Of a stretch of 64,000 nucleotides of DNA, positions 1 through 64,000 are shown in pieces (positions within the stretch are counted from its first letter, which is position 1; each line of letters begins with the position of its first letter). The stretch is from Syntrophales bacterium. Its GTDB lineage: Bacteria > Desulfobacterota > Syntrophia > Syntrophales > UBA6807. A program made the position numbers and the translations under genes. A model generated the notes under the pieces. It was not told the origin of the DNA and made no database searches. It was given only the letters and a program-made list of their open reading frames with translations. The stretch covers positions 64,001 through 128,000 of the forward strand of contig JAXGPA010000002.1 of NCBI GenBank assembly GCA_040767195.1. The letters are read 5' to 3'.

Positions 1-605
1 GTCAGGGGAAGGTTGTGAGGCACGAAGATCTGTTCTTCATACCCGAGCCGCTTACCGATCAGGATGGCCATGACAAGGGCGGAAACGCCGGAACTCACGT
101 GAACGACGATCCCCCCGGCAAAATCCAGGGCACCGATGTCCCTGAGCCATCCTCCGACGCCCCAGACCCAGTGGGCGATGGGATCGTACACGAGGGTCGT
201 CCACAGGAGGATCAGGAAGGCAAAAGCGGAAAACTTGATCCTCTCCGCGAAGGCCCCGACCATGAGGGCGGGGGTGATGATGGCGAACATGGCCTGAAAC
301 ATCATGAACGAAAGGTGGGGAACGGTGGCCGCGTAGTCCGGGTTGGGATCGAACCCCACGCCCCGAAGCCCCGCCCATTCCAGGCTTCCGATCAGGCCTT
401 TTCCCATGTCGGGCCCGAAGGAAAGGGAATACCCGAAAAGCACCCACTGCAGGCTGACGAGACAGACGATGAAAAAACACTGCATGAGGAGGGACAGGAT
501 GTTCTTTCTCCTGGCCAGCCCCCCGTAGAATAAGGCCACCCCCGGGGTCATGAGGAAGACCAGGGCGGTACTGACGAGAACCCACGTTGTGTCACCGGCG
601 TTCAT
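1..605 (-). CDS. amtB: Ammonium transporter (Amt family), 5' part; runs off the window edge
   Basis: Not in ORF track. Manual translation from ATG at 605: MNAGDTTWVLVSTALVFLMTPGVALFYGGLARRKNILS..., later LDFAGGIVVHVSSG; GGAGGT RBS at 611-616. Confidence 0.93.
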   Translation of the reverse strand, partial: MNAGDTTWVLVSTALVFLMTPGVALFYGGLARRKNILSLLMQCFFIVCLVSLQWVLFGYSLSFGPDMGKGLIGSLEWAGLRGVGFDPNPDYAATVPHLSFMMFQAMFAIITPALMVGAFAERIKFSAFAFLILLWTTLVYDPIAHWVWGVGGWLRDIGALDFAGGIVVHVSSGVSALVMAILIGKRLGYEEQIFVPHNLPL

Positions 606-663
606 GACGCACCTCCGAAAAACCGTGATCGCTCAGAAACCTGAACAAGACATACGGGTAGGA

Positions 664-679
664 TGCAATGAGAGTGCCA
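664..679 (-). promoter_or_regulatory. sigma54 (-24/-12) promoter of amtB
   Basis: Minus strand TGGCAC-TCTCA-TTGCA matches TGGCAC-N5-TTGCA, 59 nt upstream of the amtB start, with an AT-rich tract upstream. Confidence 0.88.
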
Positions 680-859
680 AAGTCATTGCAATTTCATATA
701 TTACTAATATATATTGATATATTGTAAATAGACCTCATAAGTACGTCTTAAAAAGGACCACATCAAAGAAGTGTTATATTTGTATTATTACATAAATGTA
801 TTAAATGGGACGAAACGAAGGGAACACCCCAGCCATCCCCCGTCCTCGACCGCTTGTCC

Positions 860-887
860 TTGACAAGAAAAATATCATGACTAGATT
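860..887 (+). promoter_or_regulatory. Putative sigma70 promoter of the Hsp20 cluster
   Basis: TTGACA (860-865), 16-nt spacer, TAGATT (882-887). Confidence 0.55.
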
Positions 888-979
888 ATGGTTGAGAGAC
901 ATATTAATTAAGAATATCAATTTGTTGTTTCGCTCCAAAGAAAAGCGGAGAACGAAAAAGCAAAAAGGAGGTAGTGACC

Positions 980-1423
980 ATGTTTGGACCAAGATTCTGG
1001 AGATTCGGGAATTTTTCAGACTGGCTTCCCGAAGTTCAGCGCCTGCAGGATGATATGAATCGGGTCTTTTCAGGGTACAGCGCGCCTGCCGCCCGGGACT
1101 ACCCGCTGTTAAACGTGTGGCTTCACGACCACGATGCCCTGGTGACGGCGGAACTGCCGGGAATCGATCCCGATAAACTCGATATCGCCGTTTCGGGCGA
1201 CCAGGTTACCATCAGCGGCACCCGGGAACCGGAGGTTCTGAAGAAAGAAGAGACCTATCATCGAAGAGAACGGCGTTACGGCCCGTTCACCAGGACCCTG
1301 AAGCTGCCCTTCAAGATCGATCCCGATCACGTGGATGCCCGATACGAAAAAGGGATCCTGGAAGTCAGACTTCCCTGTGCCCAGGAGGAAAAACCAAGAA
1401 AGATCGAAATCAAAAGCGCCTGA
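980..1423 (+). CDS. Hsp20/alpha-crystallin small heat shock protein
   Basis: AELPGIDPDKLDI, ERRYGPFTRTLKLP, ARYEKGILEVRLP, C-terminal IEI motif; GGAGG 8 nt before ATG 980. Confidence 0.93.
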   Translation: MFGPRFWRFGNFSDWLPEVQRLQDDMNRVFSGYSAPAARDYPLLNVWLHDHDALVTAELPGIDPDKLDIAVSGDQVTISGTREPEVLKKEETYHRRERRYGPFTRTLKLPFKIDPDHVDARYEKGILEVRLPCAQEEKPRKIEIKSA

Positions 1424-1443
1424 TGAAAGGAGGGTCGATTCCC

Positions 1444-1851
1444 ATGACCATGGAAAACAAGGAAATCAAGAAACAGTCCGCCCCTTCGCCCGCTGATGCG
1501 GAACGAACGAAGCTGCGGCGGGTCTATGTTCCCCGGGTGGACATTTACGAGACCGGCGACGCCCTGGTTCTCCTCGCCGACATGCCCGGGGTGGACGAGA
1601 AGTCCGTCGATATGACCCTGGAAAAAGATGTCCTGACGATTCGGGGTTTTGTGAAACCCCGGGATTACCCGGGCTATTCGTCGGGATTCGCGGAATACCG
1701 AGAAGACGGCGATTACGAGAGAGTGTTCAGACTTTCCGAGGAGGTTTCCCGGGAGAAGATCGAGGCATCCGTGAAAAACGGCGTCCTTAAAATCGTACTC
1801 CCGAAGGCGGAACCCGCCAAGGCTCGAAAAATAGCCATCAAGGCCGGTTGA
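1444..1851 (+). CDS. Hsp20 small heat shock protein
   Basis: PRVDIYE, ADMPGVD, YERVFRL, ASVKNGVLKIVLPK, IAI tail; AGGAGG before ATG 1444. Confidence 0.93.
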   Translation: MTMENKEIKKQSAPSPADAERTKLRRVYVPRVDIYETGDALVLLADMPGVDEKSVDMTLEKDVLTIRGFVKPRDYPGYSSGFAEYREDGDYERVFRLSEEVSREKIEASVKNGVLKIVLPKAEPAKARKIAIKAG

Positions 1852-1877
1852 AAAAAATGAAAAGGAGGTAAACGATC

Positions 1878-2384
1878 ATGTTCAGAAGAAGCCTTTTACC
1901 CTCCATCTGGAGGCGGAGCGATAGCCCGGCGGCACGGGAGGAAGATCACCCCTTTTTCTCGCTCCAGAGAGACATGAACCGACTGTTCGATTCCTTCTTC
2001 AGAGATCTCGACGTGTCGCCTACAGGCCCGTGGGAAACCGGTATGGAGACCTTCAGCCCCTCCATCGACGTCAGGGAGGACGAGAAGGAAATCGTCGTGA
2101 AAGCCGAACTCCCCGGCGTCGAAGACAAGGACGTGGAGGTCCTTCTTTCCGGCAACGCCCTGACCCTGAAAGGGGAAAAGAGGGAAGAGAAGGAGGAAAA
2201 GGAAAAAGGTTATTACCACATGGAAAGGAGATACGGCGCCTTCAGCCGGGTCATCCCGCTGCCCGAGGGGGTGGAAACGGAAAAGGCGGAAGCCTCTTTC
2301 AAGCACGGTATCCTGACGATCCGTGTTCCCCGGAAGGAAAGCGCCATCGAGACTGGCAAGAAAATACCCATCAAATCAGAATGA
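1878..2384 (+). CDS. Hsp20 small heat shock protein
   Basis: PSIDVRE, AELPGV, ERRYGAFSRVIPLP, ASFKHGILTIRVP, IPI tail; GGAGG RBS. Confidence 0.94.
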   Translation: MFRRSLLPSIWRRSDSPAAREEDHPFFSLQRDMNRLFDSFFRDLDVSPTGPWETGMETFSPSIDVREDEKEIVVKAELPGVEDKDVEVLLSGNALTLKGEKREEKEEKEKGYYHMERRYGAFSRVIPLPEGVETEKAEASFKHGILTIRVPRKESAIETGKKIPIKSE

Positions 2385-2393
2385 TGCAAAGAA

Positions 2394-2463
2394 GGGGGAC
2401 GTCCTTAAATATTTCAATAACTTTTTCGAGAAAAAGTTATTGAAATATTTAAGGACGTCCCCC
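2394..2463. repeat. Perfect 34-bp inverted repeat (REP-like, GGGGACGTCC ends) between convergent genes
   Basis: gggggacgtccttaaatatttcaataactttttc-ga-gaaaaagttattgaaatatttaaggacgtccccc. Confidence 0.9.
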
Positions 2464-2465
2464 AA

Positions 2466-3479
2466 TTAAAAACTGCAGACACGGTCTTTCGTCGATTCTT
2501 TCGCCCGGTACATGGCCTGATCCGCTCTCGAAAGAAGATCTCTTTTCGTCATTCCGTGGGTGGGAAAAACGGCAATGCCGAAACTGGCGGTCAGGTAGAC
2601 GGGACCCTCCCCCGACGCCAGGTAGGAGGCTGAACGAACCGCTTCCCGAATGGATTCGACGAACCTCACGGCATCTTCCGAATCCCGGCCGGGCATGAGC
2701 AGAACGAACTCATCCCCCCCGTATTTAATCAGGATATCCGAGGAAGACAGGCAGGATGACATGACCTGTCCCACCTCGGACAGCACCCGGCTCCCGGCGA
2801 GGTGCCCGTGGGTGTCCACCACCTTTTTAAAATTATCCATGTCAATAAAAGCGATGGCCAGACGAGATTCCCGCTCCCGGGCTTCATCGATGAGCTTATC
2901 CAGGACGTCATGGAGATACCGGGCGTTGTAAAGCCCCGTGTATTCGTCCGTCACGGTCATCCTTCGGACCCTCTCGAAGAGCCGGGCGTTCTCGATGGCG
3001 ATGGCCCCGTAGTCCGCCAGGATGGTCAGGACGGGAACATATTTTTCCTCGAAGGACTTCATCTCGGCCACATTGACGATTTCGATGACACCGAGAACCC
3101 GGTCCCTGACTTTCATGGGGACGCAGACAATGGATTTCGTGCGGAATCCTGTTACCTCATCGATTCTACCACTGAAATTCTCGTTTTCGCTCAGGTTGTC
3201 GGAAAAAATGGGGATTCCTGTTTCCGCCACGTGGCCGGCGATGCCCTCGCCCCGTTTCAGACGGATCCCCTCAATGGTTTCCTTTTGCAGGCCGACCGCT
3301 ATCTCGAAGCTCAGCTCTCCCGTCTTTTCGTCCCTCAGAAGAAGAGACCAGTTCCCGGCAGCGATGAGTTCGCTCACCTTGGACATGATGAGATCCAGAA
3401 TTCCCTTGAGATCCAGGGTGGATGTCAGGGCTTTCCCCACCTCAAGACAGGCCCGCAGGGCTTGATTTTCCAGGTTCAT
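2466..3479 (-). CDS. GAF-sensor diguanylate cyclase
   Basis: GAF region (GEGIAGHVAETG, SIVCVPM, AIAIENARLF) then GGDEF domain (DMDNFKKVVDTHGHLAG, KYGGDEF). Confidence 0.93.
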   Translation of the reverse strand: MNLENQALRACLEVGKALTSTLDLKGILDLIMSKVSELIAAGNWSLLLRDEKTGELSFEIAVGLQKETIEGIRLKRGEGIAGHVAETGIPIFSDNLSENENFSGRIDEVTGFRTKSIVCVPMKVRDRVLGVIEIVNVAEMKSFEEKYVPVLTILADYGAIAIENARLFERVRRMTVTDEYTGLYNARYLHDVLDKLIDEARERESRLAIAFIDMDNFKKVVDTHGHLAGSRVLSEVGQVMSSCLSSSDILIKYGGDEFVLLMPGRDSEDAVRFVESIREAVRSASYLASGEGPVYLTASFGIAVFPTHGMTKRDLLSRADQAMYRAKESTKDRVCSF

Positions 3480-3514
3480 TTCTCTTTCTGCCTCGAGCCC
3501 ACACCCCGGTACAT

Positions 3515-3919
3515 TCAGAACCAGCGGCCGCTTTCCTGACTGAAGTCCACGGCAGCGGGGTCACTGATCTTAACGGCAACCCCGAAACCGATAAAAGACT
3601 TCGCCCCGTGCGAAACGTCAATTTTTCTCTTGGCATCGAAAACCGCATCGGCTCCCAGGGCCCGGCCCTTGTCGGCCAGATCCCGGTAGGGTGCCGAGGC
3701 ATGGGGGGACGGTGCCGTGGACACCGGGGCGATGACCTCGCAATTTCCGCAACTTGACAGGGGAAGGCGGCTGACGAAAACCTTCCTTTCATGGGACAGG
3801 TATTTTTGCGGTGTCCCTTCTTCCGCTTGAAGGGTTGAAATAAAAAAGGAACCGCTTCCCATCACCAGGAGAAGGAAAACAGGAAAGGCGATGAAAACAG
3901 CACGACTTTTTTTCACCAT
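3515..3919 (-). CDS. Exported hypothetical protein, possibly YbjQ-like
   Basis: Signal-like N-terminus, GGAGG RBS, GRALGADAV...GVAVKI resembles YbjQ-like folds; CGNC motif. Confidence 0.6.
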   Translation of the reverse strand: MVKKSRAVFIAFPVFLLLVMGSGSFFISTLQAEEGTPQKYLSHERKVFVSRLPLSSCGNCEVIAPVSTAPSPHASAPYRDLADKGRALGADAVFDAKRKIDVSHGAKSFIGFGVAVKISDPAAVDFSQESGRWF

Positions 3920-4017
3920 GTTCCGTCCCTCCTTTCCGCCGGCATTTCCATACCGGCGGTGCCCCGAATCACGGCAAAGTATATGAAAATCACCCGGTCA
4001 TGTCAATTATGCAACAT

Positions 4018-4049
4018 GGGGACGTCCCCAAATATTTAAGGACGTCCCC
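4018..4049. repeat. Short copy of the GGGGACGTCC palindrome family
   Basis: ggggacgtccccaaatatttaaggacgtcccc; the last 20 nt match the right arm of 2394-2463. Confidence 0.8.
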
Positions 4050-4102
4050 TCGCGAGATGTGATATGGAGAGGGGAAAATCATGAAACGGCCCTCTGTCCG
4101 CC

Positions 4103-4930
4103 ATGAATTCGCTTCTTCGAAACGTTTACGTCAACATGCCTTTCCGGTACCTATACGACCGGTACCTCTCCCGTGTTCTGGAGCAAAAGATGAACCTGGA
4201 AATCGGGTTCGACTGTTTCGCCCTCGACCGGTTCGACCGCAGGGATTGCCGAAGGATCGCCGAACAGCTTGAAGAAGCCGGGATTTCCATTACCTTCCAC
4301 GGCCCCTTTTACGATCTCCGGCCCGGGGCGGTGGATCCGAAAATCCGGGACATCACGGCGAGGCGGTTCCGGCAGGTCTTCGACCTGGTTCCCCTCTTCC
4401 GGCCTCGGACCATCGTCTTTCACGCGTCCTTCGACCGGAACTATTACACCTCCCACGAGGACCGGTGGGTCCGGAACAGCCGGAACACCTGGATGCCCCT
4501 CATCGAGGAGGCGGAAAAAACGGGAACGGTTTTATGCCTGGAAAACGTCTACGAGAGAGAACCGGACATCTTGAGACAACTTTTTGAGGAACTGCCTGCC
4601 ACACCCCATTTTGGGTTCTGTTTCGACACGGGACACTGCAATGCCTTTGCAAAGACGGATCCCCTTCTGTGGCTCGAAACCCTCGGTCCCTACCTGGCCG
4701 AGGTGCATCTCCACGACAACCGCGGGGAAACGGACGAGCACCTCCCCGTCGGAGAAGGGACCTTTCCCTTCGCCGTCCTGGGTTCCTATCTCCGGGAACA
4801 CCGCCTCCGGCCCGTCTATACCCTGGAACCTCACACGGAGGAATACCTCGTGAGAACCCTCGCAAGACTGGAATCCATCGGGCTCCCCCTGAATGAACCG
4901 ATCCCGGGCGGGCTGAAAGACGCGCCGTGA
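4103..4930 (+). CDS. Sugar phosphate isomerase/epimerase family (AP endonuclease 2 TIM barrel)
   Basis: [43 protein letters not shown] metal motifs. Confidence 0.88.
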
Positions 4931-5901
4931 GCCGCTATCTCGCAAAAAGACTCCTGTTCATGATCCCTCTCCTTTTCGGGATCACCCTCCTTTCCTTCGC
5001 CGTCATTCACATCGCGCCGGGATCCCCGACGGATCTTCAGACCGATCTCAACCCCCGGGCCTCGGTGGAAATGAAGGAGCGTCTCCGGGCCCTCTACGAT
5101 CTGGACAAACCCCTTCATGTTCAGTATTTCCTGTGGCTCAAGCGGCTTCTCGCCCTGGACCTGGGAACCTCGTTCTCGCCGGACCGCCGGCCGGTCACGG
5201 ACAAGATCCTCGAGCGTCTCCCCATCACCATCACGATCAATGTCCTGTCCATGATACTCATTTTTGCTGTCGCCATACCCATCGGGGTCCTGTCCGCCGT
5301 CCGCCAGAATTCCCTCTTCGACAAAATTACAGGGGTCTTCGTTTTCATCGGTTTCGCCGCGCCGACCTTCTGGCTGGCCCTTCTCCTCATGATCCTCTTC
5401 GGGATACACCTGGCGTGGCTTCCCATTTCGGGGATCCGATCCATCAATTACGAATATCTCCCGTTCTGGAGCGCCCAGGTCGATCTCGCCCGGCACCTTG
5501 TCCTGCCCGTTTTCCTGTCCGCCTTCGGGGGGCTCGCCGGGCTGTCCCGGTACATGCGGTCCAACATGCTCGAGGTGATCCGGCAGGACTACATCACGAC
5601 GGCCCGGGCCAAGGGCTTGAGCGAACGGGCAGTCATCTACCGCCATGCCCTTCGGAACGCCCTTCTGCCCGTGATCACCATTTTAGGCCTCTCCGTTCCG
5701 GGGCTCATCGGGGGAAGCGTCATTTTCGAAACGATTTTCGCCATCCCCGGCATGGGGCAGCTTTTCTACATGTCCGCCATGGCCCGGGATTACCCGGTAA
5801 TCATGGGGATTCTATTCATCGGCGCGGTTCTCACCCTTATCGGAAACCTGCTGGCCGATATTTCCTACGCCCTGGCGGACCCCCGAATCCGGGTGTCGTA
5901 A
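4927..5901 (+). CDS. Peptide ABC transporter permease (DppB/OppB family)
   Basis: [45 protein letters not shown]. Confidence 0.93.
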
Positions 5902-5929
5902 CCGCCGGGCATCGAATCGACATGAAACC

Positions 5930-6790
5930 ATGAAAAAAAGACACGAGGGACTTTTAAACGAATTCTGGTACCGCTTCTCCAGGAACCGGCTCGCCGTGGC
6001 GGGAAGCCTCCTGGTCCTCCTTCTTTTCGTCGTGTCTTTTCTCGCCCCCCTTCTCTCCCCTTACGATCCCGGCGCCATCAACCTGAAAGAGGTCCTCTCC
6101 CCGCCTTCGAAAGACCATCTTCTCGGAACGGACCAGCTCGGCCGGGACGTCTTGAGCCGGATGATCTGGGGCTCCCGCATCTCCCTGAAAGTGGGCTTCG
6201 TGGCAACGGGCATCGCCATCCTCATCGGGACGCTCCTGGGGGCCCTCTCGGGCTATTACCGGGGGATCATCGATTCGCTCATCATGCGTCTCGTCGATAT
6301 CATGCTGTGTTTCCCGACTTTTTTTCTCATTCTCGCGGTCATCGCCTTTCTCGAGCCCTCCATCTGGAACATCATGATCATCATCGGGCTCACCGGATGG
6401 ATGGGCATCACCCGCCTGGTGCGGGCCGACTTCATCACGCTCCGGGAAAGGGAGTTCGTCCAGGCCGCCCGGGTCATCGGGGCCGGCGACAGCCGCATCA
6501 TCTTCATTCACATGCTTCCCAACGCCATGGCGTCGATCCTGGTGGCGGCCACCCTGGGAATCGCCGGGGCCATCCTGACCGAATCGGCCCTGAGCTTCCT
6601 GGGCATCGGGGTACAGCCCCCGACGCCCAGCTGGGGGAACATGCTCACCGCCGGAAAGGACAACATCGACATCGCCTGGTGGCTGTCTCTCTTTCCAGGC
6701 CTCGCCATCCTCCTGACCGTCCTGGGCTTCAACCTCCTGGGGGAAGGGATCCGGGATTCCCTGGACCCGAGGCTCAGAAGCGGGCGTTAA
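5930..6790 (+). CDS. Peptide ABC transporter permease (DppC/OppC family)
   Basis: HLLGTDQLGRDVLSR, REFVQAARVIGA, LSFLGIGVQPPTPSWG. Confidence 0.93.
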   Translation: MKKRHEGLLNEFWYRFSRNRLAVAGSLLVLLLFVVSFLAPLLSPYDPGAINLKEVLSPPSKDHLLGTDQLGRDVLSRMIWGSRISLKVGFVATGIAILIGTLLGALSGYYRGIIDSLIMRLVDIMLCFPTFFLILAVIAFLEPSIWNIMIIIGLTGWMGITRLVRADFITLREREFVQAARVIGAGDSRIIFIHMLPNAMASILVAATLGIAGAILTESALSFLGIGVQPPTPSWGNMLTAGKDNIDIAWWLSLFPGLAILLTVLGFNLLGEGIRDSLDPRLRSGR

Positions 6791-7230
6791 CAGGGGCTGT
6801 CACAGTCCGTTACGAGGAGCCTGTAACTCATGATGACGGCGTCGAGACCGCCGGGACAGGAAAAGGTCTTCCTGAAAGGGATTCTTTCATAAAGCAGGTT
6901 CGACTGGGGTATATAGCTGATGTAATCCAGAATCTTTCCATCCTTTACGGGCAGGAAAAAGAACACCGGTTCCTCTATCTTGGTCCAGAAACCGGAACCC
7001 TTGTAGACCGCGTAACCCTCCATTACATAAATATCCGGCTCTTCCGTCTTCTGAACGGTGAAATGAAAATCAAACGTTTTCGTTTTAGCGAAACATGGCC
7101 GCCCGTCAACGACCCGGCTCAGATTCTGCCAGTCATAGGAGACCTTATGACCCACATAGGGTTTCGAGCAGGACATGAGTGTTAAAGAAACGGCAAGACA
7201 GAAAATCAAGGCTTTGAGAAAACGTCGCAT
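6787..7230 (-). CDS. Hypothetical lipoprotein
   Basis: MRRFLK + hydrophobic stretch + LMSC lipobox; GGAGG RBS. Confidence 0.7.
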   Translation of the reverse strand: MRRFLKALIFCLAVSLTLMSCSKPYVGHKVSYDWQNLSRVVDGRPCFAKTKTFDFHFTVQKTEEPDIYVMEGYAVYKGSGFWTKIEEPVFFFLPVKDGKILDYISYIPQSNLLYERIPFRKTFSCPGGLDAVIMSYRLLVTDCDSPC

Positions 7231-7554
7231 TTTGAACCTCCTTCAGCGTGATGTTGGTTTCATCTTTCCCTGCCCGAAAACCGGGAAAAATACAGGGAAC
7301 GATAAATACAAGGCAAATATTGCAAAAACAGCGCCATTTGATTAATATATTGTAATAATTAAATATAGAGCGAATGACACGGGCCCCGGTGGCAACTTTT
7401 CCGGGCGGGTCGGTTGGCACATGACAAGGCGCGAGGCCCTGCTTCTTTCCCTTTCCTGACAGAAGACATGGACTGCCAGCGATTTGCCTTATAAATGAAT
7501 GTTACCGACGATAAGGATGAGGCTGGAATCGTCGACTCTTAAGAAAGATTCGAT

Positions 7555-7689
7555 TGTGGTAACCGAAAATTGGTCAGCGGGAGGGTGTTGTGACAACCTA
7601 AAATTGACCACCCTGTCATTCCCGGTTTTTGACTTCGCCCGGCGGTGGTTAAAATTGAATTATCACTGGTGGTTGATTTTCGGTTGTCA
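7555..7689. mobile_element. IS21-like terminal repeat remnant or MITE (no transposase)
   Basis: tgacaacctaaaattgaccacc (7591-7612) vs reverse complement of 7668-7689 (tgacaaccgaaaatcaaccacc), 19/22 identical; extra degenerate copies near 7555 and 7645. Confidence 0.45.
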
Positions 7690-7822
7690 TGCGCTAAAGA
7701 TTACTCGCCAGACTTTGCGAATGCTTGACAAAAAAGGGAAACAATTATAGTCTTCGTTGTTTTCATTACGGTCTTTAAAAAGCGGTTCCGCAAATCCTCA
7801 GAGGGAGATCCGAGACTTTTTC

Positions 7823-9244
7823 ATGATCCACTATGACAACACCACGGACCTCGATCCTGAGGACATCCTCAATCTCCAGGAAAAACTCAAGTTATACGAA
7901 GCCGTCCTGAACAATATACTCAGCGGCGTTCTCATTACCGATCCAGGCGGGAAAGTGATTTTCTTCAGCGAAACGTACGGTCACTTCCTCAACATGGATC
8001 CGAAGACCAAGATCGGCAAACACTGCACGGAGGTTATCGAAAACACCCGCATGCACGTTGTCGCCGAAACGGGGAAGCCGGAAATCAATTTCCCCCATCG
8101 GATCATGGGCCGGGATATGGTCGTCCAGCGTCTTCCCATATGGATCAACGGAAAACTGGCGGCCGTTTTCGGGCAGGTTATTTTTGAAGATGTGAGGGAT
8201 GTCGAAATCTTGGCAAAAAGGCTCAGCGACCTGGAAACGAAGGTCGAACTCTATGAAAAGGAACTGAAGGATCTCCGGGCATCGAAGTACAGCTTCCGAA
8301 ACATTATCGGCGACAGTCCCGCCATGATCGCCTTGAGAGGGCAGGCGGTCCGGGCCGCCAAGATCAATGCCCCCATCCTTCTTGTTGGTGAAAGCGGGAC
8401 CGGCAAGGAACTGTTCGCCCACGCCATCCACAGGGCCAGCGAACGACAGGACAAAGCCTTCATACGAATCAACTGTTCCGCCATTCCGAAGGATCTTCTC
8501 GAATCGGAACTCTTCGGATACGATCCCGGCGCCTTTACGGGAGCGGGAAACAGGGGAAAACCGGGAAAGTTCGAACTGGCCCACCAGGGATCCATTTTTT
8601 TGGACGAAATCGGGGAACTGCCTCTGGACATGCAGCCCAAACTCCTTCGTGTCCTTGAAGACAAGGAGGTAGAGCGCCTGGGGGGAACGAAAATCATGAC
8701 GTGCGATTTCCGTCTCATCGCGGCCACCCACGAAAACCTGGAGGACCTCGTAGCCCAGGGAAAATTTCGGAGGGATCTGTTTTACCGATTGAACGTCATT
8801 CCGCTGAATATTCCTTCCCTGCGGGACAGAAAAGAAGACATTGAACTCACCGCGTATCATTTCCTGCGGATGATCAACCGGGATTTTGGAACGAATGTGA
8901 CCACCATATCCCATGAAGCGCTGGCATTGCTTAAAGAATATGACTGGCCGGGAAATGTGAGAGAGCTGTACAATCTCCTGGAGAGAATTCTTTATTCCAT
9001 GAACGACACGGAAGAAATCATAGAGATGGAACACCTGCCGATTTTTTTCAGCAAAACGAAAAGCGGAAAACGACGTGGAAACATGGTCGAAATGAAAAAA
9101 GTTAAGGAGGAATCGGAAAAACAGGCCATCCTTCATGCCCTGTCCGCGTCAAAGAACAACAAGAACAAGGCCGCCCGGATGCTTGGAATCCACAGAACGG
9201 GACTTTACAAGAAACTCAAGAAATACGACATCCGGTCTTCCTGA
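7823..9244 (+). CDS. PAS-domain sigma54-dependent transcriptional activator (RocR/PrpR-like)
   Basis: GESGTGKE, ESELFGYDPGAFTGA, FLDEIGELP, FRRDLFYRL, WPGNVREL, Fis HTH; start uncertain (TTG 7757 in track). Confidence 0.93.
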   Translation: MIHYDNTTDLDPEDILNLQEKLKLYEAVLNNILSGVLITDPGGKVIFFSETYGHFLNMDPKTKIGKHCTEVIENTRMHVVAETGKPEINFPHRIMGRDMVVQRLPIWINGKLAAVFGQVIFEDVRDVEILAKRLSDLETKVELYEKELKDLRASKYSFRNIIGDSPAMIALRGQAVRAAKINAPILLVGESGTGKELFAHAIHRASERQDKAFIRINCSAIPKDLLESELFGYDPGAFTGAGNRGKPGKFELAHQGSIFLDEIGELPLDMQPKLLRVLEDKEVERLGGTKIMTCDFRLIAATHENLEDLVAQGKFRRDLFYRLNVIPLNIPSLRDRKEDIELTAYHFLRMINRDFGTNVTTISHEALALLKEYDWPGNVRELYNLLERILYSMNDTEEIIEMEHLPIFFSKTKSGKRRGNMVEMKKVKEESEKQAILHALSASKNNKNKAARMLGIHRTGLYKKLKKYDIRSS

Positions 9245-9274
9245 TTATTCCGTCAAGCTCTCTTTTCATCGACA

Positions 9275-9352
9275 TGTAGACAATGAGACACTTTTCACAT
9301 TTCAAACGTGAAAAGCCCCGTTTTCCATCCAATGTGTAGAACTTATTCTACA
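9275..9352. promoter_or_regulatory. Candidate enhancer (UAS) sites for the sigma54 activator
   Basis: TGTAGACAATGAGACA (9275-9290) and palindrome TGTAGAA-CTTA-TTCTACA (9335-9352), 80-160 nt upstream of the sigma54 promoter. Confidence 0.55.
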
Positions 9353-9431
9353 GCCTGCTCGTCCTGCCACACCCCCCGCCGGACCTTATATTAATACGTT
9401 ATATCAATATCTTATCCTTTTTATGTGCCCT

Positions 9432-9447
9432 CGGCACGGGCCTTGCT
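9432..9447 (+). promoter_or_regulatory. sigma54 promoter of the symporter operon
   Basis: CGGCAC-GGGCC-TTGCT (GG-N10-GC), preceded by an AT-rich IHF-like tract. Confidence 0.8.
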
Positions 9448-9478
9448 ATCTTCGTTCGAAAACAAGGAGGTGCCACAG

Positions 9479-9931
9479 GTGATTTCAATCAGTGACAGGT
9501 TCAAGGATTTTTTGAACATGGCGGGGGCCCTGTTGTGGGCGTTTCTCATCATTGCCAGCTGGGCCGGGGGCGGGAACCCCCGGATGGTTATTTACGGCCT
9601 CATCGCCTGCGCCGCCGTCATCGTCGTCTATTATCTCCAGGGGGCGGTGACCAACGGAAAAATGTCCGTGAAAATTTTGATCTACCCGGTTTTACTGAAC
9701 GCCCTGTTCTGGGTGATCGCTTTTTCAATGATCTACTACACGCGGGGACAGAATCTCGACTTCGTTTGCGGTATGCACCCGGGCTTTCTGTCTGCCATGA
9801 TTTTTTTCTGGCTCGGGAGCTTCGTAACGGCAACTCTTTCTTTTTATCTTTTTTTTCGCTCGGACTATCTGCCCGATGAAACATGGGATCGTTTTATCGC
9901 CAGTGTCAGAACAATGGAAAAGATCCGGTAA
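9479..9931 (+). CDS. Small 4-TM membrane protein, probable symporter accessory
   Basis: AAGGAGG then GTG 9479; four hydrophobic segments; 12 nt before the symporter gene. Confidence 0.75.
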   Translation: MISISDRFKDFLNMAGALLWAFLIIASWAGGGNPRMVIYGLIACAAVIVVYYLQGAVTNGKMSVKILIYPVLLNALFWVIAFSMIYYTRGQNLDFVCGMHPGFLSAMIFFWLGSFVTATLSFYLFFRSDYLPDETWDRFIASVRTMEKIR

Positions 9932-9943
9932 GGAGACACGATC

Positions 9944-11434
9944 ATGGGAACGACGGAACAGTTGATTCAGCCTTCTGCAACAACCATCGCTTTTACAGTT
10001 ATTTTCATCATTGTATCGATCGGCTTCGGGCTATATGCGAGGAAGTACGCCAAAACAGCGGAGCAGTTTTTCGGAGGGACCAAGACATTCGGCGGAATCA
10101 CCATCGGGCTTGCTTCCGCGGCGGCCGTCATGAGCGCCTTCGGCTTTATCGGGGGTCCCGGCCTCGTTTACAAATTCGGTTTCACATCGATCTGGATGAC
10201 CATCGCCTGCGGCCCGGGCTTTGCCTTCGGGTACTGGATTATCGGGAAACGGATGCGGGCCATGGCGGAGGTGACCGATGTGGCCACGCTGCCCGACATC
10301 GCCCGGGTCCGTTTCCAGAGCCAGACCATTCGAGGCCTTCTGGCGGCGGGTCTTTTCCTCGCTTCCGTCGCCTATCTGTCTTCGCAGGTAAAAGGTGGTG
10401 CCAAGCTGATGACCCAGATGCTCGGCATATCCGAGGAATGGAGTGTTGTTGTGATCTTCGGCGTGACGCTTGCCTACATGCTCGTAAGCGGCATGTCGGG
10501 CAGCATTCTCACGGACGCTTTTCAGGGTTTGGTCATGCTTGCAGGCGTCGTTGGGGTAATATTCGCCTTTTTCGCACTGACCGGCGGCGATCTCACGCCT
10601 ATAGCAACCTCCGCGAACTTCGGCCCTTCATTTGTCGACGGAGCCGGCGCCATGCCGCTGCAGATCATTATAACGTTTTCCTTGATCTTTTTTCTTGGTG
10701 TTGTCGCACAGCCCACCATGCTTTCCAAGATGTACGCCCTCAAGGATCACAGGGATCTTAAAACGGCGGGACTGATAGGCGGATTGACCTATGGCCTTAC
10801 CTCCCTCGTCTGGATTCTCGTCGGTTACGGCGCCCTGTATATCGTTGCATCGGGTGGGCATGAAGCCATCAAGGACCTGGACAAGGCGTCCTTTCTTTTT
10901 CTGAGTAAAACGGGCGGCGTTCTCCAAGCCCTGGTCATGGCGGGCCTCCTGGCCGCGATCATGTCAACGGCCAGCTTCTTTATTTCCCTTGGGGCGGGAT
11001 CCGTGACCCGGGATCTCGCAGGTGCCCTCGGCCACGAGATTCCTTACGAAAAACAGATCAAAATAGGTCGGTTCATACAGGTTCTCGTCACCCTTTTCGC
11101 CGTCGGCTTCGGCTATTGGGGAGGTCGGGCCGTGGCCATCCTGGGAACGCTTGGCTGGGGATTCTTCGCTTCGGTGACCATCCCCACCTTCGTGATCGGT
11201 TTGCTCTGGAAGCGCTGCTCCACCGAGGGGGTCATCTCGGGGCTCTCACTGGCCCTTCTTCTCAATATACTTCTCCCGGTCCTGGAGAATTTCAAGATCT
11301 TCAAGCTACCGTTTCCCTATTATCTCCTCACCATCGGAACGGCCATCATCGCAACGGTCCTTATTTCCTTCGCCACGAAAACCTGTGCCGGAGAGAACAT
11401 ACCCCCACAGATCAAACCGATTTTTGATCTTTGA
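9944..11434 (+). CDS. Sodium:solute symporter (SSS, PutP/PanF-like)
   Basis: About 13 TM segments; SAFGFIGGPGLVY, ILTDAFQGLVM, AGLLAAIMSTAS, GLLWKR. Confidence 0.9.
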   Translation: MGTTEQLIQPSATTIAFTVIFIIVSIGFGLYARKYAKTAEQFFGGTKTFGGITIGLASAAAVMSAFGFIGGPGLVYKFGFTSIWMTIACGPGFAFGYWIIGKRMRAMAEVTDVATLPDIARVRFQSQTIRGLLAAGLFLASVAYLSSQVKGGAKLMTQMLGISEEWSVVVIFGVTLAYMLVSGMSGSILTDAFQGLVMLAGVVGVIFAFFALTGGDLTPIATSANFGPSFVDGAGAMPLQIIITFSLIFFLGVVAQPTMLSKMYALKDHRDLKTAGLIGGLTYGLTSLVWILVGYGALYIVASGGHEAIKDLDKASFLFLSKTGGVLQALVMAGLLAAIMSTASFFISLGAGSVTRDLAGALGHEIPYEKQIKIGRFIQVLVTLFAVGFGYWGGRAVAILGTLGWGFFASVTIPTFVIGLLWKRCSTEGVISGLSLALLLNILLPVLENFKIFKLPFPYYLLTIGTAIIATVLISFATKTCAGENIPPQIKPIFDL

Positions 11435-11587
11435 GTCTCACCCGGGGGGCAAGGGAGACCCCAGCGCGATTCTCCTTTGCCCCTTGAGTTCACGGGATTC
11501 AGGGCATTTTACGTTTTTCGCTGCCGGGCCTCGTGAAAAGTTATCGGGCCCATTCCAGAAAGGACTATCGGGTTTGGAGGTCGAACC

Positions 11588-12028
11588 ATGACGGGAAAAA
11601 CGATCAGGAACATCCATATTGGGGATAAAGCCGAGATTTCCAAAACGGTGAGCGAAACGGATATCTATCTCTATGCGGGAATAACCGGTGATTTCAATCC
11701 GGCCCATCTCGACGAAACCTACGCCAGGGAAACGTTTTTCAAAACCAGAATCGCCCACGGGATGCTCACAGCCGGCTTCATTTCCGCCGCTCTGGCCAAC
11801 CGTCTTCCGGGGCCGGGATCAATATACCTTCATCAGGAAATGGATTTCATCGCGCCGGTTCACATAGGGGACACCATCACGGCAAGAGTCGAAGTTATCG
11901 AGATCAATGCTGAAAAGAACAGGGTCCGGTTCCGGACACACTGTTACAACCAGGAGGGAACGTGCATCCTCGACGGCGCCGCCCTGGTCAGTCCGCCGCG
12001 GGAGAAATCCCAAGAAAAGAACAGTTAA
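11588..12028 (+). CDS. MaoC-family (R)-specific enoyl-CoA hydratase (PhaJ-like)
   Basis: [14 protein letters not shown]...[15 protein letters not shown]. Confidence 0.9.
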
Positions 12029-12096
12029 ACACGGAAACGAGAAGTCTTTTTTTCACCGGACGTACAGTTGAATCAGAAATGAAAAGGAGTGATGAC

Positions 12097-13767
12097 ATGG
12101 CTCGGAAAAACAATGGGAAACTTGTCCATCCCCTGTTCAGTCCCCTTTCGAATCTTCGATTTAAAAAAGGGAAAGTCGTTTCCGCCGAAGATGCCGTCAG
12201 GATTATTCGGGACGGGAATACGATCGCTACGGGAGGGTTTGTCGGGGCGGGGTTTGCCGAAGAAGTCGCCATTGCGCTGAAAGAGCATTTTCTTCGGACG
12301 GGAAGCCCCGGAAACCTGACGATCGTCTATGCCGCGGGTCAGGGAGACGGCAAGGAGAAAGGATTGAATCATCTTGCCCATGAAGGCCTCGCGGGCCGGG
12401 TTATAGGAGGGCATATCGGGCTGGCGCCGAAACTGCAGAAACTGATTCGGGACAACAAGATTATCGCCTATAATTTTCCCCAGGGCGTCATTTCCCACTT
12501 GTTCCGCGATATTGCCGCCGGAAAACCGGGTACGATCACCCGGGTCGGCCTCGGAACGTTTGTCGATCCGAGGAACGAAGGGGGGAAACTCAATGAAAAA
12601 ACCGCCAGAGAAGGGGAGGACCTGATCGAGGTGGTCCGGCTTTGCGGTCAGGAGTATCTCTACTATAAGGCTTTCCCCATTGACGTGGCCATTCTCCGTG
12701 GAACAACGGCGGATACGGACGGGAATATCACCATGGAAAAAGAGGCCCTGACGCTTGAGGCGCTGGCCATGGCCATGGCGGCCAGAAATTCAAACGGTTT
12801 TGTGATTGTGCAGGTGGAACGGGTCGCCGAGCGCGGTTCCTTGAATGCCAGGCAGGTAAAAATTCCCGGAATATTGGTTGACTGTGTCGTTCCGGCAAGA
12901 CCTGACAATCACTGGCAGACGTTTCTGGAGGTCTACAACCCCGCTTACAGCAGCGAGCTGAAAATACCGCTTCAATCCATAACACCCATGGCGCTGGGGG
13001 CCAGGAAGATCATTGCCCGCCGGGCCGCTTTCGAACTTCGACCCAACAGCGTCGTCAATCTTGGAATCGGCATGCCCGAGGGGGTCGCCAATGTGGCCAA
13101 CGAGGAACAGATCATCGAATACGTGACCCTGACGGCGGAACCGGGTGTCATCGGCGGGATGCCCAACGGCGGGCTCAATTTCGGCACGGCCACCAATACG
13201 GACTGTCTTATCGACCAGCCCTCCCAGTTTGATTTCTATGATGGAGGCGGTCTTGATGTGGCTTTTCTGGGAGCTGCTGAAATAGACAGCGAAGGAAATG
13301 TCAATGTCAGCAAATTCGGTTCCCGGTTTGTTGGTGCGGGCGGTTTCATCAATATCAGCCAGAATGCCAAGAAGATTGTCTTTGTCGGAACATTTACCGC
13401 CGGCGGCCTCGACATTTCCGTCCGGGATGGAAAAGTAATCGTCAATCAGGAAGGCCGTGAAGGCAAATTCATCAACCGCGTGGAACAGAAGACATACAGC
13501 GGAAAACGTGGCGTCGCAAACGGGCAGACCGTTCTGTATGTGACGGAAAGATGCGTTTTTTCCTTGACGGAAGAGGGAATGGAACTCGTAGAGATAGCGC
13601 CTGGTGTCGATATGGAGAGGGACATCATCGACAGGATGGATTTCATGCCCGTTTTGAAACGGCAGCCCCAGGTCATGGACGCAAGAATCTTCAGACCCGA
13701 ACCCATGGGCCTGAAGGAAGACCTTCTGACAATTCCGGGCGCCGTCACCGGATTGACTTTTTCGTGA
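12097..13767 (+). CDS. Acyl-CoA:acetate/propionate CoA-transferase (Pct/YdiF type, fused alpha-beta)
   Basis: [32 protein letters not shown], catalytic [32 protein letters not shown] before ATG 12097. Confidence 0.9.
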
Positions 13768-13847
13768 AAAATGATATGGGAACGACGACGAATTTCATCA
13801 AAAAAGCGTCCCATCCGTCGATTTGACCGGCAAAGGAGGTATTTCAG

Positions 13848-14012
13848 GTGATCGGTTCGAAAGTCGTGTCCGACGCGATCCTTGACAAAAGGGTTGTTTC
13901 AAAAAAAATTCTGGAAGGTTCCATGGCAGTTGAAGACCTCGAAAAACATTTGAATGAGCTTCCCGACCTCTCCGGGTCAGCGGAAGAAGTCACCATCGAA
14001 GAGGAGGATTGA
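13848..14012 (+). CDS. 54-aa small protein, missed by the ORF track
   Basis: AAAGGAGGT RBS, GTG start; MIGSKVVSDAILDKRVVSKKILEGSMAVEDLEKHLNELPDLSGSAEEVTIEEED; stop overlaps the tatD TTG start. Confidence 0.7.
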   Translation: MIGSKVVSDAILDKRVVSKKILEGSMAVEDLEKHLNELPDLSGSAEEVTIEEED

Positions 14013-14809
14013 GAATCCCCGTGGTCCTGGTGGACACCCACTGCCACATCGAAATGAAGGCCTACAACCGGGATCGCCCTGCGGTGATGAAACGGGCCCG
14101 GGAGTCGGGCGTCCGAAAACTGGTCACCGTCGGCATCGATCTCGAGGACAGCCGCAGGGCCGTGGCCCTGACCGCCGAATACGAAGACCTCTATGCCACC
14201 GTGGGCGTACACCCCCACGACGCCAAGTCCATCGACGGCAAAACCTATGACGCCCTCAAGCTCCTCGCCGGAAACGAAAAAGTGGTGGCCTACGGAGAAA
14301 TCGGACTCGATTTTTTCCGGAACCTGTCCCCGAAGGCTGTTCAGCTCCGGCGATTCCGGGAGCAGCTCGACCTGGCCGACGCACTTCACCTTCCCGTGGT
14401 GATTCATGACCGGGACGCCCACGGGGAGACACTGGGGATTCTCAAAAACTGGAAAGGCGGGCCCACCGACGGCAACCGGGGGATCATACATTGCTTCTCC
14501 GGGGATTATGCCATGGCCGCCGCCTGCGTCGATCTCGGTTTTTTCATCTCCATTCCGGGAACGATCACCTTCAAGGAGACGGCGGAAATCCGAAAGGTGA
14601 TCCGGGAAATCCCCCTGGACCGCCTCCTTGTCGAGACCGATGCGCCCTTTCTCACCCCCAAGCCTCATCGGGGGGAACGCAACGAACCCGCCTACGTCGC
14701 TTACACGGCCATCAAAATGGCGGAGATACGGGGCGTCAGCCCCGAGGAGATGGCCGGGGCAACGAGCCGGAACGCCGAAAGAGTTTTCCGCATTCCCGTT
14801 TTTTCTTGA
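14009..14809 (+). CDS. tatD: TatD family hydrolase
   Basis: DTHCH, VGVHPH, GEIGLDF, IHDRDA, IHCFSG, ETDAPFLTP. Confidence 0.95.
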   Translation: MRIPVVLVDTHCHIEMKAYNRDRPAVMKRARESGVRKLVTVGIDLEDSRRAVALTAEYEDLYATVGVHPHDAKSIDGKTYDALKLLAGNEKVVAYGEIGLDFFRNLSPKAVQLRRFREQLDLADALHLPVVIHDRDAHGETLGILKNWKGGPTDGNRGIIHCFSGDYAMAAACVDLGFFISIPGTITFKETAEIRKVIREIPLDRLLVETDAPFLTPKPHRGERNEPAYVAYTAIKMAEIRGVSPEEMAGATSRNAERVFRIPVFS

Positions 14810-14853
14810 TCCGTTCTGATTTTTAAAGTAAATAGGATATTCAGTTTGCATCG

Positions 14854-14926
14854 GTCTCCAGGGGTGCTGAGAAGCTGAGAAATACCCTTTGAACCTGATC
14901 TGGGTAATGCCAGCGAAGGGAGAGAC
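14854..14926 (+). ncRNA. TPP riboswitch
   Basis: GGGGTGC..GCTGAGA..TACCCTTTGAACCTGATCTGGGTAATGCCAGCGAAGGGA, upstream of the thiamine genes. Confidence 0.95.
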
Positions 14927-15031
14927 TACCGTCATCCCGTTGAAAGATCAGTTTCTTCTTCCCGTTGTGATCCCTCCCCGGACACGGCGTTTTCCACCCC
15001 AATCCCGGATACCGATAGAAAGACGGTCCTT

Positions 15032-15685
15032 ATGAAGGAGGCCATCGTCCTTTCCGACGGTGTCATCGAAAACCCGGATTTCCTGAAATCCTTCCTCGAG
15101 AGCCATGAGGGAGCCTTTCTGGTGTGCGCCGACGGGGCGATCCGGCACCTCGAACCCCTGAACCGCATACCGTCGGTCGTCATCGGCGACATGGACTCGG
15201 CGGACCCGAACCGGATCTCCTTTTTCCGGGACCGGGGTGTCACCATCATTACCTGCCCGAGAGAAAAGGACAAAACGGACACCCACCTGGCCATCGAGCT
15301 GGCCGTTCAGCGTGGCTGCCGCAAAATCTTCCTTTTCGGCGCCCTCGGCGGGAGGATCGATCACGCCCTGGCCAACATCTCGCTCCTGCACCTGGCGCAA
15401 GACCGGGATGCCGAGATCCGCATCATCGAGCGGGACTGTGAACTGTTTCTCGTTTCGAAAGCGGGGACTCTCCAGGGGATGCCGGGAGATACCGTGTCCC
15501 TCCTTCCCCTGGCCGGCCCGGTCCGGGGAATCACCCTCACCGGGTTTCAATACGCCCTTCGCGACGGGACCATGGAACCGGGAAACCCTTACGGGGTCAG
15601 CAACCGCCTGGCGGGAGAAGAGGGAAGAATCACCGTCCGGGAGGGTAAACTTCTCGTGATCCGCTATTTTCGCGAAGTCTCCTGA
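15032..15685 (+). CDS. thiN: Thiamine pyrophosphokinase
   Basis: VCADGA, IGDMDS, EKDKTD, GALGGRIDH, YGVSN. Confidence 0.92.
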   Translation: MKEAIVLSDGVIENPDFLKSFLESHEGAFLVCADGAIRHLEPLNRIPSVVIGDMDSADPNRISFFRDRGVTIITCPREKDKTDTHLAIELAVQRGCRKIFLFGALGGRIDHALANISLLHLAQDRDAEIRIIERDCELFLVSKAGTLQGMPGDTVSLLPLAGPVRGITLTGFQYALRDGTMEPGNPYGVSNRLAGEEGRITVREGKLLVIRYFREVS

Positions 15686-15703
15686 CAGGAAAGGAATCAC
15701 CCC

Positions 15704-17074
15704 ATGAAGACGTCAAGAGTGCTCACCATCGCCGGGTCCGATTCGGGCGGCGGCGCCGGGATCCAGGCGGACCTCAAGACCATCACCGTCCTCGGGGGGT
15801 TCGGGATGTCCGTCCTTACCGCCTTGACGGCTCAGAACACGCTGGGCGTCCACGGGATCCACGAGGTCCCGCTTCCCTTTATCGAGGCCCAGTTCGACGC
15901 CGTCGCCTCCGACATCGGCGTGGACGCCGCCAAGACGGGCATGCTGTCCAGCGCCGGCATCATCCGGACAGTGGCGGGAAAAATCCGGCAGCACGGTATC
16001 GAAAAGCTCGTCGTCGATCCCGTCATGGTGGCCAAGGGGGGTGCCAGGCTGCTCAGGGAGGAGGCGAAAGACGCCCTGGTCCGGGAACTTCTGCCCCTGG
16101 CCTTCGTCCTGACACCGAACATCCCGGAGGCGGAGGCCCTTTGCGGCAGCAGAATATCGTCGCCCCAGGACATGAGGGATGCCGCCGAAATACTCCACGG
16201 CATGGGGGCTCGGCACGTCGTCATCAAGGGGGGACACCTGGAAGGGGAGGCCGTGGACCTTCTCTTCGACGGCCGGGAATGCCGCCTGCTGACCGCCGAA
16301 AGAATCGAGACAAGAGACACCCACGGCACCGGGTGCACCTTTTCCGCCGCCATCGCCACGGGACTCGCCCAGGGCATGACCGTCCGGGATGCCGTCGAAA
16401 GAGCCAAGGACTATATCACGACGGCCATCCGAATGGGGCTTCGGATCGGCGGCGGCCACGGGCCGACGGACCATTTCGCGCCCCTCCGGCGGGAACTGGA
16501 AACGTACCGCACCCTGGACGCCCTGAAAAACGCCGTTTCCATCCTGGGGGCGAACCACTGCGGAAACATCATTCCCGAGGTCCAGACCAACCTGGGGTTC
16601 GCCCGGCCCGATGCCAGGGAAGTCACCGATGTGGCCGCCTTCCCCGGGCGGATCGTCCGGGTCGGTGACGAGGCCCGAAATTTCTGCGATCCCGATTTCG
16701 GCGCTTCCAGCCACGTGGCGAAAATCATCCTCACGGCCATGAAGTTCGACGAAAACGCCCGCTCGGCCATGAACATCCGCTTTTCCGAGGATGTTCTGAC
16801 GGCGGCCCGGGAACTCGGTTACGATATCGACTCCTTTGACCGGGCCGACGAACCGGAAGACGTGAAGCGCCGGGAAGGCTCGACGCTCGAGTGGGGGACT
16901 GAATCCGTCCTGTCCCGGCGGGACACCGTTCCAGACATCATCTACGACAGGGGCGAGGTGGGAAAGGAACCCATGGTGAGAATCCTCGGTCGAAGGCCCG
17001 AAGATGTGGTGGCAAAGGCGGTCCGGATTTCCCGAAAGCTCCGGTTTCCCGACGGGACCGGGGAAGCGGACTGA
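15704..17074 (+). CDS. thiD: HMP/HMP-P kinase fused to an archaeal-type ThiN thiamine-phosphate synthase domain (ThiDN)
   Basis: [28 protein letters not shown]-terminal [30 protein letters not shown]. Confidence 0.92.
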
Positions 17075-17102
17075 AACACCCGCAGGGGCGTAACCGGCAC
17101 TC

Positions 17103-17897
17103 ATGGAGGAAAACATGGAACTCAGCGAACGGACCATCACGAGAGCCATCGTCGAAAGGTTCTTTCAAAAATTTCTCGAACACACGGCCGTGGACGTGGC
17201 CATCGTCGGGGCGGGCCCGTCCGGGCTCGTGGCGGCCACGTACCTCGCCCGGGCAGGACGGAAAGTGGCCGTTTTCGAGCGAAAGCTCAGCATCGGCGGC
17301 GGGATGTGGGGAGGCGGCATGATGTTCAACGAGATCGTCGTCCAGGAAGAGGCGCGGGCCCTTCTCGAGGAGTTCGGCGTTCGCACCGTGAAATACGAGC
17401 AGGGATATTACACCGCCGATGCCATCGAGTCGGTGACGGCGATCTGCGCGAGGGCCATGAAGGAAGGCGCGAAGATCTTCAACTGCATGACCGTGGAAGA
17501 CGTCGTCATTCGTGAGGGCCGGGTGACGGGGCTCGTCATCACCTGGTCCCCCGTGGAGATGACCGGTCTTCACGTGGATCCCCTGACGATTATGTCAAAA
17601 AGTGTCATCGACTGCACGGGCCACGACACGGAGGTTCTCCGGGTCATCGAGAGAAAGGCGGACATCCATTTCGACACTCCCACGGGAAAGATCATGGGAG
17701 AGCGCTCCATGTGGGCCGAAATCGCCGAAAAAAAGACCCTGGAAAACACCCGGGAGATCTGCCCCGGGGTGTATGTGGCGGGCATGTCCGCCAATGCCGC
17801 CTTCGGAGGCCCCCGAATGGGTCCCATCTTCGGCGGCATGCTCCTGTCGGGGCGCAAGGCGGCGGAGCTGATACTCAAAGAAAAGGAACAGGACTGA
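17103..17897 (+). CDS. thi4: Sulfide-dependent adenylated thiazole synthase (non-Cys Thi4)
   Basis: [43 protein letters not shown]. Confidence 0.93.
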
Positions 17898-17898
17898 C

Positions 17899-19191
17899 AT
17901 GACACAACTGGAAATCGCCCGAACGGGCCGAATATCGGAAGAGGCGGCGCTTTGCGCGCGGGACGAGGGAATCGATCCCGAGTTCATCCGCCTCGGTGTG
18001 GTGGAGGGGACGATCGTCATCGTCCGGAACGTTCTCCGCGGGGATCTTCGGCCCCTGGCCATCGGAAAGGGACTCAGGACGAAGATCAACGCCAATATCG
18101 GGACCTCCCGGGACCGGGTCGACGTTCCCCTGGAACTGGAAAAGATCCGGATCAGCGAGGCGGCGGGGGCCGACACCGTCATGGACCTTTCCACGGGAGG
18201 CGACGTGGCCTCCATCCGGAAGGCGGTCGTTCGGGCCTCCTCCGTTCCCGTGGGCACCGTTCCCATCTACCAGGCGGCGACGGCCATGCTTCGGGACCGG
18301 AAGGCCATCGTGGAAATGACCCCCGGCGACATGTTCGACGTCATCGAGGAAAACGGAAAGGACGGCGTGGATTTCATCACCGTCCATTGCGGCGTCACGA
18401 GGGAAAGCGTGGGCCGCGTCGAGAAGGAAGGCCGGATCCTGGGGATCGTGAGCCGCGGCGGGTCCATCCTGGCACGGTGGATGACATACAACGGGCTGGA
18501 AAACCCCCTGTACGAGCATTTCGACAGGCTTCTCGACATCGCCCGGCGCTACGACATGGTCCTCAGCCTCGGTGACGGGCTTCGTCCCGGGTGCCTGGCC
18601 GACGCAACCGACCGGGGGCAGGTGGCGGAACTCATCCTCCTGGGGGAACTGACCCAGAAGGCCCGGGAGGCGGGGGTCCAGGTCATGATCGAAGGACCGG
18701 GGCATGTCCCCCTTCGGGACATCGAGGCCAACGTCAGGCTCCAGAAAAACCTCTGCCACGGGGCGCCCTTCTATGTTCTCGGGCCCCTGCCCACGGACAT
18801 CGCCCCGGGATACGACCACATCACCTCCGCCATCGGCGGCGCCATCGCCGGGGCCGCCGGGGCCGATTTCCTCTGTTACGTCACACCGTCGGAGCATCTT
18901 CGCCTTCCAACCCTGGAAGATGTCCGGGAAGGGGTCCTGGCGTCGAAACTGGCGGCCCACATCGCCGACATCGCCAAGGGGGTGGCGGGCGCCTGGCAGA
19001 AGGACCTGAAAATGGCCCGGGCCCGAAAGACCTTCGACTGGGAGGGCCAGGTCACGGCTTCTCTCGACCCGGAAAAATCCCGGCGGTTTCTTGAGAAAAG
19101 CGAAAGCGCCGGGGAGGAGGGCTGCACCATGTGCGGCGAGTTCTGCGCCATCAAGCTGGGCAAGAAGGAAGAAAAGGATCACCGGCCATGA
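17899..19191 (+). CDS. thiC: Phosphomethylpyrimidine synthase
   Basis: TKINANIGTS, MDLSTGG, SLGDGLRPG, EGPGHVP, CYVTPSEHL, CTMCGEFC. Confidence 0.96.
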   Translation: MTQLEIARTGRISEEAALCARDEGIDPEFIRLGVVEGTIVIVRNVLRGDLRPLAIGKGLRTKINANIGTSRDRVDVPLELEKIRISEAAGADTVMDLSTGGDVASIRKAVVRASSVPVGTVPIYQAATAMLRDRKAIVEMTPGDMFDVIEENGKDGVDFITVHCGVTRESVGRVEKEGRILGIVSRGGSILARWMTYNGLENPLYEHFDRLLDIARRYDMVLSLGDGLRPGCLADATDRGQVAELILLGELTQKAREAGVQVMIEGPGHVPLRDIEANVRLQKNLCHGAPFYVLGPLPTDIAPGYDHITSAIGGAIAGAAGADFLCYVTPSEHLRLPTLEDVREGVLASKLAAHIADIAKGVAGAWQKDLKMARARKTFDWEGQVTASLDPEKSRRFLEKSESAGEEGCTMCGEFCAIKLGKKEEKDHRP

Positions 19192-19997
19192 CCGTCACCG
19201 CCGAGGGCCTCTGGTCCTCCATCGAAAAAATCCGCCGGACGTCGCCGCTCGTCCACAACATCACGAACTACGTGGTTATGAACACGACGGCGAATGCTCT
19301 CCTCGCCCTGGGGGCCTCGCCCGTCATGGCCCACGCGGAGGAGGAGGTCCGGGACATGGCGATCCTGGCGGGGGCCCTTGTCATCAACCTGGGAACCCTG
19401 AGCCGCAACTGGGTCCGGGCCGCCTTCATGGCCGCCGAGTCCGCCCTGGAAAAGGGCGTCCCCGTGGTCGTCGATCCCGTGGGCGCCGGGGCCACGGACT
19501 ACAGAACGGACACCTTCCGGGACCTGATCCGGACCTTCCCGCCTTCGATCATCCGGGGGAACGGGTCGGAGATCCTGGCCCTTTCCCGGGAGGCCGGCCG
19601 GACCCGGGGGGTGGACAGCACCGAAACGTCCGACCGTGCCCTTGACGCCGCAACCGGGCTCAACAGGACTTTCGGGAGCGTCGTCTGTGTCAGCGGGGAA
19701 ACGGACTACATCGTTCAGGGTCCCCGGCTGATCGCGGTCCGCAACGGCCACCCCCTGATGCCCCGGGTGACGGGCCTGGGCTGCACCGCCTCGGCTTTCT
19801 GCGGGGCCTTCGCCGCCGTGGAGCCCGACAGGGCCCGGGCGGCGGGAGAAGCCATGGCTTTCCTGGGAATCGCCGGGGAGATGGCGGCGGAAAACGCACC
19901 GGGACCGGGAAGCCTCCAGGTCGGGATCCTTGACGCCTTTTTCCTGATGAACGAAAAAGACATCAAAACACGGCTCAGGGTGGAGGAAAGATCATGA
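19188..19997 (+). CDS. thiM: Hydroxyethylthiazole kinase
   Basis: PLVHNITNYV, VDPVGAGAT, IRGNGSEI, VTGLGC; ATGA overlap with thiC. Confidence 0.95.
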   Translation: MTVTAEGLWSSIEKIRRTSPLVHNITNYVVMNTTANALLALGASPVMAHAEEEVRDMAILAGALVINLGTLSRNWVRAAFMAAESALEKGVPVVVDPVGAGATDYRTDTFRDLIRTFPPSIIRGNGSEILALSREAGRTRGVDSTETSDRALDAATGLNRTFGSVVCVSGETDYIVQGPRLIAVRNGHPLMPRVTGLGCTASAFCGAFAAVEPDRARAAGEAMAFLGIAGEMAAENAPGPGSLQVGILDAFFLMNEKDIKTRLRVEERS

Positions 19998-20650
19998 GAG
20001 GCCTCTATCTCGTCACGGACCGGGACCTCTGCGGGGGAAGGCCCCTGGAAGAGGTCGTCCTTGCCTCCGTCCGGGGGGGCGCCGCCTGCGTCCAGATCCG
20101 GGAAAAAGCCCTCTCCACCCGGGCTTTCATCGAGGAGGCCCACCGGATCAAGGACCTTCTCGCCCCTTTCCGGGTTCCCCTCGTCATTAACGACCGGGTG
20201 GACGTGGCCCTGGCCGTGAAGGCCGACGGCATCCACGTGGGGCAGGATGACATGCCTTATGAAACGGCGAGGCGCCTCCTGGGCTCCGCGGCCCTCATCG
20301 GCCTTTCCGTGGAAACCTGGGAAGACGTGGAACGGGCGCAGGCACTCGACGTGAATTACCTGGGGGTGAGCCCCGTCTTCGAAACCCCCACCAAGACGGA
20401 CACCAGGGGCAGCTGGGGGCTCGAGGGTCTGGCGAAAATCCGGGCGTTCTCCCGCCATCCTCTCGTGGCCATCGGCGGTCTCAACCTGTCCAACGCCGAA
20501 GCCGCCGTCCGGGCAGGAGCCGATGCCGTCGCCGTGGTTTCCGCCGTCTGCGCCGCTCCCGATCCCTTCGCCGCCTCCCGGGACCTGACCGGCATCATCG
20601 AAAAAACCCTCCGGGAGCGAAAACTCGGAGAACGGACCCATGAACCCTGA
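19994..20650 (+). CDS. thiE: Thiamine-phosphate synthase
   Basis: LYLVTD, VQIREK, INDRVDVA, GIHVGQDD, PVFETPTK, VAIGG. Confidence 0.95.
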   Translation: MRGLYLVTDRDLCGGRPLEEVVLASVRGGAACVQIREKALSTRAFIEEAHRIKDLLAPFRVPLVINDRVDVALAVKADGIHVGQDDMPYETARRLLGSAALIGLSVETWEDVERAQALDVNYLGVSPVFETPTKTDTRGSWGLEGLAKIRAFSRHPLVAIGGLNLSNAEAAVRAGADAVAVVSAVCAAPDPFAASRDLTGIIEKTLRERKLGERTHEP

Positions 20651-21512
20651 ACAGCTCGTCATCTTCGACTACTCCGGAACGCTGAGTCTCGCCTCCGTCC
20701 TTTTCGGAAGACCGGACAACCTGATGGGCCGGCTGAAGGAAAGCGGCCTTTTCGACCTGGGCGTGAAAAGCCTGGATTTCTTCTGGCGGGAGATCGTCGC
20801 CCCGACGTGGGAAGAAGGAAGCACCACCGGCATCGGTTACGCCGGGATGATCGAAAAGAGACTCAAGGAACGCTTCCCGGACAGCAACCGGGATGACCGC
20901 GAAACCCGGTCCGCCGCCAACCGGTTCGTTCAGAGCTACCTGGATTACTCCGCCCCGGACAACCGGTGGGAACCCCTTCTCCGGCACCTGGCAGCCCGGG
21001 GCGACACCGCCGTCGTCGTCGCCACCGACCACTACGCCGAGGCGACGGGGGCCATCCTCCGGTTTCTGGGGGAACTGGGCCTGCCGTCCGCAGGAGCTCC
21101 CGAAGCGCTTCGTGACCCCGGCCGGCAGGACCGTCTTGTCGTCGCCAATTCCGCCGACCTGGGATACCCCAAGGGGGACCGCCTCTTCTGGGAAACGCTC
21201 AAAAAAGGGCTTCACCTGGAAGGGGTCAGGCGGGTTCTGTGGATCGACGACTTCGGTTTCAACGAGGATACGGGGGACATCTACGGGGCCCGGGAAAAGG
21301 TCGAGGCCCGAAAAGAACGGACCGCGGCCGTCCTGAAGGAGGTTTTTCCCGGAGAGATCCGAACCCTTCCCTTCCTGGTCACCCGGGGCGAAAAAGGCCC
21401 CGGTCGCCCCGAAGACCGGGAAACCCTGTACGGCGCCCTGATCGGCCGAACGGTCCAGGCGGTCGAAGCCTGGGCGGCGGAACGGGAAGACGGCGGGCGG
21501 GTTGCTTCTTGA
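20640..21512 (+). CDS. HAD-superfamily-like hypothetical protein
   Basis: Motif I-like IFDYSGTL, II-like VATD, III-like SADLGYPKGD, IV-like LWIDDFGFN; overlaps the end of thiE. Confidence 0.7.
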   Translation: MNPEQLVIFDYSGTLSLASVLFGRPDNLMGRLKESGLFDLGVKSLDFFWREIVAPTWEEGSTTGIGYAGMIEKRLKERFPDSNRDDRETRSAANRFVQSYLDYSAPDNRWEPLLRHLAARGDTAVVVATDHYAEATGAILRFLGELGLPSAGAPEALRDPGRQDRLVVANSADLGYPKGDRLFWETLKKGLHLEGVRRVLWIDDFGFNEDTGDIYGAREKVEARKERTAAVLKEVFPGEIRTLPFLVTRGEKGPGRPEDRETLYGALIGRTVQAVEAWAAEREDGGRVAS

Positions 21513-21537
21513 CAGTCCCGAGAACCTGAGCCATACT
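21509..21537 (+). promoter_or_regulatory. Putative sigma70 promoter
   Basis: TTGACA-17 nt-CATACT upstream of the ABM gene. Confidence 0.65.
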
Positions 21538-21580
21538 TAAAATTGGGGGAACGGCGGTCGGCCCGCAAAAGGAGGACCCC

Positions 21581-21919
21581 ATGATCTATGTCATTGCCAC
21601 CATCGAGGTGGTTGAAGGAAAAAGAGAGCCGTACCTCGAGGAAATCGGTAAAATCCTTCCTGACGTGCGGGCGGAAAAGGGGTGCATCGAATATGTCCCC
21701 GTCATCGATCTTCCCGCCCAGTTCTCCGCCCAGGAACCCGTTCGGGGCGACCGGGTGACGATCATCGAAAAGTGGGAAACCCTCGAGGACCTGAAGAGCC
21801 ACATGGAAGCGCCCCACATGAAGGAATACCGGGAAAGGGCCAGGAAATACATCGTTTCATCGCGGGTACAGATCTTCACGTCCCCGAAACCGGGCCGTCA
21901 CCCCGACCCTGCTGTTTAA
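21581..21919 (+). CDS. Antibiotic biosynthesis monooxygenase-domain protein (YgiN-like)
   Basis: VRAEKGCIEY, IIEKWETLEDLKSHMEAPHM; AGGAGG RBS. Confidence 0.88.
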   Translation: MIYVIATIEVVEGKREPYLEEIGKILPDVRAEKGCIEYVPVIDLPAQFSAQEPVRGDRVTIIEKWETLEDLKSHMEAPHMKEYRERARKYIVSSRVQIFTSPKPGRHPDPAV

Positions 21920-22038
21920 AACGCCGCCGAAAGAGGCTCGCCGACGGACGGCCCGTCCCGGCGTTGAACGGCCGGGGCCCTGGTCCCCCTGGAAGAGCCC
22001 TCTCAGGAGATAAAACGAGTAACCAAGAGGCTGACAGG

Positions 22039-23286
22039 ATGGCGAAAGAAAAAAAGTCCCGCGAGTTCCGGTCCGAAGAAGACCGCCGTAAAGACCTGGC
22101 GAAACGGCTTGCCCGGATGGTCCGCCTGGGGCACCGCAAGGCCCCCGGGGTGCGGGAAATGTTTAATAAGCTTGGGTTGAAACCCCGAGATATCCAAGAT
22201 CTGGACGATCTTTCCCTGCTTCCCGTCCTGTCCCGGGAAAGGCTCGTCGCCCTGGAAAAGGAGCGGCCGCCCTTCGGCGGACTGGCCCGGGAGGACCGTC
22301 CCTTCCAGCGGGTCTTCACGTCTCCCGGCCCGGTCTACGAGCCCCATCTCGACGCGGGAAGCCTCTGGGCGACGGGATACCGGGCGGCGGGGATCGGCAA
22401 GGGGGACGTGGTCCTCAACGCCTTTTCCTACCACATGGTAGCGGCGGGACTCACCTTTCACGAAGGGCTCCGGGCCTGCGGGGCCACCGTGATCCCCTCG
22501 GGGACCTCCAGCACGGAACAGCAGGTCCAGCTCATCCGGGATCTCGGCGTCACCGCTTACACGGGAACACCCAGCTTCCTCATGGCCATCATTTCCAAAG
22601 CGGAGGCATCAGGCCATGACTTCCGGAAGGACTTCTCCATCCGCAGGGCCGTCTTCGTGGCCGAGCCGCTCCGGCCCCCCGTCCGGGAGACCCTGGAAAC
22701 GAACTACGGCATCGACACCTACCAGATGTACGGCGCCACGGAAGTGGGGGATATCGCCTACGAGTGCCCCGTTAAAAAGGGCTGGCATCTCTGCGAGGAC
22801 GTCATCGTGGAGATTGTCGACCCCGCCTCGGGGAAGGCCGTGGCACCGGGGCAGCTCGGGGAGGTGGTCGTCACGAGGCTGAACGACCTCTTTTTCCTGT
22901 TCCGCTTCGGAACGGGGGACCTCTCCGCCCTCGTGGACGAACCCTGTCCCTGCGGACGGACCGCCTTGCGCCTCCGCGGCATCGCGGGACGGGTGGGAGA
23001 GGCCGTCAAGGTCCGGGGGCTTTTCATCGCCCCGAGCCAGATCGGCCTCCTGAAGGAACGGTTCCCGGGCCTCGATCTCCAGGTGGAGATCACCCGGAAA
23101 AACGACCGGGATCATGTTCTCGTGACCCTGGAAGCGGACCCCCCCGCAGCGGGCCTCGAAGATCGATTCCAGGCCCTTTTCACCGGGATCTGCACCGTCC
23201 GGGCCGACGAAATCAGGATCGTCCAGCGGGGAACCCTCCAGGACCGGGAAAAGCCCCTCGTGGACCGCCGTTCCTGGGAGAAATAG
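22039..23286 (+). CDS. Phenylacetate-CoA ligase family AMP-binding protein
   Basis: VFTSPGP, YTGTPSFL, YGATE, FRFGTGDLS, CPCGRT, VKVRGLF. Confidence 0.85.
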   Translation: MAKEKKSREFRSEEDRRKDLAKRLARMVRLGHRKAPGVREMFNKLGLKPRDIQDLDDLSLLPVLSRERLVALEKERPPFGGLAREDRPFQRVFTSPGPVYEPHLDAGSLWATGYRAAGIGKGDVVLNAFSYHMVAAGLTFHEGLRACGATVIPSGTSSTEQQVQLIRDLGVTAYTGTPSFLMAIISKAEASGHDFRKDFSIRRAVFVAEPLRPPVRETLETNYGIDTYQMYGATEVGDIAYECPVKKGWHLCEDVIVEIVDPASGKAVAPGQLGEVVVTRLNDLFFLFRFGTGDLSALVDEPCPCGRTALRLRGIAGRVGEAVKVRGLFIAPSQIGLLKERFPGLDLQVEITRKNDRDHVLVTLEADPPAAGLEDRFQALFTGICTVRADEIRIVQRGTLQDREKPLVDRRSWEK

Positions 23287-23316
23287 GCCGGCGGCTTCGA
23301 CTCCCCTATTTTTTTA

Positions 23317-23345
23317 TTGACACCGGATCTTTCTTTTTTTAGGAT
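23317..23345 (+). promoter_or_regulatory. Putative sigma70 promoter of the btu operon
   Basis: TTGACA-17 nt-TAGGAT just upstream of the riboswitch. Confidence 0.7.
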
Positions 23346-23368
23346 TCGCAAAACAGACGACGTCCAAA

Positions 23369-23516
23369 TCGGTGGATGCGCGGAAGAGGGGTGAAAATCC
23401 CCCGCTGCCCCGCAGCCGTGAAGGGAACGAAAACCCAAGGAAGCCACTGTTCCGAACCTGTCGGGATGGGAAGGCGGGTGAGTAGGTTGCCCGAAGCCGG
23501 AAGACCCTTCCACCGA
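23369..23516 (+). ncRNA. Cobalamin riboswitch
   Basis: GGTGAAAATCC, CTGCCCCGCAGCCGTG, GCCACTG, GGGAAGGC, B12 box AAGCCGGAAGACC; P1 tcggtgga/tccaccga. Confidence 0.92.
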
Positions 23517-23654
23517 AAATCCTCGAGGGAGGAACCCCCATGAGCGCATTCCCCTTTCATTCATCTCACGAAAGTCTCCGGCGGGTTTCCACGGTCAGAA
23601 CGTAACGGACCGGGCGGCCTGTTCTCCCTTTTCGGCCGCCTGAAACAGACCGCC

Positions 23655-24674
23655 ATGAAAGAAAAGGCTCCCGTCAGCAGGAAAAAGATCCTCCAGGTCA
23701 CGGCGCTTCTCGTCTCGATCTACGGGATCGTCTTCATCGTCTCCCTCTGTCTCGGACCGACCCGGATCTCCCTTCTCAAGACCCTGGGAAGTTTTTTCTT
23801 CTCGGGAACGCCGGGGCCCGCCGTCTCGGACAGTCCCGAAACGGCCATCCTTTTTTCCATCCGCTTACCCAGGGTTCTGTTCGCAAGCCTCGTCGGGGCC
23901 TCTCTCTCCCTCGCCGGGGCCGCCTTTCAGACCCTTCTTCGGAACCCGCTGGCGGACCCCTACATCCTGGGAATTTCCGGGGGATCCGCCACGGGGGCCA
24001 TCATCGCCATCGCCACGGGGCTGTCCGCCCTGCCTTTCGGTGTCCCCGCCCTCGCCTTTCTGGGGGCCGTCGTGACCATCTTCCTGGTTTTCGCCATCGG
24101 CCGGACCGATTCGAATGTCCTTCTTCTCGCCGGGGTCATCGTCAACGCCTTCTTTTCCGCCGTCATTCTCTTTTTTCTCTCCATCAGCCGCAGCGCTGAC
24201 CTCCACAGCATGGCCTTCTGGCTCATGGGAGATCTCGGTCTCGCCACGAACCGCGAACTCCTCCTCGTCTGCCTTTCCCTCGCCGTTGGGTTTGCCGTTC
24301 TCTACTACCATGCCCGCCCCCTCAACCTTCTCGCCACGGGGGAGGAGACGGCGGTCCACCTGGGCGTCTCCGTGGAAAAGACGAAGGTTCTTCTTTTCCT
24401 TGCCGGGTCCCTCATCACCGCCGTGGCCGTTTCCTTCAGCGGGATCATCGGTTTCGTGGGGCTCGTCATCCCCCACATGATGCGCCTCGCTTTCGGAGCC
24501 GACCACCGGCTCCTCTTTCCCGCCACGGCCCTGTTCGGGGCCGCCTACCTCATGGCGGCGGACACGGCCGCCCGGGTTCTCGTCCCGTCGACGGAACTCC
24601 CCGTCGGGGTCATCACCGCCCTGTGCGGGGCCCCGTACTTCATCTGGCTGCTCCGGCGGAAGGGAGGGGTCTGA
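23655..24674 (+). CDS. btuC: Cobalamin ABC permease (FecCD family)
   Basis: IRLPRV, RNPLADPYILGISGG, GIIGFVGLVIPH, ELPVGVIT; behind the B12 riboswitch. Confidence 0.88.
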   Translation: MKEKAPVSRKKILQVTALLVSIYGIVFIVSLCLGPTRISLLKTLGSFFFSGTPGPAVSDSPETAILFSIRLPRVLFASLVGASLSLAGAAFQTLLRNPLADPYILGISGGSATGAIIAIATGLSALPFGVPALAFLGAVVTIFLVFAIGRTDSNVLLLAGVIVNAFFSAVILFFLSISRSADLHSMAFWLMGDLGLATNRELLLVCLSLAVGFAVLYYHARPLNLLATGEETAVHLGVSVEKTKVLLFLAGSLITAVAVSFSGIIGFVGLVIPHMMRLAFGADHRLLFPATALFGAAYLMAADTAARVLVPSTELPVGVITALCGAPYFIWLLRRKGGV

Positions 24675-24678
24675 AAAA

Positions 24679-25506
24679 ATGATCCGTCTCGAAAACATCG
24701 GTTTTTCCTACCGGGAGCACCGGGTCCTCCGGGAGGTCTCCTTTTCCGTCGAGGCGGGCGACTTCCTGGGTATTCTCGGTCCCAACGGATCGGGAAAGAC
24801 CACCCTCATCAAGGTCATCGACGGGATCCTCATGCCCGGGGAAGGGACCGTCTTCCTCCGGGGGAAGGACATCCGGGCCATGAAGCGCCGGGACATCGCC
24901 CGGACCATGGCCGTCGTCCCCCAGGAAAGTCCTTTCGTCTTCTCCTACACGGTGGAGGAAATCGTTCTCATGGGACGCTCCCCCCACCTGGGAAACCTGG
25001 CCTTTGAAACGGACAGGGACCGGGACATGGCCCGGCGGGCCCTGGAGGAAACGGACACGGCCTCGGTGGCGGGAAGGAGCTTCAACGAGCTCAGCGGCGG
25101 CGAGAGGCAGCGGGTCCTCATCGCCCGGGCCCTGGCCCAGGAACCGGCCCTTCTTCTCCTCGACGAACCCACCGCCTTTCTCGACCTGCGGCACCAGATC
25201 GCCTTTATGAACCTTCTGGCCGGTCTCAACCGGGAAAAGGGGCTCACCATTCTCGCCGTCACCCACGACATCAACCTGGCGGCCCTTTTCTGCGGAAAAA
25301 TCCTTCTCCTCAAGGAAGGCGCCGTTCATTCCCTCGGCACCCCCGGGGACATTCTCACAGAAGAGGCCGTCCGCGACGTTTACGGCGTGGAGGCCCGCAT
25401 CGACCGCCACCCGTCCGCCGGAACCCCCCGGGTGACCGTCCTCCCCGACAGGACCGGATACGTTCCACCGAAACGATCGACCATTCAAAAGGAGGAAGCG
25501 TTATGA
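24679..25506 (+). CDS. btuD: Cobalamin ABC ATPase
   Basis: GPNGSGKT, LSGGERQR, LLLDEPT, THDINLA. Confidence 0.88.
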   Translation: MIRLENIGFSYREHRVLREVSFSVEAGDFLGILGPNGSGKTTLIKVIDGILMPGEGTVFLRGKDIRAMKRRDIARTMAVVPQESPFVFSYTVEEIVLMGRSPHLGNLAFETDRDRDMARRALEETDTASVAGRSFNELSGGERQRVLIARALAQEPALLLLDEPTAFLDLRHQIAFMNLLAGLNREKGLTILAVTHDINLAALFCGKILLLKEGAVHSLGTPGDILTEEAVRDVYGVEARIDRHPSAGTPRVTVLPDRTGYVPPKRSTIQKEEAL

Positions 25507-27563
25507 GAGTTTTTGTTTCACTGGCCGCGGCCCTTCTTGTTCTTCCATTCTTCGGGGCGGCGCCCGCCGGGGCGGCCCCGCCGGACGACCCTGCCCGGAT
25601 GGAGGAAGTGGTGGTCACGGCCACCCGGGACGAGGAGGAAATCCGGCGGATCCCCGCCAACGTGTCCGTCATCACCGAATCGGACCTGGCCGAATCGGGC
25701 GCCACGACGGTGGTGGAAGCCCTGGAAAAGCTGGAAAGCATTAACATTCGAAGCTACAGTGGCAACCCGTCCCAGGCGGTGGTGGATCTGCGGGGGTTCG
25801 GAGGGGATAACCCCTATGGAAAAACCCTGATACTTCTTGACGGGCGTCGCTTGAACCGCCCCGACATGGCCTCCCTCAACTGGCTCCAGATCCCCGTTGC
25901 TAACGTGGAACGGATCGAGGTGGTTCGGGGCGGCTCGAGTGCCCTTTACGGGGACAACGCCGTGGGCGGAGTCATCAACATCATCACAAAAAAAGGGGTA
26001 GGCAAGCCCGCCGGGCGGGCTTCGGTCATCCTGGGAAGCTACGGCCTCCACGACGAACGGGCCGGCGTGACCGGGTCCGCGGGCCGGTTCACTTACGCCC
26101 TGAACGGCGAGAACCAGCGGAGCTTCGGATACCGGGAACGGTCCAAGTTCACGGCGAAAAGCGCCGGCCTCGACCTGGGATACGACTTTTCCGAGTATCT
26201 CGGCGCTTCCCTCTCCCTTTCCGCCAATCGCACGAAATTCGACCTCCCGGGCACCCTGACGAAAAGCGAGATGGAGGCGGACCGGCGACAGTACCAGCCC
26301 GGCGGACCCTGGACGCCTGCCCACTCGGACGATGAAATGACGGAAGACTACCAGAACGCGAGTTTCCGCCTCGAGTCCTTCCTGGGTGACTGGGGTGAGC
26401 TTTACGGCGATTTCCTGTTCGGGAGCAAGGACATCGAGGCGAACATGCCTTCCCAGTACTCGAACCAGTTCAATGACTACGACATCAAGACCTACGGCTT
26501 CACCCCGAAATACGTCCTGGAAAAGACCCTCTTCGGGCACCGGAACAAGTTCCTTCTCGGCCTCGACCTCTACCGCGAAACCATGGACGTGGATAAATAC
26601 GGCAACCTTGACCGGACCCTGAAAACCCAGGAGGCGGATTTCACACGGACCAGTCTCGGCGTCTACGCCCGGGACGAGTTCAGCCTCCTGGACGACCTCC
26701 TCCTGAGCGCCGCCTACCGGACGGAGCGGGCGAAGATAGAGGGCACCTACACTAACCTGTCCGATGCTTCCGAAGGCTTCAAGGACGACCAGAAGGTCCA
26801 CCACGCCGAAGCCTGGGAGATGGGCCTCACGTACCTCCTGGGCGAGCGTTCGAACATCTTTGCCCGGTACGCCACGGTCTACCGCTACCCCTTCCTGGAC
26901 GAGCAGGCCTCCTACCTGGGAACGCCCATCCAGTTCCTCACGGACCTGGACAAGGAAAAGGGGAAAAGCTACGACATGGGGACCCGGTTCTTCCCCCTGG
27001 AAAACCTCATGCTCGGCGTCACCCTGTACCGCATTGACATGGAAGATGAAATCAAGTACGTAGGCGTCTGGCCCACGGGGAAAAACGTCAATCTCGACAA
27101 GACCCGCCACGAGGGCGTGGAAATGAAGATCCGCTACACCCTGCCCGGCTGGTTCGACCTCACGGGAAACGCCACGTACCAGAAGGCCTTTTTCACCGAG
27201 GGACCTTACGAGGACAAGGACATTCCCCTGGTCCCCCGATGGCTCGTCAACGGGGAAGTGGAAATCTTCCTTCCCTTCGATTTCGTCCTCCGGCCGGAGA
27301 TCCGCTATCGAAGCGATTCGTGGCTGGGCGACGACCTGGACAACTCGGCGGAAAAGCTGGACGGATATACGACGTACAACCTGTTTCTCTTCTACCGGCC
27401 CAGGATCGACGGCCTCCGCCTCTCCGCCTTTTTCGGGGTGGAAAACCTGACCGACGAAAAATACGCCACCTACGGGTACGACCTGGCCCAGTGGGGCATG
27501 GAAAACACCTACTATCCCGCTCCGGGGATCACCCTCAAGGGAGGGCTAACGATCGAATTTTGA
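25503..27563 (+). CDS. btuB: TonB-dependent cobalamin receptor
   Basis: Signal peptide, EEVVVTATR TonB box, ERIEVVRGGSSALYG, terminal Phe. Confidence 0.88.
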   Translation: MRVFVSLAAALLVLPFFGAAPAGAAPPDDPARMEEVVVTATRDEEEIRRIPANVSVITESDLAESGATTVVEALEKLESINIRSYSGNPSQAVVDLRGFGGDNPYGKTLILLDGRRLNRPDMASLNWLQIPVANVERIEVVRGGSSALYGDNAVGGVINIITKKGVGKPAGRASVILGSYGLHDERAGVTGSAGRFTYALNGENQRSFGYRERSKFTAKSAGLDLGYDFSEYLGASLSLSANRTKFDLPGTLTKSEMEADRRQYQPGGPWTPAHSDDEMTEDYQNASFRLESFLGDWGELYGDFLFGSKDIEANMPSQYSNQFNDYDIKTYGFTPKYVLEKTLFGHRNKFLLGLDLYRETMDVDKYGNLDRTLKTQEADFTRTSLGVYARDEFSLLDDLLLSAAYRTERAKIEGTYTNLSDASEGFKDDQKVHHAEAWEMGLTYLLGERSNIFARYATVYRYPFLDEQASYLGTPIQFLTDLDKEKGKSYDMGTRFFPLENLMLGVTLYRIDMEDEIKYVGVWPTGKNVNLDKTRHEGVEMKIRYTLPGWFDLTGNATYQKAFFTEGPYEDKDIPLVPRWLVNGEVEIFLPFDFVLRPEIRYRSDSWLGDDLDNSAEKLDGYTTYNLFLFYRPRIDGLRLSAFFGVENLTDEKYATYGYDLAQWGMENTYYPAPGITLKGGLTIEF

Positions 27564-27726
27564 CGACTTCGTAAAAAGCCCATAGGCTGTGTCGCCCTTC
27601 ATCCCCCGTCATTGCGACGTACCAATAAGTACGTCACATTCCTCGGGACTTGGGCGCCTTGCCTCTGGATCTTTTTACAAAGCCGTCTGTAACGAAACCT
27701 TTTTCGAGTTTTTACGAGTTCATCAA
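27560..27726. mobile_element. MITE-like structured repeat, copy 1
   Basis: Ends ttgacgacttcgtaaaaag ... tttttacgagttcatcaa, inner end copy at 27671-27687, central hairpin 27613-27638; homologous in inverted orientation to 35000-35176. Confidence 0.75.
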
Positions 27727-27734
27727 TTTTAGCC

Positions 27735-28640
27735 ATGAGATCGTTCCTGACACGGACGGGAGGCCGGCTCCTCCTCCCGTCGCTCTTTTTTTTCTCCTGT
27801 CTTTTCCCCTCCCCGGGCGGGGCATCGGCCTTCACCGATGACCTGGGAAGGGTCGTGGACATCCCCGAGGCCCCCCGGCGAATCGTTTCCCTGGCCCCGA
27901 ATCTCACCGAGGTGCTCTTCGCCCTGGGGCTGGAGGACCGCATCGCCGGCGTGACCTCTTACTGCGACTACCCCGAGGGGGCGCGGGAAAAACCCAAAAT
28001 CGGCGGCTTCATCCACTTTTCCCTGGAAAAGCTGGTTTCCCTCGAGCCGGACCTCGTTCTCGCCACCGCCGACGGCAACCGGAAGGAAACGGTTCTCCAG
28101 ATCGAGAGGCTCGGCGTCCCCCTTTACGTCGTCAATCCGGAAACGGTCGATGACGTCCTCGCCATGATCGAAACCCTGGGACGGATCACGGGAACGCCGG
28201 ACCGGGCCGGGCCTCTTGCGGCCGCCCTCCGGAAGCGCATCGACAGGATCGTCGCTTCGGCCTCGGGGCGGCCCGCCCCCCGGGTGTTTCTCCAGGTGGG
28301 AACGGAGGGCCTCATCACGGCGGGGCGGGGCACGTTTCTCGACGAACTGATCCGCCTTTCCGGCGCCGTCAACGTGGCCGGGGCGGAAACGGTCCGCTAC
28401 CCCCGATACGGGATGGAAAAGGTGGTATCCCTTGAACCGGAGGTCATCCTCGTCATCGCCATGGACGGGGAGGCCCTTCCCGGAATTTTCTGGAAACGGT
28501 GGCCCGGAATCCCCGCCGTGGCGTCAAACCGGATTTATTTCCTCGACGCCGATCTCGTCACGAGGCCCTCCCACCGTATCGTCGACGGCCTGGAGGAGAT
28601 GTTCTCCCTGATCCATGCAGTGGAAAGGAACCCATTATGA
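27735..28640 (+). CDS. btuF: Cobalamin-binding periplasmic protein
   Basis: RIVSLAPNLTEVLFALG, YCDYP, EKLVSLEPDLV, RPSHRIVDG. Confidence 0.88.
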   Translation: MRSFLTRTGGRLLLPSLFFFSCLFPSPGGASAFTDDLGRVVDIPEAPRRIVSLAPNLTEVLFALGLEDRIAGVTSYCDYPEGAREKPKIGGFIHFSLEKLVSLEPDLVLATADGNRKETVLQIERLGVPLYVVNPETVDDVLAMIETLGRITGTPDRAGPLAAALRKRIDRIVASASGRPAPRVFLQVGTEGLITAGRGTFLDELIRLSGAVNVAGAETVRYPRYGMEKVVSLEPEVILVIAMDGEALPGIFWKRWPGIPAVASNRIYFLDADLVTRPSHRIVDGLEEMFSLIHAVERNPL

Positions 28641-29251
28641 TTGACTATTTTCTCCAGGGCGGACCGATCATGTATCCCCTTCTCCTGTGCTCCCTCGTTT
28701 CGCTCACCGTCATCATCGAGCGGAGCATTTTCTGGATCCGGGAAGACCGGCGGCGGGACCGCCATCTCCTGGACGAGCTCATGACCCTGGTGGAGCGGTG
28801 CGAACTGGACAAGGCCCGGGCCGTGACGGGGAACTCGAAGGATTTCGTCATCCGGGTCATGGTCTGCGGCATCGTCCACCAGGCCTTTTCCCTCCGTGAC
28901 GCCCTGCAGATGGGCGCCGACGAGGAAATCGCCCGGATGCGCCGCCATCTTCCCATCCTGGACACCATGATCACCCTCTCCCCTCTTCTGGGCATCCTGG
29001 GAACGGTGACGGGCATCATATACTCCTTCAACATGCTCGGCGCCGTGGGCATCGAGCAGCCCCGGATGATCACCGCGGGCATCGCCCAGGCCCTTCTCAC
29101 CACCGCCTTCGGGCTTCTCATCGCCATCCTGAGCCTTCTGCCCTACAATTATTTTCTTTCCAAGGTCGAGAAGGCGGCCCTGGAGATGGAAAAATACGGC
29201 ACCACCCTGGAAATCCTCTTCGAAAAACTCCGCAACGGGAAGACGCCGTGA
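28637..29251 (+). CDS. exbB: MotA/TolQ/ExbB proton channel
   Basis: GGPIMYPL, SPLLGILGTVTG, GIAQALLTTAFGL. Confidence 0.88.
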   Translation: MIDYFLQGGPIMYPLLLCSLVSLTVIIERSIFWIREDRRRDRHLLDELMTLVERCELDKARAVTGNSKDFVIRVMVCGIVHQAFSLRDALQMGADEEIARMRRHLPILDTMITLSPLLGILGTVTGIIYSFNMLGAVGIEQPRMITAGIAQALLTTAFGLLIAILSLLPYNYFLSKVEKAALEMEKYGTTLEILFEKLRNGKTP

Positions 29252-29652
29252 AAGTCACCCTGAAATATCCCAGAAAGGCCCGGATCGAGATGATCCCCCT
29301 CATGGACGTCATCTTTCTGCTTCTCGTCGCCTTCATCATGATGACCATGTCCATGACGATCCACCGCGGCGTCCCGGTGGAACTCCCGGCCTCGGAACAG
29401 GCGGACCTGGAAAAGAAATCCCTCGTCACGGTGACGGTCATGGAAGACGGTACCCTCTACCTGGACCGGGAGGAGGTTTCCCTGGCCGACCTCGGGAACC
29501 GGCTGGCCCGCCTGGCGGAAACGGGCCGCCAGCCCCGGGTTTTTCTGGCGGGAGACAAGAGGGCCGTCTATGAACGGGTCCTCGCCGTCATCGACGAGAT
29601 CCGGAAGGCCGGGGTGACCGGCATCTCCCTGGAAACCCGATGGGAAAAATGA
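29248..29652 (+). CDS. exbD: Biopolymer transporter ExbD
   Basis: IEMIPLMDVIFLLL, VELP, LAGDK. Confidence 0.88.
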   Translation: MKVTLKYPRKARIEMIPLMDVIFLLLVAFIMMTMSMTIHRGVPVELPASEQADLEKKSLVTVTVMEDGTLYLDREEVSLADLGNRLARLAETGRQPRVFLAGDKRAVYERVLAVIDEIRKAGVTGISLETRWEK

Positions 29653-30383
29653 CGGGCCGACGGGACCTCATCGTGGCGGCGGCGGCGGCCGTCCTTCTGC
29701 ACGGGATTTTTCTCTGGCCCTTTCCCGGGGACGTCACCCCGCCCCGCCTGGAGCTGAAGGCGGATCGGCCCGTCCGGCTTACCGTCCGGCTCCCCGCGCC
29801 CCCTTCTCCGCAACAGGCCGAAAGCCCCCGGCCCCACGCCACCCCGCCCGTGGCCGCGCCTCCCGAACCGCTCCCCGTTCCCTTGAAATCGATAAAAAAG
29901 GCTGTCATAAAAAAGGCGGAGCCTGTAAAAGAAGAGGTCAGACCAGAAAAACCCCGGCATGGGCCGGAAGAGCCGCCCCGGGAAAAAGCGCCCATGACGC
30001 CGTCCCTGAAGAGCACCGCCCCGGCGCCCCGGAAAATGGAAGCCACGGCGGTCCGGCCCGGGAAACCACGGGACAGGCAGGATGCCGGTGAAGAATCCGG
30101 CCTCGTCCGGGAGAAGGCCCGATACGAACACAACCCGCCCCCGGCATACCCGCCCCTGGCCCGGCGCCGCGGCTACGAGGGCACGGCCTTACTCCTGGTG
30201 GAGGTTCTTCCGGGGGGGACAGCGGGCCGCATCCGGGTCGAAAGGTCCTCCGGCTTTCCCGTCCTCGACGACGCCGCCCGTGACGCCGTGGCGGCGTGGC
30301 GCTTCGAGCCGGCCCGGGAAAACGGAACCGCCCGGTCCGCCTGGGTGGAGGTTCCTGTCCGATTCAGACTCGAAAACCCTTAG
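29640..30383 (+). CDS. tonB: Energy transducer TonB
   Basis: N-terminal TM with His, Pro-rich linker, YPPLARRRGYEG, SSGFPVLDDAA. Confidence 0.88.
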   Translation: MGKMTGRRDLIVAAAAAVLLHGIFLWPFPGDVTPPRLELKADRPVRLTVRLPAPPSPQQAESPRPHATPPVAAPPEPLPVPLKSIKKAVIKKAEPVKEEVRPEKPRHGPEEPPREKAPMTPSLKSTAPAPRKMEATAVRPGKPRDRQDAGEESGLVREKARYEHNPPPAYPPLARRRGYEGTALLLVEVLPGGTAGRIRVERSSGFPVLDDAARDAVAAWRFEPARENGTARSAWVEVPVRFRLENP

Positions 30384-30387
30384 AGCG

Positions 30388-31377
30388 ATGAAAAAGGTCA
30401 TCCCATTTTTCACGATACCCCTTCTCTTCCTCCTCTGCCAGCCGTTCCAGGCCCTGCCGGGACAGAACCCGTCGGCGGAAAGCTCTTATCGAACGGGAAT
30501 GCGCTACATCCAGAAGAAGAAACTGGACCGGGCCGTCGATTCCCTGAAAAAAGCGGTCGCCGGGAAGCCCGAAGTAGCCCGTTACCACATCGGTCTCGGG
30601 GAGGCCTTCCGAATCAAGGGCTGCTTCGATGAGGCCGTCTCCTCTTACCAGAAGGCCCTCGCGCTGGAACCGGAAAACGGCGAGGCCCTGTGCCGCCTGG
30701 GCGATGTTCACGCAGCCCTGGGGCAGAACGACGAGGCCATACTCTGTTATGAAAAATTCATCGAGACGTCGAGAAACAAGCCCGAGGCCCTCTCTGTCCG
30801 GGGCAAGATCTTCGACCTGAAAGGGGAAAGGGAAAAAGCCATTGCCGCTTACCGGGAGTCCCTCTCGCTCCGTTCCGGGGATTTCGACACGCTCGTCGCA
30901 CTGGCCTCGGACCTTGTCCGGGCGGAGCGTTTCCCGGAAGCAAGGGACCTCTTTCTCAGGGCCAAAAAGATCAGGCCCTATGACGAAAACGTCCTGGTGA
31001 ACCTGGGCATGCTCTACACACTGGAGAAATCCTATGACAAGGCCCTGGACGTTCTTTCGACGGCCATCAAGATCGATCCGGTCAATCCCAGGACCCGCTT
31101 TTACCTGGGAAAAACCTATTTCGGCCGGGGGGACCTGGACCGGGCCATCAGCCACACGGAAAAAGCCCTTGAAATCGATCCGGCGGACCCGGAAAAGCAC
31201 TTCACCCTCGGTCTTTACTACGACAAGAAGGGGTGGCACGACCTGGCAGCGGCGGAATATGAAGAAGCCCTTTACCTGGACCCCCAATATCTGTATAATC
31301 GCCTCCGCGCCGCCGGTACCGGGAATAAACAGGAAGCGGCGGATCGACGCCACGACGGCGAGAGGGGCGACCCATGA
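30388..31377 (+). CDS. Exported tetratricopeptide repeat protein
   Basis: Signal peptide from ATG 30388; multiple TPR units. Confidence 0.82.
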   Translation: MKKVIPFFTIPLLFLLCQPFQALPGQNPSAESSYRTGMRYIQKKKLDRAVDSLKKAVAGKPEVARYHIGLGEAFRIKGCFDEAVSSYQKALALEPENGEALCRLGDVHAALGQNDEAILCYEKFIETSRNKPEALSVRGKIFDLKGEREKAIAAYRESLSLRSGDFDTLVALASDLVRAERFPEARDLFLRAKKIRPYDENVLVNLGMLYTLEKSYDKALDVLSTAIKIDPVNPRTRFYLGKTYFGRGDLDRAISHTEKALEIDPADPEKHFTLGLYYDKKGWHDLAAAEYEEALYLDPQYLYNRLRAAGTGNKQEAADRRHDGERGDP

Positions 31378-31949
31378 ACATGGATGATTTGAAAAAAAGG
31401 CTCAAGGAGATTATCGTCGAGCGGAGCTTTCGTTACCGGACCGACCCGCCCTTCGTTCTCGCCTCGGGAAAGACCAGTTTCTACTATTTCAACTGCAAGC
31501 CCACCACCCTCGACCCGGAGGGGATGAACCTCATCGGGCACATCCTTTTCGGAATGCTGAAGGATTCCGACATCACAGCCGCAGGCGGGCTCACCCTGGG
31601 TGCCGATCCCCTGGCGAACGCCCTTTCCGTCATTTCCTTCCAGGCCGGCAAACCCATCAAGTCCTTTATCGTCCGGAAGGCATCAAAGGATCACGGAACA
31701 GGTGGAAAAATCGAGGGGAACGTGAAGGCGGGCGAAAAAGTGGCGGTCCTGGACGACGTCATCACCACCGGCGGGTCCACCATCGCCGCCATCGAGAGCG
31801 CCCTCGCGGCGGGCCTCGTGGTGGAGCGCGTCATCGCCCTCATCGACCGGGAGGAAGGGGGAAAGGCCAGCATCGAGGCCCTCGTGCCGCGGGTGGAGGC
31901 CATCCTCACCCGGTCCGAAATCATGACGTCCCACGGCCCCGACAAGTGA
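31374..31949 (+). CDS. pyrE: Orotate phosphoribosyltransferase
   Basis: FVLASGKTS, GGLTLGADP, RKASKDHG, VLDDVITTGGS. Confidence 0.93.
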   Translation: MNMDDLKKRLKEIIVERSFRYRTDPPFVLASGKTSFYYFNCKPTTLDPEGMNLIGHILFGMLKDSDITAAGGLTLGADPLANALSVISFQAGKPIKSFIVRKASKDHGTGGKIEGNVKAGEKVAVLDDVITTGGSTIAAIESALAAGLVVERVIALIDREEGGKASIEALVPRVEAILTRSEIMTSHGPDK

Positions 31950-31959
31950 GGGACGGCGA

Positions 31960-32676
31960 TTGAACAGAAAAAACGGCAGGCTTCCCCGAATCGTTTTGCT
32001 GGTTTTCGTCCTTCTTCTGGCCTTCCCCGCCGCCGACCTCCCGGCGGCCGGGGACATCCTCCCCATTACGGATTTCCCGTCAGCGGAAACGCAAAACGGG
32101 GCGCCTTTGGGCTGGAAACTTGAAAAATTTAACGGGAAGGCGGATCTCTGGCTCGCGCCGGGAAACCCCGGATACACCCTTCACATGAAGAGCGACCCCG
32201 AGTCGTCCTTCGGCATCCGCAGGGCCATCACGGTGAACCCCGAAGAATACCCTTTCCTCAACTGGAAATGGATGGTTCATCAACTCCCCGACGGCGGGGA
32301 CATACGGAACAGGAGCACCGACGACCAGGCGATCCAGGTCTACCTGATCTTCAGGGAAACGGGATGGCCCGTCAGTCTCAACACCCCGATCCTCGGATAC
32401 ATCTGGGACAGCGAGCCCCCCCGGAACACGGTGGCCACGAGCCCCAGGCCTTTTGCCGGGAACATCCGGTACGTGGTTCTCCGGAACAAGGAAGACGGGC
32501 TCAAAGAGTGGCACACGGAAAAAAGGAACATCCTCGAGGATTTCAAGAGTATCTTTCCCGATATCGACGGGGGCGCCCCCCGGGAAATCGTCGCCGTCGC
32601 TTTTTTCATCAACTCCCACCACACGAAAAGCCAGGCGGAGAGCGCCGTAGCCGACGCCTTTTTCAGCCGGCACTGA
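31960..32676 (+). CDS. Exported DUF3047-like protein
   Basis: Signal peptide; YPFLNWKW, TDDQAIQVY, LGYIWD, WHTEKRNILEDF. Confidence 0.75.
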   Translation: MNRKNGRLPRIVLLVFVLLLAFPAADLPAAGDILPITDFPSAETQNGAPLGWKLEKFNGKADLWLAPGNPGYTLHMKSDPESSFGIRRAITVNPEEYPFLNWKWMVHQLPDGGDIRNRSTDDQAIQVYLIFRETGWPVSLNTPILGYIWDSEPPRNTVATSPRPFAGNIRYVVLRNKEDGLKEWHTEKRNILEDFKSIFPDIDGGAPREIVAVAFFINSHHTKSQAESAVADAFFSRH

Positions 32677-33352
32677 AACCCCGGCGGAGGCGGTTGACCA
32701 GGATGTGGGCCTGCCGGACCGGCTCGGGAACCCGGAAGGACCGGCAGCAGGAAAGAACGATCTCAACGGACCGGTCAAGGCCCATGTCGTGACCGGGAGA
32801 CACGAAGAGGGGTTTCACCCCCCGCCTTGTCCGGACCACCGCCCCCACGGTCCTCCCTTCGTGAACGAGGGGCGCCACGGACCCTTTTTCCTGCCCCGGT
32901 TCCCCGTGCTCTCCCACGAGCCGGCTTTTGCCGCACCCGATGGACGGAAGCCCGAGGAGAAGCCCCAGGTGAGACGCCAGGCCGAGTCCCCGGGGATGGG
33001 CCGTTCCCTGACCGTCGAAGAGAACCACATCGGGAACGATGGACATTTTCTCAAAGGCGCCGAGGAGGGCCGGACCTTCCCGAAAGGTGAGAAGGCCGGG
33101 GATATAGGGGAAATGGACCGTCTCCGAGTGGGCCGCCCTCTCCAGCACTTCCAGGGACGGAAAAGCGAAAACGATGACGGCGGCATGAAAGAGGGGGCTT
33201 TTCCGCCCGTAGGAGATGTCGCAGCCGGCGACGGTCCCGATCTTCTCCGGGTGGGCGTCATCCCGCAAAACGAGGTCCCGGCGAAGTTCCTCCTGAATCC
33301 GGACGGCCCCCTTGTAATCCACGTCCCAGCGATGAACCCGGCTGACCCTCAT
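32663..33352 (-). CDS. nfi: Endonuclease V
   Basis: VAGCDIS, FPYIPGLLTFRE, FDGQGTAHPRGLGLASH, SIGCGKS, FVSPGH. Confidence 0.94.
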   Translation of the reverse strand: MRVSRVHRWDVDYKGAVRIQEELRRDLVLRDDAHPEKIGTVAGCDISYGRKSPLFHAAVIVFAFPSLEVLERAAHSETVHFPYIPGLLTFREGPALLGAFEKMSIVPDVVLFDGQGTAHPRGLGLASHLGLLLGLPSIGCGKSRLVGEHGEPGQEKGSVAPLVHEGRTVGAVVRTRRGVKPLFVSPGHDMGLDRSVEIVLSCCRSFRVPEPVRQAHILVNRLRRGFSAG

Positions 33353-33361
33353 GGCTGAAAC

Positions 33362-34315
33362 TCAGGAAGCCGCCGGGGCGGAGAGGGAGGCAAGATAGTC
33401 CCCGAGGATCGAACGGGCCTTTTCGATATCCCGGCCGATCTGTTCCTTCAACTTCGCCGGCGACTCGAATTTTTTCTCGTCCCGGAGCCGATCGATGAAG
33501 AAAAGCTCCACCTTTTTATCGTAAATGTCCCCCTTGAAGTCCAGGAGGTGGACCTCGATGGAGAGCTCGTTGTTCCCGAACGTGGGGTTGTAACCGATGT
33601 TGACGACCCCCTGGTGGTCCCGGCCCTCCACCCGGGCGAGGACCACGTACACCCCCGTTGCGGGGATGACCTTTTCCGTCTGGATGTTCGCCGTGGGGAC
33701 GCCGATGTCCGTTCCCCGGCGGTAGCCCTTCACGACGTTTCCATAGATGTTGTAAGGCCGCCCCAGGAGCCTGGCGGCGAGCCTCATCTGCCCGTCGAGA
33801 ATGGCCAGGCGGATTTTCGTGCTGCTCACGATAATCCCGTCGATCTCGACGGCTTCGATCTCTTCGACCTGGAACCCGAGCTGCCGGCCGCATTCCTTCA
33901 GGTAGGCGGCGTTTCCTTCCTTGTTTTTCCCGAAGGCGTAGTCGTACCCCACGTAGAGCTTCCGGAGCCGGAGCTTTTCCCAGAGAATCCGTTCCACGAA
34001 CTCGGCGGCCCGGGTCCGGGCGAACTCGAGGGTGAAGGGAATGAGAAAGAGCCCGTCGATGCCGGCATCCTCGAGAAGACGAACCTTCTCGTCCAGGGGC
34101 GTGAGAAGAAAAAAGGGCCGGTTTTCGGGACGAAGAACCTTCTGCGGGTGGGGATCAAAGGTGATGACAACGGACTTTACCCCCTGTTCCCGGGCCTCTC
34201 CCGTGATCTTCCTGAAAAGATCCCGGTGGCCGAGGTGAATGCCGTCGAAGTTCCCAATGGTCACCACGGACCCCTGGAAATCGGAAGGGACATACTCAAG
34301 ACTGAGAAGCCTCAT
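33362..34315 (-). CDS. ribF: Riboflavin kinase/FAD synthetase
   Basis: IGNFDGIHLGH, TFDPHP, SSTKIR, IGVPTAN, NIGYNPTF, IEVHLLDF. Confidence 0.95.
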   Translation of the reverse strand: MRLLSLEYVPSDFQGSVVTIGNFDGIHLGHRDLFRKITGEAREQGVKSVVITFDPHPQKVLRPENRPFFLLTPLDEKVRLLEDAGIDGLFLIPFTLEFARTRAAEFVERILWEKLRLRKLYVGYDYAFGKNKEGNAAYLKECGRQLGFQVEEIEAVEIDGIIVSSTKIRLAILDGQMRLAARLLGRPYNIYGNVVKGYRRGTDIGVPTANIQTEKVIPATGVYVVLARVEGRDHQGVVNIGYNPTFGNNELSIEVHLLDFKGDIYDKKVELFFIDRLRDEKKFESPAKLKEQIGRDIEKARSILGDYLASLSAPAAS

Positions 34316-34433
34316 GGGGCGCAATACCTCCTTGAAAGGTATTGTAACATAACACTTATGGGCCCTTTTTCAAGTGGATTTTTCCTTGACAACGGCAGGC
34401 CGATAAGTGTAGATTCATGCGGTATTCCGAGCT

Positions 34434-34520
34434 GCCGAAGTGGCGGAATTGGTAGACGCGCTAGGTTCAGGGTCTAGTGGGCGTACGCCTGTCCGGGTTC
34501 AAATCCCGGCTTCGGCACCA
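34434..34520 (+). tRNA. tRNA-Leu(CAG)
   Basis: Acceptor GCCGAAG/CTTCGGC-ACCA, anticodon arm CTAGG-TTCAGGG-TCTAG, long variable arm, GGGTTCAAATCCC; TTGACA at 34386. Confidence 0.96.
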
Positions 34521-34531
34521 TGCCGTCAAGG

Positions 34532-34566
34532 GTGGCGCAATTCCTTTGAATTGCGCCACTTTTTTA
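34532..34566 (+). terminator. Rho-independent terminator after the tRNA
   Basis: gtggcgcaattc-cttt-gaattgcgccac followed by a T run. Confidence 0.85.
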
Positions 34567-34675
34567 TTTTCTCGGCCTATATAAAACAAAGACGCGAAAC
34601 CGATTCTCCAAAAATTTTGACAAAAAAGAATATGAGAAGGTAAAGTATGCCGGAAAACAGGAGTTGGAGGGTTTC

Positions 34676-34891
34676 ATGGATAAAAAAGTCATTATTTACG
34701 GGAAAGATGGCTGAGGCTACACATCCGACGCCCGGAGGGCGTACGGCGAAAAGGCGGATTACGTCGATGTCAAGAAGGACCCGGTAAAACTCGAAGAGAT
34801 GCTCAAGCTTTCCGGCGGATCCCGGAGAGTCCCGGTCATCGTGAAGGGAGACACGGTCGAAATCGGTTACGGCGGGACCTGAGGGGTCTGA
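34676..34891 (+). CDS. 71-aa glutaredoxin-like selenoprotein with two Sec (UXX-star-type)
   Basis: GGAGG RBS; MDKKVIIYGKDG-U-GYTSDARRAY...RRVPVIV...IGYGGT-U-GV-stop; SECIS-like hairpins at 34725-34746 and 34893-34911. Confidence 0.85.
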
Positions 34892-34999
34892 AAACGGACC
34901 GTGGGTCCGTTCGTACCGGATGGTTCGGTGTTCCAGGATGTCATCCCGTCCGACGGGAAGAGGGATCCGTGCTCTGCCAGGACCGGCCCCCCTTCAGGA

Positions 35000-35176
35000 T
35001 TGGTGAACTCGTAAAAAGTAACTAAAACGACGACTTCGTAAAAGGTTCGAGATCAAGGCTTGCGAATCCCGGGGAATGAACAACCAAAGGGGACGGATTT
35101 CAAATCTGTCCCCTTTGGTTGTTCGTGACGAGGGATGACGCGTCATGACAAGATCGGCCTTTTTACGAAATTGTCA
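35000..35176. mobile_element. MITE-like structured repeat, copy 2 (inverted), with GGGGAC hairpin core
   Basis: ttggtgaactcgtaaaaag..gacgacttcgtaaaag..ctttttacgaaattgtca; 23-bp-arm hairpin at 35078-35124. Confidence 0.75.
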
Positions 35177-35206
35177 GGACTGGTTTATCGTCAAAGGAGA
35201 TGCTCC

Positions 35207-36226
35207 ATGAAAATTCGATTCCCCTTCTTCAGAATCGCCGGGTTAGCCGCCTGGCTTGTTCTTCTCGCTTCCTGCGCCTCCGTCGTCGCGACCCAGAACG
35301 TTCCCGTGTCGACAAACCCCTCGGGCGCCCAGGTTCTGGCGGACGGAAAGGCGGCCTGCGTGACCCCCTGCGCCGTGGACCTCACCCGGAACCAGGACCA
35401 TCTTCTCACCTTCCAGAAAGAAGGTTTCCACCAGCAGGACGTGGCCGTCCGCCGGCAGCACCAGACGGAGATGTCCCTCCTGAAAGCCATCAACTCGGGC
35501 GTGAACAGCGCCTCTTTCTTCAACAATCCCGCCTGGGGGCTGAGCAGCGCCGTCCAGTCCCTCTCGGCCCAGCAGGCTACCGGCGAGGCGTATGTCCTCC
35601 TGCCCTCCACGGTGGCGGTCACCCTCGTTCCCGAGGGCGGGTTCCCTCAACAAGTCACCGAAAGGGAAGCCGAAGAAAGCCTGAAAAGTGAAAAATCCCC
35701 CCTCGATCTCATGGACGGGACGGATGAGCACATGCTCGAAACCGCTTTGGAGAGCTCGAAAACGGGGCACCCCACGGTGTGGACCAACGAGGGAAGCGGG
35801 TACGCCTTCGCCGTGGAACCGGAGGACGGGCAAAGCGTGAACGGCTTCGTGGTGAGGCCCTTCCGGCTCGGCGCCCGGAAGGGTGAGGAAAGCGTTGCCG
35901 GCCGCTTTTCCGCCTACCGGGCCGGTCGTGCCGAATGGGTCGTCGGGAACCCACCGGAAAGCGCCCCGTCATCGGCAACCACCGATACCCGGCCTGCCCC
36001 CGACCTGCCCGGTGCCGCCCGCGCCCTGGCGGAGTCCCCCTGGCCCTCGGTGAAGAAAGACTGGAAGGTTCAGGAATCGACCCACGGGTCGACAACGGTT
36101 AACCCCGACGGGTCGGTGACGACAAGGGAAAAAGAAAGTTCGACGAAGGTCGGCGTCAGCGTGAATCCCGGCGCGGCGGTCCTGGGCGTCCTGGACGCGC
36201 TGAAAGGCATGGAAAACAAGGAGTAA
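35207..36226 (+). CDS. PEGA-domain lipoprotein
   Basis: LASC lipobox; VSTNPSGAQVLADG..TPC PEGA motif; AAGGAG RBS. Confidence 0.78.
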   Translation: MKIRFPFFRIAGLAAWLVLLASCASVVATQNVPVSTNPSGAQVLADGKAACVTPCAVDLTRNQDHLLTFQKEGFHQQDVAVRRQHQTEMSLLKAINSGVNSASFFNNPAWGLSSAVQSLSAQQATGEAYVLLPSTVAVTLVPEGGFPQQVTEREAEESLKSEKSPLDLMDGTDEHMLETALESSKTGHPTVWTNEGSGYAFAVEPEDGQSVNGFVVRPFRLGARKGEESVAGRFSAYRAGRAEWVVGNPPESAPSSATTDTRPAPDLPGAARALAESPWPSVKKDWKVQESTHGSTTVNPDGSVTTREKESSTKVGVSVNPGAAVLGVLDALKGMENKE

Positions 36227-36241
36227 TAAGGAATAAGCGTG

Positions 36242-36281
36242 AAGGGGCAGGCCGGGCGGAAGCCCGGCCTGCCCCTTTTTT
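36242..36281 (+). terminator. Terminator hairpin between convergent genes
   Basis: aaggggcaggccgggc-ggaa-gcccggcctgcccctt followed by a T run. Confidence 0.85.
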
Positions 36282-36283
36282 GT

Positions 36284-37534
36284 TTACATCATTTCCAGAA
36301 CCGCGGCCATGGAAACCCCGCCGCCGCCGCAGAGGGTGGCGAGCCCCAGGGTCTTCCCTCGCTTTTTCATGGCATGAAGGAGGGTCACCATGATCCGGCA
36401 TCCCGTGGCACCCACGGGGTGGCCGAGGCCGATCCCCGACCCGTTCACGTTGGTGATCTCCCGGGTGAGCCCCAGTTCCTTTTCCACGCCCAGGTACTGG
36501 GCGGCGAAGGCCTCGTTCACCTCGATAAGTTCGAAATCCCCGAGCTTGTACCGGCCCTGGGCCAGAAGGTTCCTCACCGCCGGCACGGGGCTCAGCCCCA
36601 TGACCGAGGGGTGGCAGCCCCCGCGGCTCACGGCATTGATCCGGGCGATGGGCTTGAGGCCCAGTTCCTTCGCCTTGTCCGCCGACATGATGATCATGGC
36701 GCTCGCCCCGTCGTTGATGCCCGAGGCGTTCCCGGCAGTCACCTTCCCGATTTTGGGCAGGAAGGCCGGCGGGAGTTTGGACAGTTCATCCATGGTCAGT
36801 TTCGGGCGGTAGTGCTCGTCCTTGTCGAAGACAAGAGGGGGTTTCCCCTTCTTCTGGGGAAGCTCGATGGGGACGATCTCCTCCCTGAAATCCCCCTCCA
36901 GGGTCGCCCGTTCCACGTTGTTGTGGCTCCGAAGGGCCACCTCGTCCATCTCCTCCCGGCTGATGTTGTACATCTGGCCGACCAGTTCCGCCGTGATTCC
37001 CATGATGTACGGTTTTCCCCGGTAGATGTCGATGATCGGGCCGTCCTTCACCGGCCCGTTCTCGGGCCCCCGGATGACGTAAGAACCAGCATGAAGGGCG
37101 TGGATGAGTTCATCGGCGAAAACGGCATCCTGAAGGCGGCAGCCCCACCGGGCCTTGGGAACGAAATAGGCGGCCCCGGACATGTGCTCCATTCCGCCGG
37201 CCAGGATGATGTCCGCCATGCCCGCCTGGATCATGGCCATCCCGGAAATAACGGCTTCCATTGCGGAAATGCAGACCCGGTTGATGGTCACCGCCGTCAC
37301 CGTGTCAGGGATTCCCGCCAGGAGGGCGGCGATCCGGGTGACATTCAGGGTGTCCCGGGGTTCGATGCAGTTTCCGAAACGAATGTCATCGATCATGGCC
37401 GGCTCGATTCCCGCCCGCTTGATCGCTTCCTTCATGGCGACACTGCCCACGGTGGCACAGTCCAGGTTCTTCAACGCACCGCCGAAAACGCCAATGGCCG
37501 TCCGGCAGGCCGATACAATGACAACATCTCTCAT
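36284..37534 (-). CDS. Acetyl-CoA C-acetyltransferase (thiolase)
   Basis: TINRVCISA, NASGINDGA, EVNEAFA, GHPVGATG, TLCGGGG. Confidence 0.94.
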   Translation of the reverse strand: MRDVVIVSACRTAIGVFGGALKNLDCATVGSVAMKEAIKRAGIEPAMIDDIRFGNCIEPRDTLNVTRIAALLAGIPDTVTAVTINRVCISAMEAVISGMAMIQAGMADIILAGGMEHMSGAAYFVPKARWGCRLQDAVFADELIHALHAGSYVIRGPENGPVKDGPIIDIYRGKPYIMGITAELVGQMYNISREEMDEVALRSHNNVERATLEGDFREEIVPIELPQKKGKPPLVFDKDEHYRPKLTMDELSKLPPAFLPKIGKVTAGNASGINDGASAMIIMSADKAKELGLKPIARINAVSRGGCHPSVMGLSPVPAVRNLLAQGRYKLGDFELIEVNEAFAAQYLGVEKELGLTREITNVNGSGIGLGHPVGATGCRIMVTLLHAMKKRGKTLGLATLCGGGGVSMAAVLEMM

Positions 37535-37665
37535 AACCGTTTATTCCTCCTTTTTCTTTCAATCACTCAGGCTGCGGGATGCCCGCCCGCCGGTCCGCGC
37601 TCCAGGAGAGGGGCCGACCGGAGAGGAGTCCACGAAACGAAAAGCGGCATCCCGCCGCGTCAGGC

Positions 37666-39306
37666 TCATTTCAGGGACTGGCGGAGTTCCCGTTTCAGGA
37701 TCTTCCCCGTGGGCGTCTTGGGAAGGGCGTCCATGAAGACGACCTTCTTGGGACACTTGAAGGCCGCCAGCTCTTTACGGCAGTGGGCGACGACTTCCTC
37801 CTCCGTCATGGTCTGGCCCGCCTTGAGAACGATGACCGCCGTCACCTTCTCCACCCACTTGGGATCGGGCAGGCCGACGACGGCCACTTCCTGGACCCGC
37901 TTGTCCAGGTAGATGGCATCCTCAACCTCCCGGGTGGGGACGTTTTCCCCGCCCGTCTTGATCATGTCCTTCTTCCGGTCCACCACGGTGATGTACCGGT
38001 CTTCATCCATGACCCCCACGTCCCCGGAGTGGAACCAGCCGCCCTTCATGGCCTCTTCCGTCTTCTCGGGGTCCTTGAAGTACATGATGAGGGCATGGGG
38101 ACCCTTTCCGCAGATTTCCCCCGGGGTGCCGGGGTCGAAAATGGGCTTGTACCCGTCGTCTTCCAGGCGGGTTTCCATGTTGAGGCCGCCCAGGCCGGCG
38201 GACCCGATCTTGGTGAGAGCGTCCTTCGCCTTGAGAATCGTGTGGTACGGCGCCAGTTCCGTCTGGCCGTAGTAGTTGTAGACCCGCGTCCCGGGGAATC
38301 TCTCCATGAGTTCCTTGAGAATCTCCATGGGCATGATGGAAGCACCGTAGTAGCATTTCTTCAGGCTGGACAGATCGTTCTTGGCGAACTCGGGGTGACG
38401 GAGCATGCCGATCCAGACCGTGGGGGGCGCGAAGAACATGGTGGCCTTGTACTGGGCGATGCTTTTCAGGATCTGCCCGATGTCCGGCATGATGAGGACG
38501 TTCGTCCCGCCGACCCAGAAGACGGGGTTCATGAAGACGTCCCGCTGGGCGCAGTGATAGATGGGCAGGGCATTGACGTTGATGTCGTCCTCGTCGTACT
38601 GGCCGTCCACGATGGTTCCCATGTACTGGGCCATGAGGGCCTGGTTGCTGATGATGACGCCCTTGGGGAGGGCTTCCGTCCCGCTCGTGTAGGTCATCTG
38701 GCAGGGGTCCTCGATGTGGAGGATCGTGTCCGGCTCCGTGGCGGGGTACTTCTTGTACCAGGGTTCGAAATCCACGAAGGTCTCGTTCACCGGCGGCTTT
38801 TCAGCCCCCTGGCGAGACCACATCCACGTCTTCACCGTGGGCATGTCGTCAAGGACATCCTTGACGAGATCGAAGAGGGCGTCCTCCACGATGAAGACCT
38901 TGCTCTCCGAGTGGTTGATGCAGTAAGAGATGTCCTTCCCCCGGAGGAGATAGTTGATGGCGAGATAGATGGCGCCGATCTTGGCGCAGCCTATCCAGGT
39001 GACCACGTGGTCGATGGTGTTGTGGGCCAGGATGGCCACCCGGTCGTACTTCTTGACCCCCAGGTCGAGGAGGCCGTTGGCCACGCGGTTGCACTCCTCT
39101 TCGAGCTGGGCGTAGGTCAGGGTCCGGTCCTTGAAAATCAGGGCCGGCTTGTCCGGGTAATGGTAGGCGCTCCGCCGGATCATGTCGCCGATAACCCAGC
39201 GGTTCACCTTGTTGTACCGGTTCATCAAGAATTCGAGATTTTCCTTGTTGATGTTCTGGTAACGCTTCTTCTCTTCTTCCGTCAATGGCTTCCAGGCGGT
39301 TGACAT
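37666..39306 (-). CDS. AMP-forming acyl-CoA synthetase
   Basis: YTSGTEALPKG, YGQTE, WFHSGD, DRKKDMIKTGGENV, PKTPTGKILK; RBS before ATG 39306. Confidence 0.92.
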   Translation of the reverse strand: MSTAWKPLTEEEKKRYQNINKENLEFLMNRYNKVNRWVIGDMIRRSAYHYPDKPALIFKDRTLTYAQLEEECNRVANGLLDLGVKKYDRVAILAHNTIDHVVTWIGCAKIGAIYLAINYLLRGKDISYCINHSESKVFIVEDALFDLVKDVLDDMPTVKTWMWSRQGAEKPPVNETFVDFEPWYKKYPATEPDTILHIEDPCQMTYTSGTEALPKGVIISNQALMAQYMGTIVDGQYDEDDINVNALPIYHCAQRDVFMNPVFWVGGTNVLIMPDIGQILKSIAQYKATMFFAPPTVWIGMLRHPEFAKNDLSSLKKCYYGASIMPMEILKELMERFPGTRVYNYYGQTELAPYHTILKAKDALTKIGSAGLGGLNMETRLEDDGYKPIFDPGTPGEICGKGPHALIMYFKDPEKTEEAMKGGWFHSGDVGVMDEDRYITVVDRKKDMIKTGGENVPTREVEDAIYLDKRVQEVAVVGLPDPKWVEKVTAVIVLKAGQTMTEEEVVAHCRKELAAFKCPKKVVFMDALPKTPTGKILKRELRQSLK

Positions 39307-39447
39307 GCGCGGTTCCCTCCTTTTTGGACGCGTCATTCAAAAGTCGTCTCCCCCGTGGGGTTTTCGGCGGGAACGTCCCTCGGGGACCTGTTCCCGCCGG
39401 AAGCCCCGGGCCAGAGGAGGCCCGAAAAAAAGCCTTCACATATCCGG

Positions 39448-40590
39448 CTACTTCGACTGGAGAACCCTCCCGATGGTGAGGATCTCCGCCTCTTTCGTCC
39501 CCTCGTAAAGTTCCAGGATCTTGGCGTCCCGGTACCACTTCTGGACGTCGTACTCGTCGATGTACCCGTATCCTCCGTGGAGTTCCACGGCGTTGTTGGC
39601 ACAGAAGACCGCCGTCTGGCCGCTGTAGAATTTCGCCATGGCGGCCAGGTGGTAGTCCGGGCGGCCCGCGTCGATGAGCCACGCCGACTTGTACACGAGA
39701 CCCCGGAGTGCCTCGATCATGATGGCCATCTCGCTGAGCTTCTTCGCCGAAAGCTGGAAGGTCCCCAGCGGCGCGCCGAAGGCCGTCCGCTCCTTGCAGT
39801 ACTTGATCGACGTCTCCAGGCACGCCTCGGACAGGCCCAGCCCCTGGGCGGCCACCATGACCCGGGTCGTGTCGAAAAAGTGCATGAGTTGGATGAAACC
39901 CCGGCCCTCTTTCCCCACCAGGTTCGACTGGGGCACCCGGACGTCCTCGAAGGCGATCTCCGCCGTGTCGCTCGACCGGATCCCCATCTTCCCCCGGATC
40001 TTGTTCCGGGTGATCCCCGGCGTGTCCGCCGGCACGATGATCAGACTGAAACTGCTGTGCTTCTTCTGGTCCGGGTTCGTGATGCACTGGGCCACCATGA
40101 AGTCGCACACCGTCCCGTTGGTGATGAACATCTTGTTGCCCGTGATGACGTAATCGTCCCCGTCTTTCACCGCCTTCGTCCGGTAACCCGCCACGTCCGT
40201 TCCCGCGTTGGGCTCCGTGAAGGCCCCGGCGCTCACCCACTCGCCGCGGCATACCGGCGGCAGGTACTTTTTCTTCTGATCTTCCGACCCGTACTGGAAA
40301 ATGGACTCGCAGCCGAAACAAGCCGCCACGACGTTGAGGCCGATCCCCATATCCACTTTGGACAGTTCCTCGGTGATAATGGCGTTCCCCAGGATCCCGA
40401 CGCCGGCCCCGCCGTACTCCTCGGGAATCCAGGCCCCCACAAGACCGTTTTCCGCCGCCTTCTTCCGGATCTCCGGCGTGTACTTCTCGTGCTCGTCGCA
40501 TTCCTTCGACAGGGGCGGAAATTCCGTCGAGGCGAACTTGTACGACATGTCCTTCAGCATCCTCATTTCTTCCGTCAGCTCATAATCCAT
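39448..40590 (-). CDS. Acyl-CoA dehydrogenase
   Basis: FTEPNAGTD, GNKMFITNG, KMGIRSSDT, HGGYGY, YRDAKILELYEGT. Confidence 0.94.
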   Translation of the reverse strand: MDYELTEEMRMLKDMSYKFASTEFPPLSKECDEHEKYTPEIRKKAAENGLVGAWIPEEYGGAGVGILGNAIITEELSKVDMGIGLNVVAACFGCESIFQYGSEDQKKKYLPPVCRGEWVSAGAFTEPNAGTDVAGYRTKAVKDGDDYVITGNKMFITNGTVCDFMVAQCITNPDQKKHSSFSLIIVPADTPGITRNKIRGKMGIRSSDTAEIAFEDVRVPQSNLVGKEGRGFIQLMHFFDTTRVMVAAQGLGLSEACLETSIKYCKERTAFGAPLGTFQLSAKKLSEMAIMIEALRGLVYKSAWLIDAGRPDYHLAAMAKFYSGQTAVFCANNAVELHGGYGYIDEYDVQKWYRDAKILELYEGTKEAEILTIGRVLQSK

Positions 40591-40662
40591 GATTTTCCTC
40601 CTTTTCGGTTAAAGCACCGGACGTCCGCCGGCGCGTCGACAGGAAAAGCCGTCTTGTCCTGA

Positions 40663-41520
40663 TTATTTCTTCGTGTAGTCGTAGACCCCCTTGCCGGTCT
40701 TCCGCCCGTAACGACCGGCCCGGACCAGCTGAACCAGGAGGGGCGCCGGGCGGTACTTGTCCCCCAGTTCCCGGTGAAGGCCGTTCACCACGTGGAGAAG
40801 GGTCTCCAGGCCCACCAGGTCGGACAGCGCCAGTGGCCCGATGGGATGATTGCACCCCAGGACCATCCCCTTGTCGATGTCCTCGGGGGTGGCGATCCCC
40901 TCGCCCAGGGCGAAAAACGCCTCGTTCAGCATGACGCAGAGAATCCGGTTCACCGCGAAGGCCGGGGCCTCCTTCACCACGATCATGTCCTTCCCGATTT
41001 TCTTCCCCCAGGCCTTGGCGATTTCCAGGGTTTCATCGGATGTCTCATATCCCCGGATGATCTCCAGGAGCCTCATCACCGGCACGGGATTGAAGAAATG
41101 GGTCCCGATGAACCGCTCCGGGCGCTTCGTCATCGCCGCGATCTCCGTGATGCTGAGCCCCGACGTGTTCGTGAAGAACAGGCAGTGGTCCGGAACGATC
41201 GTCTCGAGTTCCTGGAACACCTTCTTTTTCACGTCCATGACCTCGATGATCACTTCCACCACCACGTCCACCCCCGTGGCGGCCTCTTTCAGGTCCACGC
41301 ACGGCTTGATCCGTCCCAGGATCGCCTCCATTTCCTCCTTGGTCCGTTTCCCCTTCTCCACATCCCGGGACAGGTTCTTCCGAATCGTATTCATCCCGCC
41401 GTCCACGAACCGCTGCTCGATGTCCCGCATCCGGACCTCGTATCCCGCCTGGGCGCAGACCTGGGTGATCCCGCTTCCCATGAGCCCCGCTCCCAACACG
41501 CAGATTTTCTGAATTTCCAT
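40663..41520 (-). CDS. hbd: 3-hydroxybutyryl-CoA dehydrogenase
   Basis: [39 protein letters not shown]. Confidence 0.9.
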
Positions 41521-41569
41521 GTGCCGCCTCCTTTTGTGGTTTATTTATCCTTCATAATCGGGATTGCTT

Positions 41570-42937
41570 TCAATTTCCACTAAAAAACCACTGCTTATTC
41601 AGCCAGTGCATTTTCTTCGCTTCCTCGACGAGTTCGTCCCGGAAATCGGGATGGGCCAGGTTCACGATGGCCAGGACCCTCTCGGGAATGGAAAGGCCCT
41701 TCAGGTAGGCCACGCCGTATTCGGTGACGAGATAGGACACGTCCACCCGGGGGACCGTGACGATCTCGCCGGGGGGGATGGTGGGCTTGATCCGGGATTT
41801 CAGGTTCCCCTGGCTGTCCCGGTAGGTGGCGTGGAAAGCCAGGATGGACTTGTTTCCCGGGTATCCCATGGGAGGCTGGCCCTTCGTGGTCCGGTAATAG
41901 GCTCCCCGGACGAAGGCGAGCTGCCCGCCCGTCCCGGAGTACTGGGCCGGGCCGATGGACTCGGAGCTCACCTGCCCCTGGAGATCCACCCCCAGGCAGG
42001 CGTTGATGGAGACGAGATTCCGGTTGAGGGAAATGATGTTGGGGTCGTTGGTGAACTCGACGGGATACATGGCCAGCGCCGGATTGTGATCGAGCCAGTC
42101 GTAGAGCTTCCGGCTGCCGATGGCGAAGGCCCAGACGATCTTTTCGGGGATGAAGGTCTTTTTCTTTCCCGTGATGAGGCCCGCCTCGTGGAGCTCCACC
42201 ATGGCCTCCGTCACCATTTCCGTGTGGATCCCGATGTCCTTCGCCCCGCTGTCGGCGAGAAGCCGCAGGACCGTGTCGGGAAGGCCGCCGATGCCGATCT
42301 GGAGGCAGGGCCCGTCCTTGGGAATGAGATCGGCGATGTACTGCGCGATGACCTTGTCCGTCTCCGACGCCCCCGGTGACGGGATGGCGATCATCCTGTC
42401 CGTCGTGTTCTCGATGACGTAATCCACGTCGGACAGGTGGATGCACTCATCGTAACCCCCATAGCACCAGGGCATGTCCTCGATGACCTCGACGACCTTG
42501 ACCTTCGCCTTGTCGAAAACGGCTTTCTTGAAGTTGCAAAGAGGCCCGAAATTGAAATACCCGTGCCTGTTCATGGGGGTCACCGTCTGAACAGCCACGT
42601 CCACATCGATGTCTTCCCGGTAGTAACGGGCGGTCTCCCCGAAATTATAGGGATTGTGGGTGCCCCGGTTCTCCGCCAGGTATTTCCTGGTCAGTCCCAG
42701 GATGTGCCAGTTTCCAACCCAGAAGGCCTTCCCTTCCGAATCCTTTTCCATGATCTCGAACGGTGCCAGGTGACCGAGCGTGCGCACCTTGACCCCCTTC
42801 AGCTCCCCGGCCCGCGCCGCCAGCGCCCGGTCGAACGCCCGGGGCGGCTGAATGGTCCCGTAATCGACCCACATGCCGTTTCCGACCAGGGCCGCCACCT
42901 GTTCCGCCGTCGCCGATTTACCGCCATACTTCGACAT
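41570..42937 (-). CDS. Acetyl-CoA hydrolase/transferase family CoA-transferase (butyrate/4-hydroxybutyrate type)
   Basis: LQIGIGGLP, GIHTEM, SGTGGQLAFVRGA, VTEYG, AHPDFRDEL; AGGAGG before ATG 42937. Confidence 0.9.
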   Translation of the reverse strand: MSKYGGKSATAEQVAALVGNGMWVDYGTIQPPRAFDRALAARAGELKGVKVRTLGHLAPFEIMEKDSEGKAFWVGNWHILGLTRKYLAENRGTHNPYNFGETARYYREDIDVDVAVQTVTPMNRHGYFNFGPLCNFKKAVFDKAKVKVVEVIEDMPWCYGGYDECIHLSDVDYVIENTTDRMIAIPSPGASETDKVIAQYIADLIPKDGPCLQIGIGGLPDTVLRLLADSGAKDIGIHTEMVTEAMVELHEAGLITGKKKTFIPEKIVWAFAIGSRKLYDWLDHNPALAMYPVEFTNDPNIISLNRNLVSINACLGVDLQGQVSSESIGPAQYSGTGGQLAFVRGAYYRTTKGQPPMGYPGNKSILAFHATYRDSQGNLKSRIKPTIPPGEIVTVPRVDVSYLVTEYGVAYLKGLSIPERVLAIVNLAHPDFRDELVEEAKKMHWLNKQWFFSGN

Positions 42938-43188
42938 CCATGAACCTCCTTGTTTTATTCCACCGCGCCCTCGGAGAATCGCCCCCGGCGGGATGGATAC
43001 ATCTTCCCCGGTTTTTCCGCTTTCACACGGCTTCACCGGAACGGACTTCCTGAAAAGGAACCCCGGTGCCCCGGACACGGGAATGTCTTCAGGTACCCCC
43101 ATTTTTTTCAGACAAGGTTATTTAGAAAGGTCGGGCGGGCAAGGCAATATGAAAAGAATATTTATAAAACCTTTATTATTTATAAAGG

Positions 43189-44793
43189 CTATCGAAGGGA
43201 GAGGAGATGAACCCGAAGGTTGGATTTCTTCCGGTTCAACCCCATTTTCTTCCGGATGTGGTGGCGGTGGATTTCCACGGTGGCCGGGGAAACGTGGAGG
43301 AACGCGGCGATATCCTTGGTGGTTTTTCCCTCCCGGATGAGATCGGCGATCCGGAATTCCGTGGGGGTCAGGTTCAGTTCCCGGGAGGACATTTTTCGGG
43401 CGTAAGGCGCCACGATGTCCCGGAGATGGGACTCGAGGATGGACAGGCAGGTCGCATCGGTCCCCTCGAGGGAGCCTTTCTTCAATCTCTCCACGTAAGG
43501 CATGACCAGCTTTTCCACGTTCGAGAGGATCTTCTCCTCCAGTTCCACCTTGTCCTCCTCCCGCCGTTTCAGGAGGACCCTCAGGGCAGCGTTCACCTCC
43601 TCCAGTTCGTGTGTCTTTTCCTCCAGTTCCCGCTCCCGCCTTTTGAGGATTTCCTCCGCCTTTTTCCGTTCCGAGATGTCGGCGAAGGAGGCCACGCTCC
43701 TTTTCGTCCCCGGAATCATGGATATGGTGATGATCACCTCCCGGACGTTCCCTTCCCGGTCCACGAGGCTGAACTCGTAATTCCGGGGAGCCGACCGGGG
43801 ATCGACCCGCCGGCGGCGATGGTAGTCGAGCATTCTCTCCATGTCCTTCTCGTGGACGAACTCGGTCCAGCTCCGCTTCCCCTCCCAGTAAGACTTGGGC
43901 GCCCCCGACAGCTTCTCGAACTCGCTGTTCACCAGGGTCACCGTCGTGTCTTCCTCCACGATGATCGTCGCCGTCCCCGTGGTCTCGAAAATCGTCCGGT
44001 ACCGGTCCTCCGATTCCCGAAGCTTCTCCTCCGCCTTGCGCCTCTCCGAGATGTCGGCGAAGGAGGCCACGCTCCTTTTCGTCCCCGGAATCATGGAAAT
44101 GGTGATGATCACCTCCCGGACGTTCCCCTCCCGGTCCACGAGGCTGAACTCGTAATTCCGGGGCACCCCCTCGGGATCGACCCGCCGGCGGCGGTGGTAA
44201 TCCAGCATCATCTGAACATCCTTTTCGTGGACGAACTCGGTCCAGCGCCGCTTCCCCTCCCAGTATGACTTGGGCGCCCCCGACAGCTTCTCGAACTCGC
44301 TGTTCACCAGGGTCACCGTCGTGTCCTCCTCCACGATGATCGTCGCCGTCCCCGTGGTCTCGAAAATCGTCCGGTACCGGTCCTCCGATTCCCGAAGCTT
44401 CTCCTCCGCCTTCATCCGGTCGGTGATGTCCATGGAGCTCCCGAGAAGGGCGGGCCGCCCCTGGTAGGAGAGAGGGGTCACCGTTTCCATGATCCACCGG
44501 ACCCGGCCCTGCTTCGTCACGATCCGGAAGACATAGGGAGACGTCCTCTGCCCCCGGAGCATGTCCCGGGCATTCGTCTTGACCCGGACCCGGTCTTCGG
44601 GGTGAACCACGCTGTCCGCCTTGATCCCGAGAAGCTCGTCCATTTCATATCCGGCGTAGGTGGCCGCCTTTTCGTTCACGAATCGGAATTTTCCGTCCTG
44701 GACCAGGTAAATCCCGGCGAAGGATTTTTCCGTGAGGGTCTTAAGCATCTGTTCCCTTTCCCGGTCCTGCTTTTCTTTCTTTTCTCCCATCAT
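43189..44793 (-). CDS. Triple-PAS, LuxR-HTH transcriptional regulator
   Basis: Three PAS/PAC units, coiled coil, LTPTEFRIADLIREGKTTKDIA..TVEIHRHHIRKKMGL; start uncertain (44790-44841). Confidence 0.9.
   Translation of the reverse strand: MMGEKKEKQDREREQMLKTLTEKSFAGIYLVQDGKFRFVNEKAATYAGYEMDELLGIKADSVVHPEDRVRVKTNARDMLRGQRTSPYVFRIVTKQGRVRWIMETVTPLSYQGRPALLGSSMDITDRMKAEEKLRESEDRYRTIFETTGTATIIVEEDTTVTLVNSEFEKLSGAPKSYWEGKRRWTEFVHEKDVQMMLDYHRRRRVDPEGVPRNYEFSLVDREGNVREVIITISMIPGTKRSVASFADISERRKAEEKLRESEDRYRTIFETTGTATIIVEEDTTVTLVNSEFEKLSGAPKSYWEGKRSWTEFVHEKDMERMLDYHRRRRVDPRSAPRNYEFSLVDREGNVREVIITISMIPGTKRSVASFADISERKKAEEILKRRERELEEKTHELEEVNAALRVLLKRREEDKVELEEKILSNVEKLVMPYVERLKKGSLEGTDATCLSILESHLRDIVAPYARKMSSRELNLTPTEFRIADLIREGKTTKDIAAFLHVSPATVEIHRHHIRKKMGLNRKKSNLRVHLLSLR
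43663..44412. repeat. Near-identical 375-bp tandem duplication of a PAS domain
   Basis: Exact 375-nt offset (43671/44046; 44037/44412). Confidence 0.93.
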
Positions 44794-44936
44794 TTTCGAG
44801 ATCCCCGTTATCTTTTTAACCTTGCCAGAAACCGTAAACATTCATATCACAGAAACGAGGACCGATAAAACGCCCCCGAAAAAATGGACATGGAAACGGA
44901 AACATTATATGTGACACATTAAAAACTGAGTCGGGC

Positions 44937-46961
44937 ATGGCGGTCGTTCTTCTCATACTGGGCTTTTTTGCTGTTGCGGTTACGCTTGACTTCGCCGACG
45001 GACCGGAACGCCGGTTGCCGTTCATCCGTCACCGTATGATGGAATGCGCTCTCACCTTTTCGCTCCTTGCCTACGGGATCACAGAAGGGCTCTCTCTTTT
45101 CCATTGGATCTCTTTCTCAGGGGTCTTCGTCTCCTGGTTCTTGGTATTTCTTTTCGGCCTTTTCCTTTTCCTCGCAGGAAGAGGGAAAAGAAGAGCCATC
45201 GAAATCCGCGACCGGATGCCTCGAAAGTTGTCACGTCTCGAAATCGCCTTGATTATTGCCATGGTATTTATTCTCCTGGCGACCCTCGTAACAGCTCTCA
45301 TGTATCCGCCGAACAACTGGGACTCCATGACCTATCACCTCTCCAGAGTGGCCAACTGGATGGAGCACCAAAGCATCCGCTTTTATCCGACCTCCAATCC
45401 ACGCCAGATCGTGTATCAGCCCATGGCTGAATTTCTGATTCTTCACACCATGGTTCTCTCCGCATCCGACTTCTTCGCGAACGGCGTCCAGTGGACCGCA
45501 TTTCTTCTGTCAATACTCGGCATCTCCCTGATCGCTGAAGAACTAGGGGCAAACCGGAAAACCCAGATCGTCACCGCAGCCATCGGTGCCACATTGCCCA
45601 TGGCCATCCTTCAGGCATCGAGCACGCAAAATGACCTCGTTGCAACGCTCTATATCGTGGCCTTCTCATATTTCATCCTGAGGCTCCGCAAGGAAGACAC
45701 GCTTAGGAACATCTTTTTCGCCGGCACGGCCCTCGGTTTGGCGATGCTGACGAAAGGATACGCCTATGTTTTTTGCTTGCCTGTTTTCATGCTGTACGTC
45801 GTCAGAAACCTGAGATTCCCCTGGCTTCTCGCTCGAACGGTCCTGGTATTTTCCTGCCTCGTCGTTGTTCTCAATGGGGCACACTATGTAAGAAATACAG
45901 TTGTTTACGGCCATCCTCTCGGCGACGCTCCCCGGAATCATTCGAACGAGGTTCTGTCCTGGAAAACAGTTGTTTCAAACATGACCCGGGACATCGCCTG
46001 GCACCTTTCATCCCCGTCCACGACAATGAACGACGCCTTGTTCACGTCCGTCGATAAAATCCATCGGATGATGGGCCTCGACATTAACGATACAAAAATG
46101 ACCTGGAAAGGAACAAACTTCACCCTCCCTCCCTCTTTTTGTCCTCATGAAGACATGGCACAGAATTTCACCACCACGGTCCTACTCCTCTTTTCCATCC
46201 CCTTTTTCTTCCTGGCATTCAAAAGAGGCCCGGAAAAAATGGAGATTGCGGCCTATCTTCTTGCCGTCGTCTTCTCTTATGTCCTTTTCTCCCTTATGCT
46301 GAAATGGATGCCGTGGAATTCAAGGCTTCACACCCCCGTCTTCTTTCTTCTCGCGCCCTTTCTGGCTCTGGCCTGGTCCCAGTATGGGAAAATTCTATCG
46401 CCGATTCTGGCCGGCCTCTTGCTCTTTTCCCTGCCCTTTCTTTTTCTCAATCTCTCCCGGCCCCTGATTCATCCGCCGGACAGATTCATAGACGGCCTGC
46501 CCTTTGCCGAAAGGCTCAAACCTCGTTTTCACCTGGCCGAAGGGGGGCGGACGGATCGCAGGTTCATCAATTTCCCCGAACTGAGAGAGCCATACCTGGA
46601 CGTCATCGGATACGTCAAGGATCGGGGTTTCGAAAAAGTGGGTCTTCTCCTGTCCGGAGACGACTGGGATTACCCCATTCTCTACCTTCTTCGGAAAGAA
46701 AAGACTCCGCAAAGGATATTCCGCTACGTCAACGTCACGAATCCCTCTTCAAGCATCGCTTCGGAAAACTGGCCGCCGGACTGCATCATCAGGACTCAAG
46801 AGGGCCGGGAAACAGTGATGGTTTCCGGGAACCCCTACCGGATGACCCGATCCTCTGGAATGGTATCCGTGCTCGAACCATCGTCAGGTGTCGCTTCTCT
46901 TTCACGAATACGCAAAGAAACACCGAATCTTCATAAGAAAGATGGAAACCAAAAAGGATAG
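44937..46961 (+). CDS. Multi-TM GT-C-type glycosyltransferase (ArnT/PMT-like)
   Basis: PPNNWDSMTYHL, QASSTQND, LAMLTKG; many TM segments. Confidence 0.72.
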   Translation: MAVVLLILGFFAVAVTLDFADGPERRLPFIRHRMMECALTFSLLAYGITEGLSLFHWISFSGVFVSWFLVFLFGLFLFLAGRGKRRAIEIRDRMPRKLSRLEIALIIAMVFILLATLVTALMYPPNNWDSMTYHLSRVANWMEHQSIRFYPTSNPRQIVYQPMAEFLILHTMVLSASDFFANGVQWTAFLLSILGISLIAEELGANRKTQIVTAAIGATLPMAILQASSTQNDLVATLYIVAFSYFILRLRKEDTLRNIFFAGTALGLAMLTKGYAYVFCLPVFMLYVVRNLRFPWLLARTVLVFSCLVVVLNGAHYVRNTVVYGHPLGDAPRNHSNEVLSWKTVVSNMTRDIAWHLSSPSTTMNDALFTSVDKIHRMMGLDINDTKMTWKGTNFTLPPSFCPHEDMAQNFTTTVLLLFSIPFFFLAFKRGPEKMEIAAYLLAVVFSYVLFSLMLKWMPWNSRLHTPVFFLLAPFLALAWSQYGKILSPILAGLLLFSLPFLFLNLSRPLIHPPDRFIDGLPFAERLKPRFHLAEGGRTDRRFINFPELREPYLDVIGYVKDRGFEKVGLLLSGDDWDYPILYLLRKEKTPQRIFRYVNVTNPSSSIASENWPPDCIIRTQEGRETVMVSGNPYRMTRSSGMVSVLEPSSGVASLSRIRKETPNLHKKDGNQKG

Positions 46962-47379
46962 TGGTCCCGTTCTCTCCGCAGGAATCGTCATTGCCCGGAA
47001 AGAGAGGGAGGGCTGGAAGTTTCTCGTCCTTCGGGCCTATCGAAACTGGGACTTCCCCAAGGGTGTCGTGGAGGGGGAAGAAGATCCCCGGGAAGCGGCC
47101 GTCCGGGAGGTGCGCGAGGAAACGGGTATCACGGACCTCGTTTTTCCCTGGGGATTCGACTTCCGGGAGACGGCCCCCTATGCCGGCCGGGGGTGGAAGA
47201 TCGCCCGGTATTACCTGGCCGAAACCCGGGAAGAAAAGGTCGTCTTTTCCACAAACCCCGAGATCGGGAAACCGGAACATCACGAATACCGGTGGGTTGG
47301 CCGGGACGAGATGAAAGACCTCCTTCCGGAGCGGCTCGGCCCCATCCTGGAATGGGTCAGCGACCGGGTGGGGACATGA
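46942..47379 (+). CDS. NUDIX hydrolase (Ap4A hydrolase-like)
   Basis: SAGIV, WDFPKGVVEGEEDPREAAVREVREETG, EHHEYRW. Confidence 0.9.
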   Translation: METKKDSGPVLSAGIVIARKEREGWKFLVLRAYRNWDFPKGVVEGEEDPREAAVREVREETGITDLVFPWGFDFRETAPYAGRGWKIARYYLAETREEKVVFSTNPEIGKPEHHEYRWVGRDEMKDLLPERLGPILEWVSDRVGT

Positions 47380-47394
47380 CGGGACCGCAGAGGG

Positions 47395-49038
47395 CTAAGG
47401 CTTCAGGACGTATCGCTGCTCGCCGGCGGGCACGTACCATCGGATGAGATTGTGACCGATCCCGATGGGCGCCGGCTCGATGCCGCGGAAGCGGCTGCTC
47501 ACAATGGGAAGGGCGTCAGGCACGTACAGAAAGGTGTAAGGCTGGTCCTCCGCCAGGATCTCCTGAAACCGGTCGTAGTACTTCTTCCGCTCCCCCTGGT
47601 CAAAGGTGCTTCTCCCCTTTTCCAGGAGACCGTCCACCTCGGGATTCCCGTAGGAAATGAAGTTCAGTTCCCCCGGTTTCGTCTTGCTCGAGTGCCAGAC
47701 GTCATACGGATCGGGGTCCATGGTGATGGTCCAGCCCAGTATGGTGGCGTCGAACCTGCCCTTGTTGATGAAATCGTTGATGAAAGCCGCCCACTCGATA
47801 ACCCGGATCTTTACCTCCATGCCCAGGTCCGCCAGCCGGCGCTGGATGATCTCGGCGCACTTGGCCCGGACCTCGTTGCCCTGGTTGGTGACGATCTCGA
47901 AAGTGAAGGGCCTTCCGTCCCGGTCGATCCTCCCATCCCCGTCCGTGTCCCGCCACCCCGCTTCGGAAAGAAGAAGCCGGGCTTTCCCGGGATCGTACGG
48001 GTAGAGCCGGACATGGGGGTTGTAGGCCCAGGTCCCGGGCTTGAAGGGCCCTGTGGCCGCCTGCCCCAGGCCGAGAAGGACCCCTTCGATGATCTCCTCC
48101 TTGTTCACGGCGTAAGAAATCGCCTGCCGGACCCGTCGATCCTGGAAAAGGGGGTTTTGCAGGTTATACCCGAGATAGGTGTATGAAAAAGACAGGTATC
48201 TGTATTTGTTGTATTTCTTCTTAAACAGGGCGTTTTCCGTCTGCCTCGTGTACTGAAGGGGGGTCAGGTTCATCTGGTCGATTCCCCCCGCCCGGAGTTC
48301 GAGAAACATGGTCGACATATCGGGAATGACCCGCATGATGTATCCGTCAATGTAAGGCCTTCCCTCGAAATAGTCGGGGTTGTAAGCCAGGACGATTTTC
48401 TCTCCCGTGACCCATTCCCGGAAACGGAACGGACCTGTCCCGACGGGGTGCCTCGTCAAGGGGGATTTCGTGATGTCCCGGCCTTCCAGGAGATGGCGGG
48501 GGAGAATCGCCGCCCCCCAGCTCGCCAGAGCCGGCGCGAAGGGTTTTTCATAGAAAACCCGGAACGTGTGGGAATCGGGAACCTCCGCTTTTTTCACCAT
48601 CAGAAAATCGCCCGAATAGGCCGTCGGCGTGTTCGGGTCTATGGTGACCCGGTAGGTGTAAAGAACGTCGTGGGCCGTAAAGGGCTCCCCGTCATGCCAG
48701 CGGACACCTTTCCGGAGATGAAAGGTGATGACGAGGCCGTCCGGTGAGATGTCCCAGGACTCGGCGAGGTCTCCCGTGAGGTTCAGGTTTTTGTCATACT
48801 TGACGAGGCCGTTGAAGACGAGCCCCGATATCCCGTGAGAGGCCGAATCGCTGGAAAGGATGGGGATCAGGTTGGAAGCGTCCCCGATGGATCCTTCGAT
48901 GAGGAGATCCCCGCGGGCGGGGACGGCCGGCGATGCCGCTTGCGGCGTCCCGTCCTTTTCAGAGGACTCCCCCTGGCAGCCGCAAAGACAGACAAAAACG
49001 AGCGCTCCTGCGAAGAGGCGCCTGAACGGTTTCTTCAT
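47395..49038 (-). CDS. Peptide ABC substrate-binding lipoprotein (family 5)
   Basis: LCGC lipobox, GDLAESW, FHLRKGVRWHDGEPFTAHDV, PVGTGPF, VRQAISYA. Confidence 0.92.
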   Translation of the reverse strand: MKKPFRRLFAGALVFVCLCGCQGESSEKDGTPQAASPAVPARGDLLIEGSIGDASNLIPILSSDSASHGISGLVFNGLVKYDKNLNLTGDLAESWDISPDGLVITFHLRKGVRWHDGEPFTAHDVLYTYRVTIDPNTPTAYSGDFLMVKKAEVPDSHTFRVFYEKPFAPALASWGAAILPRHLLEGRDITKSPLTRHPVGTGPFRFREWVTGEKIVLAYNPDYFEGRPYIDGYIMRVIPDMSTMFLELRAGGIDQMNLTPLQYTRQTENALFKKKYNKYRYLSFSYTYLGYNLQNPLFQDRRVRQAISYAVNKEEIIEGVLLGLGQAATGPFKPGTWAYNPHVRLYPYDPGKARLLLSEAGWRDTDGDGRIDRDGRPFTFEIVTNQGNEVRAKCAEIIQRRLADLGMEVKIRVIEWAAFINDFINKGRFDATILGWTITMDPDPYDVWHSSKTKPGELNFISYGNPEVDGLLEKGRSTFDQGERKKYYDRFQEILAEDQPYTFLYVPDALPIVSSRFRGIEPAPIGIGHNLIRWYVPAGEQRYVLKP

Positions 49039-49275
49039 CGGAACGGGAACCCCGGGACGTTATTTTCCGGGGCGATACCCGGAAACACACAGGATTTATA
49101 CCACAGATCCCGGTGGATTTCTCCTTTTCCTTGCAAGGAGATGCGTCTTCGAGGTATCGTTCGCGGGAAAAGGAACCGGGGCGAAGGAAACGGCCCGGAC
49201 GAAACGTTCCGGGTCCGCGGCCGGGGCCCGGACCTGGGCGTCACCCCCGAAAAAGGAGACACGGACGGCCCTTCC

Positions 49276-51210
49276 ATGAAGCGAGAAAAAACCGGGGAGA
49301 TCACCACCGCCTGCAACCTCGACTGTCCCGATTCCTGTTCGATCCGTGTCTCCCGGGATCGCGAAGGGGGGCTTCGGATCCGGGGGAATCCCGACCATCC
49401 CTTCACCCGGGGGTTCACCTGCCGGAAAATCCGCGATTACCCGAGACGGCTGTCGCACCCGGACCGGATCCGGACGCCTCTCCTGCGCCGGGGCGGCGCG
49501 TTCTCCCCCCTCTCCTGGGAGGCCGCCCTCGATCTTTGCGCTGAAAAGATCCAGTTCCTGCGCCGGGAACCGGCCGCCATCCTCCATCTTCACGGAGAGG
49601 GCGCCAAGGGAGTCCTCAAGGCGGGGCCGTCGCTCTTCTTCGGCCTCCTCGGAGCCAGCACGACCCGGGGCTGCCTCTGCGACGGAACGGGGATCGCCGC
49701 CGTCATAGCCGATTTCGGCGCTCTCGACATGAACGACCTGGACGACCTGGGAAACGCCCAGGGTATCGTCAACTGGGGAAAGGATCTTTCCCGGACGTCG
49801 ATTCACACCGCCGCCCTGATCCGGGAGGCCCGAAAAAAAGGGGTACCGGTCCTCACCGTTTCTCCCGGGGGCGATGGAAACGGGCCTTTTTCCGATGAAT
49901 TCATCCGTATCCGGCCCGGTGCGGACCGTTTTCTCGCCGCGGCGGTCCTTCGACTTTTCCTCGACCGGGGCGGCTTCGATCCGGCACTCCTTGAAAGATC
50001 GAGCAACGGGACCCTCCTGGAAAAACGGCTCCGTGATCTTCCCGTGGAACACCTGGCGTCCGCCTGCCATGTCTCTCTCGAGGACGTGGAACGGCTTTTT
50101 TCCTTTTACAGGGACCGCCGGCCGGCGGCCACCCTCATCGGGTGGGGTCTCCAGCGGTACCGCTTCGGGGGGGAAAACGTGCGCTGGATCAACGGGCTCG
50201 CCTTTCTCTCCGGCAACCTGGGAATACGGGGGGGCGGAAGCTACTACAACGTCTCCTCCCGGAGAAACTTCAACCTCGGCTGGGCCCTGTCTTTCGATTC
50301 CCGGCGACTCCGGAAGCTTTTCCTGCCGGCAATCGGCAAAGAGATACGGGAAGCCGCCGATCCCCCCATCATGATGATCTGGGTGAACGGTTTCAACGTG
50401 GTCAACCAGGCCCCCGATTCAGGGACCATCGCCGACGCCTTCGACAAGGTGGACTTCAAGGTCGTCGTGGACGCCTACATGACCGACACGGCGATGCGGG
50501 CCGACCTGGTCCTCCCCTGCACGCTCAACCTGGAGCAGGAAGACATCATCGGGTCTTATCTGCACAACTACGTCCAGTACGCCCGTCCCGCCGTCCCGCC
50601 GCCGGAAGGCTGCCGGGACGACTTCACCATCATGACCGAGCTGGGAAAGCGGCTCGACCCCCCCGTTATCCTGCCCCCCCGGGAGGACTGTCTCCGTCTG
50701 TCCCTTCAATCGCCTTTCCTCGGCATTTCCCTGGAAGAGCTGAAAACGAAAGGATACGCCAAGGCCTCCCGGGAGCCCGTGGCCTTCCGGGACGGGGTGT
50801 TCGCCCATCCCGACGGGAAATGCCGTCTCCCCGAAACCCTCCACGAAGAACCGCCGCTGCCGGCGGCGTATCCCCTCATCCTCCTGTCCCTGATCCGCGG
50901 CGACGCCATTCACTCCCAGATCCCGCCGGAGGACCAGGGCGGCCTTCCCGTGGCCTGCGTCGGCCCGGACTGTCCCGCCGACCTGGGGACGGACATGGAC
51001 GGCACCATCGCCAGCCTTGTCTCCCCGCTTGGCAGGATGACCGTCCGCCTTCGGGTGCTCGACGATCTCCATCCCCGGGTCGTCCTGTACCGGCGGGGGG
51101 ACTGGATGCGCTTCGGGGGCGGCGTCAACAGGCTCATCTCCGCCGCCTTCACGGACATGGGCAACGGCACCGCCTACTACAGCCAGTGCGTCCGTCTCGA
51201 GAAGCGCTGA
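49276..51210 (+). CDS. Molybdopterin-dependent oxidoreductase catalytic subunit
   Basis: CNLDCPDSC..GNPDHPFTRGFTC 4Fe-4S motif, IRPGAD, TDTAMRADLVLP. Confidence 0.85.
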   Translation: MKREKTGEITTACNLDCPDSCSIRVSRDREGGLRIRGNPDHPFTRGFTCRKIRDYPRRLSHPDRIRTPLLRRGGAFSPLSWEAALDLCAEKIQFLRREPAAILHLHGEGAKGVLKAGPSLFFGLLGASTTRGCLCDGTGIAAVIADFGALDMNDLDDLGNAQGIVNWGKDLSRTSIHTAALIREARKKGVPVLTVSPGGDGNGPFSDEFIRIRPGADRFLAAAVLRLFLDRGGFDPALLERSSNGTLLEKRLRDLPVEHLASACHVSLEDVERLFSFYRDRRPAATLIGWGLQRYRFGGENVRWINGLAFLSGNLGIRGGGSYYNVSSRRNFNLGWALSFDSRRLRKLFLPAIGKEIREAADPPIMMIWVNGFNVVNQAPDSGTIADAFDKVDFKVVVDAYMTDTAMRADLVLPCTLNLEQEDIIGSYLHNYVQYARPAVPPPEGCRDDFTIMTELGKRLDPPVILPPREDCLRLSLQSPFLGISLEELKTKGYAKASREPVAFRDGVFAHPDGKCRLPETLHEEPPLPAAYPLILLSLIRGDAIHSQIPPEDQGGLPVACVGPDCPADLGTDMDGTIASLVSPLGRMTVRLRVLDDLHPRVVLYRRGDWMRFGGGVNRLISAAFTDMGNGTAYYSQCVRLEKR

Positions 51211-51512
51211 AACGGACGCCCGGCGCACCGTTCCCGGGACCCGTGCCGGGGGTCTTCTATTGACAGATCCTTCATTTTCAACTAAATACTGTTGACGGTC
51301 TGAAACAAAACCGGTTCACGGTATTGTCCCGCATCGGTCAGCGCCGCGGCCCGCGTTTCCGCTTGCCCGGTTCGTCCCGGCTCGGGCGCCGTGTCCCGGG
51401 AGACTGTCATAAAGCCGCCAGAGAGTGACGCTTTAACGATTTCCGAACCTTTGTTTCTCGCGGCAGTACAGGAAACGGGGCCGTAAAGACAGATCACGGA
51501 GGGAAAAAACCT

Positions 51513-52265
51513 GTGAGCGAAGCCTGGGCCGTATCCACCTTTGACCTGACCGGCCATTTCCGGGGCAATCTCATTGAAATGATCCTCAACGCGGGGCCCA
51601 TGGTGCAGATGGTCCTCCTTATTCTCCTTTTTTTCTCCGTCGTGTCCTGGGCCGTCATCCTGATGAAATACCGGGTCCTGAGGAGGGCCCGGAAAGAAAA
51701 TCGCATGTTCCTGGAAATTTACATGAAGGGAAGCCGGTTTTCGGACATCTTCCTTGAATCGCGGAAATTCCGCCACTCCACCATTGCCGAGGTGTTCCGG
51801 GCAGGATACACCGAACTGGGAAAAACGGCCAAAGCCATGAAGGAGTCGGGAAACCCGGCGGAGGGCGGGGAACCGTCCCCGTCCGTGGAGCTTCAGGGCC
51901 TGGACAACGTGGTGCGAACCCTCAACCGCGCCTGCGACTCTGAAACGGGCAGGCTCGAGGGCTCCCTCGGGTTTCTCGCCACGACGGGCAGCGCCACCCC
52001 TTTCATCGGCCTTTTCGGAACGGTGTGGGGAATCATGAACGCCTTTCGGGGCATCGGCGCCAAGGGCTCGGCCACCCTGGCCGTCGTGGCGCCGGGCATC
52101 TCGGAAGCCCTCATCGCCACGGCGGCGGGTCTTGCCGCCGCCATTCCCGCCGTTATTTTCTATAACTATTTCGTCAACCAGGTCCGGGCCATGGGGCAGG
52201 AAACGGACCATTTCGCTTCCGAATTCCTGAACATCCTCGAACGGGCCTCCCTGAAAAGCGCCTGA
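51513..52265 (+). CDS. tolQ: TolQ
   Basis: FLATTGSATPFIGLFGTVWGIM, VAPGISEALIATAAGL. Confidence 0.93.
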   Translation: MSEAWAVSTFDLTGHFRGNLIEMILNAGPMVQMVLLILLFFSVVSWAVILMKYRVLRRARKENRMFLEIYMKGSRFSDIFLESRKFRHSTIAEVFRAGYTELGKTAKAMKESGNPAEGGEPSPSVELQGLDNVVRTLNRACDSETGRLEGSLGFLATTGSATPFIGLFGTVWGIMNAFRGIGAKGSATLAVVAPGISEALIATAAGLAAAIPAVIFYNYFVNQVRAMGQETDHFASEFLNILERASLKSA

Positions 52266-52267
52266 TC

Positions 52268-52693
52268 ATGAGACCCTTGAGAAAACCCTTTCGAGAAGGA
52301 TCGAAGCCTCTTTCAGAGATCAACGTGACACCCCTGGTGGACGTCGTACTCGTTCTCCTCATCATCTTCATGGTCACGGCGCCCATGCTCCAGATGGGCA
52401 TAGACGTCAATCTCCCTAAAATAAAAGCGAAGACCGTCGACGTGACGGAGGAAAAAGTGGTTCTCACCGTCAAGGCGAAGGAGGAAATCTTCATCAACAA
52501 CTACAGGGCGACCCTTTCGGACCTGAAAACCAAGCTCGAGAGCATCTTCGCCAGCCGCATCGACCGGGAAGTCTTCATGCGGGCCGATGACCAGGTCCCC
52601 TACGGATTCGTCGTCAAGGTCATGGCGGAGGTCCGCAAGGCGGGCGTGGACAGGCTCGGCATGATCACGGAACCGCCGGAGGAAAGCCGATGA
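52268..52693 (+). CDS. tolR: TolR
   Basis: EINVTPLVDVVLVLLIIFMVTAP, RADDQVPYG. Confidence 0.93.
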   Translation: MRPLRKPFREGSKPLSEINVTPLVDVVLVLLIIFMVTAPMLQMGIDVNLPKIKAKTVDVTEEKVVLTVKAKEEIFINNYRATLSDLKTKLESIFASRIDREVFMRADDQVPYGFVVKVMAEVRKAGVDRLGMITEPPEESR

Positions 52694-53421
52694 CGTCATC
52701 CCTTCGTTCCGTCCCGGGACACCGCGGGGATGAAACATCCCTGAAAAGCATGGCGATTCTCTCCTTTCTTCTCCATGCCCTTCTCTTGTCCATACTCTTC
52801 CTCTCGCCTTCCCTCCCGTCCCAGAAATGGACGTTCGGTCCGGTCTACACGGTGGACCTCGTCAGTTTCCCCGCGAGGCTCCTGGAACATAAATCGGCCA
52901 TAGCGGGCACGGAAAAGGCCTTTTCCCTGGACCGTGATACGAGCGCCACGGTGTTCCGAAAACAGGCCGAGCCCCCCATCATGCCCCTGGAAAGACATGG
53001 GGAGACGATACGGAAAATCGACCGGTCCCCCGTCGACGATGCCATAAGAAACCTGGAAAAAAAGGTTCACCCGTCCCGGTCACCGGAAACGACGGATCGG
53101 GTGGCCTCCCAGGGCGCTCCGGAAATTTCGGGAAACATGAGGATCTACTACGCCATCATCTGGTCCCGGATCAAGGAACAGTGGGCTCTGCCGGAGGGGA
53201 TCCTTCCCGGCGACGACTTCGAGGCCGTTGTGGGCGTCACCATACGGAAGGACGGAAACATCGACACGATCTCCTTTGAAAAACGGTCGGGGAACCGCTT
53301 CTTTGACGAATCGGCCCTGAAAGCGATCAAGAAGGCGAGCCCTTTCCCGGTGTTTCCCGAATCCCTGAGAGAGGAAACGCTCGACGTGGGAATCCGCTTT
53401 CTGTCTTCTGAATTCTCATAG
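52690..53421 (+). CDS. tolA: TolA-like energy transducer
   Basis: SFLLH TM motif, IKEQW, SGNRFFDESALKAI; lies between tolR and tolB. Confidence 0.82.
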   Translation: MTSSLRSVPGHRGDETSLKSMAILSFLLHALLLSILFLSPSLPSQKWTFGPVYTVDLVSFPARLLEHKSAIAGTEKAFSLDRDTSATVFRKQAEPPIMPLERHGETIRKIDRSPVDDAIRNLEKKVHPSRSPETTDRVASQGAPEISGNMRIYYAIIWSRIKEQWALPEGILPGDDFEAVVGVTIRKDGNIDTISFEKRSGNRFFDESALKAIKKASPFPVFPESLREETLDVGIRFLSSEFS

Positions 53422-53559
53422 GAAGTCCTGAACACCGGCGGCCCTGTCGCCGGGACCGGCAGGATCAGGAAACAGGGCGAAACCCCGGTGAAACCCTGTC
53501 GAGGCGCCAGGGACGGCCCGCGGAAAACAGGGATAGGCAATCAAAAAGGCTTCCACGGC

Positions 53560-54873
53560 ATGATAAAAAAGACGTTTTCAATCCTTTGCTTTGTCATTTT
53601 CCTGCTCATCTTGTCCGTGGCGGCGCCGGCCAAGGTGTACATGGACATCCTTTCCCCGGCCTTCCAGAAATTTCCCATCGCCCTTCCCGACTTTTCCCCC
53701 CTGGACGGCCGTGAAGGGGAAAACCCCCTTTTCAGGGAAATCCCCGGACTTCTTTCCAATGCCTTGGAACTGACGGGGTTTTTCCGGACCGTGGACAGGA
53801 ACGCCTATCTCGAATCGCCGGAAACCCCGGAAGAGGACGTCCGTTTTGCCGACTGGCGCGTCATCGGGGCGGAATTTCTCGTCAAGGGTAAACTGGAAGC
53901 GCCGGGGGAAACCCTGACCATCGAGTGCCGGCTTTATGACGTGGTGGAAGGAAAAATGCTGGCGGGAAAACGATACACCGGTAAAAAAGGAGATGAAAAG
54001 GCCATGGTGTACCGTTTTGCCGACGAAATTCTGAGTGCCTTGACGGGGAGCCGTGGCGTTTTCGACACGGAGATCGCCTTTTCCGGCAAAAAAAATCGCC
54101 TTTCCGATATTTACACCATCCAGTTCGACGGGTCGAATCTTCGGAAACGGACGGACCACAAGGCCATCACCCTTCTTCCCCGGTGGTCCGCCGACGGGTC
54201 GAAAATCGCCTACACGGCGTACCCGCGGGGCAACCCTGACCTGTACGTTCTGAACCTGGCGACGGGGAAAACGACACGCCTTTTTCACGACCGGGGACTG
54301 AACCTGACGGGAGGCTGGTCCCCCGACGGCGGCAGGATGCTGATTGTCTCGCGACGGGACGGGAACGAGGAAATCTATGTTCATGAACTCGAAACGGGAA
54401 CGTCGAGGCGACTGACCCGTGACCCCGCCATCGATGTTTCCCCCTGCTGGTCCCCCGACGGGAAACGGATCGCCTTCGTGTCCAACCGTTCAGGATCTCC
54501 CCAGATCTTTGTCATGGACGGTGACGGCGGCGCCGTCAGGCGGCTCACCTTCAACGGAAGCTACAACACGTCCCCGTCCTGGTCGCCCACGGGTTCCAGG
54601 ATCGCCTACGAAGGCCGGGCGGGCGGGCAGTTCCAGATATTCACCATCGATGAAAACGGCGGAAACACGATCCAGCTGACCTACGAAGACGAGGGCGCCG
54701 AGTCCCCCGCGTGGTCACCGGACGGCCGATTCATCGCCTTCCAGGGCAAAAGGAACGGGACAAGCCGTATCTCGGTGATCAACGCCAACGGCTTGAATCC
54801 CCGGGTTCTCTACGAGGGGAAGGATCTGGAAGCGGTCTCACCGGCCTGGTCGCCTCACTTAAATTTGTATTGA
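53560..54873 (+). CDS. tolB: TolB beta-propeller protein
   Basis: Repeated WSPDG, FVSNRSGSPQIF; signal peptide. Confidence 0.93.
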   Translation: MIKKTFSILCFVIFLLILSVAAPAKVYMDILSPAFQKFPIALPDFSPLDGREGENPLFREIPGLLSNALELTGFFRTVDRNAYLESPETPEEDVRFADWRVIGAEFLVKGKLEAPGETLTIECRLYDVVEGKMLAGKRYTGKKGDEKAMVYRFADEILSALTGSRGVFDTEIAFSGKKNRLSDIYTIQFDGSNLRKRTDHKAITLLPRWSADGSKIAYTAYPRGNPDLYVLNLATGKTTRLFHDRGLNLTGGWSPDGGRMLIVSRRDGNEEIYVHELETGTSRRLTRDPAIDVSPCWSPDGKRIAFVSNRSGSPQIFVMDGDGGAVRRLTFNGSYNTSPSWSPTGSRIAYEGRAGGQFQIFTIDENGGNTIQLTYEDEGAESPAWSPDGRFIAFQGKRNGTSRISVINANGLNPRVLYEGKDLEAVSPAWSPHLNLY

Positions 54874-54950
54874 CCTTTTTTCTCCCCTTGTGGTTTAATT
54901 CGTCCCATCGCGGGATATCCTGAAAGCATCAAAGAAAAGGAGGCATATCA

Positions 54951-55523
54951 ATGAAAAACCACAACGTATTCCGGGGGGCCTTGCTGCTCGTTCTCAGCCT
55001 CGCTGTTGCCCTGGTCATCGGCTGCGGAAAGAAAGCTGTCGTGCAGGAAGAGATGGGCGTCGTCGTAAAGGAACCCGCTAAGGAGGAGGCTGCGGCGGAG
55101 ACCCGGCCTTCGGAGGCGGCCATCGAGGAAGAACTTCTGAAGGAGAAGGAACGGCAGGAAAAGGAACGGGTTCTCCGGGAGGCGGCCTCCTTCGGGGACA
55201 TTTATTTTGAATTCGACCAGTACGATCTCACCGCCACGGCGAGGGAAACCCTGAAACAGCACGCCGACTGGCTTCTCGCCAACCCCGGGTTCGATCTCCT
55301 CGTGGAGGGGCATTGCGACGAGCGTGGAACGGCGGAATACAACCTGGCCCTCGGAGACCGACGGGCCAATGCCGCCAGGGACTATCTCGTCAGTCTCGGC
55401 GTCGATGCCGGCCGGATCACGACGATCAGTTACGGCGAAGAACTCCCCCTCGACCCGTCCCACAACGAGGCGGCGTGGGCCAAGAACCGCCGTGACCACT
55501 TCGTCGTCACGCCGTCCAGATAA
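54951..55523 (+). CDS. pal: Peptidoglycan-associated lipoprotein
   Basis: IGC lipobox, IYFEFD, EGHCDERGTAEYNLALGDRRA, KNRR. Confidence 0.95.
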   Translation: MKNHNVFRGALLLVLSLAVALVIGCGKKAVVQEEMGVVVKEPAKEEAAAETRPSEAAIEEELLKEKERQEKERVLREAASFGDIYFEFDQYDLTATARETLKQHADWLLANPGFDLLVEGHCDERGTAEYNLALGDRRANAARDYLVSLGVDAGRITTISYGEELPLDPSHNEAAWAKNRRDHFVVTPSR

Positions 55524-55547
55524 GTATCGATAAGGAGATCTAGGGCC

Positions 55548-56384
55548 GTGAGAAAAGCCCTTCCATGGCTGATTCTGTTCTGGGTGGTTCTCCTGGGGTG
55601 TGCCTCGAGCCATGAGCTCCGGGCGACCGCCCAGATCCTGGACTCGAAAATATCGGCGCTGGAAAGGGATGTCACCGCTTCCCGGGACGGCGTGGCGGAT
55701 ACCCGTGACAGGTTGGACAAGCTGGAAGACAGCGTCAAGGCCATCCAGCGCTTCCAGGCCGACACGGGGGCCGACATGACCGCCCTGAGAGCGGAGATCC
55801 AGCGTCTCCGGGGGGCTACGGAGGAAACGCAGGAATCCCTGAAAACCGTCAAGGGGGAAGCGGCTTCGGAAAACCAGGCGTCGAAACTGGAAGAGCTTCG
55901 CCTGCGAATGCAGTACATGGAGGATTTTCTCGGCATCGGAAGGCCGGGAGGAACGGCCGACAAGGCCAAAGAGGCATCCGAAGCCGCCGCCGGCCCGCCG
56001 CCGGCCAAACCGGACCGGGAAAAGGCGTACAATGACGCTTACGAGGCCTTCAAGGCGGGCCGATACGCCGACGCCCGGAAAAGGTTCGAAGAATTTCTCG
56101 CCGAGCACGGAAAATCGGAATACGGGGACAACGCCCGGTTCTGGATAGGCGAGTGTTATTATTTTGAAAAGGATTACGAAAGAGCCATTCTCGAATACGA
56201 GAAAGTGATCACCGAATATCCCCGGGGAAACAAGGTGCCCAATGCCCTCCTGAAGCAGGGCCTTGCCTTTCTCGAACTGGGGGACAAAAACAGCGGGCGC
56301 CTCCTCCTGGAAAAAGTCATCCGGGAACACCCCAACACGAGCCCCGCTAGAATCGCCAAGATCAAGCTATCGTCGATCAATTAG
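55548..56384 (+). CDS. cpoB: Tol-Pal protein YbgF/CpoB
   Basis: Coiled coil plus TPR (NARFWIGECYY, KVPNALLKQG); follows pal. Confidence 0.9.
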   Translation: MRKALPWLILFWVVLLGCASSHELRATAQILDSKISALERDVTASRDGVADTRDRLDKLEDSVKAIQRFQADTGADMTALRAEIQRLRGATEETQESLKTVKGEAASENQASKLEELRLRMQYMEDFLGIGRPGGTADKAKEASEAAAGPPPAKPDREKAYNDAYEAFKAGRYADARKRFEEFLAEHGKSEYGDNARFWIGECYYFEKDYERAILEYEKVITEYPRGNKVPNALLKQGLAFLELGDKNSGRLLLEKVIREHPNTSPARIAKIKLSSIN

Positions 56385-57255
56385 TTTCCGCCTCCGGCGA
56401 CGCCTCCGGCCCGCCTCCCTCGATCCACCGGAGGGTTGCCCCCTCGGGCGGGAGGAGATCGAAGACGTTTTCCGGCAGGGTGTGTGCCCGTTCGGGTCCT
56501 GTCACGCGAATGGTCGCAAGAAGGGACACCGGTTCGCCAAAGGCGATGGAGAGCCCGCCGGGAAGTTCCCCGCCTCCCGTTATGGAGACGGCATCCCGAA
56601 AGAGGATCTGTAAGGCGGGATGGCCATTCCATGCCACCCTTTCGCAGCGTGTCAACTTCCCTTTCTCGAGATCGATCCAGAGGGTCTGGATTATTTTTTC
56701 ACCTAGGAAGACGTCGACCCGGTACAGGGGTCCCTCCCACCGGGCGGTGTATCGCTGGCGGGGGTCCTTCAATCCCGGCGGATACCCCATGAGAAGAGAA
56801 ACCACGTCGGGCACGGCCAGATACAGGCGGAACAGGGCGTAAAGGTTGGGAGCCGTGGGCTCTCCCACCAGAAAGAGATTCTCTTCCGGAAAATAGGCTT
56901 TCAGAAGCCGGACGTTCGCCGTCAGGAAAAGATCCGGGGTTCCCATGAGGGGCAGGGCCTCGATGCGCAGGGAATCGGGATACCTCATCACCAGGGCGGC
57001 TGACCGGAAATATCGGCCCTCGGGAACTTCCAGGGACATTTTCACCGTCGCCTGGATCCCCTCTTCGGGAGGCGACCCGAACAGCCGCTCCAGGACATCC
57101 TGCGGCGGGGGCGGCTGTTCCCTCAGGACGGGGGCCTCCCCCCGTGGCACGGCGCACCCGCCTGTAAAACAGACGGCGAGTGCCAGCAGGAGAATGTTTG
57201 CCGTCCATGATTTTAAAAAACGGGCTTCAGGCAGGATTTCCTTTTTTCTGATCAT
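56377..57255 (-). CDS. LolB-like/DUF4292-like lipoprotein
   Basis: GGC lipobox, PDSLRIEALPLMG; follows the TPR gene. Confidence 0.6.
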   Translation of the reverse strand: MIRKKEILPEARFLKSWTANILLLALAVCFTGGCAVPRGEAPVLREQPPPPQDVLERLFGSPPEEGIQATVKMSLEVPEGRYFRSAALVMRYPDSLRIEALPLMGTPDLFLTANVRLLKAYFPEENLFLVGEPTAPNLYALFRLYLAVPDVVSLLMGYPPGLKDPRQRYTARWEGPLYRVDVFLGEKIIQTLWIDLEKGKLTRCERVAWNGHPALQILFRDAVSITGGGELPGGLSIAFGEPVSLLATIRVTGPERAHTLPENVFDLLPPEGATLRWIEGGGPEASPEAETN

Positions 57256-58978
57256 TCAGGAGACGATCGATCTTTTCTTTCAGGGCCGTCGAACCGGGGT
57301 TCCCTTTCAGGGCCTCCCGGTACAGGCGAAGGGCTTCTCTGGGCTTTCCCAGGGCCATGTAAACATCGCCGAGATGCTCCGCGATGGTGGGGTCTTCCGG
57401 GAGAATCCGGTGCGCCTTCTCGAGATGGGAAACGGCGAGATCGGGCCTGTTCTTCCGGAAATAAACCCAGCCGAGGCTGTCGATGATGTAGCCGTTTTCG
57501 GGTTTCAACTCCAGGGCTTTCCGGATGAGTCTCTCCGCTTCGTCGAGCCGGATCCCCCGGTCCGCCAGACCGTAGCCGATAAAGTTGAGCGCCTCGGCGT
57601 GATCCGGTTCCACATCGAGGATCCTCTGCATTTCCAGGATGCTCTCTTCGAAGCGTCCCGACTTTTCATAGAGAACACCGAGCCGGTAGCGCATCTCCAG
57701 ATTCCCCGGATTGTCCTTCAGCCCGCCGAGTAGCGTTTTTTCCGCTACTTCAGGGTCCCCCCTTTCTTCGTGAAGCGTCGCGAGGGCGACATAAAGGGCC
57801 GGTTCCGGCTTGGTCGCCAGGGCTTTTTCGAGGAGGGAAAGGGCCTCATCCCCCCGGCCGTCTTCCTTGAGCAGAATGGCCATGTGAACCCGCGAATTGC
57901 CGTACAGACCCGATGAGGGCGAAACAAGGGAAAAAGAATCCAGGGCCTTCAAGGGTTTTCCCTGCCGCTCATACGTGGAGGCCAGGAAATACCGCGCCGT
58001 TTCGTTTTCCCCGTTTTCCTCGAGGAGCTCCTGAAAGAGCGTTTCCCCCTCTTCGTAGTTCTTTCCCTCGAAGAAAAGGGCGATGCCGAGGGCCAGCCGG
58101 ACCTGTTCGTTCTCGGGGTTTTTCTTCAGGACCTTTTTGAATGCCTCGATGGCCCGTTCATAGCGGTCCTGCTCGAAAAGCATTCGCCCCATCCGAAAAC
58201 GGATGTCGTCCCGGCCGGGATTGACTTCGAGAATATTCTCGTAGATGCGCGCCGCCTCATCACGACGATCCTGCTCCTCGTAAAGCGCCGCCAGTTCGAT
58301 GAGGGCAGGTTCGTAGACGGGGTCGATGTCCAGGATCTTTCGATAATAAGCCTCCGCCCGCTCCTCCCGTTTCATTTCCCTGTAAAGCCGGGCGAGGGCC
58401 TGCATGGCCGAAACATGGCCGGGCTTCACCTCGAGGAGGCGTTCCAGGGTCGACACGGCCTTGTCGTATTCCCCCTTTTCCCGGTAGACAAGACTGAGAA
58501 ACTCGTAGGCCTTGTCCTGCCCGGGGTCGGAAGCGATGATCCTTTCGTACTCGGCCACGGCCCGGTCCAATTCCTTGCCGTGGACGAAAAGTCCTGCCAG
58601 GAGAAAGCGGTTGTCGATATTCTCACTGCCGGAGAGAAGCGACTTTTCCAGAATTTCGATGGCCCCGGAAACATCGCCTTTATTAAGATAGAGGTTGGCA
58701 AGCTCACCGGCCAGGTAGGTTGACCCGGGATCAATGGCAAAGGCCTTTTCGAAAGCCCCGAGGGCCTCATCGGCGTTACCCGCGAGATTTTCCAGGACGC
58801 CCACTGAATAATAATAGTAGGCGTTCCCCCGGGCTTCCCCCCGAAGGGCGTCCGTACTCCCCGTTGAGGGAATTCCCCGATAAAGGCATCCCGAAAAGGC
58901 GAAGGCCGTGAAGATGAGCAGTGAAATAAGCCGGAGAGGCCGTTTTCCGTCCCCGTTACGTTTCCCCGATTTCGTCAT
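57227..58978 (-). CDS. TPR lipoprotein
   Basis: FSGC lipobox, many TPRs, ALNFIGY..GYIIDSLGWVYF..EHLGDVY. Confidence 0.88.
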   Translation of the reverse strand: MTKSGKRNGDGKRPLRLISLLIFTAFAFSGCLYRGIPSTGSTDALRGEARGNAYYYYSVGVLENLAGNADEALGAFEKAFAIDPGSTYLAGELANLYLNKGDVSGAIEILEKSLLSGSENIDNRFLLAGLFVHGKELDRAVAEYERIIASDPGQDKAYEFLSLVYREKGEYDKAVSTLERLLEVKPGHVSAMQALARLYREMKREERAEAYYRKILDIDPVYEPALIELAALYEEQDRRDEAARIYENILEVNPGRDDIRFRMGRMLFEQDRYERAIEAFKKVLKKNPENEQVRLALGIALFFEGKNYEEGETLFQELLEENGENETARYFLASTYERQGKPLKALDSFSLVSPSSGLYGNSRVHMAILLKEDGRGDEALSLLEKALATKPEPALYVALATLHEERGDPEVAEKTLLGGLKDNPGNLEMRYRLGVLYEKSGRFEESILEMQRILDVEPDHAEALNFIGYGLADRGIRLDEAERLIRKALELKPENGYIIDSLGWVYFRKNRPDLAVSHLEKAHRILPEDPTIAEHLGDVYMALGKPREALRLYREALKGNPGSTALKEKIDRLLNDQKKGNPA

Positions 58979-59018
58979 GAACACGCTCGTCACGTTCAAA
59001 AAGTTTCGCTGCCGCCTT

Positions 59019-59891
59019 TCACGGCTCCCGCTTGACAACGGAAGACAGGGGGACAAAACGAATCCCCGCCTGCTCGTATTTTGGAGCCCATTCCTCCAGG
59101 GCATCCACCGTGGTTTCATAGGGGTGCCCGATGAGGACAAGCTCCCTCCAGGAGGAACGCTTTTCCAAAAGCCGCTCGAAAACCGCCCGGGTTTCCGCCA
59201 GGGAATTTCCGTTGTCGATGAAAACATCCCGGGCTGCAAAGGGCAGCCCCACCCGGCGGGCCGCCTGCCCGGCCCTGGAATTTCCCGTGGTCAGGCTATC
59301 TATGAAGAACAGGCTCTTCCTCTTCAGATGACAGAGCACGACTTCCAGGTCGTCACCGTTCTCCATGAAAAGAGACCCCATGTGATTGTTGACTCCAACG
59401 GCCCCGGGTACTGCTTCGATGTTTTTCTCGAGCTGTCGGATCACGTCCTCTTCCGTCATAGAGCACAAAAGCGCCCCTTCCCCGGGATCGACTTCGGGAT
59501 AACCCCGGGGCTCCATGGGCAGGTGAAGAAGGATTTCCCGGTTTTTTTCCCGGGCGAGCCGGGTCACCTCCCTCGAAAAGGGGCAATGGGGTAACACGGC
59601 CAGGGCAATGGGAACGGGCAGGTTGCTGATCTTTCGGGCCACATCGAGGTCGTATCCGAGATCGTCGATGATGAGGGCGACCCGGTTCCCCCGGTCATCA
59701 CGGCGAACCGCATCGTCTGGTTTTTGCTCCCGGACGGCTTCCCTGCCGGCGGGTTTTACAACCTTCTCCGGCACCGCCTTCCCCTTTGTTTTCCACAGCC
59801 CGTATCCGGCCATCGCGGCCACGACGAGAACGGCGATGACAAGCGGAAAAATCGGTACGGAGGGCTTCTTCCTTCTTCGTTTCCCCGTCAC
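59019..59891 (-). CDS. Divergent polysaccharide deacetylase (YibQ-like)
   Basis: ALIIDDLG, LLHLPMEP, GVNNHMGS, FIDSLT, RDVFID, IGHPY. Confidence 0.92.
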   Translation of the reverse strand: MTGKRRRKKPSVPIFPLVIAVLVVAAMAGYGLWKTKGKAVPEKVVKPAGREAVREQKPDDAVRRDDRGNRVALIIDDLGYDLDVARKISNLPVPIALAVLPHCPFSREVTRLAREKNREILLHLPMEPRGYPEVDPGEGALLCSMTEEDVIRQLEKNIEAVPGAVGVNNHMGSLFMENGDDLEVVLCHLKRKSLFFIDSLTTGNSRAGQAARRVGLPFAARDVFIDNGNSLAETRAVFERLLEKRSSWRELVLIGHPYETTVDALEEWAPKYEQAGIRFVPLSSVVKREP

Positions 59892-61195
59892 CGGCCCTTG
59901 AGTCCTTCAAAAACGTTCCAGCTTTTCAGGAGATCGACGGCGTACTTGAGCTGGTTGTCCGGCCTTTTCTTCGTATTTTCCCCGGACAGGCCTTCCGCTT
60001 CACGGGATTCGCCGGGCAGGTGGCCCTCCAGGTCTTTCTCCCGGAGGATCGCCCCGCTCTCCTCCTCCGCGGAACCATTTCTCTGGCTCCGATCCAGCTC
60101 TACGAGAATGTCCGGCGTGATACCCTTCGCCTGGATGGATGTCCCATCGGGCGTGTAATACTTGGCGGTGGTCAACTTCAGGGCCGACCCGTCATTCAGG
60201 GGAATGACAGCCTGAACGGACCCCTTTCCGAAGGTCTGGGTTCCCACGAGCAGGGCTCTCCCGTTGTCGCGAAGGGCGCCGGCCACGATTTCAGAAGCGC
60301 TGGCCGAACCCCGGTTGATGAGGACCACCATGGGGCAGGACAATTCGTCCCCATCGTCCCGGGCCTCGTAGGTCTTGTCGGCCGAGGGGATCCGGCCCTT
60401 GGTGGATACGATGAGGCCTTTTTTCAGAAACACGTCAGAAACAAACACCGCTTGATCCAGAAGCCCCCCGGGATTGTTCCTCATATCGATGACAAGACCC
60501 TTCAGGGGGTCCTTTTTTCCCGTCATCTCCTTCAGGGCGCCCGTGACCTCTTCGAGGGTATTCTCGTTGAAGGCGGCGATGCGAAGATAACCGATATCTC
60601 CTTCCATGCGCTCGTTTTTCACACTGTGGACCTTGATGATGTCCCGGGTGATGGTGTAATCCCGGGGCTTCGTCAGACCTTCCCGGAGAATGGAAATAGT
60701 CACCTGGGATCCCTTGGGTCCCCGGAGCTTCCGGACAGCCTCCATGATATTCATGCCCTGAGTGGAGGTGCCTTCGATGGCCACGATCCGGTCGTCCGCC
60801 TTGATCCCCGCGATAAAGGCGGGCGTGTCCTCGATGGGTGAGACGACGGTGAGGACGTCGTCTTTTACAGTGATTTCGATACCCAGGCCGCCGAAGACAC
60901 CTTTCGTGTCCACCTGCAGTTCCCGGTACATTTCCGGAGAGAGATAAATGCTGTGGGGATCAAGGGAACGAATCATTCCCTGGATGGCCCCTTCCATGAC
61001 TTTTTCGGGCTCAATTTCCTCGACGTAGTTGTTCTCTATGATATCGAGAATTTCGTTGAATGTCTTGAGATTCTTGTACAGGCCCTGATCGCCTGCCGTG
61101 GAGGTGGGCACCGTCCCCGATCCCACGATTCCCCAGAGAAACGCCAGGGCGAGAACCCCCGCGAGGGTTCCCTTCAGCATGCTCCTTCCTTTCAT
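59888..61195 (-). CDS. ctpA: S41 C-terminal processing peptidase
   Basis: LDPHS, PDZ GGLGIE, DMRNNPGG, SASASEI, TFGKGSVQ. Confidence 0.94.
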   Translation of the reverse strand: MKGRSMLKGTLAGVLALAFLWGIVGSGTVPTSTAGDQGLYKNLKTFNEILDIIENNYVEEIEPEKVMEGAIQGMIRSLDPHSIYLSPEMYRELQVDTKGVFGGLGIEITVKDDVLTVVSPIEDTPAFIAGIKADDRIVAIEGTSTQGMNIMEAVRKLRGPKGSQVTISILREGLTKPRDYTITRDIIKVHSVKNERMEGDIGYLRIAAFNENTLEEVTGALKEMTGKKDPLKGLVIDMRNNPGGLLDQAVFVSDVFLKKGLIVSTKGRIPSADKTYEARDDGDELSCPMVVLINRGSASASEIVAGALRDNGRALLVGTQTFGKGSVQAVIPLNDGSALKLTTAKYYTPDGTSIQAKGITPDILVELDRSQRNGSAEEESGAILREKDLEGHLPGESREAEGLSGENTKKRPDNQLKYAVDLLKSWNVFEGLKGR

Positions 61196-61272
61196 TGAGT
61201 CCTCCAAAAATCCTGATCAATATATTATCATACACTCTATGAGGCGCGCTTTCCAATTTTTTCTCGCCTTTT

Positions 61273-63084
61273 TCAGGGCATCCGGGGAACACTGACCCGT
61301 CTCTCCGGGTGATAGCGCCTTTCCAGGTGCCGGGCCACCCAGCTCATGCCGTAACAGCAGACAAAGTAGAGAAAGGCGATGGTCGTGTAAATCTCGAAGG
61401 GGTAAATCATGAGGCGGTTGTTGATGGTCTGGGCAACGGTAGTCAGTTCAAACACCCCGATGATGTAAGCGAGAGACGTGTCCTTGAAGAGAGAAATGAA
61501 CTGGCCCACAAAGGCGGGAATCATCATTTTCAGAGCCTGGGGCAGAACGATGAACCGCATGGTTTTTCCGTATGAAAGCCCGGAAGCGAGGGCCGCCTCG
61601 GTCTGGCCGTGGGGAATGGCGTTCACGCCCGCCCGGACGATTTCGGCGATATAGGCTCCGGAAAAAAGGGTGAAAGCGATGGCGGCGCTCCAGAAAACGT
61701 TGATCTGCATGCCCGTCACGATGGGAGAAAAGAAGTAGACCCAGAAAATGACCATGATGAGAGGGTTTCCCCTGATGGTTTCGATGTAGAGGACGCTTGC
61801 CGTGCTCACCAGTGGATTTTCGCTCAAACGACCGAGACCGAAAACAAGACCTATGAAAAAGCTGATAAAAAGAGCGATGGCGGCGAGCAGGATGCTCAGA
61901 GAGAGGCCGCCGAGACCGAAAAGAATTTCCCCCTTTCCGCCCTGGGGAAACATCCATATGAGAAGTTCCGGAAGATTGTCCCCGATGACGGTCCAGTTGA
62001 ATGAGAACAAGGCATAAACGAGAAGTCCTGAAACCCCGGTGAGGACGATGAACGACAGGATTCTACCGGAAAGGACGAGTCCCCGGTTCAGGAACTCGAG
62101 AAAACGTTGACCGAAAGAGGCATAGATCCCTTCCTCCCGGTGGCGTTCCTTTTCCCGCCTCCGGTCCCCGAGCCAGGATGCGGCGCGCCCGCCCGCCCGG
62201 CAGAGTGCCGCCAGGGGACGCATGGCCAGGCCCAGCATGCGGTCGAGGACGTTGAGATCCTTTTCCCCGATTTTCAGGTGGTGGTTGATGCTGTTCATGA
62301 TGAGGGAAATGGACAGGGAGAGGCCGAGATAGATGAGGGAAGCCGCCGAGGTGGCTTCAAAGCCCCGGAATGTGAAGGACTCTATCTGCTGGGACTGCCA
62401 GCAGAGTTCGGCCACCCCGATGGTCATGGCCAGGGAGGAGTTCTTCATGTTGTTCAGAAACTCGCTCCCCAGGGGCGGGATGATGACCCGGAAGGCCTGG
62501 GGAAGGACCACGAAGCGCAACATCTGAAACCGGGACAGTCCCGACGACGCCGCCGCCTCGACGTGTCCGTGGGGGATGGCCTCGATGCCCGCCCGCACGA
62601 TTTCGGCGACGAAGGAGGCCGTGTAGATGCCAAGCCCCACCGTGGCCGCCCAGAATTCGAAATTGTGATCGTAGAGAAAAAGCCGGGCCCCCTCGGGCAG
62701 GCCCATGGGAAAGGCGAAGTACCAGAAGAAGAGCTGGACCAGGAGCGGCGTGTTCCGGAAAAATTCCACGTAGGCCGTGGACAGGTAGTAGGCCGGTTTG
62801 AAAGGAGACAGCCGGGCGATACCGAAAAGGGTACCGAGAACAAGAGCGATGCCCGTGCTTATCAGCGAAATCTGGATGGTCAGAAAGAGGCCCTTGAGAA
62901 GCCAGAGCCCGAAGATCTCCTGGTAGGTGGGGTTGACCTCGTACAGGACGGCCCAGTGAAAATCATAATCGAATCGGGCAAAGTGGAAGAGGACGTAAAA
63001 AAAGAGGACCAGCCCCCCCACCACAACCGCCTGTTGAAAGAAGCTTTTCAGTTTAGACACGGTTTTCGATCCGTTCCGTTCCAC
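61273..63084 (-). CDS. Polar amino acid ABC permease with two fused permease domains
   Basis: Two copies of RxxP..AEIVRAG.xAIPHG..EAA..SGLS..VLPQA. Confidence 0.9.
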   Translation of the reverse strand: MERNGSKTVSKLKSFFQQAVVVGGLVLFFYVLFHFARFDYDFHWAVLYEVNPTYQEIFGLWLLKGLFLTIQISLISTGIALVLGTLFGIARLSPFKPAYYLSTAYVEFFRNTPLLVQLFFWYFAFPMGLPEGARLFLYDHNFEFWAATVGLGIYTASFVAEIVRAGIEAIPHGHVEAAASSGLSRFQMLRFVVLPQAFRVIIPPLGSEFLNNMKNSSLAMTIGVAELCWQSQQIESFTFRGFEATSAASLIYLGLSLSISLIMNSINHHLKIGEKDLNVLDRMLGLAMRPLAALCRAGGRAASWLGDRRREKERHREEGIYASFGQRFLEFLNRGLVLSGRILSFIVLTGVSGLLVYALFSFNWTVIGDNLPELLIWMFPQGGKGEILFGLGGLSLSILLAAIALFISFFIGLVFGLGRLSENPLVSTASVLYIETIRGNPLIMVIFWVYFFSPIVTGMQINVFWSAAIAFTLFSGAYIAEIVRAGVNAIPHGQTEAALASGLSYGKTMRFIVLPQALKMMIPAFVGQFISLFKDTSLAYIIGVFELTTVAQTINNRLMIYPFEIYTTIAFLYFVCCYGMSWVARHLERRYHPERRVSVPRMP

Positions 63085-63098
63085 CGCCGGGAAGACTC

Positions 63099-63132
63099 AA
63101 AAAGCTGCGGCCTCATGTCCTGAGGCCGCAGC
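63099..63132 (-). terminator. Intercistronic hairpin with T run after the binding-protein gene
   Basis: gctgcggcctca/tgaggccgcagc stem followed by TTTTT on the minus strand. Confidence 0.7.
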
Positions 63133-63162
63133 GGGATTTATCAGGGTTTTCGAAAGGAAACC

Positions 63163-64000
63163 TCAGGGCCACATCTCGATCTTCTCCGTCATGGGGAAGT
63201 AGTAAGGCGTGTCCGGCCCGTACCATTTGTCATAAATTTTCATGTAGGTCCCGTCCTGCCACATGTCCTGAAGGGCGAAATTAATGGAGTCCCGCCAGGT
63301 GCTTTCATCCTCGGGGACACCGATGCCGTAGGGCTCGTCGCTGAAAAACTCGCCCACGAGCTCGTACTGTCCCGGTTCCTTGGCGGCATAGCCGAGCAGA
63401 ATCGTGCTGTCCGTGGTCCATCCGGCCACCTTGCCCTGCTGAAGGGCGAGAAAACAGGACGGCTCGTCCTGGAAGCTGATGACATGCTTTTCCGCCTCTT
63501 TGTCACCCAGGCGTTTCAGGAGGTTGATGGCGTTCTTCTCGCTCGTCGTTCCCTGCATGGACGCCAGGCGTTTACCGACGAAATCCTCCAGCTTGGTATA
63601 CTTCCCTTTTTTCGCCAGGACTTTCTGGCCGTCAAAAAAGTAGGTGATGGAAAAATCGATGGTCCGGTCCCGTTCCCTTTTGTGGGTCATGTTGGCGATG
63701 CTCATGTCGATCCTTCCCGACGTGAGGAAAGAAATGCGGGTTTTGTTGTTCAATTTCACCCTTTCGAGCTTCAGCTCCTTCCCCATGTACCCGCCGATCC
63801 GCTTGACTACCTCTTCGGCGATGTCCACGTCGAACCCCACCCACTCGTTCTTGTCGTTGAAGTAGGCGGCGGGAATGCTGTTGTACATGAGGCCGACCCG
63901 GGCCACCCCCGTTTCTTTCACACGGTCGTAAACCTGCCCGGCGAAGGCCAGGGACACGGTCCCGAAAAGGACCAGAAGAATCACCAGAAAACCGACGCTT
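63163..64000 (-). CDS. Polar amino acid ABC substrate-binding protein (family 3); start probably beyond the window
   Basis: VGFDVDIA, DFSITYFFDGQ, QGTTSE, EPYGIG, KIYDKWYG. Confidence 0.92.
   Translation of the reverse strand, partial: SVGFLVILLVLFGTVSLAFAGQVYDRVKETGVARVGLMYNSIPAAYFNDKNEWVGFDVDIAEEVVKRIGGYMGKELKLERVKLNNKTRISFLTSGRIDMSIANMTHKRERDRTIDFSITYFFDGQKVLAKKGKYTKLEDFVGKRLASMQGTTSEKNAINLLKRLGDKEAEKHVISFQDEPSCFLALQQGKVAGWTTDSTILLGYAAKEPGQYELVGEFFSDEPYGIGVPEDESTWRDSINFALQDMWQDGTYMKIYDKWYGPDTPYYFPMTEKIEMWP

Follow-up and report, generated by a model that had tools for sequence, protein, structure and literature searches.

Within the 64,000-nt stretch of DNA analysed here (the window), positions 34676-34891 of the forward strand, stop included, hold a gene for a 71-residue glutaredoxin-like protein with in-frame TGA codons at positions 13 and 69, which we consider, with a probability of about 0.9, to be a double selenoprotein of UXX-star family 1. 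The first-pass annotation of this DNA had drawn attention to a hidden 71-aa gene with a ribosome-binding site, an ATG at 34676, two in-frame TGA codons and a third TGA as its stop, along with a U-G-Y-T at the CxxC-equivalent position and a VPVI motif, all of which are there in the sequence. It had also described the gene as invisible to the ORF track, and the list of ORFs of 60 aa or more indeed lacks it. The features of the locus are as follows.

34617..34646, + strand: sigma-70-type promoter-like site TTGACA-18-TAAAGT (consensus match only, 10/12)
34666..34670, + strand: ribosome-binding site GGAGG, 5 nt before the ATG (from the sequence)
34676..34891, + strand: coding sequence of the UXX-star family 1 protein, 71 residues, stop included, starting at the ATG at 34676 (translation, profile match, relatives)
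34712..34714, + strand: TGA codon 13, predicted selenocysteine (Sec), first position of the CxxC-equivalent U-G-Y-T (Cys counterparts, including C-G-Y-T in the homologs P0005 and P0030)
34728-34742, extended 34725..34746, + strand: SECIS-like hairpin 1, acgccc-gga-gggcgt, within the coding sequence (loop GGA 19 nt past UGA13)
34829..34834, + strand: Val52-Pro53, cis-proline-type motif of the thioredoxin/glutaredoxin fold (invariant in 21/21 aligned sequences)
34880..34882, + strand: TGA codon 69, predicted Sec of the terminal U-X-X-stop (TGA in 68/68 complete copies; Cys in P0030)
34889..34891, + strand: true stop TGA after Gly-Val, 9 nt before the hairpin 2 loop (variable stop in relatives)
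34893..34911, + strand: SECIS-like hairpin 2, aacggacc-gtg-ggtccgtt, in the 3′ untranslated region (loop GTG 18 nt past UGA69; covariation)

The gene lies between tRNA-Leu/ribF and a lipoprotein-like gene, and its reading frame has a codon score of +15.3, as opposed to -41.4 and -30.6 in the other two forward frames. The TGA at codon 13 stands in the context G-K-D-G-U-G-Y-T, and Val52-Pro53 continues into V-I. Since its own promoter-like site (three such sites were found against 0.6 +/- 0.9 in shuffles) sits behind the terminator of the tRNA-Leu gene at 34528-34563, the gene is likely transcribed alone. One contig from an RNA library spans 34671-34949 with 0 differences from the window, and a DNA contig spans 34491-35034 with a single difference, at 34527; as these contigs reproduce the gene, its TGA codons are not an assembly error. 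Among the differences listed for another public contig, the two that fall within the gene are synonymous. Two RNA-library contigs of one study match the extent of the gene almost exactly (34671-34949 and 34667-34968), which we do not count as evidence of expression because 28-29 of the stretch's 30 bins are covered by these libraries, which may include DNA.

Several other elements of the window deserve mention. The intergenic element at 35005-35135 contains a perfect hairpin of about 24 bp. Blastn (24 rows) located some of its segments at about 15 further sites in the genome; it is likely a REP-like or miniature mobile repeat. A TPP riboswitch is found at 14850-14937 and a cobalamin riboswitch at 23382-23505, the latter ahead of a cluster that, by the names from our ORF reading, comprises a TonB-dependent receptor, a binding protein and ExbBD-TonB-like genes. 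ARAGORN further called a tRNA-Pro(CGG) at 55932-56015 on the reverse strand that Rfam left unconfirmed; with another tRNA-Pro(CGG) on contig C1, this one is perhaps spurious or a remnant.

Family membership was scored on the protein sequence with C standing for U, using curated HMM cut-offs. The resemblance to UXX-star-type selenoproteins that the first-pass annotation had noted was borne out by NCBIfam model NF041114 (NF041114.2; UXX-star selenoprotein family 1), which matches residues 5-71 over profile positions 1-70 of 70 with 109.3 bits against a cut-off of 72, and with 95 bits, again above the cut-off, when scored from the DNA with its stops. The parent subfamily NF041212 (80 bits, cut-off 66) and the Pfam Glutaredoxin model PF00462 (34.8 bits, cut-off 22.9) are likewise exceeded. 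Scores below the respective cut-offs were obtained for family 2 (NF041211; 52.6 against 100), family 3 (NF047338; 50.6 against 97), the HUGP/GUXX-star fusion (NF045501; 52.1 against 325), the glutaredoxin 3 model TIGR02181 (27.1 against 90) and the YruB and NrdH models. With an active site of UxxT, not CxxC or UxxC, the protein falls outside the classical dithiol glutaredoxins.

A 2026 review (PMC13188914) characterizes UXX-star family 1 by a UxxT motif and two Sec residues under the name "Distant Grx-like protein 1", which also appears in PMC9312934; the double Sec is therefore not new, and what we have is an ordinary representative of a family already catalogued, its two Sec residues included. 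We read the name UXX-star as "U, two residues, stop". For related UXX-star families the review cites Haft and Tolstoy 2025. Family 1 goes unmentioned in the accessible portions of the preprint 10.1101/2022.07.06.499078 (the preprint of Haft and Gwadz 2023) and of the main text of PMC2398784. The literature we searched contained no experimental study of this family.

Like the rest of family 1, the protein matches the profile over its full length and has the UxxT motif, two Sec residues and the U-X-X-stop end. It differs in having U-G-Y-T in place of the usual U-P-(Y/F/H)-T, and its gene, solitary after tRNA-Leu, has next to it neither the cNMP-domain gene nor the rubrerythrin-like gene that adjoin it in many relatives. 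Fold and tail are also common to the NF041212 subfamily, families 2 and 3 and HUGP/GUXX-star, the protein here lacking a fused domain. An AlphaFold2 model built from 21 sequences with Cys for Sec (pLDDT 90.6) adopts, from residue 1 to residue 67, the glutaredoxin/NrdH fold (best Z 9.4, with 63 residues aligned at rmsd 1.8; TM-scores reaching about 0.75) and has two short strands, one at 51-52, just ahead of Pro53, and one at 69-70. These two strands may pair with each other, and by analogy with the fold Pro53 would be in the cis state. Compared with glutaredoxins and NrdH-redoxins (3ic4, 1h75 and 3zij; cGrx1/cGrx2 entries 7c10 and 4tr0), the fold, the position of the active site and the Val-Pro motif are kept, whereas Thr16 takes the place of a second Cys in the motif; and in contrast with glutaredoxins, the chain stops where their last helix would start, with the second Sec at this very place.

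Related proteins argue for the coding nature of both TGA codons. The protein is matched in 32 of 61 related genomes, and 87 of 201 genomes score above the family cut-off. We examined 70 loci, 30 from the 61-genome search and 40 picked from the 201-genome table (20 carrying two TGAs and 20 at most one), which gave 73 tblastn rows; five were dropped, two because a contig end truncated them and three because they lacked the N-terminal motif (L046 and the second hits in L089 and L099). In the remaining 68 complete copies the C-terminal site is TGA without exception (68/68), and the site of codon 13 is TGA in 50 and Cys in 18, proportions that do not describe a random sample since the 40 loci were hand-picked by TGA count, and copy counts that overstate the number of events because kin are not independent. 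Two of the dropped hits appear to be broken paralogs: L046 has an in-frame TAA inside its CxxC motif, and the second copy of L089 has no recognisable N-terminus.

The codons that follow the second TGA are informative in the 49 short-form copies. Codon 70 is Gly in 45 of them, with all four Gly codons in use, codon 71 is Val or Ile in 49/49, and codon 72 is a stop in 49/49 (TGA 29, TAA 16, TAG 4). Because codon 72 varies among stops and codons 70-71 are conserved as residues, we take codon 72 to be the true stop and codon 69 to be coding. A homolog profile search, of which the best 150 of 513 were read, adds cysteine counterparts; the first-pass annotation had proposed a check for homologs with Cys or TGA at positions 13 and 69. 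Both TGAs are conserved, and P0030 (51% identical) has Cys at both sites, in C-G-Y-T and T-C-G-V. Cys at the site of residue 69 is also seen in P0065, P0098 and P0141 among these 150; a word-indexed search returned 10 proteins only, none with Cys at 69. Residue 14 is Gly in this copy and Pro in 48 of the 50 U13 copies, yet the Cys homologs P0005 and P0030 share this Gly14, and P0030 is an intact homolog.

As to the hairpins, PMC13188914 describes a bacterial SECIS (bSECIS) model with a G in the first two loop positions, a loop of 3-9 nt, a stem of 4-16 bp, a spacing of 16-37 nt and an MFE of at most -7.5 kcal/mol. Both hairpins of the window satisfy our in-house script version of it (-14.0 and -15.7 kcal/mol), in line with the SECIS geometry claimed earlier. 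The loops had been placed 20 and 19 nt after the two UGAs, which is the position of the first loop base; 19 and 18 nt intervene, and the figures agree. Taken singly, neither hairpin differs significantly from shuffled sequence (z = -1.80 for hairpin 1 and -0.81 for hairpin 2), and Rfam gave no match at either. The hairpins are beyond chance as a family feature, not hairpin by hairpin. Under a strict test, a G-loop hairpin 16-22 nt downstream in a script version of the published bacterial model, 32 of the 50 U13 sites pass, 29 of them at exactly 18 nt, as do 42 of 68 C-terminal sites (26 fail), compared with 4/18 C13 sites, 3/68 when counted from the stop codon and 15/238 ordinary TGA stops on contig C6. 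In the long subfamily hairpin 1 is found in 6/6 U13 copies versus 1/12 C13 copies. It is partly determined by the protein, as it overlaps the conserved Ala-Arg-x-Ala codons and persists in three of five short C13 copies, which makes the C13 control weak in short forms.

For hairpin 2, an alignment of 20 copies revealed changes on both sides in all eight base pairs (8/8) and an invariant loop G (20/20). Of the cells, 85.5% are paired, whereas shuffles reach 64.8 +/- 2.3% and slid controls no more than 47%. The covariation score of 0.574 (0.235 +/- 0.033 in shuffles) was reached in 0/500 shuffles; the structure tested was the window's own hairpin, which favours hairpin 2 somewhat. In naked RNA past UGA69 another hairpin that includes the stop codon is preferred, leaving the SECIS hairpin a pair probability of 0.14. 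With a ribosome-like mask over 8-11 nt past UGA69, hairpin 2 forms with a probability of 0.94-0.99, falling to 0.38 with 13 nt masked, and it is gone with 8 bases past UGA72 masked. These foldings fit the earlier suggestion that the UGA stop is told from the second Sec codon by spacing. All four fdhA-like genes of this genome have one TGA each with a hairpin behind it at a like distance.

The main result against the selenocysteine reading is the failure to find selC and selD in the assembly. The first-pass annotation had pointed to the Sec machinery as a check, which came out in part: selA and selB are present above their family cut-offs, and selC and selD were not found, probably owing to missing sequence. 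For selD, the best family match is 38 bits against a cut-off of 125, and tblastn with the SelD of a same-genus genome gave no match. The tRNA-Sec model of Rfam (RF01852; 150 of 357 candidates scored) found only ordinary tRNAs below its cut-off, and a pattern search, relaxed ARAGORN and blastn with the selC loci of five relatives uncovered no more than a 3′ fragment of selC. This fragment, at C1:720241-720279, is 39 nt long, has 90% identity with the 3′ terminus of the relatives' tRNA-Sec and adjoins a low-GC ORF of 406 aa; it resembles an attachment site left behind when an element had once integrated at selC. In an assembly rated 98.83% complete, we also failed to find serS, any tRNA-Ser, tRNA-Asn, moeA, uvrA, mfd, nadA and alr (an atypical SerRS would escape the search). 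In the same-genus genome G001, selC is flanked by uvrA, mfd, nadA and moeA, and none of the 10 genes called at that locus has an orthologue-level match in our assembly. Since serS, tRNA-Ser, moeA, uvrA, mfd and others are missing as well, an assembly gap probably accounts for selC and selD and is the simplest reading; the piece left out of the assembly would be a sizeable one. In relatives, tRNA-Sec is present in 5/5 and selD in 3/5 (not found in 2/5); selA occurs in 58 of 61 genomes, and the three without it are also without a match to the UXX-star protein.

The neighbourhoods of relatives were counted over loci 1.9-11 kb long. Among the 49 short-form loci, a gene for a 161-aa cNMP-domain protein is present in 23, one for a 155-aa rubrerythrin-like protein in 19, and both in 17, as opposed to 0/18 for the other loci. 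A three-gene unit of cNMP-domain protein, UXX-star selenoprotein and rubrerythrin-like protein recurs, for example, in L074, L103, L023 and L110. The present genome encodes a 45% identical rubrerythrin-like protein on C1, away from the UXX-star gene, and the cNMP-domain protein has no match in this assembly. Long or CxxC paralogs (L043, L045, L079-L091, L093, L047 and L048) have arsenic-resistance-like genes nearby in 17 of 18 loci and, with the exception of L047, have 6-13 extra residues inserted in the tail ahead of their terminal Sec. Haft and Tolstoy 2025 may have reported this split in neighbourhoods before. At L070:5793-10240 (G001:C15), a UXX-star gene lies tail to tail with a selB that scores above the TIGR00475 cut-off and is 43% identical to the selB of our genome, possibly a second SelB paralog; the pair comes after genes for a double-cubane reductase and the ATPase that activates it.

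Several readings compete with that of a functional double selenoprotein. Recoding of UGA13 alone, with UGA69 as a real stop after 68 residues and a single Sec, would suit the 66 of the best 150 representatives that end right after a GG(T/S)-type motif, and it could also draw on the existence, in naked RNA, of a fold more stable than hairpin 2. Recoding twice in one message is likely inefficient, and truncated products probably exist. Yet the invariant TGA at codon 69, the use of all three stops at codon 72, codons 70-71 conserved as residues with free third positions, the four homologs with Cys at site 69 and the covarying 3′ hairpin together make a one-Sec protein very improbable. A variant genetic code with TGA as Trp or another residue could be suspected from database proteins with Trp at both sites, as in the W that follows the motif in 12 of the best 150 representatives and in P0003 and P0007; we rejected it, leaving it a negligible chance, as TGA is the commonest stop of the genome (1111 of 1726 long coding ORFs) and homologs without recoding carry Cys at the TGA sites. 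Public proteins with TGA translated as Trp (P0003, P0012-P0014 and others) often run past the true stop and are likely gene-caller artefacts; this frequent readthrough points to gene callers with the wrong code. There is likewise little reason to believe that the gene is a silent relic, a normal family member in a lineage that has just lost Sec synthesis. The missing selC and selD in a nearly complete assembly, the mismatches in the 3′ selC fragment, the solitary position of the gene and its unusual Gly14 would fit such a relic. Against it, serS, tRNA-Ser and other genes are missing too, including those that flank selC in the same-genus genome; selA, selB and the four TGA-containing fdhA-like genes are intact; relatives have tRNA-Sec (5/5) and mostly selA (58/61); and the two strain differences listed within the gene are synonymous.

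A more serious competitor accepts the same double selenoprotein and questions its function: the two selenium atoms might bind a metal or metalloid (Hg, As, Cu), making the protein a chaperone or trap without diselenide cycling. According to the review cited above (PMC13188914), the Sec of UXX-star proteins may ligate a metal or bind unknown substrates. The loci of long or CxxC paralogs also speak for metal binding, 17 of 18 holding an Acr3-, ArsP-, ArsC- or ArsR-like gene; however, such genes are found at 0/49 short-form loci, the type to which our gene belongs, where cNMP-domain and rubrerythrin-like genes are the frequent neighbours instead, and the glutaredoxin fold and Val-Pro motif have been retained. 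We regard metal binding as rather unlikely.

For the double selenoprotein we lean, with some reserve, towards a small redox carrier that would combine a minimal glutaredoxin fold with a U13-U69 diselenide. During translation, SelB bound to each hairpin would deliver Sec-tRNA at UGA13 and at UGA69. At UGA72, the stem of hairpin 2 starts one base past the codon and would lie, physically melted, inside the ribosome, so that this codon would terminate. In glutaredoxins, the residue before the cis-proline is the docking place for substrates and glutathione, next to the first Cys. As the chain stops short of the last glutaredoxin helix, the tail with U69 would lie in the substrate groove beside Val52-Pro53; strand 69-70 would pair with 51-52, where these ligands dock, and bring U69 next to U13. 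The usual resolving Cys of CxxC being Thr16 here, U69 is the only candidate for a resolving residue; it could resolve the U13 intermediate as a diselenide in place of glutathione. The model makes the U13-U69 diselenide plausible. Glutathione synthetase (gshB) scores above its cut-off in 0/61 genomes, which argues against a glutathione-dependent activity as far as the gshB route is concerned. The most promising pointer to a substrate or reductant is the rubrerythrin-like protein encoded nearby in relatives. More speculatively, and at odds that we put rather low, the U-X-X tail could be a built-in glutathione substitute in anaerobes without glutathione, threaded through the substrate groove to form a long-range diselenide. 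The family would then have divided its work, the short forms acting for a rubrerythrin-like di-iron protein next to a cNMP-domain protein and the long forms for arsenic-resistance operons.

As such, the gene represents an annotation miss now corrected and one more copy of a catalogued family. At a length of 71 residues, with two UGAs very likely recoded and, three codons past the second, a UGA that acts as stop, it provides a compact natural system for the discrimination of Sec from stop by the ribosome, and the split in neighbourhoods, rubrerythrin-like and cNMP-domain genes with the short forms and arsenic-resistance-like genes with the long ones, offers concrete candidate partners.
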